A stretch of DNA of 55,894 bases from Syntrophales bacterium. Lineage in GTDB: Bacteria; Desulfobacterota; Syntrophia; Syntrophales; Fen-1087. Each line of letters starts with the position of its first letter. Positions within the stretch are counted from its first letter, which is position 1. The stretch lies in the NCBI GenBank assembly GCA_030656035.1, contig JAUSOK010000168.1, positions 1 to 55,894 of the forward strand, in the 5' to 3' direction. Of this stretch, positions 1 through 55,894 are shown one piece after another. A program made the translations under genes and the position numbers. The notes beneath the pieces are model-generated. The model saw nothing but the letters and a program-made list of their open reading frames with translations, made no database searches and was not told the origin of the DNA.

Positions 1-184
1 CCTTGCCGAAAAGCAAGGCCATCTCAGCGGTGACAGGTCTTTTCCCCTTGACGACGTGGGATATTCTCATGGCCGAAAGTCCAATGGTTCGGGCGAACTA
101 AGCCTGAGAGATCCGCAATTCGTCAAGATTCTCTTTAAGAAATTCACCCGGATGAACCGGAGGAAGATTGTTTTTCGGATTCAT
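1..184 (-). pseudogene. higA: HigA-family XRE/HTH antitoxin. Only the 5' part is in the window, and it is interrupted by an in-frame TAG at codon 29.
   Basis: Manual minus-strand translation from the ATG at 184..182 gives MNPKNNLPPVHPGEFLKENLDELRISQA*FARTIGLSAMRISHVVKGKRPVTAEMALLFGK. The TAG is the revcomp of 98..100. A GGAGGTG SD lies at 190..196, and the ATG is 12 nt after the higB stop. The reading frame runs off the window edge. Confidence 0.6.
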
Positions 185-196
185 GGTTTCACCTCC

Positions 197-478
197 TCAG
201 TCATAATCAACAATTTCAACATCGTAAGCCTCGCCGTTTTCAAACCGGAAACAGACGCGCCATTGTTCGTTGATGCGGATGCTCCATTGCCCGGCGCGAA
301 CTCCTATCAAAGATTCCAGGCGGTTAGATGGCGGCATACGGAGATCGTCGATAACCGTTGCCGCGTCGATCTGCGTCAACCGCTTTACCGCACGCTTCAG
401 AACGTCGGGCGGAAAACGTCTGGATTTCCCGGTGATATAAAAACGTTCGGTTTCAGCATCCGCGAATGTTCTAATCAT
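197..478 (-). CDS. higB: HigB-type toxin (RelE/ParE superfamily, plasmid-maintenance killer family)
   Basis: A 93-aa ORF with the patterns ERFYITGKSRRFPPDV and QWSIRINEQWRVCFRFENGEAYDVEIVDYD, typical of HigB. The toxin-first gene order followed by an HTH antitoxin also fits. Confidence 0.8.
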   Translation of the reverse strand: MIRTFADAETERFYITGKSRRFPPDVLKRAVKRLTQIDAATVIDDLRMPPSNRLESLIGVRAGQWSIRINEQWRVCFRFENGEAYDVEIVDYD

Positions 479-484
479 GGTAAC

Positions 485-514
485 GTTTATAAACTAATTG
501 TTTATGATAGCCAA
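485..514 (-). promoter_or_regulatory. Candidate higBA promoter with overlapping operator-like palindromes
   Basis: On the minus strand: TTGGCT (514..509), a 17-nt spacer, then TATAAA (491..486), only 7 nt before the higB ATG. The palindrome GTTTATAAAC (485..494) and the inverted repeat ATAAAC-TAATT-GTTTAT (489..505) overlap the -10 element. Confidence 0.4.
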
Positions 515-542
515 GCCGAAGATTATTTCTGACGAGAAACCC

Positions 543-572
543 TTGACAGAAACTGATAAATACAGTGATAAT
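543..572 (+). promoter_or_regulatory. Candidate sigma70-type promoter for the small membrane ORF / M16 peptidase operon
   Basis: TTGACA at 543..548, an 18-nt spacer, then GATAAT at 567..572. It lies about 40 nt upstream of the ATG at 615. Confidence 0.45.
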
Positions 573-614
573 GCAAAAAACTGAAATACTCGCACGGGGT
601 TCATTGCCATTTTT

Positions 615-836
615 ATGAAAACTTACTTCTGGTGGTTCAAACACGCGGCCATGACGATTCTGTCCGTCGTCTTTCTGGTCCTGGGCGTGGAAACGCTCGT
701 TGCCTCCTATCGCCTGGCAAATCCGTTGAACTTCATCATGGTCTTTTTTTCATCCAGCCTGATCATCCTTATAAGTCTCGTCGGCATCCTTTACCCCGTC
801 CTCCAGGTGTACACTCTACTGAAATCGAAATTGTAA
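615..836 (+). CDS. Small hydrophobic protein (two predicted TM helices), function unknown
   Basis: A 73-aa ORF with two long hydrophobic stretches (AAMTILSVVFLVLGVETLVA and FIMVFFSSSLIILISLVGILYPVL). It sits directly upstream of the M16 genes and downstream of the candidate promoter. Confidence 0.45.
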   Translation: MKTYFWWFKHAAMTILSVVFLVLGVETLVASYRLANPLNFIMVFFSSSLIILISLVGILYPVLQVYTLLKSKL

Positions 837-842
837 TCCGAT

Positions 843-2399
843 ATGATGAGAAAACGCAACGCCTTCATTCCGGCTATCCTCCTGATCCTTCTGATTCTCC
901 TGCTGCAGCCCCTGTATGCGGCGGAAAACGATCTGGAGAGCCGGGTCCGGAAATTCACGCTCAAGAACGGAATCAGGGTCCTGTTGCTCGAGCGGCCCCT
1001 GAGCCCGACGGTTTCCCTGTACATTCGCCAGCGGGCGGGCGCCGTTGATGAAGTCAGCGGTAAATCCGGGACGGCGCATCTGCTGGAACACATGATGTTC
1101 AAGGGAACTACGACCATCGGGACCCGCAATTATAAAAGTGAACGCGACGTCCTGAAGAAAATCCGAACAACGGGCCGGCAGCTCGATCTTGAACGCAGAA
1201 AAGCGGACGGGGCTGATGCCAAAGCCATCGAAACGCTCCAGACAAAACTCAAAGCGCTGCAGGAAGAACATAAACGATGGCTGATTCCGAATGAACTGGA
1301 CAGGATCTATACCGAAAACGGCGCGGAAGCCATGAACGCCGGCACCGGCCAGGATCTGACGACCTATCATGTCAGCCTGCCGTCCAACAAAATTGAACTG
1401 TGGGCGCGGATCGAATCGGACCGGCTGCAAAATCCCGTTTTTCGCGAGTTCTACAAGGAGCGGGATGTCATCATGGAGGAACGGCGTCAGCGGATCGAAA
1501 CCAATCCCGGGGGAAAACTGGCCGAACAGTTTTTTGCCGCCGCCTTTCAGGCTCACCCATATGGCAGCCCGATCCTGGGCTGGCCGTCGGATATGCGCTT
1601 TCTGAGCATGGACGATGTCTCGGCCTTCTTCCATCAAGCACGCGCGCCCCATCACACGGTCATTGCCGCCGTCGGCGACATCAATCCCCGGGAAACGCTT
1701 GCCGTCATCCGTAAATATTTCGAGAACATCCCGGCGCAGAAGACGGAACCGCCGTTCATCACCGAGGAACCCCCACAATCCGGTGAAAGACGCGTGGAAG
1801 TGATTTTTGACGCCAAAGAGCAACTCATGATCGGATATCACAAACCGCCCCCGCCCGCTCAGGATGATTACATTTTCGATGTGATCGAAGCCATCCTGTC
1901 CAGGGGAAGGACCTCGCGGTTTTACCGGACGATGGTCGAAGGGTTGAAGATCGCCGAGAGCGTGGACACGGCAAACGGCATGCCGGGGGCGCGTTACCCC
2001 AATCTTTTCGCGATTTTTGCGACCCCCCGACACCCCCATGAATGCCGTGAACTGGAGCAGGCCATCGATGCGGAACTGGAAAGACTCACGCGGGAGCCGG
2101 TTCCGGAGCAGGAACTGCAAAAAGTGAAAAACCAGATGAAGGCCGATTTTATCCGGAGTCTCAATTCCAACAGCGGTCTGGCGAGCATGCTCTCTTATTA
2201 TGAGGTCCTGATTGGAGATTATCGCTATTTAACCGACTATATCAGGGTCATCGATACAATCACGCCTGCCGGCGTCATGCAGGCCGCGCAAAAATATCTA
2301 AGAAAAGAAAACAGGACGGTGGCGACACTTGTACCCAAACGGGCGCCTTCCGTACAGTCCGGTCAGCCGGTGAATCAAAAACCGAAAAATGAAAAATAA
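843..2399 (+). CDS. M16 (pitrilysin/insulinase) family zinc peptidase, secreted, catalytically competent
   Basis: Signal-peptide-like N-terminus (ILLILLILLLQPLYAAE). Inverted zinc motif HxxEH in GTAHLLEHMMFKGT. 518 aa. Confidence 0.85.
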   Translation: MMRKRNAFIPAILLILLILLLQPLYAAENDLESRVRKFTLKNGIRVLLLERPLSPTVSLYIRQRAGAVDEVSGKSGTAHLLEHMMFKGTTTIGTRNYKSERDVLKKIRTTGRQLDLERRKADGADAKAIETLQTKLKALQEEHKRWLIPNELDRIYTENGAEAMNAGTGQDLTTYHVSLPSNKIELWARIESDRLQNPVFREFYKERDVIMEERRQRIETNPGGKLAEQFFAAAFQAHPYGSPILGWPSDMRFLSMDDVSAFFHQARAPHHTVIAAVGDINPRETLAVIRKYFENIPAQKTEPPFITEEPPQSGERRVEVIFDAKEQLMIGYHKPPPPAQDDYIFDVIEAILSRGRTSRFYRTMVEGLKIAESVDTANGMPGARYPNLFAIFATPRHPHECRELEQAIDAELERLTREPVPEQELQKVKNQMKADFIRSLNSNSGLASMLSYYEVLIGDYRYLTDYIRVIDTITPAGVMQAAQKYLRKENRTVATLVPKRAPSVQSGQPVNQKPKNEK

Positions 2400-3807
2400 G
2401 ATTCGGATACTCCTCTGTTTATGCAGTCTGCTGCTTGTTGCGCCTGTCACGGCCGCTGAACAGCGCCGGACCTTCCATCCGGACAGGCTGACCTACAAAC
2501 CCTTGCGCTTCACCCCCCCGCAGGCGCAGCGCCACACGCTCAACAACGGGATGATTGTTTATGTCCTGGAGGATCATGAACTCCCCCTCGTGAATGTCTC
2601 GGCTATTTTCGGGACCGGCTCTGTTCATGACCCCGCCGGAAAAGCGGGGCTTTCCGAGCTCACACACCGGGTCATGCGCACGGGCGGCGCGGGGTCTTTG
2701 AGCGGCGACGCCCTGGACGACCTGCTCGCGTTTCACGGCATCTCTTGTAGCTTTTCGGCAGAAATGGACATGGGGTCGGCCCACCTGTCCGTTTTGAAGC
2801 AAGACTTCGAACTGGGTCTTGATATTTTTTCCCGGATTCTGAGACAGCCCCGCTTCGCCGAAGACAAGCTCCAGATCGCCAAAGACCTTTCTATCGAAGG
2901 GCTCCGGAGCATTCGGGATAACCCGCCAGGGTATGCCTTCCGTGAGTTCAGGAAACTCCTCTACCGTGACAATCCACGCGGAAACCTTTACACCGCGCTG
3001 TCCGTCAAAGGCCTCCAGCGTTCCGATCTGATCGACTTTCATCAACGTTTTTTTCATCCGCAGGCGGTCATGCTGGCGATTACGGGAGATGTGACCACCA
3101 CAGAGGCGATCCGTCTGGCGGGCCGTTATCTGGGCGACTGGCAGGCGCCGGGACGTCCGGAAACGACGCCTCCGCCTGCCGGCAGGAAAAATGGCGCGAT
3201 TCATTACCTTCATAAAGAGATCCCGCAGTCCGTCATCGTATCCGGCCACCTGGCGCCCTCAAAACGGGATCAGGACTTTTACGCTTTCACGGTCCTCGAT
3301 TTCATTCTGGGGAGCGGCGGATTCCGTTCCCGCATCTTTCAGGAAGTCCGCAGCGAACGCGGCCTGGCATACAGCACCGGCAGTTTTTACAAAGCCAGGC
3401 ATGACTACGGCGCTTTCGGGGCCTATGCCATGACCCGTTCATCCGCCACGACGGCTGTCCTGGCATTATTGCGCGATCTTATCAAGGATGTGAAAACAAA
3501 AGGCGTCACCAAAGAGGAACTGTCCTGGGCAAAAAAATCCATCAACAACAGCTTTATATTTTCCTTTCAGGCGGCGGATCAGATCGCTTCCCAGCAGATG
3601 ATGCTTGAATTTGACTCTCTGCCGCAGGATTTTCTCATGAAATATCCGGAGCGGATCGACCGGGTCACAGCGGAAGACCTGCAGCGAACAGCGGGCCGTT
3701 GCCTGAACCGGGAAAAGGCCGTGACGCTTGTCCTGGGAGATGAAAAGGCATTTGACGCCCCCCTCTCCACCCTGGGGGAAGTAATCAGAATTGAAGGAGA
3801 CCTATGA
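2389..3807 (+). CDS. M16 family peptidase-like protein lacking the HxxEH motif (probable non-catalytic partner subunit)
   Basis: Signal peptide (LLCLCSLLLVAPVTAAE). M16-like length and layout, but the HxxEH position reads GLSELTHRVMRTGG. Overlaps the upstream M16 gene by 11 nt. Confidence 0.75.
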   Translation: MKNKIRILLCLCSLLLVAPVTAAEQRRTFHPDRLTYKPLRFTPPQAQRHTLNNGMIVYVLEDHELPLVNVSAIFGTGSVHDPAGKAGLSELTHRVMRTGGAGSLSGDALDDLLAFHGISCSFSAEMDMGSAHLSVLKQDFELGLDIFSRILRQPRFAEDKLQIAKDLSIEGLRSIRDNPPGYAFREFRKLLYRDNPRGNLYTALSVKGLQRSDLIDFHQRFFHPQAVMLAITGDVTTTEAIRLAGRYLGDWQAPGRPETTPPPAGRKNGAIHYLHKEIPQSVIVSGHLAPSKRDQDFYAFTVLDFILGSGGFRSRIFQEVRSERGLAYSTGSFYKARHDYGAFGAYAMTRSSATTAVLALLRDLIKDVKTKGVTKEELSWAKKSINNSFIFSFQAADQIASQQMMLEFDSLPQDFLMKYPERIDRVTAEDLQRTAGRCLNREKAVTLVLGDEKAFDAPLSTLGEVIRIEGDL

Positions 3808-3835
3808 CATTTTCTCGAATATTTGAGAGTTCATC

Positions 3836-5077
3836 ATGATTGACGCCGGTGTTTTCGAACAGGTAAAACAGCGCATTGAACAATACCGGGACGCCATGAT
3901 TCAGATGCAGATCGAACTGACGGCAATCCCGGCCATGTCGCCCGATAGCGGCGGTCAGGGCGAATATGAAAAAGCCCGTTATCTCAAGGAAAAATTGCAC
4001 GCCCTGGGATTCACGCCTATTCAGGAAATCAACGCTCCGGACAGGCGGGTCGCCTCGGGCATGCGTCCGAACATCCTCGTTACCCGGTCCGGGAGGAAAT
4101 CGGACAAAACCACATGGGTTCTTACGCACATGGACATCGTGCCGCCGGGCGAAATGGCCTTCTGGAGTGAAGATCCTTACAAAGGGTATGAGAAGGAAGG
4201 CCGGATCTACGGCCGGGGAACCGAAGACAATCAGCAGGACCTCGTGGCGTCCATCTTTGCAGCCAAGGCTCTGATGGATACGGGCGTAACGCCGGAAAAC
4301 GGCATCGGGTTGGCTTTTCTGGCTGATGAAGAAACGTCCAGTCAGTACGGTCTTGCCTATCTGCTGCAACATCAGCATAATCCTTTCCGGAAAGACGATA
4401 TCCTGGTCGCGCCCGACTCAGGCAATGAAGACGGATCATTGATTGAAATCGCGGAGAAAAGCATCTACTGGCTGAAGTTCAAAACCGTCGGAAAGCAGTG
4501 TCACGCCAGCAGACCGGAACTCGGGAAAAACGCATTCCTGGCGGCATCCCATCTCGTCGTGCGTCTGCATGATCTTCACGCGATTTTCGATGCCGTTGAT
4601 CCCCTGTACCATCCGCCTGCCAGCACCTTTCAACCGACGAAGAAAGAGATGAATGTGCCCAATGTCAATACCATCCCGGGTGAGGATGTCTTCTATCTGG
4701 ACAGCAGAGTTCTTCCCCGATACCCGTTATCGGATGTATTCAGCCGAATCCGGCAGATGGCCGATCATGTGGAAAAACAGTTCGGTGTAACGATTGAGAT
4801 CGAAACGGTGCAGGCCGTCCAGGCGCCCCCACCGACCCCGGTCGATGCGCCGGTCGTGCTGGCGTTGCGCGAGGCGATCCGGGATGTTTATGGGGTGGAG
4901 GCGACGCCGCAGGGAATCGGCGCCGGAACCGTGGCCGCCTATTTCCGGCGGGAAGGTTATCCCGTGGCCGTCTGGTGCAGAATCGGCAAGACGGCCCACC
5001 AGCCCGACGAACACTGCCTGATCGACAACATGATGGGAAACGCCAAGGTGTACGCACACCTTTTTTTACAGAAGTAA
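3836..5077 (+). CDS. M20 family metallohydrolase (ArgE/DapE-like)
   Basis: A 413-aa ORF with THMDIVPPG, GRGTEDNQQ and ADEETSS motifs, typical of M20 dimetal peptidases/desuccinylases. Confidence 0.75.
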   Translation: MIDAGVFEQVKQRIEQYRDAMIQMQIELTAIPAMSPDSGGQGEYEKARYLKEKLHALGFTPIQEINAPDRRVASGMRPNILVTRSGRKSDKTTWVLTHMDIVPPGEMAFWSEDPYKGYEKEGRIYGRGTEDNQQDLVASIFAAKALMDTGVTPENGIGLAFLADEETSSQYGLAYLLQHQHNPFRKDDILVAPDSGNEDGSLIEIAEKSIYWLKFKTVGKQCHASRPELGKNAFLAASHLVVRLHDLHAIFDAVDPLYHPPASTFQPTKKEMNVPNVNTIPGEDVFYLDSRVLPRYPLSDVFSRIRQMADHVEKQFGVTIEIETVQAVQAPPPTPVDAPVVLALREAIRDVYGVEATPQGIGAGTVAAYFRREGYPVAVWCRIGKTAHQPDEHCLIDNMMGNAKVYAHLFLQK

Positions 5078-5168
5078 ATCGGCCCTGTTTTTTCATCCGG
5101 CAACAGCCGGGTCATGATCATGGGTCTGGCAGAGCGCTCACAAAAATGATTGCAATCAGAAATGACGC

Positions 5169-6305
5169 GTGATAGCCTCCACAAGCAGCATCAGAGAGTG
5201 CACCGGTGACGTTGAGGTGCAGCGGGGGAACCCCGACCTGATTCGGGAATATCAGAGATCAGAGCGTGACAAGCTTGACAAGCTTGACAGGATTGAAAAC
5301 GACTTGAAACAAAAGCCCGTACCTCCTTTTGTCGAAAAAATCTGCTTTGCCAACCCCGAACACCTCATCCATCTTTTCGGCGAACATGACAATCATTTAA
5401 AATTTATCGAAAAGATCGAACCCGTCAAACTGTCCGTGCGGGGAAACCTCCTGTCCATCTCCGGTGAATCGCTCGCCGTCGGTCTGGTCAAGAATCTACT
5501 CTCCCAGCTCTATGGGATCGTTGAAAAAGGTTACCCCCTCTTCGCACCCGACATTGACTATGCGCACAGAATCCTCTCGGAAAACAGCGCCGTCAACCTG
5601 GAAAGGATATTTCTCGATACCGTCTTTATCTCTTCAAAGAAAAAGACGATCACCCCGAAAAGCATTGCCCAGAAACATTACATCGATTCCATCCGGCAGC
5701 ACGACATGGTCTTCGGCATCGGTCCGGCCGGAACCGGAAAAACCTATCTGGCCATGGCGATGGCAGTTTCCGCACTGCTGGAAAAGAAGGTTCACCGGAT
5801 CGCCCTTGCCCGGCCCGCAGTGGAAGCGGGCGAAAAACTGGGCTTTTTACCGGGTGATCTGGCGGAAAAGGTCAATCCCTATTTGCGTCCCCTCTATGAC
5901 GCCCTCTTTGACATGCTTGACTTTGACCGCGCCTCGGCGCTGATCCACAAGGGCGTGATCGAAGTGGCGCCCTTGGCCTTCATGCGCGGCCGGACCCTGA
6001 ACGATTCTTTTGTCATCCTTGATGAAGCGCAGAATACGACTTCGGAACAGATGAAGATGTTTCTGACGCGCCTCGGCTTCGGTTCAAAAGCAGTCATTAC
6101 GGGCGATGTGACGCAGATTGACCTTCCGACGGACAAGGTCTCGGGACTCGTGGAAGCCGAATCGATCTTGAAAAACACCGACGGCATCCGCTTTATCCAT
6201 TTTTCCGAAATCGATGTGGTCCGGCATCCCCTTGTCCAGGATGTGATCAGGGCCTATAACCATCTGGACAGCAGCAGAACAAAAGGCAGGCTGCGTCCGT
6301 CATGA
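5169..6305 (+). CDS. phoH: PhoH-like ATPase (YbeZ family); start codon uncertain
   Basis: Walker A motif GIGPAGTGKTYLAMAMAV, ILDEAQNT, and ITGDVTQIDLP. The GTG start at 5169 gives an N-terminal extension of about 55 aa, which may be over-called. Confidence 0.85.
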   Translation: MIASTSSIRECTGDVEVQRGNPDLIREYQRSERDKLDKLDRIENDLKQKPVPPFVEKICFANPEHLIHLFGEHDNHLKFIEKIEPVKLSVRGNLLSISGESLAVGLVKNLLSQLYGIVEKGYPLFAPDIDYAHRILSENSAVNLERIFLDTVFISSKKKTITPKSIAQKHYIDSIRQHDMVFGIGPAGTGKTYLAMAMAVSALLEKKVHRIALARPAVEAGEKLGFLPGDLAEKVNPYLRPLYDALFDMLDFDRASALIHKGVIEVAPLAFMRGRTLNDSFVILDEAQNTTSEQMKMFLTRLGFGSKAVITGDVTQIDLPTDKVSGLVEAESILKNTDGIRFIHFSEIDVVRHPLVQDVIRAYNHLDSSRTKGRLRPS

Positions 6306-6339
6306 TTCAATCAACAGGGAACATCGGCGAAAAATTCTC

Positions 6340-6798
6340 ATGAATATTCACATCGAAAACCGGCAGAAAGCGGTAAAGCTTGACCTGCGCCGGATTCGCC
6401 GGGTTGTCCATAAGCTGAAAAAAATCCTGAATTGTCCGGACCAGGAAATCAGCTTGCTGTTTGTTGATAATGAACAGATCCGTCAGATCAACAGGCAGTA
6501 TCTCAACCGGGACCACCCTACCAACGTCATTTCCTTCCCCCTCCGGGAAGGAGATTACGGCCACATCAATCCCCAGATCCTCGGCGACATCGTTATTTCC
6601 GCCGAACGTGCCTTCCAGGATGCCGCCGCCGGCGACCTTTCCGTGAATGATGAGATTGATTTTCTTTTGATTCACGGACTGTTGCATCTGTTAGGCTATA
6701 ATCACGAAAGCGGCAATAATAAGGAATCCTTACAAATGAGGGATAAAGAAAACGAAGTATTCTTCATGCTGAACGGGTATGAACTTGAACGCTTCTGA
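6340..6798 (+). CDS. ybeY: rRNA maturation endoribonuclease YbeY
   Basis: A 152-aa ORF with the zinc motif HGLLHLLGYNHE, immediately downstream of phoH. Confidence 0.9.
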   Translation: MNIHIENRQKAVKLDLRRIRRVVHKLKKILNCPDQEISLLFVDNEQIRQINRQYLNRDHPTNVISFPLREGDYGHINPQILGDIVISAERAFQDAAAGDLSVNDEIDFLLIHGLLHLLGYNHESGNNKESLQMRDKENEVFFMLNGYELERF

Positions 6799-6803
6799 TG
6801 CGG

Positions 6804-8729
6804 CTATTTCACGACAATAAGCTGGCCGGGTCGGATGTTGTCGGTCTTGTCCAGCTTATTTAACTCCAGAATCCTGTCCAGGCTGACATTGTTCATGCTG
6901 GCAATCTTGCCGAGCGTGTCGCCTTTCTGAACGGCATAAACAGCTCCCGGCGTTCCATCGTCAAGCGTCTTGTCGGCTGTTTTCTTGACAACCTTCCTGC
7001 CTTGTCTTGCCGGTTCCGTTTCGCTGTCGGTCATAGTCCCCGGACCGCCGACCTTGATGATTCTGCCGGTTTGCAGGGCATCCCCCTTGATGTTGTTTAG
7101 CCTTCTGATATCAGACGGTACGGTGTTGAACTGCTTCGCCACCGACCAGAGAGAATCCCCTTTTTTCACTTTATAGCGGACGATCTGTTCGTCCCGGCCT
7201 TTGTCACGCTGGGCCGCCTTTCCCGATGTGTTTTGCGCATAGCGGACCCTGCGGAGCGGCACTTTCAATCGCTGCCCGACGCGGACTTTTCTTTTAGCGG
7301 AAAGCCCGTTGTACGACATCAAAGCGTTCACCGATATGCCATAGCGATGCGCGATGGATGCCGCGGTTTCGCCGCGCTTGACTTTATGCCGCTTGAAACC
7401 GGATTTCATTGACATCCGGACCTGCCTGGGTTTTTCCGACTCTCGAATGCTGTCGGCGACTTTCGCAAATTTCTCGAGCGTCTCCGGGGGGACTTTCAGT
7501 GGATAGTCGCGGTCGGGCGTCATGCGATGTCTGAGTTCCGGATTGAGTGTATTGAGCGTTTCCTCGGGAACTTCGAGGGCTGCGGCGATATCCCGCAATC
7601 GCATGATTTTACTTGATTTGACAGCTTCGTAAGGGATTTTCATATACTGCGGCTGACCAAGATCCATGCCGAACTTCGCCGGATTCTTGACGATGTGCAG
7701 GGTAGCCAGAAAACGGGGCACGTAGCGTGCCGTCTCATAGGGCAGTCTGTGATAAAGATCCCAGAAACGGTCCAGGTAATTCAAATGCTGGCTCGATATA
7801 ACCCTGAGCACCCTCCCCTCCCCGCAGTTGTATGCGGCCAGAACCGTCAGCCAGTCTCCGAACATGTCATGCAGATCCTTCAGGTAGCTGATGGCCGCCC
7901 GGGTCGATTTTTCCGGATCCATGCGCTCATCGATCCATTCGTCCCGGTTCAGGCCATACTTATATCCCGTCGAGGGAATGAATTGCCAGGGGCCCAGCGC
8001 CCGCGCCCGCGACAGGGCGGAAACCTTGAAGCCGCTTTCCACCAGCGGAAGCCAGGACAGCTCTTCGGGCAGCCCCGCTTTTTTCAGTTCCCGGACGATC
8101 ATCGGGCGGTAGAGGCCGGAGCGGTGATAGGATGAAATAAAAAATTCTCTTTCGAAGCTGTGGAAGTTGCGGATTTCTTTTTCCACATCCGCGTTCATGA
8201 TAAGGGGAATCTCGCTTCGCTTGCCGACGGTCACCGTTTGACGGGACGAATAGACCGCAAGAATACGCTTTGAGATCAGCAGGCGCAGATCATCCTTCTG
8301 TCTGGCCACGACCGGGTCGCCGTTTGTTTCGATGATGAGGGCATAAGCCTGATCCAAAAGATTCAGCGCACCTTCCAGGTCTCCTTTTTTCCAGTGATTT
8401 TCGGACTCCTCCAAAAGCGCCAGGGCGTCCTCCATGATATTCTGCTCTTCTTCATGGGCTTTCTTGTTGTTATTGTCCTCGATGGCCGGCTTGTTGTTAT
8501 TTTCCTCGATGGCCGGTTGGTCGGCCAGCTGAATCTTAATTTCAGGTTCAGCAGGTGCCGCTTTAATTTCTGCAACCTGCAGCTTTTCCGTGCTCGGCAC
8601 AGATACGGGCAGGACATTTTCGGGAGGCATCAGCGCAAACGCCCGGTCCATGAAAAATACCTGGACGCCAACCAGGCAGATCAATAAAAAAGACAGAATT
8701 GTGAAAGGTTTTATGACGAATTTCGGCAT
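6804..8729 (-). CDS. mltD: Membrane-bound lytic murein transglycosylase (SLT domain) with C-terminal LysM repeats, MltD-like
   Basis: Signal/anchor N-terminus. SLT catalytic region LSWLPLVESGFKVSALSRARALGPWQFIPSTG. At least three LysM-like repeats (e.g. HKVKRGETAASIAHRYGISVNALMSYNGL, YKVKKGDSLWSVAKQF, YAVQKGDTLGKIASMNNVSLDRILELN). Confidence 0.85.
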   Translation of the reverse strand: MPKFVIKPFTILSFLLICLVGVQVFFMDRAFALMPPENVLPVSVPSTEKLQVAEIKAAPAEPEIKIQLADQPAIEENNNKPAIEDNNNKKAHEEEQNIMEDALALLEESENHWKKGDLEGALNLLDQAYALIIETNGDPVVARQKDDLRLLISKRILAVYSSRQTVTVGKRSEIPLIMNADVEKEIRNFHSFEREFFISSYHRSGLYRPMIVRELKKAGLPEELSWLPLVESGFKVSALSRARALGPWQFIPSTGYKYGLNRDEWIDERMDPEKSTRAAISYLKDLHDMFGDWLTVLAAYNCGEGRVLRVISSQHLNYLDRFWDLYHRLPYETARYVPRFLATLHIVKNPAKFGMDLGQPQYMKIPYEAVKSSKIMRLRDIAAALEVPEETLNTLNPELRHRMTPDRDYPLKVPPETLEKFAKVADSIRESEKPRQVRMSMKSGFKRHKVKRGETAASIAHRYGISVNALMSYNGLSAKRKVRVGQRLKVPLRRVRYAQNTSGKAAQRDKGRDEQIVRYKVKKGDSLWSVAKQFNTVPSDIRRLNNIKGDALQTGRIIKVGGPGTMTDSETEPARQGRKVVKKTADKTLDDGTPGAVYAVQKGDTLGKIASMNNVSLDRILELNKLDKTDNIRPGQLIVVK

Positions 8730-8859
8730 GCAACGAACTCCTTTTTCAGCTTACTTCGATTCTTCCGGCGGCCATTAATGTTCTGTCCGTCCGCCCGCAT
8801 CGATTCAAAAAATTTCGTCCCTTGTATCACAGACAACACTTATATCAAAACCCTATATT

Positions 8860-9068
8860 GACGCACTTGTAAAAAGTCGAAAAATGATCCCATTTCGACG
8901 GCTGCGTAAAAAGCTCCGCAGGCAAGGCGCGTCAATCCTGAGGAATGGAGGGAAAATTAGGGACAGCGCCCCTATTTTCGCCCCCGGGAAATAGGGGTGC
9001 TGTCCCTAATTTTCCCAGTGACGAAGGATGCAGCGCAACGCAGCATCTGGACTTTTTACGAAGCCGTC
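8860..9068. mobile_element. MITE-like non-autonomous element, copy A (209 bp), flanked by the 6-bp direct repeat TATATT
   Basis: Left end GACGCACTTGTAAAAAGTC matches the revcomp of the right end, GACGGCTTCGTAAAAAGTC, at 15/19 positions. TATATT occurs at 8854..8859 and 9069..9074. There is an internal 28-bp-stem palindrome at 8950..9016. The arms are near-identical to the copy at 48363..48544. Confidence 0.7.
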
Positions 9069-9072
9069 TATA

Positions 9073-10165
9073 TTACGCCGACAGCAAATAGGCCTCAATA
9101 AAATCGTCAATATCGCCGTCCAGGACGCGTGTGGCGTTTCCAACCTCCAGATTGGTCCGGTGATCCTTGATCATCTTATAGGGATGAAGCACATATGAGC
9201 GGATCTGGCTGCCCCAGGCAATTTCCTTCTTGGATTTGTTCACCTCATCGAGCTTTGCGTTTTGTTCCTGCAGCTTCAGTTCGTAAATGCGCGATTTCAG
9301 ATACTTCATGGCCATGGCCTTGTTTTTGTGCTGGGAGCGTTCATTCTGGCATTGTACGACAATGCCCGTGGGCAGATGGGTCAGCCGTACAGCGGAGTCC
9401 GTCTTGTTTACATGCTGCCCGCCGGCCCCGGTGGAACGATAGGTGTCGATACGAAGATCTTTCTCATCGATTTCCACAACGATCTCTTCATCCACCTCCG
9501 GATAGACAAACACGGAGGCAAAGGAGGTGTGTCTTCTGGCGCCGGCGTCGAAAGGCGATATCCGGACAAGCCGGTGGATGCCGATTTCGGCCTTGGCATA
9601 GCCATAGGCATATTCGCCTTCGATCGTCAGGGAGACGTTTTTCACGCCCGCCTCATCGCCTGGCAAAAAATCGATGATGGTGGTCTTGAACCCCCTGCGT
9701 TCCGCCCAGCGCAGATACATGCGCAAAAGCATCTCCGCCCAGTCCTGTGCTTCGGTGCCGCCCGCCCCGGCGTGAATGGACATGATGGCATTCATGGGGT
9801 CCTGCTCGGAACCCAGCATCATCTTGAGTTCTTCAGCGCGAACAGCGGCCGTCAGGTTTTCCATATCCCGGCCCACTTCCGTCAGGGTTTCCTGGTCCTC
9901 CTCCGCCGTTGCCAGTTCATAAAGTTCATTGAGATCGTCAACCGAGCCTTTGAGCGCCTTCCAGTGGCCGACGATATGATCCAGTCGCGACTTCTTTTTC
10001 AGTACATCACGGGCCTTTTCCTGGTCGTTCCAGAAATCCTCACACAGGGAAAGCGCTTCCAGCTCTTTGATGTTGTTGTCTTTGTCGGGGATGTCAAAGA
10101 CATTCTCCGAGCCGGTCGATTCTTTTTTTCACATTCGCAATGGCTTCGGGCAACGTTTCAATCAT
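9073..10165 (-). CDS. prfB: Peptide chain release factor 2, requiring a programmed +1 frameshift
   Basis: Frame 0 from the ATG at 10165 reads MIETLPEAIANVKKRIDRLGECL, then TGA. The +1 frame continues DIPDKDNNIKELEAL... and joins the 267-aa ORF 9073..9876, which carries the GGQ motif (STGAGGQHVNKTDSAVR). Confidence 0.9.
10093..10099 (-). other. prfB +1 frameshift site CTT TGA C
   Basis: The minus strand reads CGGCTCGGAGAATGTCTTTGACATC. This contains the canonical slippery CUU-UGA-C with a GGAG SD-like element upstream. Confidence 0.85.
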
Positions 10166-11744
10166 AATTCCTGCTCCTTTTTTTAATCGTCACGGTAAAT
10201 ATCAGGATCAATGCGAGGATGCAACCATAAACGAACACATCCCCATAGGTCGAATAAAAGGTGTTTCTGTCCATGAACCGGACCGTCCCTGCTATCGTGG
10301 CTTTTTCAAACAGGGCGCTGCGGGCTTCAATCCGGCCGGTGGGACCAATGATTGCACTGATGCCCGTATTGGCAGCCCGAACCAGGTACAGCCGGTTCTC
10401 CACGGAGCGGAATACCGTCATGGACAGGTGCTGATACGGCGCCGATGTATTGCCGAACCAGGCGTCATTGGTAATATTCACCAGGAGGTTCGCACCCCCT
10501 TGTCGATATGCCCGACCCGCTTCCGGCAGGATGCCCTCATAGCAGATCATGATCCCCATTTTCCGTGGCGGATTGCCCCCCTGCATGCTCAGCGGCTCAT
10601 ATCCGGGGCCGCTGCGAAAATCGCCGATTCCCGCCACCAGTTTGTTGATGAAGGGAAAGAATCGGCGCAAGGGCACGTATTCCCCATAGGGAACCAGATG
10701 AACCTTATCATATTGACCGGCGATCCGGCCATCCGGCGAGAGCAGAAAGGCGCTGTTGAGGAAAACCAGGTCAAGACCGTCCCTCTCGTAGCGGGGACTG
10801 CCGAAGAGCAGCCAGTCGCCGGTCAGCCTTGGGAGGGAAGCCACTTCGCGGTGCATTTCATTCTGATCCTGAAAAAAGAAGGGGGTAGCCGTTTCGGGCC
10901 AGACGATGAGGCCGCCGGCTGACGGGGCGGCCTGCCGGGTAAGGCTTTTGTAGATACGGATCGTTTCATCCTGAAAAGCCGGGCGCCATTTGATGTTCTG
11001 ATCAATATTGCCCTGGATGAGGCTGACGGGCATTTGCGGAGCCTGACCGAGGACTTTCTCTACGTCTCCTATACGAAAAATACCATAACCGAAAAGGATA
11101 ACCATCACCAGGCAGCCTGCGGCAACCTCTGCCGTGATCCGCCTGGCCTGACGTTTCCTGTTCGTCCGTGACCGCCAAAAATTGAGGACGTTAAAAATGA
11201 CCACATTGATTAAGACGATGGCAAAGCTCAGTCCGAAGACACCCGTGATATCAGCCGCTTGGATCAGCGGCCGGTAGAGATACTGTGAATAACCGAGGTT
11301 TTCCCAGGGAAAGCCCGTGAGCAGATGAGATTTTGCATATTCCAGGAAAGTCCAGAGCAACGGCGCCGCAAGTATCGGGGAAACACCCCGGCCATGAAAA
11401 TAAACGACGCCCGCCGCAAACAGCGCCACATATAGAGCCAGATAAGCCGATAGCAGCAGCATGACGGCAATCCCCACAGGAAGCGGGAGATAGCCGTAAT
11501 GAACGACGACGTAGGCAATCCAGTAAATGATCCCGATATAGGCGGAGAAACCGGTCAGGAATCCGGTCAGAAACCCCTGATAAGGCGTTTTCGCTTGCAG
11601 GGCCCAGAGCAGGGGAACGAAAGCAATCCAGGCGAGCAGGCCCGTACCGAACTTGGGAAAGGATAGAAAAAGCAGCAGGCCTGATAATAAGGCCAGGGAA
11701 ATAGTCCTCCTATCGATGGCTGATCGCTCCCCCGCTATTATCAT
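10158..11744 (-). CDS. lnt: Apolipoprotein N-acyltransferase
   Basis: A 528-aa ORF with a multi-TM N-terminal half and a C-terminal nitrilase-like domain (ICYEGILPE, NITNDAWFG). Its stop overlaps the prfB start (ATGATTGA). Confidence 0.85.
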   Translation of the reverse strand: MIIAGERSAIDRRTISLALLSGLLLFLSFPKFGTGLLAWIAFVPLLWALQAKTPYQGFLTGFLTGFSAYIGIIYWIAYVVVHYGYLPLPVGIAVMLLLSAYLALYVALFAAGVVYFHGRGVSPILAAPLLWTFLEYAKSHLLTGFPWENLGYSQYLYRPLIQAADITGVFGLSFAIVLINVVIFNVLNFWRSRTNRKRQARRITAEVAAGCLVMVILFGYGIFRIGDVEKVLGQAPQMPVSLIQGNIDQNIKWRPAFQDETIRIYKSLTRQAAPSAGGLIVWPETATPFFFQDQNEMHREVASLPRLTGDWLLFGSPRYERDGLDLVFLNSAFLLSPDGRIAGQYDKVHLVPYGEYVPLRRFFPFINKLVAGIGDFRSGPGYEPLSMQGGNPPRKMGIMICYEGILPEAGRAYRQGGANLLVNITNDAWFGNTSAPYQHLSMTVFRSVENRLYLVRAANTGISAIIGPTGRIEARSALFEKATIAGTVRFMDRNTFYSTYGDVFVYGCILALILIFTVTIKKRSRNYD

Positions 11745-12544
11745 GTCGCGCTGCCATTCCGATCGCCGGTCAACCGCCTCAGTCTGACTTTTTTGATACT
11801 GCGTTCATCCGCAGATTCGATGATCATTTCGAATTTTTCAATTTCAATCGCTTCACCGGTAATGGGAATTTTCCCGATGGCATGGAGAATCATTCCCCCC
11901 AGGGTCTCGTACTTTCCTTCCGGAAAGGTCACCCCGAAATGATCCTCGATTTTTTCAATGTCCACCCTGGCGTCCACAAGAATGTAACCATCCGCAAGTT
12001 CGGCAATCTCTCCCTCTTCGAGATCATCCTCATCGTGGATTTCTCCGACGATTTCTTCGATCAGGTCCTCGAGCGTCACGAGTCCCGACGTGCCCCCGTA
12101 TTCGTCGATCACAACGGCCATGTGGTATTTGCGCTGCTTCAGTTCATGCAGCAGCAGGTGGGTATTTTTTGTTTCCGGGATATAATAGGGTTTTCTCAGG
12201 ATGGAAAGAATATTGCCTTCCGCCATGGGCTTTGACCAGAATTTGAGCAGGTCCTTCACATTCAGGATGCCGACAATGTTGTCAATGCTGCCGCTGTAAA
12301 CCGGCATCCGCGTGTGACCGTAACGCGTAATGAGATCGATGATCTCCTCAATGGGAGCGCCACTGGGAATGGCGACCATTTCCGTCCGGGGAATCATTAC
12401 CTCGCGGACGAGCGTGTCGCGGAATTCCAGGATGCTCTGGATCATCTCACCGGATTGTGGATCGATCAGACCGTCTTCCTCGCCGGCGTCAATGATGGAC
12501 TGGATTTCTTTTTCAAGCCGGGTGGAATCTTTGGCCGAAAACAT
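11741..12544 (-). CDS. corC: CBS-pair plus CorC/HlyC transporter-associated domain protein (CorC/YbeX-like)
   Basis: A 267-aa ORF with VREVMIPRTEM and a second CBS region (AVVIDEYGGTSGLVTLEDLIEEIVGEI), plus a C-terminal CorC_HlyC-like segment. Overlaps lnt by 4 nt. Confidence 0.8.
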   Translation of the reverse strand: MFSAKDSTRLEKEIQSIIDAGEEDGLIDPQSGEMIQSILEFRDTLVREVMIPRTEMVAIPSGAPIEEIIDLITRYGHTRMPVYSGSIDNIVGILNVKDLLKFWSKPMAEGNILSILRKPYYIPETKNTHLLLHELKQRKYHMAVVIDEYGGTSGLVTLEDLIEEIVGEIHDEDDLEEGEIAELADGYILVDARVDIEKIEDHFGVTFPEGKYETLGGMILHAIGKIPITGEAIEIEKFEMIIESADERSIKKVRLRRLTGDRNGSAT

Positions 12545-12592
12545 CCCCTTGATCTTTGAAGCAATTGTTTTTCTTATAATATTATGCTCCTT

Positions 12593-13465
12593 CTATAATC
12601 CCCGCATGTATTCCGGACGCAATCGCCGGTTATCGCCGGACTGAATGACCTGCTGAATCATGCTGAGGTTTTGTTCCTTCTCCTGGGGCATCCTGGCCCG
12701 GATGGGCAGGTAATTCGAGGCGTGATTGGATGTAAAGAAGCAGTTTGTAAACTCCGTGCGGGCGACCATGACCTCCAGTTCCCTCAGAAACCCGAAGGTG
12801 TCGGGAAGCACAAAGAGGCCGTTGACATAGTCTTCGTACAGCGGCGTTCCGGGAACGACCATCACCGTCAGGGCGCCGACGTAATCGGGATCGATGTCCG
12901 TCAGGATTCTGGCCGTATCCAAGGCGTGTTCGACGCTTTTTTCGATCCCGCCGATGCCCAGAAGCACCGTAGCGGACAGAAGGATTCCGGCATCCTTGAT
13001 CCGCCGGCCCGCTTCGACCATCTGTGCATAGGTCGCCCCTTTGCTGATTTTCTTCAGCAGATCCTCATTTCCGGTTTCCACACCGAGATAGACGATCCGC
13101 AACCCCATCTCCCGCAACTGCACGAGTTCTTCCGGCGTCTTGCGCAGGATGCTCTTGGCGTTGGCATAGCACCCCACCCTTTTGACGCCATTGATATGCC
13201 GCTGGATGGACGACAGAATTTCCACCAGACGCTGCTGCGGGATAATCAGCGCATCGCCGTCACACAGAAAGATCTTCTCCACTAGACGGTAGCGGCTTGC
13301 CTCGAGGATGTCTTCCTCAATTTCCGCAAAGGATTTGATGCGGAACTTTCCCCCCTTATAGGTTGGACAGAAGCTGCATTTATTGTGGGAACACCCGACG
13401 GTCACCTGTAAAAGCAGGCTGTAGGCTTCGCTGGGCGGCCTGATGATCATTCCTTCGTATTTCAT
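12593..13465 (-). CDS. Radical SAM protein, function unknown
   Basis: CxxxCxxC cluster in VGCSHNKCSFCPTY near the N-terminus. I prefer the ATG (MKYEGMIIRPPSE) at 13465 over the upstream TTG at 13474. Confidence 0.75.
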   Translation of the reverse strand: MKYEGMIIRPPSEAYSLLLQVTVGCSHNKCSFCPTYKGGKFRIKSFAEIEEDILEASRYRLVEKIFLCDGDALIIPQQRLVEILSSIQRHINGVKRVGCYANAKSILRKTPEELVQLREMGLRIVYLGVETGNEDLLKKISKGATYAQMVEAGRRIKDAGILLSATVLLGIGGIEKSVEHALDTARILTDIDPDYVGALTVMVVPGTPLYEDYVNGLFVLPDTFGFLRELEVMVARTEFTNCFFTSNHASNYLPIRARMPQEKEQNLSMIQQVIQSGDNRRLRPEYMRGL

Positions 13466-13475
13466 AGTGTGCAAT

Positions 13476-13503
13476 AAAAAAACCGCCGCCGAAGCCGCGG
13501 GCC
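13476..13503 (-). terminator. Candidate intrinsic terminator downstream of rhlE
   Basis: The minus strand reads CCGCGGC-UUCG-GCGGCGG, an imperfect GC stem with a UUCG loop, followed by U7 (plus-strand A-run 13476..13482). The stem needs two bulges, so this call is weak. Confidence 0.4.
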
Positions 13504-13602
13504 CGGGTTTCCTTCCATGGTTATATTTTACTCTTTCACGGATATAATTTATAACATAACGATGAAAAAGGCAAGGGCGACGGTTCTATTCTCGGCACGA
13601 AC

Positions 13603-14823
13603 TCAGGCGTATTGCGTTTTCAGCGAACGAAACCGATTATGGTTTTGACGCTGTGGAAACGCCACGGGGTTTTTTTCCAAAGCTTCGCGATAATCAAACC
13701 CCTCCAATACTTTTCTTTCGATCGGCGTACCCAGCGTCTTTTCAATCTCCCGGATCGTGTCCCTATCTTCACGGGTGACCAGCGTAAAGGCGTCGCCCAG
13801 GCGCTCGGCCCTGCCTGTCCGGCCAATCCGGTGAATGTAGCTGGTAGCCGAATCGGGAATGTCAAAATTGATGACATGGGAAATGGAAGAGACATCCAAT
13901 CCCCGGGCCGCGATATCCGTCGCGACGAGGACTTTGATTTTTCCTGTCCGGAACTGGTCCATCGACTGTTTGCGCTGGCTCTGGGATTTGTTTGAATGCA
14001 GGGCCGAGGCCGCATAGCCGGCACGCTTTATTTTTTCCGTGACGCGATCAGCGCGGTGTTTTGTCCGGGTGAATACCAGGATGGAATGGACCGTCATCTC
14101 GTCAAGCAGCCGCTGCAACAGGCCGGGCTTTAAGTGCTGCGGGACCGGGTAAAGCGTATGCGCAACGGTACTGGATGGCGCATCGGTTCCCATCGAAAAT
14201 CGCTGCGGCGAGCGCAATGACTTTGCGGCCAGTTGTTCCACTGCCGCATCGAATGTCGCCGAAAAGAGCAGCGTCTGTCGTTGGGAAGGCACCTGCTTCA
14301 TGATCTGCTGGATGGACGGCAAAAAACCCATGTCCAGCATGCGATCCGCTTCATCGATCACGAGAACCTCAACCTGATCCAGCCTGGCGTTTCCCCGGTT
14401 CAGATGATCCAGCAAGCGACCCGGACAGGCGACGATCACCTCGACGCCCTGCTGCAAAGCCTTTTCTTGCGGCTGCATCCCCACGCCGCCGTAAACAGTG
14501 GCCGATCGCAGGGACGTAAATTTCCCCAGCTCGTTGATCACCGTATGGATCTGTTCAGCCAGTTCGCGCGTCGGCGTGACAATCAGCGCACGCGTCGCCC
14601 TGCGACCGCCCTGCTTTTTCATGGCGAGCAGGTTGTGCAGGATCGGAAGCACAAAAGCGGCGGTTTTGCCTGTGCCGGTCGGGGCCGTTCCGATCACGTC
14701 ACGCCCCGCCAGAATGGCGGGAATGGCGACAGCCTGGATCGGCGTCGCTTTCTCATACCCGGCCGCTTGAAGCCCTTGCCCCACACGACCGTCTAACTTG
14801 AAACTTTCAAAACTCATTTTCAT
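13603..14823 (-). CDS. rhlE: DEAD-box ATP-dependent RNA helicase (RhlE-like)
   Basis: Q-motif region, Walker A APTGTGKTAAF, VIDEADRMLDMGF (DEAD), SAT, and HRIGRTGRAG. Confidence 0.9.
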   Translation of the reverse strand: MKMSFESFKLDGRVGQGLQAAGYEKATPIQAVAIPAILAGRDVIGTAPTGTGKTAAFVLPILHNLLAMKKQGGRRATRALIVTPTRELAEQIHTVINELGKFTSLRSATVYGGVGMQPQEKALQQGVEVIVACPGRLLDHLNRGNARLDQVEVLVIDEADRMLDMGFLPSIQQIMKQVPSQRQTLLFSATFDAAVEQLAAKSLRSPQRFSMGTDAPSSTVAHTLYPVPQHLKPGLLQRLLDEMTVHSILVFTRTKHRADRVTEKIKRAGYAASALHSNKSQSQRKQSMDQFRTGKIKVLVATDIAARGLDVSSISHVINFDIPDSATSYIHRIGRTGRAERLGDAFTLVTREDRDTIREIEKTLGTPIERKVLEGFDYREALEKNPVAFPQRQNHNRFRSLKTQYA

Positions 14824-15236
14824 CCTTTATAATTACCAGCAGTTGAGAGATTTGAACCCATTTCGAACCGGCACGGCTGGTAAAGACAAGGCTCTTTACG
14901 CGCTGGGTGAGCGCCTTAAAGACAGGTCGCGAACACGGCATTAAATTTGGATTCTGTTTAGATTAGCGGGATTTTCCTGCCGAAGTTTCTTGTCAAGAAA
15001 GGTGGGAAGGTCAATGACAAACGCTATCACGGCCGTCTTTCTACACGCCTGGTCGAAAAATAGCAAGAACTATTTTCAACTATTTTTGCGTATTTGCGAA
15101 AAATATGCTGTTTTCGTGAATCGACACAGCACCCCATGAAAAAGAAGGTTCTTATCAATGGAAAGTCAAACCGTTATTAAAGTTCTCATCCCGCCTGTGC
15201 TGTTCCGACAGCACCAAAATAAACGAGGTGATGACT

Positions 15237-17561
15237 ATGGGACTCTCTATCTTTCTTAAATCACTGGATATTTTTTCCGATCTGAACGATCGGGAAAGGT
15301 TCATCCTTGCCGAAAACGCGCAAGGGATTGAATACGCCCCCGATGCTGCGATCATCAAACGGGGGGAAATCGGCAGTTTCCTCTGGATTGTCCAGGAGGG
15401 GGAGGTGAAAGTGATCCTGCCGCCGTCCGGTTCGGCAGGAGAAATCACCATCCTTTTAAAAACAGGCTCCCTGTTCGGCGAAATGTCGATCATGACCGGG
15501 GAACCGGCCAGCGCGGACGTCGTGGCTGCGACCGCCTGCAGGCTGATCAAGATCCCGAGGGATGCCGTTTCCCAATTGATCGCCGGAAATCCCAAGACCC
15601 TGGGAAAATTTGCCCGGCTGATCACGGAGCGGATGCTCAGCAATGCCCGGGTCGCAGCCCAACAGGATCTCCAGCGGTCCGCCCACCAGGTTAATGAAGA
15701 TCCTTACGATCTGAATTTTTCCTCGGCCTCGGAACCGCTGAAAATCCTGGTTTTGAACAGCGGCAGTTCATCCCTGAAGTATTCCCTTTTCGACACCATC
15801 CAGAACCAGCCGCTCCTCGAGGGGGAAATTGAAAAAATCGGTTCCGGCGATGCCGCCCATCAGATCAGAACCCCTCAGACAAAGCGGAAGGATCCGCAAC
15901 CGAGCGTCATGAACATGAACGACGCCTTTGATGTCATGATCCGTACCCTCACAGACCCAGAATTTGCGGCCATCGACCGTCTCAGTGATCTCAATGCAGT
16001 CGGTCACCGTGTCGTACACGGCGGCGGACAATTTTCCAATGCCGTGGTTATCAATGAAAATGTCATGGCCTCGATCCGTTCTTCCTGTTCGCTGGCGCCA
16101 CTGCACAATCCTTACAATCTGGAGGGAATAGAACGCATGCAGCTCCTGTTGCCTGATATCCGGCAGGTGGCTGTCTTTGACACGGCCTTTCACCAGACCA
16201 TGCCCAGCCATGCCTATACCTATGCGCTCCCCCATGAGATCTGTGAAAAGGAACAGGTCCGGCGCTACGGTTTTCACGGAACCAATCATGAATACGTGGC
16301 GCTCCGGGCGGCCACCTGGCTCAAGCGCCCCCTGGGCGAGTTGAAAATTATCTCCTGTCATCTGGGCAACGGCGCCTCCCTCTGCGCCATCGACCATGGG
16401 CGCAGTATCGACACGAGCATGGGCATGACCCCCCTCGAAGGTCTGATCATGGGCACACGGCCCGGGGATGTGGACCCCGGCGTCATCCTTCATCTCATGA
16501 AGGGCGCTTCTTTAAATTTCGAAAACATGGACCGGATGCTGAACAAGGAAAGCGGATTGAAGGGCATCAGCGGAAAAAATGACATGCGGGAAATCCTTGC
16601 CGGCGCAGAACAGGGTGATGTGCAATGCACCCGGCCCGTCAGCGCTTTCTGTTACAGGATCCGCAAATATATCGGCGCCTATGTGGCTGCTCTGGGCGGG
16701 CTCGACGTTTTGATCTTCACTGCCGGCATCGGCGCCAATTCCTCCGAAATCCGTGCCGGGATCTGCCAGGGGCTGGACCTGTTCGGCATTTACCTCCTTA
16801 AGGACCGCAATCTGCACAGCGTGGATCAGGGACAGGTCCTGGACGTTTCCGCGCCGGACGCCAGGGTCCGGATACTGGTGATCCCTGCCGACGAGGAACG
16901 CATGATCGCCCGGAAGACCCTTCATGCCATGGGCCGGGTCCGGACCGTCGAAGAAACAAGGATGCTCCGGTCGAAACCGGTCCCCATCAGTGTTTCCGCA
17001 CATCATGTCCATCTAAGTCAGCCTGATTTTGAACAGCTCTTCGGTCAGGGGAAAACGATGACCCCAAGATCCGATCTGACCCAGCCGGGCCAGTTTGCCT
17101 GCCAGGAAACGGTCAATCTCATCGGACCGAAAGGACGGGTCAGCCGTGTCCGTATTCTCGGCCCCAGCCGGAAGGAATCACAAGTGGAAATTTCGCGTAC
17201 CGAGGAATTTCAGTTGGGGATCGACGCCCCTGTCAGGGAATCAGGAGACCTGGCCGGGACGCCGGGGATCACCATCGAGGGGGAAGCGGGTAGGATTGAA
17301 CTGGAAAAGGGAGTTATCTGCGCAAAGCGTCATATCCACATGTCTCCCGAAGACGCCCTCGGCTTCGGCCTCCGCAATCGTGATGTGGTCCGGCTGGGGG
17401 TCAGGGGCGAGCGGGGACTGATTTTCGGCGACGTGGTGATCCGTGTGGATCCGAACTTCAGGCTGGATATGCACATTGATACGGATGAAGCCAACGCCGC
17501 TGAGATTTCTACCGGGGCATCGGGATTCATCGACTCGATCCAGCACCGGCGTTATATGTAA
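15237..17561 (+). CDS. Tri-domain fusion: cyclic-nucleotide-binding domain + acetate/propionate kinase + PduL-type phosphate acyltransferase
   Basis: N-terminus shows a Crp-like cNMP fold (IIKRGEIGSFLWIVQEGEVKV...GSLFGEMSIMTGEPASADVVA). The middle shows AckA motifs (LVLNSGSSSLKYSLFD, VGHRVVHGG, FDTAFHQTMP, YGFHGTNHEY, FTAGIGANS). The C-terminus shows PduL motifs (SAHHVHLS, GPSRKESQVEISRTE, AKRHIHMSPEDA, LDMHIDTDEANAA). A GAGGTG SD lies 6 nt before the ATG at 15237; the GTG at 15228 and the ATG at 15231 are alternative starts. Confidence 0.85.
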   Translation: MGLSIFLKSLDIFSDLNDRERFILAENAQGIEYAPDAAIIKRGEIGSFLWIVQEGEVKVILPPSGSAGEITILLKTGSLFGEMSIMTGEPASADVVAATACRLIKIPRDAVSQLIAGNPKTLGKFARLITERMLSNARVAAQQDLQRSAHQVNEDPYDLNFSSASEPLKILVLNSGSSSLKYSLFDTIQNQPLLEGEIEKIGSGDAAHQIRTPQTKRKDPQPSVMNMNDAFDVMIRTLTDPEFAAIDRLSDLNAVGHRVVHGGGQFSNAVVINENVMASIRSSCSLAPLHNPYNLEGIERMQLLLPDIRQVAVFDTAFHQTMPSHAYTYALPHEICEKEQVRRYGFHGTNHEYVALRAATWLKRPLGELKIISCHLGNGASLCAIDHGRSIDTSMGMTPLEGLIMGTRPGDVDPGVILHLMKGASLNFENMDRMLNKESGLKGISGKNDMREILAGAEQGDVQCTRPVSAFCYRIRKYIGAYVAALGGLDVLIFTAGIGANSSEIRAGICQGLDLFGIYLLKDRNLHSVDQGQVLDVSAPDARVRILVIPADEERMIARKTLHAMGRVRTVEETRMLRSKPVPISVSAHHVHLSQPDFEQLFGQGKTMTPRSDLTQPGQFACQETVNLIGPKGRVSRVRILGPSRKESQVEISRTEEFQLGIDAPVRESGDLAGTPGITIEGEAGRIELEKGVICAKRHIHMSPEDALGFGLRNRDVVRLGVRGERGLIFGDVVIRVDPNFRLDMHIDTDEANAAEISTGASGFIDSIQHRRYM

Positions 17562-17603
17562 TGAACGATCGACAACACACTGCATTTTGTGTTCATTATT
17601 CCA

Positions 17604-17632
17604 TTGACACACAAGATCGTTCTTCGTACACT
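17604..17632 (+). promoter_or_regulatory. Candidate sigma70-type promoter of the RND operon
   Basis: TTGACA at 17604..17609, a 17-nt spacer, then TACACT at 17627..17632. It is very close to the first ATG (17650), so the ATG at 17671 may be the real start. Confidence 0.35.
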
Positions 17633-17649
17633 CCCGCCGTGAAAAAGCA

Positions 17650-18780
17650 ATGCCTCATCAATTTATAATAATGAATCTTCTATTTAGAAATCCTATTCTC
17701 AGAGGACTGATCTTGCCGGTCGCCCTGTTGATCTTCCTTTTTGCCTGCTCATCGCCAAAATCGCCCCCTGCCAAACGTTCCGTTCCGGTCACCGTGGCCG
17801 CTGCTATCCAGAAGACCATCCCCATACAGATCGAGGCGATCGGCGCTGTCGAGCCCTATCAGACCATCTCCGTAAAAACCCAGATCACGGGGCAGATTAC
17901 CCAGGTCTATTTCAAAGAGGGCCAGGACGTGAAAAAAGGCGATCCTCTGTTCAAGCTGGACTGCCGCACCTATGAGGAGATGTTGAAGCAGGCGGAGGCT
18001 AACCTGATCAGGGACACGGCCCACATGCAAAATGCCCGGCAAGAGTTGAGCCGCTACGCCTTCCTGGTCGAAAAAGGCTACGTGGCAAAACAGCAGTACG
18101 ACCAGATCAAAACGAACTGGGCCGCCCTGGAAGCGACGGTGAACGCCGATAAGGCCCTCATGGAAAGCAACCGCGTCCAGCTTCAGTACTGCTCCGTCCA
18201 TTCCCCCATTGACGGCCGGACGGGATCGTTGAAAGTAAACCGGGGAAACATCGTCAAGCTCAACGACGTGGAAGTAGTCGTGATCAATCAGATACTGCCC
18301 ATCTATGTTAGCTTCACCGTTCCCGAAAAGGAACTGGCGAGAATCAAGACCTATCAGGCGCGGCGGCAACTCCCCGCCGATGCCATAATCCCCGGGGATG
18401 GACGTCCCGAGAAAGGGGAGCTCACCTTCGTCGATAACGCGGTCAACAGGGCAACCGGCATGATCACCCTCAAGGGGACCTTTGCGAACCGGGAAAAGCG
18501 GCTCTGGCCGGGCCAGTTTGTCAATGTGGTGCTGACGCTGGACATGGAACCGAACGTCATCATGGTCCCCTCCCAGGCCGTGGAGACGGGCCAGACGGGC
18601 CAATATGTCTTCGTCGTCAAGTCCGACGATACAGTGGACATGAGGCCCGTGACAACGGGGGCCACGATCCGAGGTGAAATGGCCATTCTCAAGGGTGTGC
18701 AGGCAGGAGAAAAGGTGGTGACGGACGGGCAGTTACGGCTGATTCCGGGCGCCAAGGTCAGTATTAAAGAGACACCCTGA
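17650..18780 (+). CDS. RND efflux periplasmic adaptor (membrane fusion protein), lipoprotein
   Basis: Lipobox LFAC after a hydrophobic N-terminus. Coiled-coil/lipoyl/beta-barrel MFP pattern (VKKGDPLFKLD, YCSVHSPIDGRTG). Directly upstream of the RND pump. Confidence 0.85.
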   Translation: MPHQFIIMNLLFRNPILRGLILPVALLIFLFACSSPKSPPAKRSVPVTVAAAIQKTIPIQIEAIGAVEPYQTISVKTQITGQITQVYFKEGQDVKKGDPLFKLDCRTYEEMLKQAEANLIRDTAHMQNARQELSRYAFLVEKGYVAKQQYDQIKTNWAALEATVNADKALMESNRVQLQYCSVHSPIDGRTGSLKVNRGNIVKLNDVEVVVINQILPIYVSFTVPEKELARIKTYQARRQLPADAIIPGDGRPEKGELTFVDNAVNRATGMITLKGTFANREKRLWPGQFVNVVLTLDMEPNVIMVPSQAVETGQTGQYVFVVKSDDTVDMRPVTTGATIRGEMAILKGVQAGEKVVTDGQLRLIPGAKVSIKETP

Positions 18781-18800
18781 GATGGCGACGGAGTAACAGC

Positions 18801-21800
18801 ATGAATATTTCGAGGATCTTCATCCTCCGTCCCATTATGACAACGCTGGTCATGGTTTCGATCCTCATCGTGGGCCTTGCCGCCTATCGAGCCCTGCCCG
18901 TAAGCGAGCTGCCGACGGTGGATTTTCCCACCATCCGCGTTTCAGCGAATCTTGCCGGTGCGAGCCCGGAAACGATGGCTTCCGCTGTGGCCACGGTTCT
19001 CGAACGGGAGTTTGCAACAATATCCGGGATCGACTCCATGACGTCCACAAGCGCCATGGGCGTCACCCAGGTTACCATCCAGTTCAATCTAAACCGGGAC
19101 ATCGACGCGGCGGCCCAGGACGTCCAGACGGCCATTGCAGCGGCAACCCGCCACCTGCCCCAAAACATGACGGCGGCCCCGGCCTATCGGAAGGTGAATC
19201 CGGCAGAGTCGCCCATTCTCTATCTGGCCATGAGTTCGCCTACCCTGCCCCTCTCCAAGGTCGATGAATATGCCGACACGCATTTAGCGCAGCGCATCTC
19301 CATGCTCAACGGCGTGGCCGAGGTCCAGGTTTATGGATCTCAGAAGTACGCCGTCCGCGTCCGCGTCGATCCGAAGGCGCTGGTAAGCCGCTCCATCGGC
19401 ATCGATGAAGTCGTCGCGGCCATCCAGTCGGGAAACGTCAATCTGCCTACGGGCAACATCTCGGGGGCTCACCGCGCCTTTACCATCCAGGCATCGGGAC
19501 AGTTGACGGACGCGGCAGCCTACCGGCCGCTGATCGTGGCTTACCGGAACAATGCGCCCGTGCGGCTCGGCGAAGTGGCAACCGTTATGGACGGCGTTGA
19601 AGATGACAAGGTAGCTTCCTGGCTCAACAACGACCGGACCATTGTGCTGGCAGTTCTACGCCAGCCGGGCACGAACACCGTCGAGGTTGTCCAGGCCATC
19701 AAGGATCTTCTCCCCCAATATCGGGCTGAAATTCCGGCGTCCGTGAATCTGGATATCCTTTATGACCGGTCCATCTCCATCAAGGAATCCGTCCGGGATG
19801 TGCAGATTACGTTCCTGATCGCCCTGATCCTGGTCGTCCTCGTCATCTTTCTCTTTCTGCGCAACCTCTCGGCAACGGTCATCCCCAGTCTCGCCCTGCC
19901 CATTTCCATCGTCGGCACCTTTGCGGCGATGCATTTAGCCGGATACAACCTCGACAATCTTTCCCTGATGGCCCTGACCCTGAGCGTGGGGTTTGTCGTC
20001 GACGATGCCATTGTCATGCTGGAGAATATCGTGCGGCACATGGAAAAAGGTGAAAGTCCTCTGGAAGCCTCCCTCAAGGGCTCGGCGGAGATCAGCTTCA
20101 CGATCCTCTCCATGACCATCTCCCTGGTTGCTGTTTTCATCCCGGTGTTATTCATGGGCGGAATTGTCGGCCGCTTGCTCCATGAATTTGCCGTCACCAT
20201 TGCCGTCGCCGTCCTCATTTCCGGATTCGTATCCCTCACCCTGACGCCGATGCTCTGCAGCATGTTCCTCCGGCCCGCCGGGGAACAGCAGCACAGTCGC
20301 ATCTATCAGTTGTCTGAGCGGTTTTTTGAAGGCATGCTGGGCCTTTATGACACTACTTTGAAATGGGCCTTGAGGCGCCGGCTCACAACGCTTATCCTCT
20401 CGTTTGTTTTTTTAGTCGTCGCCGCCGGCCTCTATGCCGTCATCTCCAAGGGATTCCTGCCGAGCGAAGACACGGGCCAGATCACCGGTTTCACCGAAGC
20501 GGCACAGGGCATATCCTTTGAATCCATGGTGGAGCACCAGAAAAAAGTCGTCCGTATCATTGAGAAGGATCCGAATATCGAGAAGGTAATGTCGCGCGTC
20601 GGGTCGGGGGGCGGTTCGTCCATGAACACGGGACGTTTGATGATCCGCCTGAAACCTCGCCAGGAAAGGCGCCAGAGCGCCGATGAGATCATCCAGAAGC
20701 TCCGGCCGCAGTTGGCCGCGATTCCCGGGATCCAGGTCTATCTGCAAAACCCGCCGCCCATCCGGATCGGTGGCTATCAGACGAAAAGCCAGTACCAGTA
20801 TGCCCTTCAGAGTCCGGACATGAATGAACTTTATAAATACGCCCCCCTTCTGGAAGCAAAGCTGAAAGACATGCCGGAATTACAGGATGTGGCCAGCGAT
20901 CTTCAGATCAAGAGCCCCCAGATCTCCATAAACATCAACAGAGACAAGGCCTCGGCACTCGGGCTCAGCGTCGGTCAGATCGAGGCCGCCCTGGAAAGCG
21001 CCTATTCCGCCGGCCAGATATCAACTATTTATGCCCCCAACAACCAGTACCGGGTCATTATCGAGCTCGATCCGCAGTACCAGACGGATCCCGCGGCGCT
21101 TTTGCTTCTCTATGTCCGCTCCTCATCCGGAAATCTGGTCCCCCTGAATACCGTAGCAACCATGGACTGGACCGTTGGGCCGCTCACGGTCAACCATCTG
21201 GGCCAACTTCCCGCAGTGACCCTATCCTTCAACCTGGCCCCCGGGGCATCCCTGGGCGACGCCGTGGATACGGTGGGAAAAACGGCCCGGGCCATCCTGC
21301 CCGCGACGATAACCTGTACCCTCCAGGGAACCGCCCAGGCATTCGCGTCCTCCATGGTGGGGTTGGAGATGCTGATCCTGGCTGCAATCCTCGTGATTTA
21401 TATCGTCCTGGGCATCCTTTATGAAAGCTTCATCCATCCTTTGACGATTCTATCGGGCTTGCCCTCGGCCGGCCTCGGCGCCCTCCTGACGCTTCTCATC
21501 TTCCGGATCGACCTCAACCTCTACGCCCTGGTGGGCATCATCATGCTCGTCGGTATTGTCAAGAAAAACGCGATCATGATGATCGATTTTGCCCTGGACG
21601 CGGAAAGGAAGGAAGGGAAGAGGCCGGAAGAAGCGATTTACCAGGGCGCCCTGACGCGCTTTCGCCCGATCATGATGACAACCATGGCAGCCCTAATGGC
21701 AACGTTGCCCATCTCCCTCGGTTTGGGCGCGGGCGGAGAATCCCGTCAACCCCTGGGCCTGGCCGTGGTTGGGGGGCTCATTTTTTCCCAGATCGTGACG

Positions 21801-21896
21801 CTCTACATCACCCCGGTGATCTATACGTACCTGGATTCGCTGCAAGTCAGTTTGCGCCGAAATTACCGCCGAATACGTCCTGCCCGCATATCATAA
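18801..21896 (+). CDS. RND family efflux transporter permease (AcrB/MdtB/C-like)
   Basis: A 1031-aa ORF with 12-TM architecture and an AcrB-family N-terminus (FILRPIMTTLVM...). Conserved TM4 region (GFVVDDAIVMLENI) and KNAIMMIDFA. No outer-membrane factor gene is adjacent. Confidence 0.9.
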   Translation: MNISRIFILRPIMTTLVMVSILIVGLAAYRALPVSELPTVDFPTIRVSANLAGASPETMASAVATVLEREFATISGIDSMTSTSAMGVTQVTIQFNLNRDIDAAAQDVQTAIAAATRHLPQNMTAAPAYRKVNPAESPILYLAMSSPTLPLSKVDEYADTHLAQRISMLNGVAEVQVYGSQKYAVRVRVDPKALVSRSIGIDEVVAAIQSGNVNLPTGNISGAHRAFTIQASGQLTDAAAYRPLIVAYRNNAPVRLGEVATVMDGVEDDKVASWLNNDRTIVLAVLRQPGTNTVEVVQAIKDLLPQYRAEIPASVNLDILYDRSISIKESVRDVQITFLIALILVVLVIFLFLRNLSATVIPSLALPISIVGTFAAMHLAGYNLDNLSLMALTLSVGFVVDDAIVMLENIVRHMEKGESPLEASLKGSAEISFTILSMTISLVAVFIPVLFMGGIVGRLLHEFAVTIAVAVLISGFVSLTLTPMLCSMFLRPAGEQQHSRIYQLSERFFEGMLGLYDTTLKWALRRRLTTLILSFVFLVVAAGLYAVISKGFLPSEDTGQITGFTEAAQGISFESMVEHQKKVVRIIEKDPNIEKVMSRVGSGGGSSMNTGRLMIRLKPRQERRQSADEIIQKLRPQLAAIPGIQVYLQNPPPIRIGGYQTKSQYQYALQSPDMNELYKYAPLLEAKLKDMPELQDVASDLQIKSPQISININRDKASALGLSVGQIEAALESAYSAGQISTIYAPNNQYRVIIELDPQYQTDPAALLLLYVRSSSGNLVPLNTVATMDWTVGPLTVNHLGQLPAVTLSFNLAPGASLGDAVDTVGKTARAILPATITCTLQGTAQAFASSMVGLEMLILAAILVIYIVLGILYESFIHPLTILSGLPSAGLGALLTLLIFRIDLNLYALVGIIMLVGIVKKNAIMMIDFALDAERKEGKRPEEAIYQGALTRFRPIMMTTMAALMATLPISLGLGAGGESRQPLGLAVVGGLIFSQIVTLYITPVIYTYLDSLQVSLRRNYRRIRPARIS

Positions 21897-21911
21897 TAGA
21901 GGAATCAGGAT

Positions 21912-22226
21912 TTGAGCAAAACAAGTAAACCGTTAAGTAAATCGCTCGATTACCCACTCTATGAGAGAATGAAGAGAATATCCCCCAGAGCATCAAGATA
22001 CTGGATTGTTGGTGATCGTCTTTATCACGCAGGCCTGTTCTTAACGATGTTGTGTTTGCCGGCAGTGTTCTATGTCTATACCCAAATAGGATCAGGCGAA
22101 ATGTTTGTCTGGATGATTGGTGCGTTGTCAGGGTCCATAGGGATTTTTGCAGTCGGAATTTATTTTAAAAGAGAATCATACAAATTGGCAATCAAGGTTG
22201 GTATTGACATTAACCAAATTAAATAG
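21912..22226 (+). CDS. Hypothetical small membrane protein (low-GC orphan ORF)
   Basis: A 104-aa ORF with a TTG start (an alternative ATG is at 21969) and two hydrophobic helices. Local GC is clearly below that of the flanking genes. No recognisable motif. Confidence 0.3.
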   Translation: MSKTSKPLSKSLDYPLYERMKRISPRASRYWIVGDRLYHAGLFLTMLCLPAVFYVYTQIGSGEMFVWMIGALSGSIGIFAVGIYFKRESYKLAIKVGIDINQIK

Positions 22227-22294
22227 GAAAGTGGCAGCGGTTTTTGAATTATTGTAAAATATCACCCACCCATAACCAGAAAGGAGAACTCAAA

Positions 22295-23125
22295 ATGCAG
22301 GCCCTGTTTACCCTTACACCGTCGGAATCAAAGCGGTTGATCGCCAAAGGTGTGGCGGCGCTTCCCGAGATCAAGCACGCCATGAAAAACGGCTATCTCC
22401 TCGTAGGTAGAGGATCGACCAATGCCTACATCCTTGAAGAGCTTCTGGGCGACAAGATCAGGAAGGAAGCTTACACGGCGGGTCAGGTCATCAAAGGCGT
22501 CCTGTGCGTCCTCGGACCGGATGACCGGATCAAGCCCATGATTTTCCACAAGGGCAAGGCGATCGCCGCAGAGCCGGCTTCCGTTCTGGACAAACTCTCT
22601 CCGGATGATATTCTGCTGAAAGGGGCCAATGCCATCGATCATAAAGGAAATGTCGGCGTCATCATGGCAAGCCCCACGGGCGGGACCATGGGTCAGTTTT
22701 ACATGGCCATGAAGGCCCGGGGTCTGGAAATCATCTACCCCGTGGGACTTGAAAAGATGATTCCCTCGGTGGAGCTGGCGGCCCAGTTCGGCGGAACGCT
22801 GGTTCTCGGCAAGACCATCGGCGCACGCGTTGGAATGGCCTGTGTTGCCGACGGGGCTCCCTTCACGGAAATCGATGCGATTGAGAGTCTTTTTGGAATC
22901 GAGGCCGTTCACTTCGCTTCCGGCGGGTGGGGCGGCGCCGAAGGATGCGTTACCCTGATTGTTGACGGGCCGGACGCAGAGGTTAAAAAATGCATCAAAT
23001 TCATTGAGCAGAAGATTAAAGGTGAACCGCCGCTGCCGGCCGCCAAGAGTCCCTGCAAGACGTGCGGCCTTCCCTGCAGTTTCCAGGGGAAAGATCTGAA
23101 ACAACTGCCGGGATATTTGAAGTGA
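22295..23125 (+). CDS. Conserved hypothetical protein; possible LUD/DUF162-like fold with a Cys-rich C-terminal tail
   Basis: AAAGGAGAA SD before the ATG at 22295. The segment ILLKGANAIDHKGNVGVIMASPTGG...IIYPVGLEKMIP resembles the NAI(T)-xG...G-N-K-I core of LUD-domain proteins (recalled from memory). The tail is CKTCGLPC. Confidence 0.4.
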   Translation: MQALFTLTPSESKRLIAKGVAALPEIKHAMKNGYLLVGRGSTNAYILEELLGDKIRKEAYTAGQVIKGVLCVLGPDDRIKPMIFHKGKAIAAEPASVLDKLSPDDILLKGANAIDHKGNVGVIMASPTGGTMGQFYMAMKARGLEIIYPVGLEKMIPSVELAAQFGGTLVLGKTIGARVGMACVADGAPFTEIDAIESLFGIEAVHFASGGWGGAEGCVTLIVDGPDAEVKKCIKFIEQKIKGEPPLPAAKSPCKTCGLPCSFQGKDLKQLPGYLK

Positions 23126-23275
23126 AGAACCCCGCCCACAGGGCGGGGCTTCTGAACGGGTAGACGCAGGCTTTAGCCTGCGCGAAAAGCATCCGCCATT
23201 CATCCCCGCTCACAGAGCGGGGCATTCTGGCGCTTTTCGTAAACAAACGAGCTAAACCCCGCACACAAAGCGGGC
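23122..23275. repeat. Cluster of three related GC-rich hairpin units (REP-like) plus one extra hairpin between convergent genes
   Basis: The three units are CCCCGCCCACAGGGCGGGG (23130..), CCCCGCTCACAGAGCGGGG (23204..) and CCCCGCACACAAAGCGGG (23257..). CGCAGGC-TTT-AGCCTGCG lies at about 23165..23182. Unit spacing is 74 and 53 nt. Confidence 0.5.
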
Positions 23276-25276
23276 GATGATTTTAAAGGCGCCTTTTTCC
23301 AGATTTTTCAGGTGGAGGCGCTGATAATCGGAATGCAGCGGATCGAGGATGACTTCCCGGTATTCCCGGGTTTTTGCGTCGGCGCTGCCGCTCTTGAAGC
23401 GCCTGACCGTCAAATGGCCGTTCCGGCTTGGATCGTAGATGTCTTTGCCATAAACAAAAAGAATTGCCTCATCGAGGGAACCCCTGATGTCGCTGTCAAA
23501 GACAGCAAAATGACCATCCGATATCAGGGGTTCCATGGCCTGACCCTCGATGCGCATGACAAACATGGATTTGTCCAGCTTTTTCCCGATTCCGACTTCC
23601 ATCCATCCCTCTTCCGCGGCATCCTTGCCCTGGACGAATTCGTCAAATGCTGATTCCATGGAATAAAAGGGCAGATATCGTGTAAAGCGTTCCTTGCGCC
23701 CAGGCCCGATGACCAGGGTTAGACGGGGTTTTTCTTTTTGATCCCTCATGAAATATCTGCGGACCGAGATTATTGGAAAGACCGTTTCCACTGCAATCTT
23801 GTCGCTCATTTCCGTCCATTTTTTGGCCAGCCCCCGGCCTTCTTTCGTTAACGCCGCCTCAATCGTCTCGATCTGCTTTGGTGGCTTCCCCTCAACATCC
23901 GGCCAGAAAGGATCATTCATGGCCGGCCTGAGACACTCATCCGGATTGATCCATGAAATCAATTCAGCGAAAGGAAAACCTTTTTTCCGCTGTCTGAGAA
24001 TCGTCGCCCCGTCAAAACCTGCGGTTATAAGATCCTCATCGAAGAGTGTGGCGTGCCTGGATTTTGCAATATCGCAGAGGGCCGCTTTAACCAGCACTCT
24101 CTGCGCTGTTTGTACAAGGGCAAGCCGCTCCTGTTGCCGGGCTGCGTGGCGGTCCTTCAACCTGGAATCCTCACGAGCCTTCAGGAGGGCGTGAAAGTGC
24201 TCTCTGGCCTTGATCTCGGACGCGGCAGACGGCGCGTCTTCAAACACCCGTTCGTTGAAAACCACCCCTTCCAGTTCCGCGATAGAACGCAGGGGATTAA
24301 TCTGGCTTGACCGTAGGTGATAATAAACCACCAGAGGCTCCGGTGAAGCGGACTCCAATCGCACGAGCGGCAGACGGCAAGACTCCGGATTCTCCAATGC
24401 CGCCGCTTCCTGCACCCCCCCCTCTCCTTCATGCCTGCTTTTCTCGTGAGACCGATCCGTCTCATCCGCAGGAAAATATGGGATATCCCGCAGAAATTGA
24501 TCAATAATCGCCTTCTTGACATCGGGGCTGATCCCGGATTTCCCTGCAGATGCATCTGCCCGGCGGTCGCGAACCGGCGCTTTCCGGGGACAAAATTCAA
24601 TCAGACGGTCAATCACGGCTCCCGGCAGAGCCAGGGAGCGCCATCCCGGTTCCTTGCCTTCCCAGAGCCGTTCAAAGTGTTGCCGGATCGCCTGCAGATA
24701 GAGGCCGCCGGGTTCCCAGGATTTATAGACCATCAAATGTTCATAGTTCTGATCGCCGGCGTCTGAGGATTCGCTGATGGTCCCGTAAAAACCGAGCTGA
24801 TTGCCCTCTGCATCTGTAAAAATCCCCAGGCGGGGTAAATCATTAGCTATGGCTACAGTGCCGCCTGGATTTTTGCCGTCCTTCAGTGGCAGGGCGACGC
24901 GAATATCGAGGGTTTTTTCGGCGGCCATCCAGCCCAGGAGTTCCAGCCTCTGATTCATCCAGGGGTCTACGACATCAAGCAAAGACAGGAATTTATCGCG
25001 CAGGATCTTCTGCAATCCCTGGATTCTCCCAACGTCTCCTGCATCTCCGTCCTCAAGCCCGGCGCCGACCAACAGGCGCATGTGGCCCCTGTTCCTGATC
25101 AGCGCGTCAACACCCCTTGCGGCGATTGCCAATGCGGACGCTGAGAACAAGCCCGTGGTCCGGTCATAGCGGACACTGCGGGCCAGGGCCGGAAGATAGA
25201 GGCTGTTGAGGCGGTCGTCCAGGGGTCCATAGGAGATACTGAAATCCAGATCGAGCAGATAGTCTGAAGACGCCAA
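23252..25276 (-). CDS. Multidomain protein: degenerate HKD/PLD-like N-terminal module, an unassigned middle region of about 300 aa, and a C-terminal LexA/S24-like domain lacking the Ser/Lys dyad
   Basis: TTG start 7 nt after a GGAGGG SD that lies in the last codons of the upstream gene. The N-terminus contains LYLPALARSVRYDRTTGLFSASALAIAARGVDALIRNRGHMRLLVGAGL and LPRLGIFTDAEGNQLGFYGTISESSDAGDQNYEHLMVYKSWE. The C-terminus contains MRIEGQAMEPLISDGHFAVFD and HLTVRRFKSG. Confidence 0.6.
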   Translation of the reverse strand: MASSDYLLDLDFSISYGPLDDRLNSLYLPALARSVRYDRTTGLFSASALAIAARGVDALIRNRGHMRLLVGAGLEDGDAGDVGRIQGLQKILRDKFLSLLDVVDPWMNQRLELLGWMAAEKTLDIRVALPLKDGKNPGGTVAIANDLPRLGIFTDAEGNQLGFYGTISESSDAGDQNYEHLMVYKSWEPGGLYLQAIRQHFERLWEGKEPGWRSLALPGAVIDRLIEFCPRKAPVRDRRADASAGKSGISPDVKKAIIDQFLRDIPYFPADETDRSHEKSRHEGEGGVQEAAALENPESCRLPLVRLESASPEPLVVYYHLRSSQINPLRSIAELEGVVFNERVFEDAPSAASEIKAREHFHALLKAREDSRLKDRHAARQQERLALVQTAQRVLVKAALCDIAKSRHATLFDEDLITAGFDGATILRQRKKGFPFAELISWINPDECLRPAMNDPFWPDVEGKPPKQIETIEAALTKEGRGLAKKWTEMSDKIAVETVFPIISVRRYFMRDQKEKPRLTLVIGPGRKERFTRYLPFYSMESAFDEFVQGKDAAEEGWMEVGIGKKLDKSMFVMRIEGQAMEPLISDGHFAVFDSDIRGSLDEAILFVYGKDIYDPSRNGHLTVRRFKSGSADAKTREYREVILDPLHSDYQRLHLKNLEKGAFKIIARFVCGV

Positions 25277-25279
25277 TGA

Positions 25280-26872
25280 TTATCCCTCCACTTCTTTGAG
25301 AGCCTGATCCTGATAGGCATGGTAAAGGCGCTGACAGAAACGGTCCCAGCGCTCACAGATCATGATGGTTTTATCATCCGGCTGGAAGAGGTCGGGGTAT
25401 GCGACCAGCTCGGTGATTTCAGCCTTGAGCCTGTCGATAACATCGGAGTCTCCGTTCTTAAGGATGTTTTCAACGAATTCCGTCGGGCTATACCACTTTG
25501 AAGCTCGCTGGAAATCCCGGTGCATCTGTGTCAACAGCACATTGCGCGGTCCCTCCCATAGCTCGTTTACGGCGGCGTCCCGGTATAATCTCGGCAGGCA
25601 CGAAAAATCTTCAATCACCCCATGACCGCCGAAAATGGACATGGCGGCGCGGATCACATCCGTTGCATCCCAGGAGGCTGCAATCTTCTGCAGCATAATG
25701 AGTTCCCGGATCTCGAACTGTTTCTTCTTCGCGGTTTCCGGCCCGTCCTTCGTCATCCCGCCTTGCAGGCCGCCCTCCAGTCTCAGAAATTCGTCATAGA
25801 GTTTAAAGGCGGCGGCGGTTGTCCTTTTTGCGGATTTTTCCATGGATCGCAACTGGCCCGTGACCATGGGGAATTGGCCCACCCTGAAACCGAAGGCTTC
25901 CCTGAATTCAGTATATTTTCTTGCTTCCCGGACAGCCCGCGTCATGAAGGCGGCGCAGGACAGCCCGACGGTCAAGCGGGAATAGGTCAGAACGATGCCC
26001 ACCACATTGGCGAGCCCGCGCGCGAGCGGACCGACGGGATAGGCAACCGCCCCGTGATAGGTTATTTCCGCAGTGGTCAACTCGCTTGTTCCCAGCTTCC
26101 ACTTGATGCGGTCAATGGTGCAACCGTTTCGGACTTCTTTCGCCTTGTCGCCGGGAAGCCACGAAGGAACAACGAACAGGGCGACCTCTTCCGATCCTGA
26201 CGGCTTCGCCGTCACAACGGCATAATCGGCATGGGTGGCGGAACAGAAAAACTTTGTGCCGTAGAGCTTCCAGACATCCCCTTCCCGGACGGCTTCCAGA
26301 ACATTGGCGGGCACATCCGATCCGCCCTGAATCTCGGAAAGGTACTGGGCGCCGATGGCAAAATCGTCATCGATGCCCTCCTTGCAGTGGGCCAGAATGT
26401 GTTTCGTATCGGTGCTGTCGGCATACTTTTCCAGAATCGCAACCAGCCCTTCCGTGCAGGTGATGGGACAGGCAATGCAGGCTTCGCCGTTCTGATAGAT
26501 CAGGTACATTTTGATGAGCCGGACCCAAGGGGGCGTTTTCGCGGAAAACATGGCTTCCGCAAAGACTTCCTTCTCCATGATTTCCGTCTCCGCCGGCCGG
26601 ACGATCCGGTCGATCCGGTGGTGATGCCCGTCATAGTGCATCATATAGGGGCGTTTCTCAGGCCATGCAATGATTTCCGCAAAGTCTCGCCAGCGAAAAG
26701 ACACTTTTCGGGATATGCGCCGGGCGCATTGATCCGTCTGTTCCCATTTATCACCGGTGTAATGCTTCACCACCTTCTGGATGAAGGGATCATCGGCATA
26801 ATAATCGACGGCTTTACGCCACGCCAAAAAATCGTCAAAACTGTAAGGGTTATTTCTATCCGGTAGTGACAT
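25280..26872 (-). CDS. AidB-like acyl-CoA dehydrogenase family flavoprotein
   Basis: About 530 aa with the ACAD fold pattern (WKLYGTKFFCSATHADYAVVTAK, FGGHGVIEDFSCLPRLYRDAAVNELWEGPRNVL) and the extra N- and C-terminal regions typical of AidB-type members. The ATG at 26872 is preceded by GAGGGAGG; the ORF track begins at the TTG at 26887. Confidence 0.75.
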   Translation of the reverse strand: MSLPDRNNPYSFDDFLAWRKAVDYYADDPFIQKVVKHYTGDKWEQTDQCARRISRKVSFRWRDFAEIIAWPEKRPYMMHYDGHHHRIDRIVRPAETEIMEKEVFAEAMFSAKTPPWVRLIKMYLIYQNGEACIACPITCTEGLVAILEKYADSTDTKHILAHCKEGIDDDFAIGAQYLSEIQGGSDVPANVLEAVREGDVWKLYGTKFFCSATHADYAVVTAKPSGSEEVALFVVPSWLPGDKAKEVRNGCTIDRIKWKLGTSELTTAEITYHGAVAYPVGPLARGLANVVGIVLTYSRLTVGLSCAAFMTRAVREARKYTEFREAFGFRVGQFPMVTGQLRSMEKSAKRTTAAAFKLYDEFLRLEGGLQGGMTKDGPETAKKKQFEIRELIMLQKIAASWDATDVIRAAMSIFGGHGVIEDFSCLPRLYRDAAVNELWEGPRNVLLTQMHRDFQRASKWYSPTEFVENILKNGDSDVIDRLKAEITELVAYPDLFQPDDKTIMICERWDRFCQRLYHAYQDQALKEVEG

Positions 26873-26933
26873 CAGAACCTCCCTCAATGATTAAATGAAA
26901 AAATTTGATGGTCTTTATACAATCCCGGCTTCA

Positions 26934-29189
26934 TTAAAAGGTTTGTCCCAGGTACAGGTACAGGGAGCTATGACCTCCTTCGGCGAAGCCGCCGGCAAAA
27001 TACAACGGGCCGATGTAGGTATCCGCCCCGACAAAGACACTTCCGGCCCAGAGGGCTGAAGAAAACCGGATATCCTCGCTCTTGTTCCAGGCGTTCCCCT
27101 TTTCAAGGGAACCTCCGAGATAGACGGGGATTTTAAAGGCCGTCAGACCATGGCCGGCAATTTTTTGCAGGTAAACCAGCCGGGCAAGGCCCGTATAACG
27201 CCCGGATATTTCATTCTTTGAAAATCCCGATAAGTTCAAAAAACCGCCCATGGAGAACACATCCTGAATGGGCGCCTGGTTGTCCATGATTGTGCTGAAA
27301 GAGAGACTGGGCAGGAAGGTATGATTGCCCCAGGTTTTTGCCGTCATCCAGCTTCCGCCGAGCATGTGCACAGAAACATCATCTCCGAGTTCCTTGAGCG
27401 CCGCATGATAGACCACGTTGGCGTTTGTCCCCTTTTGCGGGAAATTGAAATTGTCGAGGCTGTTGTAGATATGCTGGAAACGCAGGCGGCCGATCTCAAA
27501 ATCTTCGCTGAAACCCGGATCGCCGATACGTCCGCTGACGTGGCCCTTCCCCCTGAGAATGCCCAGTCGCATCTCCCCCCAGGTGCCGAACTGACGTCCC
27601 ACATCCAGGCCGCCCAGCATTGTCTTTACCCGGTATTGAGCGGCGATGGAACTTCCGCTGTAGGTGTTGATATTCTGTTCTTTATACTCGGCGTAAGGTG
27701 CAACAAAATAGCTCATGGAAGCGTCGACCGGCTGGTAATATTCAGTAAACACCCGGGGCATGGCTCCGATTTGCGCTTCGGTGCGCCATTCGGCGCCGAG
27801 GCGGTTGATCGCAGGTTTGGTAAAACTCACGGCAATGTTATAACTGCCCGAGCCTTTAAAATCGTCTTCCAGATTCACACCAAAACGGAAGTAACTCGGA
27901 CGCCAGGACTTTTCGAGCGTCTCTATGCGTAATGCTTTTTTCCCATCCATCTCTTCAAGATGATAATCAACGCGATCAAAGGCGTCGATGCCGTAAATCC
28001 TGGTCAGATCCTTTTTGAGCTTTTCCGAATCCAGCCGGTCTCCAGGCTTTATACTCAGGTGCGACGCAATTGCCTGATCCGATATCCTGGAATGATTGTC
28101 GATTCGAACATAATCAATGACCGGAGGCGGTGTTGACTTCCGTCTCTGGCGATCAAGATAGGAGCTGTAGGCATCCGGGGAAACGCTCAGGCGCTGCAGT
28201 TCCATCTTCATCTTCCCGGCAGCCTCTTTGCCGATCGGAATGGCTACATGCCCCTTGGTAAAATCGCTTGACCCGATCTCTCCGAGCTGCGGCAGGATCA
28301 GGACATCCTTTGCAGTAAGCGTCTTTAACTGTTCCCGGGTATTGCGCTGAATGAGGATCGTGATCAACTGGACCGTTATCGTCATCGCCGAACTCAGACT
28401 TTCCCTCGTCCGCAGCGGCGTGCCGATATCCACAACGATTAGAACCTCCGCGCCCATCTGCCTGGCCACATCCATGGGAAGATTGTTGGCGACGCCGCCG
28501 TCAACCAGCAGCCTTCCTTTGCGCTCGACGGGCGTGAACAGTCCGGGGATGGACATGCTGGCACGAATGGCCGTGGACAGCTCGCCGTCGCCAATGACAA
28601 CGGACTCGCCCGTTTCGACATCCGCCGCAATGGCCCGGAAAGGGATGTTCAATCGATCGAAATTTTGCACCGTCTCGGCCTGGCCGATAAATGATTTCAA
28701 AATGAGGCTGAGATTCTGTCCCTGGAATAAGCCCATGGGAATGGTCAGCTTGCCGTCTTTGAACCCCAATTCGAACTTCATGAGGAAATTGGCGTAATCC
28801 CATTTCCGCCTAAACGGCAGATCCTGTAGGGGCGGCACATCGCGGAAGGCGTCGTTCCATTCCAGACCGGTGACGATTTTCTCCAGTTCCGCCGGAGACA
28901 GCCCGGAGGCATAGAGTCCTCCGACAATGGCGCCCATGCTGGTTCCGGAAATATAATCGATGGGGATTCTCATTTCCTCCAGGAACTGGATGACGCCAAT
29001 GTGCGTCAGCCCGCGCGCGCCCCCTCCACTCAAGACAAGCCCGATCCGGGGCCGGTCCGGCAAACCCGCCTGACTGGCGCCTGCAGCGGCCGGCAAGATG
29101 GTAACGAGAAAAATGACGAGCAGTGAAAGCAGGGAGCTGCAAACTATATATACGGCCACAGCGCCATCATGATATTTTCGCACAATCAT
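26934..29189 (-). CDS. Patatin-like phospholipase fused to POTRA/Omp85-type beta-barrel (PlpD-like, type Vd secretion architecture)
   Basis: GLVLSGGGARGLTHIGV oxyanion motif, GTSMGA (GxSxG) and DGGVANNLP (catalytic Asp). A C-terminal half of about 350 aa rich in aromatic beta-strand patterns ends in ...LYLYLGQTF. Confidence 0.8.
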   Translation of the reverse strand: MIVRKYHDGAVAVYIVCSSLLSLLVIFLVTILPAAAGASQAGLPDRPRIGLVLSGGGARGLTHIGVIQFLEEMRIPIDYISGTSMGAIVGGLYASGLSPAELEKIVTGLEWNDAFRDVPPLQDLPFRRKWDYANFLMKFELGFKDGKLTIPMGLFQGQNLSLILKSFIGQAETVQNFDRLNIPFRAIAADVETGESVVIGDGELSTAIRASMSIPGLFTPVERKGRLLVDGGVANNLPMDVARQMGAEVLIVVDIGTPLRTRESLSSAMTITVQLITILIQRNTREQLKTLTAKDVLILPQLGEIGSSDFTKGHVAIPIGKEAAGKMKMELQRLSVSPDAYSSYLDRQRRKSTPPPVIDYVRIDNHSRISDQAIASHLSIKPGDRLDSEKLKKDLTRIYGIDAFDRVDYHLEEMDGKKALRIETLEKSWRPSYFRFGVNLEDDFKGSGSYNIAVSFTKPAINRLGAEWRTEAQIGAMPRVFTEYYQPVDASMSYFVAPYAEYKEQNINTYSGSSIAAQYRVKTMLGGLDVGRQFGTWGEMRLGILRGKGHVSGRIGDPGFSEDFEIGRLRFQHIYNSLDNFNFPQKGTNANVVYHAALKELGDDVSVHMLGGSWMTAKTWGNHTFLPSLSFSTIMDNQAPIQDVFSMGGFLNLSGFSKNEISGRYTGLARLVYLQKIAGHGLTAFKIPVYLGGSLEKGNAWNKSEDIRFSSALWAGSVFVGADTYIGPLYFAGGFAEGGHSSLYLYLGQTF

Positions 29190-29451
29190 AATGAAGGAAT
29201 GACTCCTACGAGAAACAGGATTGAACCCCTGTCGCTACAGGACTCAGGATGATTTTATTCAGGGGGCAATCTTTTCAGGACCACACATATCATAATTCGC
29301 TGATCATCCACTATGATCTTTTCTCTTCATGGCACAAATTTCTTAAATAGTTGAAATTCCATCCTGCCCGACCTGTGCCGATCACGGCAGCAAAGGCCGG
29401 AGGGACGATCACGATTCCATCGCCTCCATTTTTATTATTTCTTCTATTGAC

Positions 29452-29500
29452 ATCTTCTATATGTTGTGGTGGAATATAAAGCATCATACCATATGTTGTA
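29452..29500 (+). promoter_or_regulatory. Candidate tandem NrdR boxes upstream of nrdJ
   Basis: Two related imperfect palindromes, ACATCTTCTATATGTTGT and ATACCATATGTTGTAT. Their shared core C(T/C)ATATGTTGT starts at 29457 and 29489, which is 32 bp apart. They lie 45-95 nt before the nrdJ ATG. Confidence 0.45.
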
Positions 29501-29545
29501 TTTAAAAACAACCTTCATCATGCAATTGCCAAGGAGACATTCTCA

Positions 29546-31777
29546 ATGAAAAAAAGGACTTCAACACTTTCCATCCCCTGTCTGACCAAAAATGCCATGA
29601 CCGTTCTTGAAAGACGGTACCTGAGAAGGGACGTGGATGGCAATACTCTGGAGACGCCTGCCCATATGTTCAGGCGTGTTGCAAACAGCATTGCCGCCGC
29701 TGATCAGGTGTTTGACGAGAAGGCCAATATCGTAAATCTGTCTGAACAGTTTTACGATATGATGACGGCGCTTGAATTTCTTCCCAATTCTCCGACATTG
29801 ATGAACGCAGGACGGGAACTGGGCCAGTTGTCCGCCTGTTTCGTTCTGCCCGTCGGGGACTCTATGGAGGAGATATTCGATGCCGTCAAATTTACCGCGC
29901 TGATTCACAAGTCCGGCGGCGGCACGGGTTTCTCCTTTTCCCGCCTGCGCCCTGCCAACGATGTGGTCATGACCACCACCGGCATTTCCAGCGGACCCAT
30001 TTCCTTCATGCGCGTCTTCGATGTGGCCACGGAAACCATCAAACAGGGCGGCACCCGTCGCGGCGCCAATATGGGCATTCTGCGGGTCGATCATCCCGAT
30101 ATCATGGATTTCATCATGTGCAAGGCCGACAAGAGCCAGCTGAATAATTTCAACATCTCCGTCGGCCTGACGGAAGGCTTCATGTCTGCCGTCGAAAATG
30201 ATGAGAATTACGAACTCATCAACCCCCGGAACGGTCAGGCCGCCGGAACGCAAAACGCCCGGAAGGTCTTCAACAGGATTATCGTCCAGGCATGGGAAAA
30301 CGGGGAACCGGGCATTATCTTTCTGGATCGCCTGAACCGCGATAATCCGACACCTCATGTGGGAATGATTGAATCGACGAATCCCTGCGGAGAGCAACCC
30401 CTGCTGCCCTATGAATCCTGCAATCTGGGATCGATCAACCTTGGTAAAATGGTCAAGGATGGCGCCATTAACTGGAAAAGACTCAAAGAGGTGATTCCTC
30501 TGGCTGTCCATTTTCTGGATAACGTGGTCGAAGTCAACAAATATCCCCTGCCCCAGATTGCACAGATGACTTTCGGCAACCGGAAAATCGGCCTGGGGGT
30601 CATGGGCTGGGCGGATATGCTGATTATGCTTGGCATTCCCTATGATTCCGAGGAAGCCGTCGGGCTGGCGCAACAAACCATGAAATTCATCAAAGATCAG
30701 GGCCATGCGGCATCGCGTGAACTGGCAAGGAAAAGAGGGGCGTTTCCGAATTTTAAAAACTCCCTCTACGATAAAAGAGGGGAACCACCGATCCGCAATG
30801 CCACCGTCACGACCATCGCGCCGACGGGCACCATTTCCATCATTGCCAATGCCTCTTCCGGCGTGGAGCCGATATTCGCTGTGTCATACATTCGTCAGGT
30901 CATGGATGATGATATCCTCGTTGAGGTTCACCCCTATTTTGAAAAAACTGCAAAGGAAAAGGGGTTCTTTACCCCGGAGCTGATGCAGCGCATTGCCGAA
31001 CATGGATCGCTCCAGGATATGGATGAAATCCCCCCGGATATCCGGACGCTGTTCGTTACGGCCCATGATATTTCACCGGAGGTGCATATCGGCATGCAGG
31101 CGGCTTTTCAGAAGTATACCGACAATGCCGTCAGCAAGACCGTGAATTTTGCCAATGGGGCGACCGTTGATGACGTCGCCAAAGTTTACCGGCTGGCCTA
31201 TCAGTCGGACTGCAAGGGAGTGACCATTTACCGTGACGGTTCGAGGGACAAACAGGTCCTCTCGACGGGAAAGTCAGAGGAAACAACATCACCGGGCGGC
31301 GTCGATGGGGAACGGAAAGTCGTAAAGCGCGAGCGTCCCAAGGTTTTGAAAGGCTGGACCTATCAGATGCAGACCGGCTGCGGACCGCTTTATGTGACCG
31401 TCAATCAGGACGAAACCGGCCTCTTTGAGTTATTCACCACCATGGGAAAAGCGGGCGGTTGTGCAGCTTCACAGAGCGAGGCCATCGGGCGCATGGTCTC
31501 GCTGGCCTGGCGCAGCGGCATTCAGGCGCGGCAAGTCATCAAACAGCTTCAGGGCATCTCCTGCCATTGTCCTTCGGGATTTGGAGAAAACAAAATTTTA
31601 TCATGCGCCGACGCGGTAGCCAAAGCCATTCAGTCCCACATGGCGGCCAATGGTTTTGGCTCTGTTCACAAAAAGGTCGCCCTGGCCAGGGGCGCTTGCC
31701 CGGATTGCGGCGGGATTGTCGAGCATGAGGGGGGGTGCGCCGTTTGCCGGCTCTGCGGCTACAGCGAATGCGCCTGA
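29546..31777 (+). CDS. nrdJ: Adenosylcobalamin-dependent (class II) ribonucleotide reductase
   Basis: A 743-aa ORF with LPNSPTLMNAG, SACFVL, STNPCGEQPL (active-site Cys/Glu) and TIAPTGT. The C-terminal zinc-ribbon tail is CPDCGG...CAVCRLCGYSEC. Confidence 0.9.
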   Translation: MKKRTSTLSIPCLTKNAMTVLERRYLRRDVDGNTLETPAHMFRRVANSIAAADQVFDEKANIVNLSEQFYDMMTALEFLPNSPTLMNAGRELGQLSACFVLPVGDSMEEIFDAVKFTALIHKSGGGTGFSFSRLRPANDVVMTTTGISSGPISFMRVFDVATETIKQGGTRRGANMGILRVDHPDIMDFIMCKADKSQLNNFNISVGLTEGFMSAVENDENYELINPRNGQAAGTQNARKVFNRIIVQAWENGEPGIIFLDRLNRDNPTPHVGMIESTNPCGEQPLLPYESCNLGSINLGKMVKDGAINWKRLKEVIPLAVHFLDNVVEVNKYPLPQIAQMTFGNRKIGLGVMGWADMLIMLGIPYDSEEAVGLAQQTMKFIKDQGHAASRELARKRGAFPNFKNSLYDKRGEPPIRNATVTTIAPTGTISIIANASSGVEPIFAVSYIRQVMDDDILVEVHPYFEKTAKEKGFFTPELMQRIAEHGSLQDMDEIPPDIRTLFVTAHDISPEVHIGMQAAFQKYTDNAVSKTVNFANGATVDDVAKVYRLAYQSDCKGVTIYRDGSRDKQVLSTGKSEETTSPGGVDGERKVVKRERPKVLKGWTYQMQTGCGPLYVTVNQDETGLFELFTTMGKAGGCAASQSEAIGRMVSLAWRSGIQARQVIKQLQGISCHCPSGFGENKILSCADAVAKAIQSHMAANGFGSVHKKVALARGACPDCGGIVEHEGGCAVCRLCGYSECA

Positions 31778-31911
31778 TGTTTCCACATGGATGCGCCAAT
31801 CCGATGGTCAAAAGGACGCCATTCTGATCTTCGAACAACCCGATGCGATACGAATGGATGGGCAGATCAATCCGACGATCAACGTCTCCGAGAGCGTTGA
31901 AAAAGCGATTA

Positions 31912-31989
<78 letters not shown>

Positions 31990-32003
31990 TTTTCGTGCCT
32001 TGC

Positions 32004-32606
32004 TCATTCAGTAGAAATGATGCCTTGCAAGTAGTTTTTTAATTGCCGGAAAGCCTTTGCCCGGTGACTTAACTGATTTTTCAGCACAGGCGGCAGTTGG
32101 GCTACCGTCATCGAAAATTCCGGCAAAAAAAAGACCGGATCATAACCGAAGCCGCCCGCTCCTGACGGTTTATCAGCGATTCGGCCCTGCCATCGGCCCT
32201 CAAAATGCTCAAAATGACCGCCCGGCCTGTATAAAACCAGGACACACCGAAAGGCGCCTCCCCGCTTATCAGGCTCGATGTCCCTGAGATCTTCCAGAAG
32301 TTTCCTGATATTTCCCGCATCCGTGGCATCATCGCCGGCATATCGGGCCGAATAAATGCCGGGGGCGCCTCCCAGGGCATCCACCTCCAGGCCCGAATCA
32401 TCGGCAAGGGCCGTCTCGCCGGTCCATTCGGAAACGATCCTTGCTTTTTTCAGGGCATTCTCGAAAAAGGATTGGCCATCTTCGATAATTTCAGGAATAT
32501 CTTGATAATCATATAAAGAACAAAAAGTGATGTCACTGCCTTCGAGTAATGCTTTAACTTCTTTTGTTTTCCCGCTGTTTTTTGATGCAAATACAATTTT
32601 CTTCAG
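32004..32606 (-). CDS. rdgB: Non-canonical purine NTP pyrophosphatase (RdgB/HAM1 family), apparent CTG start
   Basis: Manual translation from 32606 gives [23 protein letters not shown]...[26 protein letters not shown]...FGYDPVFF, a full-length 200-aa Ham1 pattern. There is no ATG/GTG/TTG between the upstream in-frame TGA and this CTG. The ORF track reports only the C-terminal 126 aa. Confidence 0.8.
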
Positions 32607-33334
32607 TTTATATCTCCCAGCAGTTCGAGCTGCTTTTCAATCAGTTTTCGAATGCCTTCTTCGGCCAGCGCGGACATGGCGTTGAGGCGCTCGCGACTGA
32701 ATGGCGTTTTCTCCGCAGTCCCCTGGATTTCAATGAAGAGGCCGCTACCGGTCATAATAACATTCATGTCCACCTCTGCACGCGAATCCTCTTCATAATC
32801 CAGGTCAAGCAGGAGCTGATCATCGACAATCCCGACACTGACCGCGGAAACATAATCGCAGACGGGAATCCTTTCGACAACACCCTTCTTCTGCAGTTTC
32901 CGGAACAGATCAACAAGCGCCACGAAACCGCCGGTGATGGAGGCCGTCCGCGTTCCGCCGTCGGCTTGAATGACGTCACAGTCAACATAGATGGTTCTCT
33001 CGCCAAATGTATTCAAATCTGTGACGGCGCGCAGCGAGCGGCCGATCAGCCGCTGAATTTCGTGGGTTCGGCCCCCGATTCTGCCGCGCGCCGATTCGCG
33101 ATCAGTCCGGTTCTGCGTCGAACCGGGAAGCATGGCATATTCGGAAGTCAGCCACCCCCGTCCGGTATTCCTGAGAAACGCCGGGGCCTTGTCCTCCATC
33201 GTGGCCGTACAGATGACTTTTGTCTGGCCCATTTCAATCAGGACGGACCCTTCCGGATACTTTAAAAAATCTCTGGTCATCCGGATATCACGGATTTCAT
33301 TCCACCGCCGCCCCTCGTTTCTGGTCATAATCAC
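32603..33334 (-). CDS. rph: Ribonuclease PH
   Basis: A 243-aa ORF with [16 protein letters not shown], the phosphate-binding region [18 protein letters not shown], and [18 protein letters not shown]. Confidence 0.9.
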
Positions 33335-33349
33335 ATTCCCTGAAATGGT

Positions 33350-34048
33350 TTAGAAAAATTCCCTGATGCTTTTACTCAAAGCCTCAACAATGGCCTGCCG
33401 GGTCTTTTCGTCCATGACTTTTTTCCTGTCATCCGCATTCGTTGCAAAACCCACTTCCAGAACCACCGCTGCAAGCGTCAAATCGTTCAGAGCCGCCATG
33501 GGAGCGTCCCGCAGCCCCCTGCCCTTCCGGGGGAAAACTTTTTCCATGTTCCGCTGGAGGATTTGCGCAAACCGGACACTGTCATTGAGGCTTTTATTCT
33601 TGACCATGTCTTTCAGGATAGCTTTTGACCCCCCCTTATCCTCCGGCGCCGTTTTAAAGCCGGGGAAATAAATTTCATAACCCGTCGCATTTTTACCAAA
33701 GCCGGCATTGACATGCAGACTGATAAACAGGGCGCCGGCAGGCGCCGCCCTTGCGATCTTGCGCCGTTCGTTGATGGAGACGGCCTTATCGGATGTCCGC
33801 GTCATCTTGACTTGAATGTCGGGATCCTTTGCCAACCCCTTCTGCAGTAGTTGCGACAGGGCCAGCGTCACTTGTTTTTCCCTGACCTTGTCGGTGACGA
33901 TGACGCCTCCATCTGCTCCGCCATGGGCGGCATCGATGATGACCAGCCGTTTTGTCTGACTCGATTGCGCCGTCAGCAAAGACGACGGGGTGAAAAGAAT
34001 CACCAGGATTGTCAATAATGTAATAGTCTTCATGAGTGTGCCCATCAC
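33350..34048 (-). CDS. N-acetylmuramoyl-L-alanine amidase (Amidase_3 family), secreted
   Basis: Signal peptide, IIDAAHGGADGG zinc-ligand motif, and ISLHVNA. The start may instead be the second or third Met (34045 or 34033). Confidence 0.8.
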   Translation of the reverse strand: MMGTLMKTITLLTILVILFTPSSLLTAQSSQTKRLVIIDAAHGGADGGVIVTDKVREKQVTLALSQLLQKGLAKDPDIQVKMTRTSDKAVSINERRKIARAAPAGALFISLHVNAGFGKNATGYEIYFPGFKTAPEDKGGSKAILKDMVKNKSLNDSVRFAQILQRNMEKVFPRKGRGLRDAPMAALNDLTLAAVVLEVGFATNADDRKKVMDEKTRQAIVEALSKSIREFF

Positions 34049-34114
34049 TTAATATCCTTCTTAAAAACTGAGCGCTTCATACCGCAATTCTTGAGATCCT
34101 GTCAATGACTAACA

Positions 34115-36265
34115 CTAAGCCCCGGCCACCCTTTCCACTGAAATAACGCTGTTGAGCTTTTTCAGGGCCGCGACGACTTCATTAAACTGATCGAGATCCA
34201 TCACGTCCAACTTGAACTCACAGATGGCTTGCATATCATGTTGCCGGGTATCGATTTCAGCATGACTTATATTAATATCCAGTACAGAGATAACGGCGCT
34301 GAGCTCCGCCAGCAGACCCTTCTTATCCCGGCAGATCACGCGCATGCCTACAGGATAGTTTTGTTTTTCCTTGATGCTCCAATGCACATCGATCAATCGC
34401 TCGGAATCGAACTCGTGAATATGGGGACATTGGGTCGTATGGATGGTAATGCCGCGGCCACGGGAAATAAAACCGATAATTTCATCGCCGGGAATGGGTT
34501 CGCAGCATTTGGCGTAACGGACCATGACATCTTCAACGCCCGTCAGGGAAATCCCGGGTGCGGATACGGAGGGCGCCTTTTTTTTTGGCTTCTCCGCAGG
34601 GACATCCTCGCCTTTAACAGTCTCCTCCGGCAGAAGCAGACGAACCACATGCCTGGGGGAAAGCTTGCCGTAACCCACGCTGGCCAGGAGATCCTCCAGG
34701 GAATTCAGCTCGTATTCCTCAAGGATCTTTTTAAATTCATTTGATTTGGCAAAGGAACCGAACTTCAGGTGATGTCGCTTGAATTCCTTATCGAGCATGT
34801 CCTTTCCCAGATCGATACTTTTGGTTCGCTCTTCTGTTTTAATCCAGTTTTTAATCTTGGACCGAGCCCGGGAGGTGACGGCATATTTCAGCCAGTCCTT
34901 GCTGGGGTGATGGCCTGACTGGGTCAGGATTTCAACAGCATCTCCGTTCTGGAGCTGATACTTCAGGGGGACGATATTGCGGTTGACTTTGGCCCCGATA
35001 CATTGATTGCCCACGTCCGTGTGAATGCTGTAGGCGTAGTCGATCGGCGTGGCCCCCCTGGGGAAGGATTTAACATCGCCGTCGGGCGTAAAGACATAAA
35101 CCTCGTCGGGAAACAGCGCCATCTTCAGATTGGACATGAATTCCCGGGGATTTTTAAGCTCCTGTTGCGACTCCAGCAGCTCCCGAAGCCTTTTGATCTG
35201 CTCCGCATCGTCGCCTCGAGAATATTGTTTTTCCTTGTATCGCCAGTGGGCGGCGATCCCCTCTTCCGCCCACTCATGCATGGCCCGCGTGCGAATCTGG
35301 ATTTCCACTCTTTGACCGTGGGGGCCAATCACTGTCGTATGCAGGGAGCGGTAATTATTGGCTTTCGGCATGGCAATATAGTCCTTGAAGCGTCCCGGCA
35401 CCGGCTTCCAGAGGGCATGAACGACGCTCAGCGCTTCATAACAGCTCTTTTCCTGGTCGGACTCAAGGATGACCCGGAAGGCTATCAGGTCATAGACTTC
35501 ATCAAACTGGAGATGTTGTTCCTCCATTTTTTTATAGATGCTGAAAAAATGCTTTGCCCGTCCGTCCACTTCGCCCTTTAATTCAAACCGTTCCAGCTCC
35601 GCCCGGATGACCCCCTTGACTTCTTCCGTATACTGATCGCGCTTCTCCCTGGACTGGGCCACGCGCCGTGCAAGGCCCAGGTAAGCCTCCGAATGAAGAT
35701 ACTGAAAGGAAAGGTCCTCCATCTCCACCTTCATCCAGTTGATCCCCAGGCGATTGGCCAGGGGCGCATAAAGCTCGATGGTTTCCTTGGCGATATACTG
35801 CTGTCGACTCGGAGGCTGAAAACTCAATGTCCTCATGTTGTGAATCCGGTCGGCCAGGCGGACGAGGAGAATCCGGATGTCCGACGACATGGCCAGCATC
35901 ATTTTCCGGAAATTTTCCGCCTGCCTTTCTTCCTGGCTGCCAAAGGTGATTTTGCTGATCTTGGTCAGACCTTCGACCAGAAACGCCACGTCTTTTCCGA
36001 ACCCTTCACGGATCTGGTTAATCGTGGCCAGAGTGTCCTCGACAGTGTCATGGAGTAAACCGGAAATGATCGTTGAAGCATCCAGCTTCATGTCTGATAG
36101 TATTCCGGCCACTTCCATGGGATGAGTGAGATAAGGCTCGCCGGACAGCCGGACCTGCCCCTGGTGGACGGAAGCCGAAAAAATATAGGCCTTTTCGATC
36201 ATCTCCTGTTCTTCCGGAGACAGATAGTCCTGCGTCTTGTCCAGAATATCCGTGATTCTCAGCAT
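34115..36265 (-). CDS. relA: Bifunctional (p)ppGpp synthetase/hydrolase (RelA/SpoT homolog)
   Basis: HD hydrolase motif (YLTHPMEVAGIL...LLHDTVEDT), synthetase core (YRSLHTTV...EIQIRT) and TGS and ACT-like C-terminal regions. 716 aa. Confidence 0.9.
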   Translation of the reverse strand: MLRITDILDKTQDYLSPEEQEMIEKAYIFSASVHQGQVRLSGEPYLTHPMEVAGILSDMKLDASTIISGLLHDTVEDTLATINQIREGFGKDVAFLVEGLTKISKITFGSQEERQAENFRKMMLAMSSDIRILLVRLADRIHNMRTLSFQPPSRQQYIAKETIELYAPLANRLGINWMKVEMEDLSFQYLHSEAYLGLARRVAQSREKRDQYTEEVKGVIRAELERFELKGEVDGRAKHFFSIYKKMEEQHLQFDEVYDLIAFRVILESDQEKSCYEALSVVHALWKPVPGRFKDYIAMPKANNYRSLHTTVIGPHGQRVEIQIRTRAMHEWAEEGIAAHWRYKEKQYSRGDDAEQIKRLRELLESQQELKNPREFMSNLKMALFPDEVYVFTPDGDVKSFPRGATPIDYAYSIHTDVGNQCIGAKVNRNIVPLKYQLQNGDAVEILTQSGHHPSKDWLKYAVTSRARSKIKNWIKTEERTKSIDLGKDMLDKEFKRHHLKFGSFAKSNEFKKILEEYELNSLEDLLASVGYGKLSPRHVVRLLLPEETVKGEDVPAEKPKKKAPSVSAPGISLTGVEDVMVRYAKCCEPIPGDEIIGFISRGRGITIHTTQCPHIHEFDSERLIDVHWSIKEKQNYPVGMRVICRDKKGLLAELSAVISVLDINISHAEIDTRQHDMQAICEFKLDVMDLDQFNEVVAALKKLNSVISVERVAGA

Positions 36266-37986
36266 AAAATAGTCTGCATCTGTTCTTTGACGTTATTGAC
36301 AATATAATCTGACACTTCTTCCAGCGAGATAATCTGCACTTCCCCGGATCGCCGAAGCCTGACCTCGACCCTTCCCTCGGCCAGCCTTTTCGGGCCGATG
36401 GTAACGCGTAGCGGAATACCGATCAGGTCCGCATCCATGAATTTCACACCCGCCCGTTCATCCCGATCATCCAGGAGCACGTCCACGCCCGTGGCCGCAA
36501 GCTTCAGATAGAGCTCCTCCGCCGTCCGCAGGAGGGCTTCGTCCTTGACATTGACCGGTGTGATAATTACCTGATAGGGCGCCAGGGCCATGGGCCAGAT
36601 GATGCCCTGATCGTCGTAATTCTGTTCGATGCAGGCCGCCACCGTCCGGCCGATGCCGATTCCGTAGCAGCCCATCACGATAATCTGTTCCTGCCCGTTT
36701 TTATCCAGATAGCGGGCCCCCATGGCCTTTGAATATTTTGTGCCCAGTTTGAACACATGGCCGACCTCGATGCCGCGGGCGAAGCGAATGGCGCTCCGGC
36801 AGCGGGGGCAGACGTCGTCTTCCTTGACGGCCCGCAGATCGACAAAATCGTTGACCTTGAAATCACGTCCGATGTTTACATTCTTGACATGGTAATCTTC
36901 CCGGTTGGCGCCCATGACCATATTTTTCATGTTCATCAGGGAATAATCCGCCAGTATCCGGCACTTGACGCCGACGGCCCCGGCAAAACCGCGCGGAGAA
37001 TTCGTGACGTCCCGGATCATGTCGTCCATGGCCAGTTCCAGCTCATCGCCGCCAAGATAATTTTTGACCTTGATTTCATTGACTTCCTCATCGCCGCGGA
37101 TCAGAATGGCCACTGCTTTGCCGTCGGCGCTGAAGATCAGGGTTTTCACCACATCCTGCGGCGTCACATTCAGGAAGGCGCAGACCTCCTCGATGGTCCG
37201 GACATCGGGCGTGTGGACCTCCTCGAGGCGCAAAAACTCCTTTTCATCGACGGTTTTTGCATCCGGCCGGGGTACCTCCGCCTTTTCGAGGTTTGCCGCG
37301 TATTCGCAACTCGTACAATAAGTCATGGCGTCTTCGCCGGAATCCGCCGTGACGAGAAATTCATGGGAAAAACTGCCGCCGATGCTTCCCGTGTCCGCCT
37401 CGACGGACCGGAACCTGAGACCGCAGCGTGTAAAAATCCTGTTGTACGCATCAAACATTTTCCGATAACTGATTTCAGCGCCTTCCTCATCCGTATCGAA
37501 ACTGTAGGCGTCTTTCATGCCGAATTCCCGGCAGCGCATGACGCCGAAGCGAGGGCGGATCTCGTCCCGGAATTTGGTCTGAATTTGATAGAGATTGACC
37601 GGCAGTTGACGGTAGGATTTGACTTCATTGCGGACCAGATCGGTGACGACCTCCTCGTGCGTGGGACCGAGACAGCACTCCCGGTCGTTCCTGTCCCGAA
37701 AGCGCAGCAGTTCCTTGCCGTAATGGGTCCAGCGTCCCGATTCGTGCCAGAGTTCCGCCGGCTGGACGGTGGGCATGAAAATCTCCTGAGCGCCGGCACG
37801 GTTCATCTCGTCGCGGACAATCTGTTCAAATTTCCGGATCACGCGATAGCCCAGAGGCAGGTAGGAATAGACCCCGCTGGTCAACTTTCTGATCAGGCCC
37901 GCCCGCAGCATCAACTGATGGCTGACCACTTCCGCATCGGAAGGGACCTCCCTTACCGTCGGCAGGAACATTTCCGAATAACGCAT
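36259..37986 (-). CDS. proS: Prolyl-tRNA synthetase (bacterial type with editing insertion)
   Basis: A 575-aa ORF starting MRYSEMFLPTVREVPSDAEVVSHQLMLRAGLIRKL, with class II motifs (FRDEIRPRFGVMRCREFGMKDAYSF; GCYGIGIGR). Confidence 0.9.
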   Translation of the reverse strand: MRYSEMFLPTVREVPSDAEVVSHQLMLRAGLIRKLTSGVYSYLPLGYRVIRKFEQIVRDEMNRAGAQEIFMPTVQPAELWHESGRWTHYGKELLRFRDRNDRECCLGPTHEEVVTDLVRNEVKSYRQLPVNLYQIQTKFRDEIRPRFGVMRCREFGMKDAYSFDTDEEGAEISYRKMFDAYNRIFTRCGLRFRSVEADTGSIGGSFSHEFLVTADSGEDAMTYCTSCEYAANLEKAEVPRPDAKTVDEKEFLRLEEVHTPDVRTIEEVCAFLNVTPQDVVKTLIFSADGKAVAILIRGDEEVNEIKVKNYLGGDELELAMDDMIRDVTNSPRGFAGAVGVKCRILADYSLMNMKNMVMGANREDYHVKNVNIGRDFKVNDFVDLRAVKEDDVCPRCRSAIRFARGIEVGHVFKLGTKYSKAMGARYLDKNGQEQIIVMGCYGIGIGRTVAACIEQNYDDQGIIWPMALAPYQVIITPVNVKDEALLRTAEELYLKLAATGVDVLLDDRDERAGVKFMDADLIGIPLRVTIGPKRLAEGRVEVRLRRSGEVQIISLEEVSDYIVNNVKEQMQTILC

Positions 37987-38082
37987 CCAATTCTCTCCTT
38001 TCGTCTATATCTGTCCGATATCGCTATATTCCATCAGGCCTGGGAAAAAAGGTTTCATGATTTCTTGAAAAGCTTCCAATAT

Positions 38083-39174
38083 CTATTTGTCTATGCACTT
38101 CAATTCATGCGGTATCAGCATTTGCCGGATTTCTTCGATCAATACGGGAACAAAATCTCCTTCCTTGACTTTCCGCACAATCCGGCCCTTTTTGAACAGC
38201 ATGCCGGATCCCCTTCCGCCAGCGATACCGATATCCGCCTCGGCCGCCTCTCCCGGTCCGTTGACCACGCATCCCATCAGGGCGATCTTGAGATAAGCCT
38301 TCATGCCGGCCAACTGCCTTTCCACTTCCTGCGCAAGCTTGCAGAGGTCGATTTCGCAGCGCCCGCAGGTGGGGCAGGCGATGATATCCGGCCCGACCTT
38401 CCGGATGTTCAGCGCGCGCAGGATCCCGTAAGCGATTCCCATCTCCGCCACGGGGTCGCCCGTCACCGACACCCGGATGGTATCGCCGATTCCCTCCGCC
38501 AGAAGCGTACCGATCCCGATCGCGGACTTGACGGCGGCGTTGACCAGCGTTCCCGCCTCGGTCACCCCTAAATGGAGGGGATAGTCTGACTGTGCTGAAA
38601 AGCGCCGGCAGGCCTCCATCATGGTCATCACGTCGGAAGATTTCATGGAAACCTTGATCGCCGTAAAGTCCATCTCCTCAAACAGGGCAATGCTTCTCAA
38701 CGCGCTCTCGACCAGGGCCTCCGGCTTTGGGCCGCCATATTTCGCTAAGAGTTCCTTGTCCAGCGAGCCCGCATTGACCCCGATCCGAATTGCCACGTCC
38801 CGGTTTTTTGCCGCCCCGACGACGGCTCTGATCTTCTCGGCGCCGATGTTTCCCGGATTGATGCGGATGCCGTCCGCCCCGTGTTTCATCGCCTCCAGGG
38901 CAAGGCGGTGATTGAAATGAATGTCGGCAATGAGGGGCGCCCGAATCTGCTTTTTAATGGCCTTCAGCGCCGCCGCCGCTTCCTGGTCGGGGACGGCCAC
39001 GCGGACCAATTCACAGCCGGCGTCCTCCAGGGCCTTGATCTGAGCCACCGTTGCCTTGACATCGCGGGTGTCCGTACAGGTCATGGACTGCACTACCACA
39101 GGCGCTTCGCCGCCCACCTGGACACCGCCGACAAAAACAGGCCTTGTTAATTTTCTGAGGATCTGCTGTTCCAA
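38083..39174 (-). CDS. ispG: 4-hydroxy-3-methylbut-2-en-1-yl diphosphate synthase
   Basis: A 363-aa ORF with GGEAPVVVQSMT, RINPGNIG, and cluster cysteines CPTCGRC...GCVVNGPGE. The start is an apparent TTG. Confidence 0.9.
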   Translation of the reverse strand: MEQQILRKLTRPVFVGGVQVGGEAPVVVQSMTCTDTRDVKATVAQIKALEDAGCELVRVAVPDQEAAAALKAIKKQIRAPLIADIHFNHRLALEAMKHGADGIRINPGNIGAEKIRAVVGAAKNRDVAIRIGVNAGSLDKELLAKYGGPKPEALVESALRSIALFEEMDFTAIKVSMKSSDVMTMMEACRRFSAQSDYPLHLGVTEAGTLVNAAVKSAIGIGTLLAEGIGDTIRVSVTGDPVAEMGIAYGILRALNIRKVGPDIIACPTCGRCEIDLCKLAQEVERQLAGMKAYLKIALMGCVVNGPGEAAEADIGIAGGRGSGMLFKKGRIVRKVKEGDFVPVLIEEIRQMLIPHELKCIDK

Positions 39175-39459
39175 GAAGATAATCCCGTGACCAGGCTCAT
39201 TCCCATTCGGGGAGCGGGCCGAGGCGTGTGCATCGCAACCGTTGCATCGTCGGCTTGCAATTTATCGAATAACCGCATCTTTGATGCTTTTGCGCAGTAT
39301 ATCACGAAGCGACCCGGCCCTTCAACACGTATTTAGAGGAATTGGAGGAAGTGCGGTTTGGATAGTTTGTTGGACAAGCGATTGCCTCAGGCGCCGGCTC
39401 GTCGAGCCCCGGTGGATAAGGTGTTCACTGTTTCAGATTTGTACAGAAGGCGACACCGG

Positions 39460-41394
39460 TTATGAACCCTTAAAAACTACTACCCCGAGTGGAGGTATCA
39501 CCAGGGAAAGCGAGTGCTGCTCCCCATGATACGGTATTGGTGTTGCCTCAACACCACCCATATTTCCCTGACCGCTGCCGCCATAGTGTTTTGCATCGCT
39601 GTTGAGAACCTCCCTCCAGAATCCTCCCTGTGGAACGCCGATACGGTAATTATAACGTGGAACCGGGGTAAAGTTGCACACTACAATAACCACATCTTCT
39701 GTGGTTTTTCCTTTTCTGGAGAAACTAATGATGCTCTTTTCCCCGTCCTTAAAATCAATCCATTGAAACCCTTCCGGTTCAAAGTCACATTCATACAGGC
39801 AGGGTTCAGATTTATAAAAATAATTCAGATCCTTCATCCATTGCTGTACGCCACGGTGATAGGGATATTCAAGCAGATGCCAGTCAAGGCTTGCCTCGTG
39901 GTACCACTCCGACCACTGACCAAACTCGCCACCCATGAAGAGCAATTTTTTACCTGGATGTGTGTACATATAACCAAACAGCAGGCGAAGGTTGGCAAAT
40001 TTCTGCCAGTCATCACCGGGCATTTTTTGCAGTAACGATCCCTTGCCGTGAACGACCTCATCGTGGGAAAGAGAAAGAACGAAATTCTCGGTAAATGCAT
40101 ATGACATGCTGAATGTCAGCACCTGCTGATGATATTTGCGAAAAACAGGCTCCTTGGAGAAGTATTCAAGCGTATCATGCATCCACCCCATATTCCACTT
40201 CATGCCAAATCCAAGACCACCGACATAGCTGGGCCGGGAGACCATGGGCCAGGCGGTGGATTCTTCTGCTATCATCTGGATATCGGGAAATTGCCGGTAC
40301 ACGTGCTCATTGAGTGCTTTCAGCATATTTATAGCAGGTATGTTTTCCCGCCCGCCATACTCGTTGGGAATCCACTCGCCCTCTTTCCGGGAATAATCAA
40401 GATAGAGCGTTGACGCTACGGCATCAACCCGGAGGCCGTCTGCATGATACTTCTCAAGCCAGAAATGAGCGCTGCTGATTAAAAAGTTTTTTACTTCATT
40501 TCTCCCGTAGTTAAAGATATAGCTGTCCCAGTCAGGGTGAAAACCTTTTCGGGGGTCAGCATGCTCAAACAGGTGCGTGCCATCAAAATAGATGAGCCCG
40601 TAGCCATCACCAGGAAAATGTGAAGGCACCCAGTCAAGGATAACCCCGATTCCGTTCTGATGCAGGTAATCAATGAGATACATTAAATCCTGCGGTGTAC
40701 CGTAGCGGCTGGAGGGAGCAAAATAACCCAGTGTCTGGTACCCCCATGAGCCGTAAAATGGGTGCTCCATTACCGGCAGCAGTTCCACATGGGTGAATCC
40801 CATATCTTTAACATAGTCGGCAAGAGTGGGCGCAAGTTCCCTGTAGGTGAGAGATCGGTTGTTTGCTTCCGGCGCCCGTCGCCAGGAGCCGAGATGCACC
40901 TCGTATACTGACATCGGCGCGTTGAGCCCGTTATGCAGGCGCCGATTCTTCATCCAGTCCGTGTCGCCCCAGCTGTAGTCAAGATCCCAGACAACAGAGG
41001 CGGGCTGAGTGGCAGTTTCCCAGAAGAAGGCAAACGGATCCCCTTTGTCATACTCGTAGGACAGATGACTGGAAACCATGTGATATTTATAAAGGGATCC
41101 TTTTTCGACTCCGGGTATGAACCCTTCCCAGATGCCCGAGCCATCCCAGCGGACTCTGAGGCGATGGGACTGAGAATCCCAGCCATTAAAATCGCCCATG
41201 ACGGTAATACTTTTGGCATTCGGCGCCCAGACAGCAAAAAAAGTGCCTTTCTCTTGTTTCATGGTTGTGATATGGGAGCCGAGCTTTTCAAAGCAGTGGA
41301 AGTGGTTTCCTTCCTTGAAAAGATGAATATCATACTCGCTCATGAGGCTTTCGCCAAGGATTACAACTTCGTTTTTTTTGGCTTTTTTTACCAT
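39460..41394 (-). CDS. glgB: 1,4-alpha-glucan branching enzyme (GH13_9)
   Basis: A 644-aa ORF with GFTHVELLPVMEHP, DWVPSHF, GLRVDAVASTLY, IAEESTAWP and LSHDEVVHGK. Confidence 0.9.
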   Translation of the reverse strand: MVKKAKKNEVVILGESLMSEYDIHLFKEGNHFHCFEKLGSHITTMKQEKGTFFAVWAPNAKSITVMGDFNGWDSQSHRLRVRWDGSGIWEGFIPGVEKGSLYKYHMVSSHLSYEYDKGDPFAFFWETATQPASVVWDLDYSWGDTDWMKNRRLHNGLNAPMSVYEVHLGSWRRAPEANNRSLTYRELAPTLADYVKDMGFTHVELLPVMEHPFYGSWGYQTLGYFAPSSRYGTPQDLMYLIDYLHQNGIGVILDWVPSHFPGDGYGLIYFDGTHLFEHADPRKGFHPDWDSYIFNYGRNEVKNFLISSAHFWLEKYHADGLRVDAVASTLYLDYSRKEGEWIPNEYGGRENIPAINMLKALNEHVYRQFPDIQMIAEESTAWPMVSRPSYVGGLGFGMKWNMGWMHDTLEYFSKEPVFRKYHQQVLTFSMSYAFTENFVLSLSHDEVVHGKGSLLQKMPGDDWQKFANLRLLFGYMYTHPGKKLLFMGGEFGQWSEWYHEASLDWHLLEYPYHRGVQQWMKDLNYFYKSEPCLYECDFEPEGFQWIDFKDGEKSIISFSRKGKTTEDVVIVVCNFTPVPRYNYRIGVPQGGFWREVLNSDAKHYGGSGQGNMGGVEATPIPYHGEQHSLSLVIPPLGVVVFKGS

Positions 41395-41413
41395 GTCAGG
41401 TATTCCTCCTCTC

Positions 41414-44400
41414 TCAGGGAACGGTCCGGAGAATATGGTTTATTCCCTTTATGGGAATGATCACCCATTCCGGGCGGTTGTTGAGCTCGTAGCCAAGTTC
41501 GTAGATAGCCTTTTCCAGCAGAAAGGTTTTCAGCATGATTTCCAACTCCTCCCGGGTCTGCGGCATAAATGAAGCCGTGCCGGTTGCTCTCATGTACCCC
41601 TCAAGAAATGCACGACATACATACAGGTACCAGGGTTCAATCCACTGTTCTAAAAAAGAGGAATCCTCTTTGCGAAATGATTTATTGAAAAACAGGGTGG
41701 CATAAGCGGCATAGTGAAACGAGCGGATCATGCCCGCAACATCTCTCAAGGGTGAATACTTAAGCCGCCGCTCAGAGATGGTCCGCGCCGGTTCACCTTC
41801 AAAATCTATGATAACAAAATCCTTGCCGGTATAGAGAACCTGGCCAAGGTGATAGTCGCCGTGAATCCTTGTTTTGAAAGCGGAGAGTTTGTTCTTCAGA
41901 ATTTTCTGCATGCTGCTGATAATTGCATGCTTTTGTGAGCGGATGTTATTCACGTCTTCGATAAACTCCGGCGGTATCCGCTGCATATTTTTTTTAAACG
42001 CCTGGGATACCCTCCGTACCAGGCTGTCCATCGACTGGTACCGAGATTTCTGATAGAGAAGGGTAAATGGTTCCGGAGCAAACGCCTCATCATGGGGTCC
42101 GGAACTCAATGCCAGATGCAGTTCAGCAGTCCGTTGCCCCAGCAGCGATGCCATATCGAGATACATATTGCCGATAAGCTCATGTAAAAGCGGCGGAATC
42201 TGCGCAGCGCTCACATCAAGGAGCATGGGGAGTTCAAAAGTGACGTGTCGCAGCTCATCCCGCCGTGACAGCACCCGCTCAAAATATTCCGCTACGACAT
42301 CAAGTGTGTAAGTCCACGCATCGCCCGTATTGCTCACGTAGTGCTGCAGCATGGCAATGGTAATTGGTTCTGCCTGCGGCCGCCTCAGCTCAATGGCTCC
42401 TGCAAACTGCGGTATATGCGGGTAGTGTACGGTTTCGGTAAGGCGGCGCACAACCTCGGCGTCCGGATTAAGACCTTCGCCAAGCCGCCGGTAGAGCTTT
42501 AAATACAGCCGGTCGCCATAGACAACGGACGTGTTGCTCTGTTCTGCGGTGAGCAGTCTGGACGAGAGCACGGCAAGCTCTTCGTCCGGCATGAACTGTT
42601 TTGCTTTTTTCTCAGAGTAGAATACCAACTCGCCGGTTTTTGCCCTGATCCGCTTTCGTTTAATAATACCCTGCAGCAGCATCCTGCGGAATTCATCATC
42701 ATAGAGGCCGTCATACAGAATTCCCTGTCCCTCTTCGCTGACCAGATGACAGATAATAGCCTTATTGCTCTCTTCTTCGCTCTTGTTGAATTGGCCTTTC
42801 AAGGCATAAGAAACCGGCAGCAGATATAATTCAGGCGCGCCTTCGTTATAACTTACCTCGATGACCAGCATATGGGAGGGAGCCGGCTGTTTCTCAAAAA
42901 GCATATCTTCAATGATGCGAACCCTGATGATGGTTTTTGCCTTTGCCCCGAACCAACGACACATGTGCAGATACCGGGATAGCACGTTTTGCTCAAGCTG
43001 ATCCCTGTGCGTCTTTGAAAAAATAAGCTCCCATGGACCGTCAACCTTTGCCTGGTGGGCTGTGATACGCGGCGGGAGGGAGAGTACCTCTTTTTTCTTC
43101 CGCAGCAGCAGCCAGTAATGACTGTGGGGTCCGAACGTAAGCAAGTAAGGCGATTTTCTGATAAGAGGGAATTTGTTTCCACTGAAAATCTCCTCAGGAA
43201 TCAGTCCGGCATAGGGTGACAGGTCTATTTCAATAGCCTGGGAGAACCGTGACAGGTTGATAAAGACCAGAATTATCTCATCCTGGTACTTTCGGGAAAA
43301 TGCAAGCACCTTGGGGTTATTCGGCGAGAGAAGATTCAGGCTGCCGCGGCTGAAGGCTTTATAGCGCCTGCGCATGGCGATTACCCGTTTCATCCACCAC
43401 AGCAGGGATGATAAATTTTTTTCCTGATTTTCCACATTTACTGTCTCATAATGATACTCCGGGTCGATAATTAACGGCATGTACAGCTGCTGTGGATTTG
43501 CCTTGGAGAAACCGGCATTGCGGTCCGGGTTCCACTGCATGGGCGTGCGCACACCATTGCGATCGCCCAGATAATAGTTGTCGCCCATGCCGAGTTCATC
43601 GCCATAGTATATGACCGGGGTGCCGGGAAATGAGAAGAAAAGAATATTCATGAGTTCTATTTTTTTGCGGTTGTTCCCGAGCAGGGGCGCCAGCCGTCTG
43701 CGGATGCCGAGATTGATCTTTGCCCGCGGATCCCTGGCATATGTGTTGTACATGTAATCCCGCTCCTCATCAGTCACCATCTCAAGGGTCAGTTCATCAT
43801 GGTTGCGCAAAAAAATTGCCCACTGGCAGGGATCGGGTATCGACGGAGTGGACTTGAGAATGTCTATGATCGGGTAGCCGTCCTCCATCTGGATGGCCAT
43901 GAACATACGGGGCATCAGAGGAAAGTGGAATGCCATGTGACACTCATCACCCGCTCCGAAATAGGCGGCGGCGTCTTCCGGCCACTGGTTTGCCTCAGCC
44001 AGCAGCATTTTATTATTAAACGAGGAGTCTATATGCCCGCGCAGCGTTTTCAGAAATTCGTGCGTCTCAGGCAGGTTTTCACAATTGGTGCCATCGCGCT
44101 CATACAGATAGGGCACGGCATCGAGGCGCAGGCCGTCAACGCCCATGGATAGCCAGAAATCAATCGCCTTGAACATCATCCGGTGCACAGCGGGATTTTC
44201 ATAATTTAGATCCGGCTGATGGGAATAGAAACGGTGCCAGTAATAGGCCTGTGCAGTGGGATCCCATCGCCAGTTTGACGCCTCGAAATCTTTGAAAATA
44301 ATCCGGGCATCCTGATACAGTTCTGCCGTGTTGCTCCAAACATACATATTCCTCCAGCTTGATCCTGGTTTTGCCTGCCGGGAACGTTTGAACCACTCAC

Positions 44401-44743
44401 TCTCGTTGGAGGTATGATTCAGCACCAGCTCGGTTATGACGCGAATTCCGCGTCGGTGAGCTTCCCGTAAAAACTCTTTAAAATCCCTCATCCTGCCGTA
44501 GTCGGGATGGACGTCAAAATAATCGGCGATATCATATCCATCGTCCCGCTGCGGTGAAGGATAAAACGGCAAAAGCCATATGGCTGTAATACCCAACCCC
44601 TCAAGATAATCGAGCTTTTGCAGAAGGCCCCTGAAATCACCCACGCCGTCGCCGGTGCTATCGTAAAACGCTTTAACATGGAGTTCATAAATGATTGCGT
44701 CTTTATACCACTGGGGGTCATTATCTAACAAAATCTCTTTCAT
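41414..44743 (-). CDS. treS: Trehalose synthase fused to maltokinase (TreS-Pep2/Mak)
   Basis: A 1109-aa ORF. The N-terminal GH13 region shows WYKDAIIYELHVKAF, LNHTSNES, GLRLDAVPYL and FLRNHDELTLE. The C-terminal kinase-like domain shows IHGDYHLGQVLY and DFEGEP. Confidence 0.9.
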   Translation of the reverse strand: MKEILLDNDPQWYKDAIIYELHVKAFYDSTGDGVGDFRGLLQKLDYLEGLGITAIWLLPFYPSPQRDDGYDIADYFDVHPDYGRMRDFKEFLREAHRRGIRVITELVLNHTSNESEWFKRSRQAKPGSSWRNMYVWSNTAELYQDARIIFKDFEASNWRWDPTAQAYYWHRFYSHQPDLNYENPAVHRMMFKAIDFWLSMGVDGLRLDAVPYLYERDGTNCENLPETHEFLKTLRGHIDSSFNNKMLLAEANQWPEDAAAYFGAGDECHMAFHFPLMPRMFMAIQMEDGYPIIDILKSTPSIPDPCQWAIFLRNHDELTLEMVTDEERDYMYNTYARDPRAKINLGIRRRLAPLLGNNRKKIELMNILFFSFPGTPVIYYGDELGMGDNYYLGDRNGVRTPMQWNPDRNAGFSKANPQQLYMPLIIDPEYHYETVNVENQEKNLSSLLWWMKRVIAMRRRYKAFSRGSLNLLSPNNPKVLAFSRKYQDEIILVFINLSRFSQAIEIDLSPYAGLIPEEIFSGNKFPLIRKSPYLLTFGPHSHYWLLLRKKKEVLSLPPRITAHQAKVDGPWELIFSKTHRDQLEQNVLSRYLHMCRWFGAKAKTIIRVRIIEDMLFEKQPAPSHMLVIEVSYNEGAPELYLLPVSYALKGQFNKSEEESNKAIICHLVSEEGQGILYDGLYDDEFRRMLLQGIIKRKRIRAKTGELVFYSEKKAKQFMPDEELAVLSSRLLTAEQSNTSVVYGDRLYLKLYRRLGEGLNPDAEVVRRLTETVHYPHIPQFAGAIELRRPQAEPITIAMLQHYVSNTGDAWTYTLDVVAEYFERVLSRRDELRHVTFELPMLLDVSAAQIPPLLHELIGNMYLDMASLLGQRTAELHLALSSGPHDEAFAPEPFTLLYQKSRYQSMDSLVRRVSQAFKKNMQRIPPEFIEDVNNIRSQKHAIISSMQKILKNKLSAFKTRIHGDYHLGQVLYTGKDFVIIDFEGEPARTISERRLKYSPLRDVAGMIRSFHYAAYATLFFNKSFRKEDSSFLEQWIEPWYLYVCRAFLEGYMRATGTASFMPQTREELEIMLKTFLLEKAIYELGYELNNRPEWVIIPIKGINHILRTVP

Positions 44744-44761
44744 GCAGGTGCGTTATCCTCC

Positions 44762-46759
44762 TCACATAAAATAGTCAAAATCCTCTTCTCTGCGCAGACG
44801 TCGATGCACCCGAAAAATAGATGCCGGCATAACTGCAGGATTGATTTCGAAAAAATTTCTCTCTCCTTGCCACAGGTGCTTATCATTGCTGATGAGATCA
44901 TGTACCAGATAGGTCTGCGCGGGGTCAATGCCCAGCTTGCCGAGGGGTATGGTCAGCCACCCGGCTTGTGCATGGAAGGGGTCAAGGTTAACCACCACCA
45001 GAATGATATTGGAGAGATCCGGGGTTGCCTTTCCATAGAACAGGAGATAATCATTATCCACATCGTAAAATTGCAGGTTCCAGGTAGTCTGCAGTGCCGG
45101 ATTTTCCCGCCTGATTTTGTTGATCCGGGCAATGAGTTCCCTGATGGTTCCCGGTTTATTCCAATCCCAGTGCTTGATTTCGAATTTTTCAGAATCCAGG
45201 TACTCTTCTTTGCCTGGAAGCGCATCGGTAATACACTGCTCAAACGAAGGGCTAAAGATACCATAGCTTGAAGAAAGAGTTGCTGCAAGGACCAGTTTTA
45301 TCAGGAACGCTGGAGGTCCTCCATATTGGAGAAATTCCGGGAGAATATCGGGAGTGTTCGGCCAGAAATTGGGCCGGAAATACTCCCTGCATTCGGTTTG
45401 TGTAAGTTCGGTCAGATAGTCGGTTATTTCACGCTTCGTGTTTCTCCAGGTGAAGTAGGTGTAAGACTGGGTAAACCCTGCCTTGGCGAGGCGGGACATC
45501 ACCTTGGGTCGGGTGAAAGCCTCTGCAAGGAAAATAACCTCAGGGCAGGCCTGCTTTATTTCTTTTATCAGCCAGTCCCAGAACGCAAACGGTTTGGTAT
45601 GAGGATTATCTACTCTGAATATCCGCACCCCTTGTTCTATCCAGAACAAAATAATACTTCTTAATTCCTCCCGGAGATCCTGCCAGTTTTCCGTTTCAAA
45701 ATGGAAGGGAACGATATCCTCATACTTTTTAGGGGGGTTTTCTGCAAACTGCACAGTTCCGTCAGGCCGCTTTTTAAACCATTCAGGATGCTCTGTAAGG
45801 TAGGGGTGGTCCGGTGAGCATTGATAGGCAATATCAAGAGCTATTTCAATTCCATGTGTACCGGCCTCCTTGACCAGTTGCCTGAAATCATCAAGGGCGC
45901 CCAGTGACGGTTCAACAGCTTTATGGCCGCCGTCCGCGGAGCCGATAGCCCAAGGACTGCCGGGATCATGCTGTTCTGATGCGGGAGTATTATTTTTTCC
46001 TTTCCGGTTTACCTTCCCGATGGGGTGTATCGGGGGAAAATACAGTACATCAAACCCCAATTTCGCTATTTCCGGGAGCAGGCGTGCGCAGTCCCTGAAC
46101 GTTCCCGGCATTTGCGGGTCCGCGCTGCAGGAACGGGGGAAAATTTCATACCAGGTACTGAACAGAGCCTTTGTTCTGTCGACGGTAACGGCAAGGGTTT
46201 TAGCATAGGATGCTGTGTAGGTTTTATCAGGATATGCCGCCATAAGGCGTGTTATCTCCTGATCAAGGGCACAGGAAAGGCCCTGCGAAGGATCCGATCC
46301 GGCCCGTATCAGACGGGCATATTCTCTGAGCTTTTTTTCATCCTCACGCGTTGCCCGCTCTGCAGCCCCTTCAATATATTCAGCTCCGATGAGCAAATCA
46401 ACCCGGATATCCTGTCCTGCGTTTGCCTTTTTCTGTACATCCCGCTGCCAGGTATGGAAATGGTCAACCCATGCCTGCAGGGTATAGTAGTAATTGCACA
46501 TCTCACGTATGTAAAACATTTCCTCCCATCGATCATTTCCTATGTGCCTCATGGATAGTTCATTCCAGCTTTTTTCACGGGCTGTGCGGTACAATAATAT
46601 CGCCGAGACAGCATCGTGACCGTCGGCAAATATATCTGCCTGGACAACAACCGGCTCGCCGATAGTCCGCTTGATAGGAAAGCGACCGTCATCAATTTCC
46701 GGCGTTACCGCTTCTATTGCCACGCGTATCCTGCCGTTTATTTCAGCACTCTGTTTCAT
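44762..46759 (-). CDS. glgE: Alpha-1,4-glucan:maltose-1-phosphate maltosyltransferase
   Basis: A 665-aa ORF with an N-terminal GRFPIKR motif, YFPPIHPIG, FRVDNPHTKP, FLAEAFTRP and FFRPNFWPNTPDIL. Confidence 0.9.
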   Translation of the reverse strand: MKQSAEINGRIRVAIEAVTPEIDDGRFPIKRTIGEPVVVQADIFADGHDAVSAILLYRTAREKSWNELSMRHIGNDRWEEMFYIREMCNYYYTLQAWVDHFHTWQRDVQKKANAGQDIRVDLLIGAEYIEGAAERATREDEKKLREYARLIRAGSDPSQGLSCALDQEITRLMAAYPDKTYTASYAKTLAVTVDRTKALFSTWYEIFPRSCSADPQMPGTFRDCARLLPEIAKLGFDVLYFPPIHPIGKVNRKGKNNTPASEQHDPGSPWAIGSADGGHKAVEPSLGALDDFRQLVKEAGTHGIEIALDIAYQCSPDHPYLTEHPEWFKKRPDGTVQFAENPPKKYEDIVPFHFETENWQDLREELRSIILFWIEQGVRIFRVDNPHTKPFAFWDWLIKEIKQACPEVIFLAEAFTRPKVMSRLAKAGFTQSYTYFTWRNTKREITDYLTELTQTECREYFRPNFWPNTPDILPEFLQYGGPPAFLIKLVLAATLSSSYGIFSPSFEQCITDALPGKEEYLDSEKFEIKHWDWNKPGTIRELIARINKIRRENPALQTTWNLQFYDVDNDYLLFYGKATPDLSNIILVVVNLDPFHAQAGWLTIPLGKLGIDPAQTYLVHDLISNDKHLWQGERNFFEINPAVMPASIFRVHRRLRREEDFDYFM

Positions 46760-46815
46760 ACTGCCCCCTCTTACATGAAAATATTGACCGGCAGACCCGG
46801 TGCACAGGGAATTCC

Positions 46816-48339
46816 TTAACGGTCATCCTGATGGCTTTCCTGTGCCCGTCCATAAGTACAGGTCAATTTTTTTAACCATTCTGTGTGAACCGTGGTTAAC
46901 TGCTCTGGTAGAAAACGCCATTGCCAGTTGCCCAGTGCTATCGCGGGACGATTCATCTGCGCTTCCTGCCCCAGTCCCAGCACATCCTGCAAAGGAATAA
47001 TAACCGTGTCGGCAACCGACATCATGGCAAGACGGATGAACTCCTCATGCACGTTTGCACTGGTAACATTTTTCCCCATGTAGCGGCACAGTCTTGCTTT
47101 GTCCGGGGGCGCCGCTTCATTTTCAAACCAGCCCTTTACCGTATTGTTGTCATGCGTCCCCGTATACGCGATACAGTTTGGAATATAATTATGGGGCAGG
47201 TACGGATGAGCCGGCAAATCCTCTCCAAACGCAAACAGCAGAACCCGCATTCCGGGAAATCCAAGGCGGTTTATGATTTCTTTCACATCGTCGGTTATCA
47301 GTCCCAGATCCTCGGCAATAATGGGAACGGCGGGAAATGCTTCCTTGACCGTGGCAAAAAAATCAACGGCCGGCGCCTCCTCCCAGCGCCCGTTAAGAGC
47401 AGTTGTCTCGGTTGCCGGAACTTCCCAAAATGCTACAAAACCCCTGAAGTGGTCAATGCGCACCACATCAAAAAGGCTGAGGTTATGGGCAAGCCGTTGT
47501 ATCCACCAGCGGTACCCGGTCTTCTGAAGTACGTCCCAGCGGTAAACCGGATTTCCCCAGAGCTGACCGGTTGCGCTGAAATAGTCAGGCGGCACACCGG
47601 CGATGCTGAGCGGCAGTTTGTTCTTATCCAGTTTGAAGAGGTCTGTATGTGTCCAGACATCGGCGCTGTCATAGCTGACATAGATGGGTATATCGCCAAT
47701 GAGTTTTATGCCCTTCCTATTGCAATAATTTTTCAAAGAATGCCACTGTTTGAAAAACAGATACTGAAGAAATTTCTCCCGTTCAATGGCTTCTTGAAAG
47801 TCTCTATTTATAGTTTCGATACTTTCTCTATCCCTGTCTCTAAACCCTGCCTCCCATTCCTGCCAGACTCTTTCCTGATGCTGATTTTTAATCACTGTAA
47901 ACAGGGCAGTATCCTCAAGCCACTCCCGGTTTTGTGCACAGAATTCTTCGCAGGCTTTCTTTTCGTCACCATGGTGCTTGAAATGCTCAAACGCACGGTT
48001 AAAGAGCCTTCCCTTGTAGGGTATTGCCGATGCATAATCGGTGCGCTCAGCCGTAAAGGAAGGTTTGTGCGCTACATCATCAGGCGACAGCAGCCCTTGC
48101 TCTACCAGAAGTTCAGGGCTTATGAGGAGGGTATTGCCGGCAAATGCAGAGATACTGCTGTACGGAGAATTACCACATGCCAGATCAGTGGGATTAAGCG
48201 GCAGTATCTGCCAGTAGCTCTGGTTTGTCTGGGAAAGAAAATCAGCAAACCGGTATGCCCAGGGTCCCAGGTCACCGATACCAAACGGTGAAGGAAGTGA
48301 TGTTATATGAAGAAGAATGCCGCTGCCTCGTTTATTCAT
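46816..48339 (-). CDS. malQ: 4-alpha-glucanotransferase (amylomaltase, GH77)
   Basis: MNKRGSGILLHITSLPSPFGIGDLG, RIDHFRGF, IIAEDLG and YTGTHDNNT. I prefer the ATG at 48339 (weak GGAAAG SD) over the ATG at 48351. Confidence 0.88.
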   Translation of the reverse strand: MNKRGSGILLHITSLPSPFGIGDLGPWAYRFADFLSQTNQSYWQILPLNPTDLACGNSPYSSISAFAGNTLLISPELLVEQGLLSPDDVAHKPSFTAERTDYASAIPYKGRLFNRAFEHFKHHGDEKKACEEFCAQNREWLEDTALFTVIKNQHQERVWQEWEAGFRDRDRESIETINRDFQEAIEREKFLQYLFFKQWHSLKNYCNRKGIKLIGDIPIYVSYDSADVWTHTDLFKLDKNKLPLSIAGVPPDYFSATGQLWGNPVYRWDVLQKTGYRWWIQRLAHNLSLFDVVRIDHFRGFVAFWEVPATETTALNGRWEEAPAVDFFATVKEAFPAVPIIAEDLGLITDDVKEIINRLGFPGMRVLLFAFGEDLPAHPYLPHNYIPNCIAYTGTHDNNTVKGWFENEAAPPDKARLCRYMGKNVTSANVHEEFIRLAMMSVADTVIIPLQDVLGLGQEAQMNRPAIALGNWQWRFLPEQLTTVHTEWLKKLTCTYGRAQESHQDDR

Positions 48340-48362
48340 GATTCTTTCCATGTATCAGTAAT

Positions 48363-48544
48363 GACGAACTCGTAAAAAGTAGAAAAATGAGCCCCTCTCG
48401 ACGGCTTCGTAAAAAGCTCCGCAGGCAAGGCGCATGGGGACATGACAGAGTCGTGTCCCCATCCAAGTGAGGCATACTTAGGCGTATGCCGCAACGACGA
48501 AGGATGAAGCGCAACGCAGCATCCGGGCTTTTTACGAAGCCGTC
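48363..48544. mobile_element. MITE-like non-autonomous element, copy B (182 bp), flanked by the 6-bp direct repeat AGTAAT
   Basis: AGTAAT occurs at 48357..48362 and 48545..48550. Left end GACGAACTCGTAAAAAGTA matches the revcomp of the right end, GACGGCTTCGTAAAAAGCC, at 14/19 positions. The conserved arms match copy A. Internal hairpins are ATGGGGACA...TGTCCCCAT and GGCATAC-TTAGGC-GTATGCC. Confidence 0.7.
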
Positions 48545-51321
48545 AGTAATGCAACGGGGAAATGCTCCAACAGACTGCCAAGCAGAAGATTTCTCCCGCC
48601 GCTGATCTGTTGGCCGGTTATAGCATCCTGCCAGAATTCAGGTGCATTGTCCGGCAATACAATGCTGGTTTCCTGCCAAACCCGTTCACCCAATGGATAC
48701 ACCCCGGGTTGTACCAGCATGGTGAAAAACCGCGGTGCTACCGTGATGCTCCAGCGTTGATCATATGACCGTGCAAAGGCAATCACGCAATTTTTATGTT
48801 TTCCCTCTGCCATAAGCGGCAGGTATGTCCCTTTTTGGAATAGTTCTATTGCCTCATTGCGGGCTTTCAATGCACGGTAGATGAGAAAGAGTTTTATCCG
48901 TGCGTCTTCTTTGGCGGCCAATAATTCACTGACGAGTTCCAGGAGGTTTGTCTGTGCCCTGTGTATTATGTCCTGCAGCAGAGACTGCCGTTTTTTGAAA
49001 TCAACCGGACGGCGATTATCAGGATCAACAAGGTTTAATTCCCACAGCTCGGTTCCCTGGTAAAAATCCGGTATGCCCGGGCAGGTAATTTTCAACAACG
49101 TCTGCGCCAGGGAATTAAATATGCCATAGAATGCAATTTCTTGTTGAAAAGGGATAAATTCCCTGAGAAACTGGTTTTCGGCAGATGGGGTCAGGATATT
49201 TTCAACAAACGCACTGCATGCCTCTTCATAGACGGTGTCCGGTTTAATCCATGCAGTGTGGACTTTTGCCTCCCGTACGGCCTTTATTATATACTCTTTT
49301 ATCCGATCAGTGAAATGAGCTTGCCCACCATCAAACGGATATGCACCGATAAGGGTCTGGTAAAGCAGATACTCGTCATTTGCATCAGGGATATACTGGT
49401 TGTTTATTTTTCTTTTTTTCGCCCTGTTGATCTTACTCCACGATTTAATCTGTGCTTCCCACTCCCTGGTCAGTTCTGAGAGAACGTTGATGCGTGCCCT
49501 GACATCCTCGCCGCGCTTGGTATCATGGGTTGATGTGGCATTCATGGAGAGAGGAAATGTACGAAGTTTCCGTTCATTAAACCCATGGAATTCTTTTATT
49601 GAACAACCAAACAATTGAGGGTTGCTTCCGACCTCGTTCAGGGAAATAAGCCTGTTGTAAATATACAGAAAGGTGTCTTCAAAACCTTTAGCCATGAGTG
49701 GACCTGTGTATTGCTGGAAATTCATGGCAAACGCAACCCACTCTCTTTTATCTTCCTCAGGCAGTGAGCTGTCATACTGAAGGAGGAGGAACCTTTCAAT
49801 GAATGAGAGCTCATATATTAGTCCCGGGGTCTTTGTTTTTGCCTTCCGGATAGCATCTTTTATGTACGCCTGGTCAGCATCGCTGTTCAATTCATTACTG
49901 ATGTAGGTGCGGTAAACCGGGAAGTGTGCCATCACCTCCACCAGGGCTCTTCTGAGGCCATACAGGGTGATATCTCTGCCATGTCGGTCCTGGCTGGAGA
50001 TTTTTTTAATGAACTGGGCAAGGTTGTCAATATTGCCTGCCATATGTTTGCCGAGGATTAAGCGCTTTCGGTCACACAGGATATCCTCGTAATCAAAATA
50101 CCGGTCAATAAACCGTTTGTAAACAACACTCATTGCGGTCTTGTTATCCCTGTAGCAGAATATGCCGTTAACAATATTGAGAAAATCATAGCCGGTTGTT
50201 CCCTGAACCGGCCAGGTTGCGGGCAGACATTCTTTTGTTGCAAGAATTTTTTCCACGACCAGGTAACTATCCCCTGCCTTGTCCCGCAACCTTTTTAGAT
50301 AGGTTAGCGGATCATACAGCCCATCGATATGATCTATGCGTATCCCGTTAACATATCCTTCTGCAATAAGCCTGAATATAAGGGCATGGGTATGCTCAAA
50401 GACTGTCTCATCTTCCACCCGTAACGATATAAGATCATTGACGGTGAAAAATCTCCGGTAGTTAATTTCTTCCGCTGCTACCTTCCAGAATGAGAGTCTG
50501 AACAACTGTTTGGAAATGAACCGGTCCAGCTCATTGAAGCTTTCCGGCGCTCCGGTGCTGCCGTTATAAAAGGCTATATTTTCATCAATGAATTGCTTGA
50601 TGATCGAATTTTCACAATACTGATTCCAGACCATTTTCTTTGCATGGGACATCTGGGAAGTAAAACTATCAATCGCTTGTGAAGATGTTAATGTTTTAAG
50701 AAGCTGCAGGGCGCCGAGAAGTTTTATAAAATCAGACTGCTGTCCGGAAAGACGCTGCTCAAGGATATTGAGATTATGCTCAAACACCTCTGCATATGAT
50801 TCTATCCTGCACGGAAACCTGAGATTATAATACCTGATGCTCAGATTCCCGTCAGCATATTGCAACGTTATTTCTCCACTTTCAAGGCATTCAGCATAAA
50901 ATTTACCCAGAAACGGAGCAAGCAGCCTGCCTTTCATGCTTTCATCGGTGTGATTCCAATCAATGTCAAAATAATGAAAATACGGTGAGCGCTCTCCATG
51001 TTCCAGTACATCCGCGAGCAGACTATTGTCAGAATCGAATGCCATATGATTGGGCACAATATCCTGCAGCCAGAACATGCCGCGTTTTTCCACTTCTGCT
51101 CGCAGCTGCCGTAAGTCATCATACCCCCCGCAATCACAATTAACCTGAAGGGGATCCACAATGTCATACCCGTGGGCGCTGCCTGGTCTTGCTTTAAAAA
51201 CAGGTGATGCATACACGTGTGAAATACCCGATGCCGCAAGATACGGAATAACTTCCGCTGCTTCTTTGAATTTAAAAGCCCGGTTAAACTGAAGGCGGTA
51301 TGTTGCAGATGGTATGATCAT
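48532..51321 (-). CDS. treY: Malto-oligosyltrehalose synthase; the last codons and the stop are supplied by the MITE terminal repeat
   Basis: A 929-aa ORF starting TYRLQFNRAFKFKEAAEVIPYLAASGISHVYASP, with IRIDHIDGLYDP and ATSTHDTKRGEDVR. The 3' terminal 13 nt (48532..48544) lie inside element copy B. Confidence 0.88.
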   Translation of the reverse strand: MIIPSATYRLQFNRAFKFKEAAEVIPYLAASGISHVYASPVFKARPGSAHGYDIVDPLQVNCDCGGYDDLRQLRAEVEKRGMFWLQDIVPNHMAFDSDNSLLADVLEHGERSPYFHYFDIDWNHTDESMKGRLLAPFLGKFYAECLESGEITLQYADGNLSIRYYNLRFPCRIESYAEVFEHNLNILEQRLSGQQSDFIKLLGALQLLKTLTSSQAIDSFTSQMSHAKKMVWNQYCENSIIKQFIDENIAFYNGSTGAPESFNELDRFISKQLFRLSFWKVAAEEINYRRFFTVNDLISLRVEDETVFEHTHALIFRLIAEGYVNGIRIDHIDGLYDPLTYLKRLRDKAGDSYLVVEKILATKECLPATWPVQGTTGYDFLNIVNGIFCYRDNKTAMSVVYKRFIDRYFDYEDILCDRKRLILGKHMAGNIDNLAQFIKKISSQDRHGRDITLYGLRRALVEVMAHFPVYRTYISNELNSDADQAYIKDAIRKAKTKTPGLIYELSFIERFLLLQYDSSLPEEDKREWVAFAMNFQQYTGPLMAKGFEDTFLYIYNRLISLNEVGSNPQLFGCSIKEFHGFNERKLRTFPLSMNATSTHDTKRGEDVRARINVLSELTREWEAQIKSWSKINRAKKRKINNQYIPDANDEYLLYQTLIGAYPFDGGQAHFTDRIKEYIIKAVREAKVHTAWIKPDTVYEEACSAFVENILTPSAENQFLREFIPFQQEIAFYGIFNSLAQTLLKITCPGIPDFYQGTELWELNLVDPDNRRPVDFKKRQSLLQDIIHRAQTNLLELVSELLAAKEDARIKLFLIYRALKARNEAIELFQKGTYLPLMAEGKHKNCVIAFARSYDQRWSITVAPRFFTMLVQPGVYPLGERVWQETSIVLPDNAPEFWQDAITGQQISGGRNLLLGSLLEHFPVALLTAS

Positions 51322-53747
51322 CAGCCAATCCGTACCTTGAGATAATCACCGAGCAAGGCGAAGTTCTTAAGCCAATCCTGCGCTTCTGTTTTGTGTGTTG
51401 CTGCTTGTTTCTGCATTTCAGTCATCAGCCTTTTTCCTATTGAAAAATATATGTTCTGCGAGCGCCACAGGTCAAGTTTCAGGTCAAGCACCCCCATCGT
51501 TTTCAGTAAATTAATCACCTGTTGCATTATAAGAAGATTATCCGGGGATGTGGACAAGTCTTCCATACATGAGTCAATCCTCCGGGTAATAATTAAACTG
51601 ATCTGCGGCCTATCAAACTCAATGGCCCAGCGCTTTGCCTCATGAACCAATCTTTGCAGTTTATCATAATTGCTTTCTCTGTTTTCTATAAAGGAGCGGA
51701 TATCAGTATTGACTACAAACTCCAGTATTGCCGAAAAATATTTGGGCAGGGGGATGTTGAGACCTTCAAGAGCGAGCATAATGGGATAGTGATGCTCATA
51801 AAGCTGGCGAAAAGCATTTTCCGTTTCGGTTCGCGCCTGAGCAAAAATCTGATAAATGATTTCGCGCTGCTCATTTTTAAACAGGTGCCAGAGGGAATAA
51901 TTATGTGTTTTAAAGTGGTTATCTATGCGCAAGATCACCTCGGAGAGTTCACCCCTCATGAACTTTTCATGTATGTCGTCGTGCATCTGTGAGAACGCTT
52001 CTTCCCCCATATATTCCCGGGCTCCCCCGATAATGTTATGATCACCAAGATGCAGCACGGCAAAGCTTACCTCATTCTTTTCCAGGGTGATCGTTGACCG
52101 AACAAGAGCGCGTCCGATGGCTAACCGCTGCTTTCCCAGTTCCATCCGGTCATAAACCAGGCGCTTTGTTTCATAGGTATAAATGGTTTCGTGCTCTGAA
52201 TAATCTCTGAACAGGGAGGATACGGCATAGTGGACGGCAACCCTCAGGAGATCAAGTACTGAAGGCTTGACAGACATCTCATAAATTTTTGCCCCGTGCC
52301 CAAAATCAGGGATATTGCTGGGTGCTTTTTCGAGCAAATTAACAAATACCTCTTCAAGTGATATTCCGGCAATCTTCTTCGCAAGCTGAAGCGACCGTGC
52401 GGCGTACTGCAATACCTGAACAGTCTCGATCCCGGAGATCTCGTCAAAGAACCAGCCACAACTGGTGTACATAAGCATCGCGTTCCGCTGCATTTCTAAG
52501 AGTTTAAGGATGGAGACCTTTTCCTCGGGTGTTATTTCCTTCTTCAAATGTTGGGAAAGAAATCGTTCAGTGTTTTCATCTGAACGGTTAAGAATAACAT
52601 CTATGTAACCATCTCTTGCACCCCAGGGATCATTAACAAAACGGATCATATAGTCTTCATACAGCAGCAACAGATTGTCTCTGAGCCAATCCATTGCACC
52701 ACGCAGGGGCGCCCGCCAGTCCTGATTCCATCCCTGATGCATCCCTGAATTACATCCGCAATTGGTTTTCCATCGCTCAACACCGTGTATGCAGCTCCAT
52801 GAAGAATTTTCAATAATTTCCACTTCATGGGTTGGAGGATATTTTTCAAGGTATTCGCCATAAATGGTGATTTTGGCAAAATTCTGGGCCTCTAAATAAT
52901 AGAGTCCGTAGGCTAACGCCATGTCACCGTGGCGGTGATGGTGGCCATAGGTTTCTCCGTCTGTTGCAAAATGGACCAGCTGCGGCGCGTCATCATTATC
53001 AGAAAATGTTGAAACCAGACGGCGGGCAAACTGTTCACCATTGTCTAACAGACTGTTGAAAGCTATTTCTTGTGATACGGGGCCATCATAAAAAAATATG
53101 TTGATGCTTCGCCCCGACGGGAGAATGCAGCGGTACGGCATTTTTGGATTTATCCGTGCCCCGTTTACATCATGCCGTTTTTTTTCACCAATCTTTCTGA
53201 TTCTGCTGGCCTGATTCGGCGCGAGGATGGTGAAGGCAATGTTATGTTCCGCCAGTATATCCAGGGTTTCCAGATCAACAGCAGTCTCCGCGAGCCACAT
53301 TCCTTCCGGCTTTCGTTGAAAGCGGTGCTCAAAATCCTTAATTCCCCAGATGATTTGTGTACGCTTATCCCTGCTGTTGGCTAGCGGCATAATAATGTGG
53401 TTATAGACCTGAGCAATGGATGAGCCGTGGCCTGAAAATCGCTTCTGGCTTATTTTATCTGCCTGGAGTATGGCCTGGTAAATTTCAGGCTGATGCTTTT
53501 CCATCCATGAAAGCAGGGTGGGGCCGAAGTTGAAACTTATTTTTGAATAGTTATTGACTATATCAATAATTCTCCGATCAGGATCAAGAATGCGAGAAGC
53601 TGTATTTGGTGCATAGCATTCCGCGGTAATCTTGCTGTTCCAGTCATGGTAAGGATAGGCGGAATCCTGTATTTCGATCTCTTCCAGCCAGGGGTTTTCC
53701 CGCGGCGGCTGGTAAAAATGTCCATGAATGCAAATATGACGGTTCAT
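51321..53747 (-). CDS. GH57 family glycoside hydrolase with a long C-terminal DUF3536-like extension
   Basis: The start MNRHICIHGHFYQPPRENPW (ATG at 53747) overlaps the treZ stop as ATGA. GH57 catalytic regions are GMWLAETAVD (nucleophile Glu) and FATDGETYGHH (acid/base Asp). A helical C-terminal region of about 400 aa follows. The 34-aa upstream extension in the ORF track is unlikely to be real. Confidence 0.8.
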   Translation of the reverse strand: MNRHICIHGHFYQPPRENPWLEEIEIQDSAYPYHDWNSKITAECYAPNTASRILDPDRRIIDIVNNYSKISFNFGPTLLSWMEKHQPEIYQAILQADKISQKRFSGHGSSIAQVYNHIIMPLANSRDKRTQIIWGIKDFEHRFQRKPEGMWLAETAVDLETLDILAEHNIAFTILAPNQASRIRKIGEKKRHDVNGARINPKMPYRCILPSGRSINIFFYDGPVSQEIAFNSLLDNGEQFARRLVSTFSDNDDAPQLVHFATDGETYGHHHRHGDMALAYGLYYLEAQNFAKITIYGEYLEKYPPTHEVEIIENSSWSCIHGVERWKTNCGCNSGMHQGWNQDWRAPLRGAMDWLRDNLLLLYEDYMIRFVNDPWGARDGYIDVILNRSDENTERFLSQHLKKEITPEEKVSILKLLEMQRNAMLMYTSCGWFFDEISGIETVQVLQYAARSLQLAKKIAGISLEEVFVNLLEKAPSNIPDFGHGAKIYEMSVKPSVLDLLRVAVHYAVSSLFRDYSEHETIYTYETKRLVYDRMELGKQRLAIGRALVRSTITLEKNEVSFAVLHLGDHNIIGGAREYMGEEAFSQMHDDIHEKFMRGELSEVILRIDNHFKTHNYSLWHLFKNEQREIIYQIFAQARTETENAFRQLYEHHYPIMLALEGLNIPLPKYFSAILEFVVNTDIRSFIENRESNYDKLQRLVHEAKRWAIEFDRPQISLIITRRIDSCMEDLSTSPDNLLIMQQVINLLKTMGVLDLKLDLWRSQNIYFSIGKRLMTEMQKQAATHKTEAQDWLKNFALLGDYLKVRIG

Positions 53748-55618
53748 AGCGGTTGTTTCCCTTCGTATAGAACAAAGCTCAGCGGCGGGATACGGTATGT
53801 GGCATCGTGTGAGAGAACATCCGGCAGCAGGGCGCCCGGCCCCATCCATCGTGAGTCTGCGGAATCAAGCAGTTTGTTCCATCTGCCTTCAGGCAAATCG
53901 AGAACTGTGGTTATCTGGTCTTTGTTGAAATTCATGATGCCTAAAATCCGGCGCCCATTATTAAAACGTTCAAACGTCATAATATTATGCTCGTTGCCGG
54001 TAATTATTCGCAGGTTGCTATCATCGCATCTCAGGGCGGGCAGTTCCTTTTTCAATTTTATAAGCTGCCGGTATAAATTCAGCAATACGTTGTGATTACC
54101 AAGAGAACGGAGATCCCATTTAAGCTTGCTCGCACAAAACGTTTCCAGGTCCTGAGGGTCCGGCGGCTCCCGGCGCCATGCAAAAGAGCGAAATTCACTC
54201 TTGCGCCCCTCACAAACCGCCCTGATAAGTTCCGGATCGGAATGATCAATAAAGTAGAAAAACGGTGACGCCTCGCCATATTCCTCGCCCATGAACAAAA
54301 GCGGTATGTAGCGCGAGAGAAACACGGTCCCTGCAGCAAGCTTAAGGCCTTCAAAGTTGACGAGGTCGGAGAGCCGCTCGCCCAGCATCCGGTTTCCCAC
54401 CTGGTCGTGATTCTGTGAATATACGACAAACTGCGATGCTTTATGGAGCCGGGCAGAAGCGCCGTGACGTCTCTTGCGGCATGCTGAATATTGGCCCGAG
54501 TAAACATAGCCCTCTGCAAACGCAGTCTTCAGATGGCCAATGCTTCCGAAATCAGCATAATATCCTCCCCGCTCACCGGTGAGCAGCGTGTGCAGGGAGT
54601 GGTGAAAATCGTCGCACCACTGTGCATCAATACCATGGCCGCCCACACTTCGTGGACGGATTATCCGGGGATTGTTGAGATCGCTTTCTGCAATGAGATA
54701 AAATTTTCTCCCCTGTTCGCTGGAAAATTTTTCAGTCTCCCCGGCAATCTCTTCTAAAATATGTGTCGGGCTCATATCATATATGCCGTGAATTGCATCC
54801 AGCCGAAGAGCGTCGATGTGGTAATGGCGAAACCAGAACAGGGCATTAATGACAAAGTAATTTCTTACGCCGTCACAGTAGGCAGAATCAAAGTTGATGG
54901 CACTGCCCCACGGTGTTTTATATTTTTCAGTAAAATATGGTCCAAAATCACCCAGGTAATTTCCTTCCGGACCAAGATGGTTGTATACCACGTCAAGGAT
55001 GACCGCGAGTCCATTTTTATGGCAGGCATTGACAAGCTGTTTTAACCCATCCGGGCCGCCATAGGAATTTTGCACGGCAAACGGATAGACCCCGTCATAT
55101 CCCCAGTTCCGTTCACCCGGAAACTGGGCAACCGGCATGATTTCTATGGCAGTTATCCCTAAATCTTTTAAATCATTCAATCTGGGAATAATTGCTGCAA
55201 ACGTGCCCTCGGGAGTAAATGTTCCTACATGCAGTTCATAGATGATCATTTCTTCCAGGGAGATTCCCCTCCACGAAAGATCTTCCCATGTAAAATCGGG
55301 CTGATGTATTACTTCAGAGGGTCCGTGAACCCCTTGAGGCTGGAAAAAAGATGCAGGATCAGGGCGTTTGAAGGATTGTTTGAGGGAATAAAAGTAGCGG
55401 GCGCCCGGGCTGATATCGTGGGCTATAACCTTCCAGTAGCCAAGACCGTCTTGTTCCATTGAAAGCCGGCGCCGCACCGGATGAACAATTACGAGTGCTA
55501 CATCCTGTAGTAATGGAGCCCATACCGTAAATTCGCAGGACCCGTCATGCCGATAATGTGCTCCTATTTGAAAATAGAAATTATCCTTAGAATATTCATT
55601 TTGTTTGCATGTATTCAT
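53744..55618 (-). CDS. treZ: Malto-oligosyltrehalose trehalohydrolase (GH13_10)
   Basis: A 624-aa ORF with IYELHVGTFT, ILDVVYNHLGPEGNY, ALRLDAIHGI, LIAESDLN and YSQNHDQVGNR. Confidence 0.9.
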   Translation of the reverse strand: MNTCKQNEYSKDNFYFQIGAHYRHDGSCEFTVWAPLLQDVALVIVHPVRRRLSMEQDGLGYWKVIAHDISPGARYFYSLKQSFKRPDPASFFQPQGVHGPSEVIHQPDFTWEDLSWRGISLEEMIIYELHVGTFTPEGTFAAIIPRLNDLKDLGITAIEIMPVAQFPGERNWGYDGVYPFAVQNSYGGPDGLKQLVNACHKNGLAVILDVVYNHLGPEGNYLGDFGPYFTEKYKTPWGSAINFDSAYCDGVRNYFVINALFWFRHYHIDALRLDAIHGIYDMSPTHILEEIAGETEKFSSEQGRKFYLIAESDLNNPRIIRPRSVGGHGIDAQWCDDFHHSLHTLLTGERGGYYADFGSIGHLKTAFAEGYVYSGQYSACRKRRHGASARLHKASQFVVYSQNHDQVGNRMLGERLSDLVNFEGLKLAAGTVFLSRYIPLLFMGEEYGEASPFFYFIDHSDPELIRAVCEGRKSEFRSFAWRREPPDPQDLETFCASKLKWDLRSLGNHNVLLNLYRQLIKLKKELPALRCDDSNLRIITGNEHNIMTFERFNNGRRILGIMNFNKDQITTVLDLPEGRWNKLLDSADSRWMGPGALLPDVLSHDATYRIPPLSFVLYEGKQPL

Positions 55619-55725
55619 TTTTATGACACAATATCAAAAACAGTTTGCCCGTACTGCCAAGGGAAAACATGACATAACGATTTTTGATAAGTTTGTTTGA
55701 TGAGAACTTCCTATTTCACGGTGTG

Positions 55726-55754
55726 AGTATAAGAAGAAGGACATTGCATGTCAA
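55726..55754 (-). promoter_or_regulatory. Candidate sigma70 promoter of the treZ-to-glgB operon
   Basis: On the minus strand: TTGACA (55754..55749), a 17-nt spacer, then TATACT (55731..55726). It lies about 105 nt upstream of the treZ ATG. Confidence 0.55.
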
Positions 55755-55787
55755 GATGATTGTGGACGTATATGGAGTCTGTGTTCT

Positions 55788-55894
55788 TTACCGTCCCCGC
55801 CAGCAGCAGAGGCAGAGCTGATCTTCTGCCATGCCGATGGCTTCGATCATGTCTTCAATATGCAGATATTTGAGCGATGTCACATTCAGATCCC
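55788..55894 (-). CDS. 3' end of a gene running off the window; the C-terminus resembles amidophosphoribosyltransferase (PurF, B. subtilis type)
   Basis: Manual translation gives DLNVTSLKYLHIEDMIEAIGMAEDQLCLCCWRGR*, compared from memory with ...SL.FLS.EGL..AIG.....C.ACFTG.YP. The local sequence is GC-rich like the left-hand part of the window. Confidence 0.35.
   Translation of the reverse strand, partial: DLNVTSLKYLHIEDMIEAIGMAEDQLCLCCWRGR

Follow-up and report, generated by a model that had tools for sequence, protein, structure and literature searches.

A three-domain acetate kinase-PduL fusion with a putative cyclic-nucleotide-binding-fold sensor in a Syntrophales genome

Syntrophic degraders of fatty acids, aromatics, and alkanes, Smithella and Syntrophus relatives among them, draw the bulk of their ATP from the final step, in which acetyl-CoA is turned into acetate. 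The acetate kinase (Ack) of Methanosarcina thermophila (1G99, 1TUU, and 1TUY) is a stand-alone protein of 408 amino acids that lacks a sensor domain and is partnered by a separate, Pta-type phosphotransacetylase. The PduL phosphotransacylase of Rhodopseudomonas palustris (rPduL; 5CUO and 5CUP), in turn, is a core enzyme of a microcompartment (BMC) and carries an N-terminal encapsulation peptide. Fusions of Ack to PduL were noted from sequence in 2016 together with the idea of channelling (Erbilgin et al., PLoS Biol, PMC4784909), as an initial annotation of the DNA studied here had mentioned for non-microcompartment PduLs. That paper is the only one we found to mention two-domain Ack-PduL fusions, and our searches returned no study dedicated to them. 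Here, we describe a gene in which acetate kinase and PduL are joined to a third, N-terminal domain with the cyclic-nucleotide-binding (CNB) fold. The gene lies in a stretch of 55,894 nucleotides from a Syntrophales bacterium (assembly GCA_030656035.1, contig JAUSOK010000168.1), hereafter the window, and all features given below are on its forward (+) strand. We found no description of a tri-domain, sensor-bearing Ack-PduL protein in the searchable literature, which agrees with the initial annotation in that it could name no characterized example. Likewise, for no member of the family did literature and database searches return evidence at the biochemical, transcript, or proteome level.

The whole gene (15237..17561) comprises 774 codons plus a stop and encodes a single chain made up of the CNB-fold domain, acetate kinase, and PduL. 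Translation of 15237..17558 gave 774 amino acids with no internal stop, and the stop codon follows at 17559..17561. The list of open reading frames instead begins at an upstream GTG (15228..17561; 777 amino acids). Translation likely starts at the ATG at 15237, which is favored because GAGG lies at 15224-15227, because homologues begin at the aligned Met, and because the alternative ATG at 15231 is absent from a same-genus relative. The Shine-Dalgarno-like GAGGTG that precedes the favored ATG (15224..15229) is kept in the same-genus genome G086. The translation and the Pfam matches bear out the original description of one uninterrupted frame of 774 to 777 residues in three parts, and the motifs quoted in it (LNSGSSSLKY, PADEE, SAHHVHLS, RHIHMSPEDA, and HIDTDEANAA) were all found in the protein. 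An AF2 model of the full-length protein had a pLDDT of 88.7 and a pTM of 0.89. The gene is currently annotated as "acetate/propionate family kinase" and nothing more.

A missed stop or frameshift could in principle have merged two or three adjacent genes, as the metagenome-assembled genome (MAG) is fragmented into 209 contigs and L054 and L082, from other MAGs, are frameshifted copies. However, more than 115 independent homologue clusters (58 to 92% identity; 771 to 789 amino acids) agree with the window protein in length and in their three Pfam domains, 23 full-length or near-full-length matches without internal stops were found within the same order, and connector motifs are conserved at both domain junctions. 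Because the architecture is conserved across hundreds of independent assemblies, an assembly artefact is very unlikely, and we give it almost no weight. We conclude that the three domains form one real polypeptide, as had been proposed, on the strength of length and architecture conserved from assembly to assembly.

Carriers of the tri-domain gene were found among named genomes of four phyla, namely, Syntrophales, magnetotactic Nitrospirota, Planctomycetota, and Victivallales. Within the order of the window itself, the gene was present in approximately 22 of 121 genomes, or about a fifth. Fourteen representative clusters at 50% identity span the query from one end, in the CNB-fold domain, to the other, in PduL (763 to 799 amino acids; identity down to 35%), and each of the five of those representatives that were scanned with Pfam carries all three domains. 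On a tree of Ack-PduL sequences, a branch with an SH-aLRT of 93 has the tri-domain proteins on one side; one change was counted, and 0 of 500 shuffles were as low. The architecture is compatible with a single origin. When the tree was rooted at its midpoint, the tri-domain proteins grouped beside a Myxococcota clade of two-domain Ack-PduL fusions, and the enzyme part has its nearest relatives in two-domain fusions, at 44 to 50% identity. Like the tri-domain protein, the two-domain fusions have an acetate kinase ahead of a PduL with two PF06130 repeats, lack an encapsulation peptide, and lie outside a BMC locus. Unlike it, they lack the N-terminal CNB-fold domain of approximately 168 residues and the DPYDLNF connector that follows it, and we found them mainly in Myxococcota, with some in Gammaproteobacteria and none in Syntrophales. 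Two of the two-domain homologues (L055 and L081) appeared longer at the N terminus, but the additional residues are read-through of GC-rich upstream sequence and were rejected as domains.

The acetate/propionate kinase domain (residues 169-565; 15741..16931) is complete, as originally claimed. Pfam Acetate_kinase (PF00871) matched residues 169-559 over model positions 1-392 of 392 (E value of 2.6e-135; 451 bits, for a cut-off of 22), and NCBIfam ackA (TIGR00016) cleared its cut-off of 293 with 449 bits. The domain matched 1G99/1TUU with an E value of 8e-114, and Foldseek aligned it to 1G99 with a TM of 0.94 and an rmsd of 2.4, indicating that the two-domain ASKHA fold is present. Catalytic roles are established for N7, R91, D148, H180, N211, R241, and E384 of the M. 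thermophila enzyme, and these align with N174, R258, D315, H347, N378, R408, and E553 of the window protein; the catalytic residues are all intact. Moreover, by alignment, the counterparts of V260, L289, F346, and P399 in the M. thermophila enzyme are V93, L122, F179, and P232, which we take to be its acetate pocket (Ingram-Smith et al. 2005). Catalytic and acetate-pocket residues are identical between the two proteins at an overall identity of 45% in the Foldseek alignment. A variable connector (residues 566-582; 16932..16982) separates the kinase from PduL, and with an entropy of 1.99, it is among the two least conserved segments.

The C-terminal domain (residues 583-760; 16983..17516) is a PduL-type phosphotransacylase with two PF06130 repeats and no encapsulation peptide. 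Pfam PTAC/PduL matched residues 583-757 over model positions 1-175 of 176 (E value of 3.6e-76; 255 bits against a cut-off of 25), and the NCBIfam PRK15070 match was above its cut-off, with NF011652 at 260 bits against 209. The PduL fold is indicated by a match to 5CUO with an E value of 3e-49 and by Foldseek (TM of 0.96; rmsd of 1.0). By alignment, H590, H592, E651, H699, H701, and H746 correspond to the zinc ligands H48, H50, E109, H157, H159, and H204 of rPduL, and R645 corresponds to its phosphate-binding Arg103. With six zinc ligands and the phosphate Arg intact, the two-repeat PduL is as complete as the initial annotation had held. The six zinc ligands are invariant in 48 sequences, and the R645 position is Lys in three Nitrospirota rows. 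While the domain shares 48% identity (Foldseek alignment), the zinc ligands, and the phosphate Arg with rPduL, it differs in forming the C terminus of a fusion, and no BMC shell gene (PF00936) was found in the window, among the neighbors, or in the whole 91%-complete genome, which extends an earlier remark limited to the window. We rejected the domain as the PduL of a metabolosome core or other BMC association, as it is internal and C-terminal on its chain and the genome has no PF00936 match.

What does the fusion do? Carrying both enzymes in complete form, the protein would be capable in principle of converting acyl-CoA, phosphate, and ADP to acid, CoA, and ATP on one chain, as first suggested. 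The di-zinc PduL domain would convert acetyl-CoA, possibly also propionyl-CoA, and phosphate to acyl-phosphate and CoA, and the central kinase domain would then transfer the phosphoryl group to ADP, yielding acetate and ATP. The fusion would hold the labile acyl-phosphate on one chain. We favor, as somewhat the better bet, a stand-alone, cytoplasmic, bifunctional enzyme of substrate-level phosphorylation that carries an allosteric CNB-fold sensor of a ligand other than a cyclic nucleotide; its direction of flux and its channelling are presumed. The PduL-Ack pair should be reversible in principle, and Methanosarcina uses Ack-Pta for acetate activation (PMC4784909). An enzyme working mainly in reverse, from acid, ATP, and CoA to acyl-CoA for activation of acetate or propionate, would also be in keeping with the other candidate routes to ATP that the genome encodes. 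We consider the reverse direction improbable, as the host order consists of syntrophic degraders of fatty acids and aromatics whose catabolism ends in acetate, and a bona fide acetyl-CoA synthetase of the AMP-forming type (contig C34; 1010 bits, for a cut-off of 725) is already there for activation.

The genome contains one full Ack and one PduL and no more. [quoted passage not shown] Because other possible routes from acetyl-CoA to acetate and ATP are encoded, the tri-domain enzyme need not be the main one.

The N-terminal domain (residues 1-152; 15237..15692) has the CNB fold, a beta-roll followed by long C-terminal helices. Pfam cNMP_binding (PF00027) matched residues 32-116 (E value of 2.4e-18; 66 bits against a cut-off of 27.5), and sequence matches in the PDB were to PKG, PKA-R, and CRP. 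Foldseek aligned the domain to the CNB domain of MlotiK1 (TM of 0.83 to 0.85; rmsd of 1.8 to 2.0) as well as to those of HCN, PKA, and CRP. The Pfam match and Foldseek agree with the initial assignment to a Crp/cNMP-type fold. The equivalent of the phosphate-binding cassette (PBC), placed by alignment, is at residues 80-95 (15474..15521) and reads FGEMSIMTGEPASADV. No part of the domain is better conserved than this cassette, whose GEMSIMTGEPA lines the pocket. In column entropy, the PBC (0.84) and the connector that joins the domain to the kinase (0.79) compare with PduL (0.81) and Ack (1.06), against 1.7 for the rest of the CNB-fold domain. Since the cassette and the connector are conserved as strongly as the catalytic domains, the domain would be functional. 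We note that residue 47 is Ser in the window protein and Arg in 92% of the core family.

Whether the domain answers to cAMP or cGMP turns on the cassette. The initial annotation proposed that such a nucleotide gates Ack-PduL, and the domain might be a true receptor that dispenses with the canonical Arg, the product of a class III cyclase switching the enzyme on or off. The CNB fold and the above-cut-off Pfam match fit a receptor, the cassette is strongly conserved, and the Gly-Glu that binds ribose is kept: across 37 core homologues, G81 never varies, and 95% retain E82 of the FGE motif, which would bind the 2'-OH (L033 and L035 have Asp). The same genome encodes four class III cyclase domains, and the cyclase gene right after ptb-ptb-buk points the same way. 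Moreover, the mycobacterial protein acetyltransferase Pat, in which a cNMP-binding domain with a canonical PBC is fused to GNAT, is activated by cAMP and regulates Acs by acetylation. Pat resembles the window protein in having a CNB domain N-terminal to an enzyme at the acetate/acetyl-CoA node under same-chain allosteric control, and NCBIfam NF058543 (Pat) matched the window protein weakly. Pat differs in that it acetylates Acs and does not itself interconvert acetate and acetyl-CoA.

The Arg of the cassette, however, binds the cyclic phosphate (PMC10959531), and the canonical residue (R82 in CRP; R209 in RI-alpha) is Ala91 in the window protein. The Arg is absent in 42 of 42 tri-domain homologues examined, which have Ala, Val, Thr, Glu, Ser, or Gly instead, whereas CNB domains on three contigs of the same genome (C61, C172, and C25) retain it. 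In addition, the PKA-R of trypanosomes needed the Arg restored for any response to cyclic nucleotides (PMC10959531). Gating by cAMP or cGMP is unsupported, and we regard an Arg-independent cyclic nucleotide receptor as distinctly unlikely. Because the Arg that neutralizes the cyclic phosphate is missing family-wide, the N-terminal domain is, as judged from sequence, a CNB fold and yet no canonical cAMP/cGMP receptor. E89, which precedes the Pro of the PBC, was considered as a charge barrier to phosphate and rejected, as functional Plasmodium PKG cassettes likewise read D-E-P-R-S-A.

The best precedent for a functional pocket without the Arg is the PKA-R of trypanosomatids, which was among the PDB matches. 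There, the PBC Arg is replaced in the CNB domain, and purine nucleosides are bound in place of cyclic nucleotides (PMC10959531, PMC6440977). The trypanosome protein differs in that an extra cassette Glu (GELE...) binds the ribose hydroxyls where the window protein has Ser84 (Ala in some homologues), its output is a protein kinase partner rather than a fused metabolic enzyme, and a nucleoside ligand is known for the trypanosome side alone. By its most likely role, the N-terminal domain would be an allosteric sensor of some small ligand other than cAMP or cGMP, and both the putative ligand and the regulation of activity by it are presumed. Coupling from sensor to kinase would pass through the long C-helix and the connector.

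The connector (residues 153-168; 15693..15740) bears the motif D155-P-Y-D-L-x-F-x-S163 (DPYDLNF), which is invariant in 37 core homologues. Its pLDDT was approximately 88 in the full-length AF2 model and fell to 54 to 57 when residues 1-179 were modeled alone, and therefore its ordered state depends on the catalytic body in these models. The connector appears to pack on the catalytic body, domain contacts having been read solely from AF2 confidence values. We also considered that the connector fills the CNB pocket as an intrinsic ligand of the KCNH type. The same drop in pLDDT leaves self-occupation unsupported, by what is a weak test of confidence values only.

Packing of the connector would also suit a domain that binds no small molecule and serves instead as a structural or oligomerization module, through CRP-like dimerization of the C-helix, or as an autoinhibitory lid. 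The key ligand-binding Arg is lost, the model predicts long C-terminal helices (residues 119-152), and two-domain Ack-PduL relatives of Myxococcota and Gammaproteobacteria manage without a CNB-fold domain. The conservation of the pocket-lining cassette over the rest of the domain, however, would be unexpected if the helices or the outer surface alone mattered, and self-occupation of the pocket by the connector found no support. We consider a ligand-free module unlikely. More specifically, and more tentatively than for a sensor-bearing enzyme in general, the conserved pocket without Arg may represent a class of bacterial CNB-fold receptor that was turned to another metabolite and gates a channelled PduL-to-Ack reaction via the DPYDLNF connector, a possibility to which we give somewhat less than even weight. 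Candidate ligands for such a class would be a nucleoside or adenylate that reports energy charge, a CoA species, or acetyl-phosphate.

The surroundings of the gene contribute little. When open reading frames from 36 tri-domain loci were clustered, no partner recurred at more than 7 of them, and neither the divergent DEAD-box helicase nor the RND pump downstream showed a functional link, so that both were rejected as partners. We conclude that, at the level of gene content, the neighborhood of the tri-domain gene is not conserved and holds no functional hint. A perfect 6-bp hairpin, GTGCTG-TTCCGA-CAGCAC, is present upstream at 15197..15214, as first noted, but it did not hold up as a regulatory element and is a chance feature. 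In the same-genus relative, the left arm is ACGCTG, leaving 4 bp with no compensatory change; perfect 6-bp hairpins numbered 127 in the window versus approximately 83 in shuffles, a frequency at chance level; and 14700-15300 gave no Rfam match. The wider fold of 15150-15260 had a z of -2.5.

The fusion of Ack to PduL was already known. Its sensor-bearing form is common in uncultured anaerobes. Annotation as "acetate/propionate family kinase" alone means that reconstructions of metabolism based on a search for pta will mistakenly count such genomes as lacking a phosphotransacetylase. As a compact and self-contained module from acetyl-CoA to ATP, the enzyme may suit pathway engineering. About a fifth of the sampled genomes of the order carry, instead or in addition, a single-chain PduL-Ack with a built-in putative sensor. 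Should the sensor answer to a metabolite, substrate-level phosphorylation would have a direct allosteric valve, and the domain would be, after trypanosome PKA, the second natural CNB domain retuned from cyclic nucleotides. Were a distinct receptor class indeed at work, the ATP-yielding step would come under metabolite-level control in organisms that exist at the edge of what thermodynamics allows and that have several parallel routes from acetyl-CoA to acetate.

The fusion gene is a single open frame without interruption (15237..17558, plus strand; stop codon 17559..17561) whose translation gives 774 residues. A mechanical ORF list started it at a GTG at 15228, for a version of 777 aa; the probable start is ATG 15237, because GAGG lies at 15224-15227, the aligned Met opens every homologue, and an in-frame alternative ATG at 15231 is missing in the same-genus relative G086. 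Pfam assigns a cyclic-nucleotide-binding (CNB) domain to residues 32-116 (cNMP_binding, E 2.4e-18), a full-length acetate kinase (Ack; E 2.6e-135, all 392 model positions) to residues 169-559, and a full-length PTAC/PduL phosphotransacylase (E 3.6e-76, positions 1-175 of a 176-position model) to residues 583-757. NCBIfam gives 449 bits for ackA (cut-off, 293) and 260 bits for PduL subfamily PRK15070 (cut-off, 209). The initial annotation, which described one ORF joining a CNB domain to a complete Ack and a complete PduL, was thus right in each sequence detail.

The fusion is very probably a bifunctional PduL-Ack enzyme of substrate-level phosphorylation, and by alignment both enzyme domains look fully active. 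The kinase matches Methanosarcina thermophila acetate kinase (1TUU/1G99; E 8e-114), and N174, R258, D315, H347, N378, R408, and E553 align with N7, R91, D148, H180, N211, R241, and E384, its catalytic residues. V260, L289, F346, and P399 align with V93, L122, F179, and P232, which form its hydrophobic acetate pocket. The PduL part matches the Rhodopseudomonas palustris enzyme (5CUO; E 3e-49): H590, H592, and E651 correspond to Zn1 ligands H48, H50, and E109; H699, H701, and H746 to Zn2 ligands H157, H159, and H204; and R645 to the phosphate-contacting R103. The Zn ligands are unchanged throughout a 48-sequence alignment, and the R645 position is Lys in three Nitrospirota rows. An AlphaFold2 model built from that alignment (pLDDT 88.7, pTM 0.89) retrieved Ack 1G99 (TM 0.94), PduL 5CUO (TM 0.96, rmsd 1.0), and CNB domains in Foldseek. 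Its sole stretch with pLDDT below 50, residues 398-410 (TPLEGLIMGTRPG, window 16428-16466), is almost invariant in homologues and includes catalytic R408 and pocket residue P399; the low value may reflect ambiguity in cleft closure or a contact missed by a monomer model.

Fusion of the two enzymes is already known. PF06130 occurs in pairs in multidomain proteins "annotated as Acks" that lack encapsulation peptides, and substrate channelling has been suggested for them (Erbilgin et al. 2016, PMC4784909). Those proteins resemble the fusion in being two-enzyme chains without an encapsulation peptide, and they bear out the mention in the initial annotation of Ack-PduL fusions among non-microcompartment PduLs. 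The sensor-bearing form is undescribed in the literature searched.

A survey of architectures, which the initial annotation had proposed, found CNB-Ack-PduL ("tri-domain") proteins in more than 115 clusters and in four groups of bacteria. The clusters, from a word-indexed search, share 58-92% identity, span 771-789 aa, and carry the same three precomputed Pfam domains each; those with a named source come from Smithella, Smithellaceae, Syntrophaceae, or Syntrophales MAGs, and every cluster is annotated as "acetate kinase" or "acetate/propionate family kinase" and nothing more. When 1.84 billion representatives were searched exhaustively with HMMER, 14 clusters aligned with the query from CNB end to PduL end (763-799 aa, identity down to 35%), and all three domains were present in the five that were Pfam scanned. 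The same search returned two-domain Ack-PduL proteins of ~600 aa, CNB-Ack proteins of ~570 aa, and one further sensor-Ack architecture, a response-regulator receiver domain N-terminal to a full acetate kinase (P0210, 586 aa). In one-genome-per-species contigs, the tri-domain form is present in Syntrophales, magnetotactic Nitrospirota ("Ca. Magnetobacterium casense," Magnetominusculus, and Magnetocorallium), Planctomycetota/Phycisphaerae, and Victivallales. Within the window's own order, ~22 of 121 sampled genomes hold a full-length copy without internal stop; 5 have the two-domain form, ~18 a plain Ack, and 76 no Ack at all. That a missed stop or frameshift created the ORF is very unlikely because the tri-domain frame is conserved across clusters and genomes. 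The protein is genuine and complete, and it belongs to a family that is widespread but uncharacterised.

Some relatives depart from the pattern. Copies in two MAGs (L054 and L082) are broken by frameshifts, and one is labelled "Syntrophus aciditrophicus," though Ack and Pta are both reportedly absent from the type strain; both copies are probably assembly errors or mislabelling. In tri-domain proteins of Planctomycetota and Victivallales (L043 and L046 to L049) and in P0147 and P0134, the DPYDLNF connector between CNB and Ack is missing and the Ack phosphate-1 loop is altered (N7 to S or A; GSSS to R/L/K-D/R/N-D; K14 to R; in two also R91 to C). PduL is intact in the Planctomycetota/Victivallales proteins, most Ack catalytic residues are gone in P0147, and P0134 lacks PduL Zn ligands; the group may consist of pseudo-kinases or of enzymes with altered chemistry. 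"Ca. Magnetobacterium casense" MYR-1 carries, on contigs 5 and 20 (L052 and L056), both a tri-domain copy with the Ack loop NSRIASLKY and a 571-aa CNB-Ack paralogue with no PduL within 6 kb.

When a maximum-likelihood tree was built from just the Ack-PduL portion (72 proteins, 616 columns), all 39 tri-domain proteins fell on one side of a single branch (SH-aLRT 93), and two-domain proteins of Myxococcota and Gammaproteobacteria fell outside. The trait required one change of state, a value as low as which arose in 0 of 500 label shuffles. The simplest history would be that the CNB-fold domain joined a pre-existing Ack-PduL fusion once and that the gene then moved between phyla.

The N-terminal domain has the CNB fold. 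Its PDB sequence matches are PKG, PKA-R, CNG channels, and CRP, and the separately modelled N terminus superimposes on the MlotiK1 CNBD (TM 0.83-0.85, rmsd 1.8-2.0; Foldseek). In its phosphate-binding cassette (residues 80-95, including F-G-E-M-S-I-M-T-G-E-P-A-S-A), however, Ala91 occupies the place of the Arg in E-P-R-S-A of PKG, the residue that neutralises the cyclic phosphate in cAMP and cGMP receptors (PMC10959531). The Arg is absent from all 42 tri-domain homologues, which span four phyla and carry A, V, T, E, S, or G in its place. The loss is not organism-wide: CNB domains on three other contigs of its genome (C61, C172, and C25) keep the canonical R-[ST]-A; the genome also encodes four class III cyclase domains. 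Trypanosome PKA-R is alike in having the Arg replaced: there, cAMP is inactive, the ligands are purine nucleosides, and any cyclic-nucleotide response needed the Arg put back (PMC10959531). Judged by its cassette, from which the cyclic-phosphate clamp has been lost, the fusion's domain does not belong with the canonical cyclic-nucleotide receptors. Gating of Ack-PduL by a true cNMP, as the initial annotation envisaged, was not borne out and is improbable given the family-wide loss and the trypanosome precedent. The best interpretation, which we hold about evenly, is a putative allosteric sensor of a non-cyclic ligand. The domain's sole other genomic tblastn match (28% identity; C20:1711-1956, minus strand, inside a 318-aa open frame) has a similar Arg-less cassette (GEMSVIDQQPVSANVVA).

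Among 37 Syntrophales and Nitrospirota homologues, mean column entropy was 0.79 for the connector (residues 153-168), 0.81 for PduL, 0.84 for the cassette, 1.06 for Ack, 1.7 for the CNB domain outside the cassette, and 1.99 for the Ack-PduL linker, and D155-P-Y-D-L-x-F-x-S163 of the connector did not vary. The CNB domain is thus under strong constraint, and low entropy of cassette and connector together with the invariant motif is not what a decaying relic would show. The connector is a coil with pLDDT ~88 in the full-length model and 54-57 when residues 1-179 are modelled alone (beta-roll, 84-93), so its order depends on the catalytic body. On this indirect evidence from confidence values, the idea that the connector fills the CNB pocket as a KCNH-like intrinsic ligand is not supported; the connector more probably packs on the kinase. 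Ser47 (codon 15375-15377), in the beta2-beta3 turn GEIGSFLW, is Arg in 92% of core homologues; P0003, at 91% identity, is among them.

The gene stands alone, with a divergent DEAD-box helicase upstream and a separately promoted HlyD/AcrB efflux pair downstream, and among 36 tri-domain loci no neighbour recurs in more than 7. The 6-bp hairpin that had been noted upstream does exist (15197..15214) but does not stand out: 127 perfect hairpins of that size occur in the window versus ~83 in shuffles, and the G086 counterpart retains 4 bp with no compensation. An Rfam search of the leader gave no match. We note that ~90 nt of leader (15048-15137, …AATAGCAAGAACTATTTTCAACTATTTTTGCGTATTTGCGAAAAA…) are almost identical in G086, where a 59-nt insertion separates them from the conserved SD region; this stretch could be a promoter or operator.

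The organism's genome (a MAG of 1.98 Mb, 91% complete) contains no further full Ack, no second PduL, and, extending what had been seen in the window, no BMC shell gene, so the fusion's PduL is taken as cytoplasmic and non-microcompartment. It does encode other candidate routes, namely a bona fide AMP-forming acetyl-CoA synthetase, the enzyme that S. aciditrophicus runs in reverse for ATP synthesis (PMC4992975), six ADP-forming ACD-like proteins, and a ptb-ptb-buk cluster. On C172 (30955-36923, minus strand), a same-strand 979-aa ORF lies directly after two PTA_PTB genes and a butyrate-kinase-like gene, and it reads as a canonical Arg-bearing CNB domain, GAF and PAS segments, and a class III cyclase domain; this is a second place in the genome where signalling of the cyclic-nucleotide type is linked with an ATP-yielding acyl-phosphate module. 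Taken whole, the fusion is probably, with some reserve, a PduL-Ack enzyme bearing an N-terminal CNB-fold sensor of a non-cyclic ligand. It is one of several possible routes from acetyl-CoA to acetate, and with such redundancy we do not claim it as the main ATP source; the same redundancy makes a regulated enzyme plausible.

What the first reader, a model, noticed from the sequence alone, without database searches (positions are those of the whole stretch)
23252..26872. Two-gene operon: AidB-like flavoprotein plus a PLD-like/S24-like multidomain protein. Candidate undescribed DNA-damage or defence module.
Seen in sequence:
- The 674-aa ORF starts at a TTG 3 nt after the stop of the AidB-like gene.
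- Its GGAGGG SD lies inside the last codons of that gene (GTGGAGGGATAATCATTG), so the two are almost certainly co-transcribed and translationally linked.
- The 674-aa protein joins three parts that I do not know as a described architecture. The first is an N-terminal region of about 230 aa. Its pattern (LYLPAL..S.RYDR..G.FS.SAL...A.G...LI.N.G.MRLLVG, then ..LGIFTD..GN...F.G..SES..A...NYE....YKSWE, then LWEG) recalls the HKD/PLD-like module normally fused to SF2 helicases in restriction/defence-type proteins. The second is about 300 aa with no motif I can place. The third is a C-terminal LexA/S24-like beta-barrel.

Established knowledge: E. coli AidB belongs to the adaptive response to alkylation and binds DNA.

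Inference: a DNA-oriented flavoprotein paired with a nuclease-like/LexA-like sensor protein suggests a DNA-damage or foreign-DNA-responsive module. The flanking genes (the patatin/Omp85 gene, and a convergent hypothetical gene behind REP-like hairpins) are unrelated.
Basis: partly seen in the sequence, partly recalled or inferred. Interest (0 to 1): 0.75.

Follow-up and report, generated by a model that had tools for sequence, protein, structure and literature searches.

The report
Dead helicase-less relic of defence nuclease
The 674-aa protein descends from a restriction-type nuclease-helicase but has lost its helicase core and the catalytic residues of both its nuclease-like and LexA-like domains, and its pairing with the acyl-CoA dehydrogenase looks like lineage-specific neighbourhood, not a defence or DNA-damage module.

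Summary
The sequence observation holds. On the minus strand a 530-aa acyl-CoA dehydrogenase (ACAD, 25280-26872) is followed after 3 nt by a 674-aa ORF (X674, 23252-25276) that starts at TTG, with its GGAGGG Shine-Dalgarno inside the ACAD's last codons. The fold calls also hold: the N-terminus is PLD/HKD-like and the C-terminus is LexA/S24-like.

The functional reading does not hold.
- X674 aligns in two blocks to an HKD-Swi2/Snf2 helicase, residues 7-271 and 298-508. The roughly 760-aa helicase core between them is missing.
- The HKD His, Lys and Asn are absent in 26 of 26 family members.
- The S24 Ser-Lys dyad is Ala-Arg, and the Ala-Gly cleavage site is Ala-Phe.
- The gene is still intact and under purifying selection (omega about 0.2-0.3) in about 25 clusters of Syntrophales-like MAGs.
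- It sits in a housekeeping neighbourhood, not a defence island.
- The ACAD belongs to a very large family (at least 1955 hits). It occurs without X674, and X674 occurs without it in 4 of 12 readable contexts.

Best reading: a domesticated, non-catalytic binding or scaffold protein, probably co-transcribed with a metabolic ACAD. It is a new variant of a known kind, of modest interest.

One side lead: active versions of this S24 module cap many restriction and defence enzymes.

The parts
25280..26872 (-). Acyl-CoA dehydrogenase (530 aa) of the ACAD10/11/AidB-like clade
   Evidence: Pfam finds Acyl-CoA_dh_M, Acyl-CoA_dh_1 and a weak AidB_N match. The NCBIfam AidB model gives 100 bits against a 545-bit cut-off. 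Best solved structures are 6sd8, ACDH-11, 5ez3, then AidB. There are at least 1955 homologues. dN/dS is about 0.1.
25274..25291 (-). Gene junction GTGGAGGGATAATCATTG: the SD GGAGGG sits inside the last ACAD codons, followed by the TAA stop, a 3-nt spacer and the TTG start of X674
   Evidence: Read directly from the sequence. The same junction is present in L001, L004, L006, L008 and L017, with variants in L007 and L015. A GGAGGG plus TTG is also kept in L002, which has no ACAD.
23252..25276 (-). X674: a 674-aa multidomain protein with no detectable catalytic site
   Evidence: ORF. There are 25 full-length homologue clusters. dN/dS is 0.17-0.31, and every domain is under purifying selection.
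24464..25258 (-). PLD/HKD-like domain (residues 7-271), homologous to the N-domain of HKD-Swi2/Snf2 helicases (PbeA / Type-2 BREX-related helicases)
   Evidence: PADLOC PbeA E=6.5e-40. It is 45% identical to P0062 residues 6-270, E=4e-72. Foldseek hits SauUSI, NgoAVII-R, PLD and BfiI.
24770..24838 (-). Degenerate HKD motif (residues 147-169): L147-P-R149-L-G-I-F-T-D155 ... G165-T166-I-S168-E169, in place of HxKxGIFxD...GSxNE
   Evidence: At the His, Lys and Asn positions, 0/26 family members keep the residue; 36/36 helicase-linked relatives do.
24386..24463 (-). Low-conservation junction (residues 272-297) at the position where relatives carry the roughly 760-aa Swi2/Snf2 helicase core
   Evidence: X674 matches P0062 in two blocks, at 6-270 and at 1031-1241. 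P0025 keeps an extra segment matching P0062 954-1030. AF2 pLDDT is below 50 here, and dN/dS is the highest in the protein.
23753..24385 (-). Middle alpha-rich domain (residues 298-508), homologous to the post-helicase C-terminal region of HKD/Snf2 helicases. It carries the invariant YYHL and HATLFD..GFD motifs.
   Evidence: phmmer E=7e-35 to P0062 1031-1230. It also matches P0071, P0081, P0097 and P0206. AF2 predicts long helices with pLDDT 80-90. No PDB fold match was found.
23255..23704 (-). LexA/S24-like beta-barrel with its cleavage-site strand (residues 525-674). It is predicted inactive: A580 replaces Ser, R625 replaces Lys, and A543-F544 replaces Ala-Gly.
   Evidence: Pfam 21.2 bits. 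Foldseek hits LexA 3jsp at E=2.9e-5, plus lambda cI and UmuD.
23130..23275 (+). Three copies of the hairpin CCCCGCNCACANAGCGGGG (23130, 23204, 23257) in and next to the convergent intergenic region. They are probably bidirectional terminators or REP-like elements. The third copy overlaps the last codons of X674.
   Evidence: One search found 3 matches against 0.01 expected. The terminator scan picks up the third copy.

Best explanation
X674 is a domesticated pseudo-enzyme.

Its ancestor was a restriction/defence-type effector of the HKD-endonuclease + Swi2/Snf2-helicase class (PbeA / Type-2 BREX-related helicase), with a LexA-like C-terminal module.

Shown:
- In this lineage the whole helicase core was deleted.
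- The HKD active site was lost: His to Leu, Lys to Arg, Asn to Ser.
- The S24 module lost its nucleophile, its general base and its scissile Ala-Gly.
- All three remaining domains are nevertheless kept under purifying selection, at a fixed position in a housekeeping chromosomal neighbourhood of a Syntrophales-like clade.

Inferred:
- The protein acts non-catalytically, as a binding or scaffolding protein for nucleic acid and/or a protein partner.
- It probably self-associates, because both the single-HKD fold and the LexA C-domain are dimerising folds.

The upstream ACAD is an ordinary member of a very large metabolic flavoenzyme family. In one sub-lineage it came to lie immediately upstream, and the two genes are probably co-transcribed and translationally coupled. 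Nothing indicates that they form a functional DNA-damage or anti-phage module.
For: Helicase deletion:
- Two-block homology to P0062, which has PLDc_2 plus an SNF2 helicase. X674 7-271 matches P0062 6-270 (E=4e-72), and 298-499/508 matches 1031-1230/1241 (E=7e-35).
- The divergent member P0025 keeps 77 more post-helicase residues.
- No helicase domain is detected in X674.

Dead HKD.

Dead S24: the family has Ala plus Arg in 27 rows, while 136/168 relatives have Ser plus Lys. The cleavage-site strand reads ESAF against AAAG in relatives.

Folds.

Still functional:
- Intact in 25 clusters down to 37% identity.
- Omega is 0.17-0.31 overall and 0.12-0.28 in each domain.

Core-genome context:
- The order RNR-(patatin)-ACAD-X674-conv276 recurs.
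- The 37%-identity homologue in L003 is followed by rSAM-CorC-Lnt-RF. The same genes lie at window 9073-13474.
- GC content is unremarkable.
- The whole window is housekeeping.

ACAD independence: together with the X674 loci that lack an ACAD.

The closest HKD-intact relatives sit in DUF499-ASCH-DUF1156 methylase-helicase operons. That is the Type-2 BREX-related architecture described in PMC12839542.
Against: - No experiment and no direct functional clue exists. The binding/scaffold role is inferred from loss of catalytic residues plus retained constraint.
- The ACAD-X674 junction, with its 3-nt gap and SD, is conserved down to 55% X674 identity (L015). That is more than trivial and could reflect a real functional link in that sub-lineage.
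- Arg at the HKD Lys position is tolerated in some active HKD nucleases, such as the HRD motif of BrxL-HKD (PMC12839542). Only the missing His and Asn argue strongly for inactivity.
- An ancestor carrying all four modules (HKD-Snf2-mid-S24) in one protein was not found. The known relatives carry HKD-Snf2-mid (P0062) or Snf2-mid-S24 (P0097, P0206, P0081).
- The AF2 models are mediocre, with mean pLDDT 61-62.
Confidence: 0.6

Rival explanations
1. The ACAD (as an AidB-like, DNA-directed flavoprotein) and X674 (as a nuclease-like/LexA-like sensor) form a two-gene module that responds to DNA damage or foreign DNA.
For: - The genes are tightly coupled: a 3-nt gap with the SD inside the upstream gene.
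- The adjacency is conserved in 8 (plus 1 probable) of 12-13 readable contexts, including one at 55% X674 identity.
- All three X674 modules come from restriction/defence-type proteins.
Against: - The catalytic residues of both candidate enzymatic domains are absent, and the helicase is gone.
- The ACAD has no PADLOC hit.
- The ACAD is closer to ACAD10/11-type enzymes than to AidB, and AidB's C-terminal region is not matched.
- The ACAD family is about 80 times larger than the X674 family and occurs without it.
- X674 stays intact where the ACAD is absent (L002, L016, L003, L012).
- There is no defence-island context.
Confidence: 0.1
2. X674 is a non-catalytic sensor or adaptor. Its dead S24 barrel still docks on RecA-ssDNA filaments, as LexA, UmuD and cI do. 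Its dead HKD and middle domains still hold DNA. This would target the protein to damaged or replicating DNA without cutting anything. This is a specific version of the best explanation.
For: - The S24 barrel and its cleavage-site strand are the most conserved part of the protein. R533-Y538 are invariant, column identity is 0.83-0.88, and omega is 0.12-0.28.
- The fold matches LexA and UmuD, including RecA-bound structures 8gms and 8gmt.
- Many invariant Arg and Lys residues occur in all domains.
Against: There is no test of RecA or DNA binding. LexA residues that contact RecA were not mapped. Conservation could equally serve dimerisation or another partner.
Confidence: 0.2
3. X674 is a decaying remnant, a pseudogene in the making, with no function. 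The operon appearance is accidental.
For: It has lost every recognisable catalytic feature. It evolves 2-3 times faster than its neighbours: 58-79% identity where the neighbours are 86-93%.
Against: - The ORF is full-length and uninterrupted in 25 clusters down to 37% identity.
- Omega is well below 1 in every domain.
- Dozens of columns are invariant.
- The SD and start codon are conserved.
Confidence: 0.05

Closest known systems
HKD-endoDNase + Swi2/Snf2 helicase effectors: PbeA of DndCDEA-PbeABCD (PMC6459918, PMC10853773) and the helicase of Type-2 BREX-related (DUF499-DUF1156) systems (PMC12839542)
   Same: The N-terminal roughly 265 aa are clearly homologous: PADLOC PbeA 6.5e-40, and 43-45% identity to P0026, P0027 and P0062. 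The middle domain is homologous to the post-helicase region of P0062. P0026 and P0027 sit in DUF499-ASCH-DUF1156-helicase operons.
   Different: There is no helicase core at all. The HKD His, Lys and Asn are replaced. No DUF499, DUF1156, PbeBCD or dnd genes are nearby. The location is core-genome and housekeeping. A C-terminal S24-like domain is present, which P0026, P0027 and P0062 lack.
LexA / UmuD / lambda cI C-terminal domain (Peptidase S24)
   Same: The same beta-barrel fold, including a strand equivalent to the cleavage-site region (Foldseek probability 1.0, E down to 2.9e-5; Pfam 21 bits).
   Different: Ser is replaced by Ala580, Lys by Arg625, and Ala-Gly by Ala543-Phe544, so self-cleavage is not expected. 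There is no N-terminal HTH. The module belongs to a sub-family otherwise attached to restriction and defence enzymes.
E. coli AidB and ACAD10/11-type acyl-CoA dehydrogenases (for the upstream gene)
   Same: An ACAD middle and C-terminal domain plus an AidB_N-type N-terminal extension, about 530 aa long.
   Different: It scores only 100 bits against the AidB equivalog model, whose cut-off is 545. The AidB alignment stops at residue 446 of 541. The better matches are 6sd8 and C. elegans ACDH-11. It is one of at least 1955 close family members in Syntrophales-like genomes.
Non-catalytic members of enzyme folds that act by binding, for example the PLD-fold archaeal chromatin protein TrmBL2 (5bpd) and the inactive REase domains of BREX-type helicases
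   Same: An enzyme fold is retained and constrained after loss of its catalytic motif. TrmBL2 appears among the Foldseek hits, though weakly at rank 50. Inactive REase sensor domains are described for the same helicase class (PMC12839542).
   Different: This is an analogy only. No binding activity has been shown for X674, and the simultaneous inactivation of two domains plus excision of the motor is unusual.

Membership tests
PLD/HKD endonuclease superfamily (PbeA / BR-helicase N-domain) | PLD-type fold and sequence homology | tested here: met
   PADLOC PbeA E=6.5e-40. 45% identity to the P0062 N-domain. Foldseek hits SauUSI, NgoAVII-R, PLD and BfiI with probability about 1.
PLD/HKD endonuclease superfamily (PbeA / BR-helicase N-domain) | Catalytic HxK(x)4D(x)6GSxN motif | tested here: not met
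   X674 has L147, R149, D155, G165, T166 and S168. At the His, Lys and Asn positions, 0/26 family members keep the residue; 36/36 helicase-linked relatives do.
HKD-Swi2/Snf2 defence helicase (PbeA, Type-2 BR helicase) | SF2 (Swi2/Snf2) helicase core | tested here: not met
   No ResIII, SNF2 or Helicase_C hit. The two-block alignment to P0062 skips its residues 271-1030.
HKD-Swi2/Snf2 defence helicase (PbeA, Type-2 BR helicase) | Operon with DUF499 ATPase plus DUF1156 methylase, or with PbeBCD/Dnd genes | tested here: not met
   No such domains were found anywhere in the window. They are present next to P0026 and P0027.
Peptidase S24 (LexA/UmuD/cI) | LexA C-domain beta-barrel fold | tested here: met
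   Foldseek gave 17 hits at E<=1e-3 to LexA, cI and UmuD. Pfam scored 21.2 bits, just below the 23.3 gathering score.
Peptidase S24 (LexA/UmuD/cI) | Ser-Lys catalytic dyad | tested here: not met
   X674 has A580 and R625. The family has Ala+Arg in 27 rows, and P0025 has Ser+Arg. Among relatives, 136/168 have Ser+Lys.
Peptidase S24 (LexA/UmuD/cI) | Ala-Gly (or Cys-Gly) self-cleavage site in the strand preceding the barrel | tested here: not met
   X674 reads RYLPFYSMESAFDEF. Active relatives read YLPvYSLkAAAGxF.
AidB (E. coli adaptive-response flavoprotein) | Equivalog-level similarity to AidB | tested here: not met
   NF008594 scored 100.2 bits against a 545-bit cut-off. Among solved structures AidB ranks fourth, at E=4.7e-21.
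AidB (E. coli adaptive-response flavoprotein) | C-terminal DNA-binding domain | tested here: inconclusive
   The alignments to the AidB model and to 3djl end at AidB residues 443-446 of 540-541. The last roughly 70 aa of the window protein are unmatched. No structure comparison was done.
AidB (E. coli adaptive-response flavoprotein) | Ada-regulated expression or a role in alkylation resistance | not testable with these tools
   This needs expression or phenotype data.
Known anti-phage defence systems (PADLOC-DB v2) | A full-length match of the proteins to a system component, with the partner genes present | tested here: not met
   X674 matches only positions 15-230 of the roughly 680-position PbeA models. 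The ACAD has no hit. No partner genes are in the window.

The most novel reading that the evidence does not exclude
X674 is not inert. It could be an exapted damage or foreign-DNA sensor or adaptor. Its dead LexA-like barrel would still dock on RecA-ssDNA filaments, and its dead HKD and middle domains would still grip DNA. In the sub-lineage where the flavoprotein is translationally coupled, it would recruit or regulate that enzyme.

There is a wider reading. The active Ser-Lys/Ala-Gly versions of this S24 module cap ResIII, Schlafen-type, Type ISP, AlwI, Eco57I, HNH and Snf2 enzymes. They could be an undescribed RecA*-gated proteolytic switch on restriction and defence enzymes.
Probability: 0.12. 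Interest if true: 0.65.

Novelty: new variant of a known kind. Interest (0 to 1): 0.33.

Why it matters
If the reading is right, this is a clean natural example of a defence effector being dismantled and then kept. The motor was excised and two active sites were erased, yet all remaining domains stay under selection in the core genome of a syntrophic deltaproteobacterial clade. That is useful for understanding how defence genes are domesticated. It is also a caution against calling defence systems from domain homology alone.

It does not open a new defence or DNA-repair mechanism.

The more promising lead lies outside the window. A LexA-like module that looks self-cleaving is attached to many restriction and defence enzymes. 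I found no description of it in the literature searches I ran.

Tried and rejected
- **RapA-type C-terminal domain.** I asked whether the middle domain is the RapA-type C-terminal alpha+beta domain described for BrxHII/BR helicases. hhalign of the family profile against E. coli RapA gave probability 0.09, so this is not supported.
- **Profile search against PDB sequences.** The family profile found nothing at E<=1.
- **Foldseek on the middle domain.** The residue 235-674 model gave only S24-type hits, so the middle domain has no solved-structure match.
- **tblastn against plasmids.** X674 residues 301-674 gave one weak partial hit.
- **PHROGs.** Only weak repressor-type (S24) hits appeared.
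- **Promoter and terminator scan, 22900-29500.** Counts were not above the shuffled expectation. No terminator was found between the two genes and no convincing internal promoter.
- **GC profile.** No anomaly that would suggest recent transfer.
- **conv276 as a specific partner.** The convergent 276-aa neighbour is the most constant neighbour of X674. However, it has at least 1910 homologues across Syntrophales, far more than X674, so the adjacency is synteny. It has no Pfam or PDB match.
- **Literature.** Searches for S24 or LexA-like domains fused to helicases or restriction enzymes returned nothing relevant.

Full report
**1. Observation**

The feature lies on the minus strand.
- The ACAD ORF runs 25280-26872 from its ATG (530 aa, the length of its homologues).
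- X674 runs 23252-25276 and starts at TTG.
- The junction reads GTGGAGGGATAATCATTG. GGAGGG lies in the last ACAD codons, followed by the TAA stop, 3 nt and the TTG start.
- The same junction is present in L001, L004, L006, L008 and L017, with variants in L007 and L015. L002 has no ACAD and still has GGAGGG plus TTG in front of X674.

Both genes are real.
- X674 has 25 full-length homologue clusters at 37-98% identity. All come from Deltaproteobacteria/Syntrophus-type MAGs. The best is 98% identical to a protein of 'Deltaproteobacteria bacterium HGW-Deltaproteobacteria-11'.
- dN/dS against six to thirteen orthologues is 0.17-0.31 for X674. It is 0.05-0.12 for the ACAD, the RNR gene and the convergent neighbour.

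**2. Anatomy of X674**

*N-terminal domain (residues about 7-271)*
- It matches the first roughly 230 positions of five PADLOC PbeA models, with a best E of 6.5e-40.
- It is 32-45% identical to the N-termini of many 650-1250-aa proteins carrying PLDc_2 plus SNF2/ResIII/Helicase_C.
- Foldseek on the AF2 model gives SauUSI, the NgoAVII R-protein, bacterial PLDs, BfiI and Zucchini.
- PbeA has been re-annotated as an HKD endoDNase fused to an SF2 helicase (PMC10853773).
- The closest HKD-intact relatives, P0026 and P0027, lie in DUF499-ASCH-DUF1156 methylase-helicase operons. That is the 'Type-2 BREX-related' architecture of PMC12839542.
- The catalytic motif is gone. Relatives have HxKxG(I/L)FxD...GSxNE, with H, K and N present in 36/36. 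X674 has L147-P-R149-L-G-I-F-T-D155...G165-T166-I-S168-E169. None of the 26 family members keeps His, Lys or Asn at these positions.

*Middle region*
- An exhaustive HMMER search of 1.84 billion representatives with residues 235-674, followed by local phmmer and BLASTP, gave the key result.
- P0062 is a 1252-aa PLDc_2 + SNF2 helicase. It matches X674 twice: X674 7-271 with P0062 6-270 (E=4e-72), and X674 298-499/508 with P0062 1031-1230/1241 (E=7e-35).
- The roughly 760 residues of helicase core between the two blocks have no counterpart in X674. Their place is taken by a 26-residue, poorly conserved, low-pLDDT linker.
- The most divergent family member, P0025 (720 aa), retains an additional stretch matching P0062 954-1030.
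- X674 is therefore a helicase-deleted derivative of this protein class.
- The middle domain is alpha-rich with good pLDDT and has no solved-structure match.
- A suspected link to the RapA-type C-terminal domain was tested and not supported.

*C-terminal domain (residues about 525-674)*
- Pfam Peptidase_S24 scores 21.2 bits, just below the gathering cut-off.
- The truncated AF2 model gives 17 Foldseek hits at E<=1e-3 to LexA, lambda cI and UmuD.
- In the alignment of 168 relatives, 136 keep the Ser-Lys dyad. All X674-family rows have Ala plus Arg (A580, R625), except P0025, which has Ser plus Arg.
- The preceding strand reads YLPvYSLkAAAGxF in active relatives, an Ala-Gly site as in LexA. In X674 it reads RYLPFYSMESAFDEF.
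- The nucleophile, the general base and the scissile bond are all missing.

*Constraint.* All three domains are constrained (omega 0.12-0.28), and the linker less so.

**3. Context and the ACAD**

The window is housekeeping throughout. It encodes M16 and M20 peptidases, PhoH and YbeY, RF, Lnt, CorC, a radical SAM protein, a DEAD-box helicase, an acetate kinase fusion, RND efflux, patatin-Omp85, class II RNR, an amidase, RelA/SpoT, ProRS, IspG and GlgE/trehalose/glycogen genes. GC content is unremarkable.

Contexts of X674 homologues:
- The order RNR-(patatin)-ACAD-X674-conv276 is found in the window, L001/L005, L004, L006, L007, L008 (partial), L015 and L017. It is probably also present in the P0019 contig.
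- The ACAD is absent while RNR, X674 and conv276 remain in L002 and L016.
- The two most divergent homologues have other neighbours. L003 has rSAM-CorC-Lnt-RF, the same genes that lie at window 9073-13474, which points to an old shared neighbourhood. L012 has ClpP-ClpX-Lon upstream and PNPOx and GGDEF downstream.

Evidence that the ACAD is independent:
- It has at least 1955 homologues at E<=1e-20, with more than 100 clusters at 71-76% identity.
- In two long contigs it stands alone next to a TetR gene with no X674.
- conv276 likewise has at least 1910 homologues.
- X674 is thus a narrow-clade gene wedged between two broadly distributed core genes.

Evidence that the ACAD is not AidB-like in a functional sense:
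- It is nearer to 6sd8 and ACDH-11 than to AidB.
- It scores 100 bits against the 545-bit AidB equivalog cut-off.
- It shows no match to AidB's C-terminal region.
- The JGI label 'AidB-like' is a generic label for this family.

**4. Mechanism**

Shown:
- X674 has lost the motor and both sets of catalytic residues.
- It remains under purifying selection in a core-genome position.

Inferred:
- It works by binding, not catalysis. It probably acts as a self-associating scaffold or adaptor for nucleic acid or a protein partner.
- It is probably co-transcribed and translationally coupled with the ACAD where the two are adjacent.

A more specific version, that the dead S24 barrel still docks on RecA filaments, is possible but untested. 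The two-enzyme 'damage/defence module' reading is unlikely. A functionless remnant is unlikely, given the constraint.

**5. Comparison and novelty**

The protein is related to PbeA / Type-2 BR helicases and to LexA-type S24 domains. It fails the defining catalytic and architectural features of both (see the membership table). I found no description of this architecture. It is best filed as a new, degenerate variant of a known kind.

**6. Side observation**

The S24 sub-family to which X674's C-domain belongs has 638 representative hits. Its active-looking members sit at the C-termini of restriction and defence-type enzymes. Among 66 long members, Pfam finds:

| Pfam family | Members |
|---|---|
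| ResIII | 16 |
| Schlafen-group-3 helicase | 11 |
| Type ISP C-domain | 6 |
| MZB | 4 |
| SWI2/SNF2 | 4 |
| Methylase_S | 3 |
| HNH | 3 |
| AlwI | 2 |
| Eco57I | 2 |
| N6_Mtase | 2 |

Single members carry PLDc_2, DUF3427, GIY-YIG or nSTAND. Limited literature searches found no account of this. It deserves its own follow-up.

**Verdict**

The functional interpretation is largely unsupported. Interest is modest.

Noticed in passing
relatives of window 23255-23704 (proteins P0061-P0207; e.g. P0065, P0075, P0079, P0112, P0132): The LexA/S24-like module of X674 belongs to a sub-family whose other members keep the Ser-Lys dyad and an Ala-Gly site (YLPvYSLkAAAG). They sit at the C-terminus of restriction and defence-type enzymes: ResIII, Schlafen-g3/DUF2075 helicase, Type ISP, AlwI, Eco57I, HNH, Snf2, Methylase_S, GIY-YIG and nSTAND. 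This could be a RecA*-gated self-cleavage switch. The literature searches I ran did not find it described.
   Followed up: partly
window 23130-23148, 23204-23222, 23257-23275: Three copies of the hairpin CCCCGCNCACANAGCGGGG lie between the convergent genes X674 and conv276 (0.01 expected by chance). The third copy overlaps the last codons of X674. They look like REP-like elements or bidirectional terminators.
   Followed up: partly
window 22295-23125 (+): The convergent 276-aa conserved hypothetical gene (conv276) has no Pfam or PDB match. It has at least 1910 homologues in Syntrophales-type genomes and is strongly constrained (omega 0.05-0.12). It is the most constant neighbour of X674, and its function is unknown.
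   Followed up: partly
window 26934-29189 (-): A patatin-POTRA-Omp85 fusion protein (751 aa, resembling PlpD/type Vd secretion) ends 61 nt upstream of the ACAD start, so it may share a transcript with the ACAD and X674. It is present between RNR and the ACAD in the window and in L015, but absent at that position in L001, L004-L007 and L017.
   Followed up: no
window 15228-17561 (+): A 777-aa ORF fuses a cyclic-nucleotide-binding domain, an acetate kinase and a PTAC phosphate acyltransferase domain in one protein. This is an unusual fused and possibly cNMP-regulated Pta-Ack unit.
   Followed up: no
window 9073-9876 (-): The release-factor ORF (PCRF plus RF-1 domains) is only 267 aa and starts at profile position 75 of PCRF. 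That is what a prfB gene with its programmed +1 frameshift would look like. I did not check it.
   Followed up: no
window 23252-25276 compared with its neighbours, in loci L001-L017: In the same genome pairs X674 is 55-79% identical, while the RNR, ACAD and conv276 genes are 80-93% identical. X674 therefore evolves 2-3 times faster in dN than its core-genome neighbours, while staying under purifying selection.
   Followed up: yes
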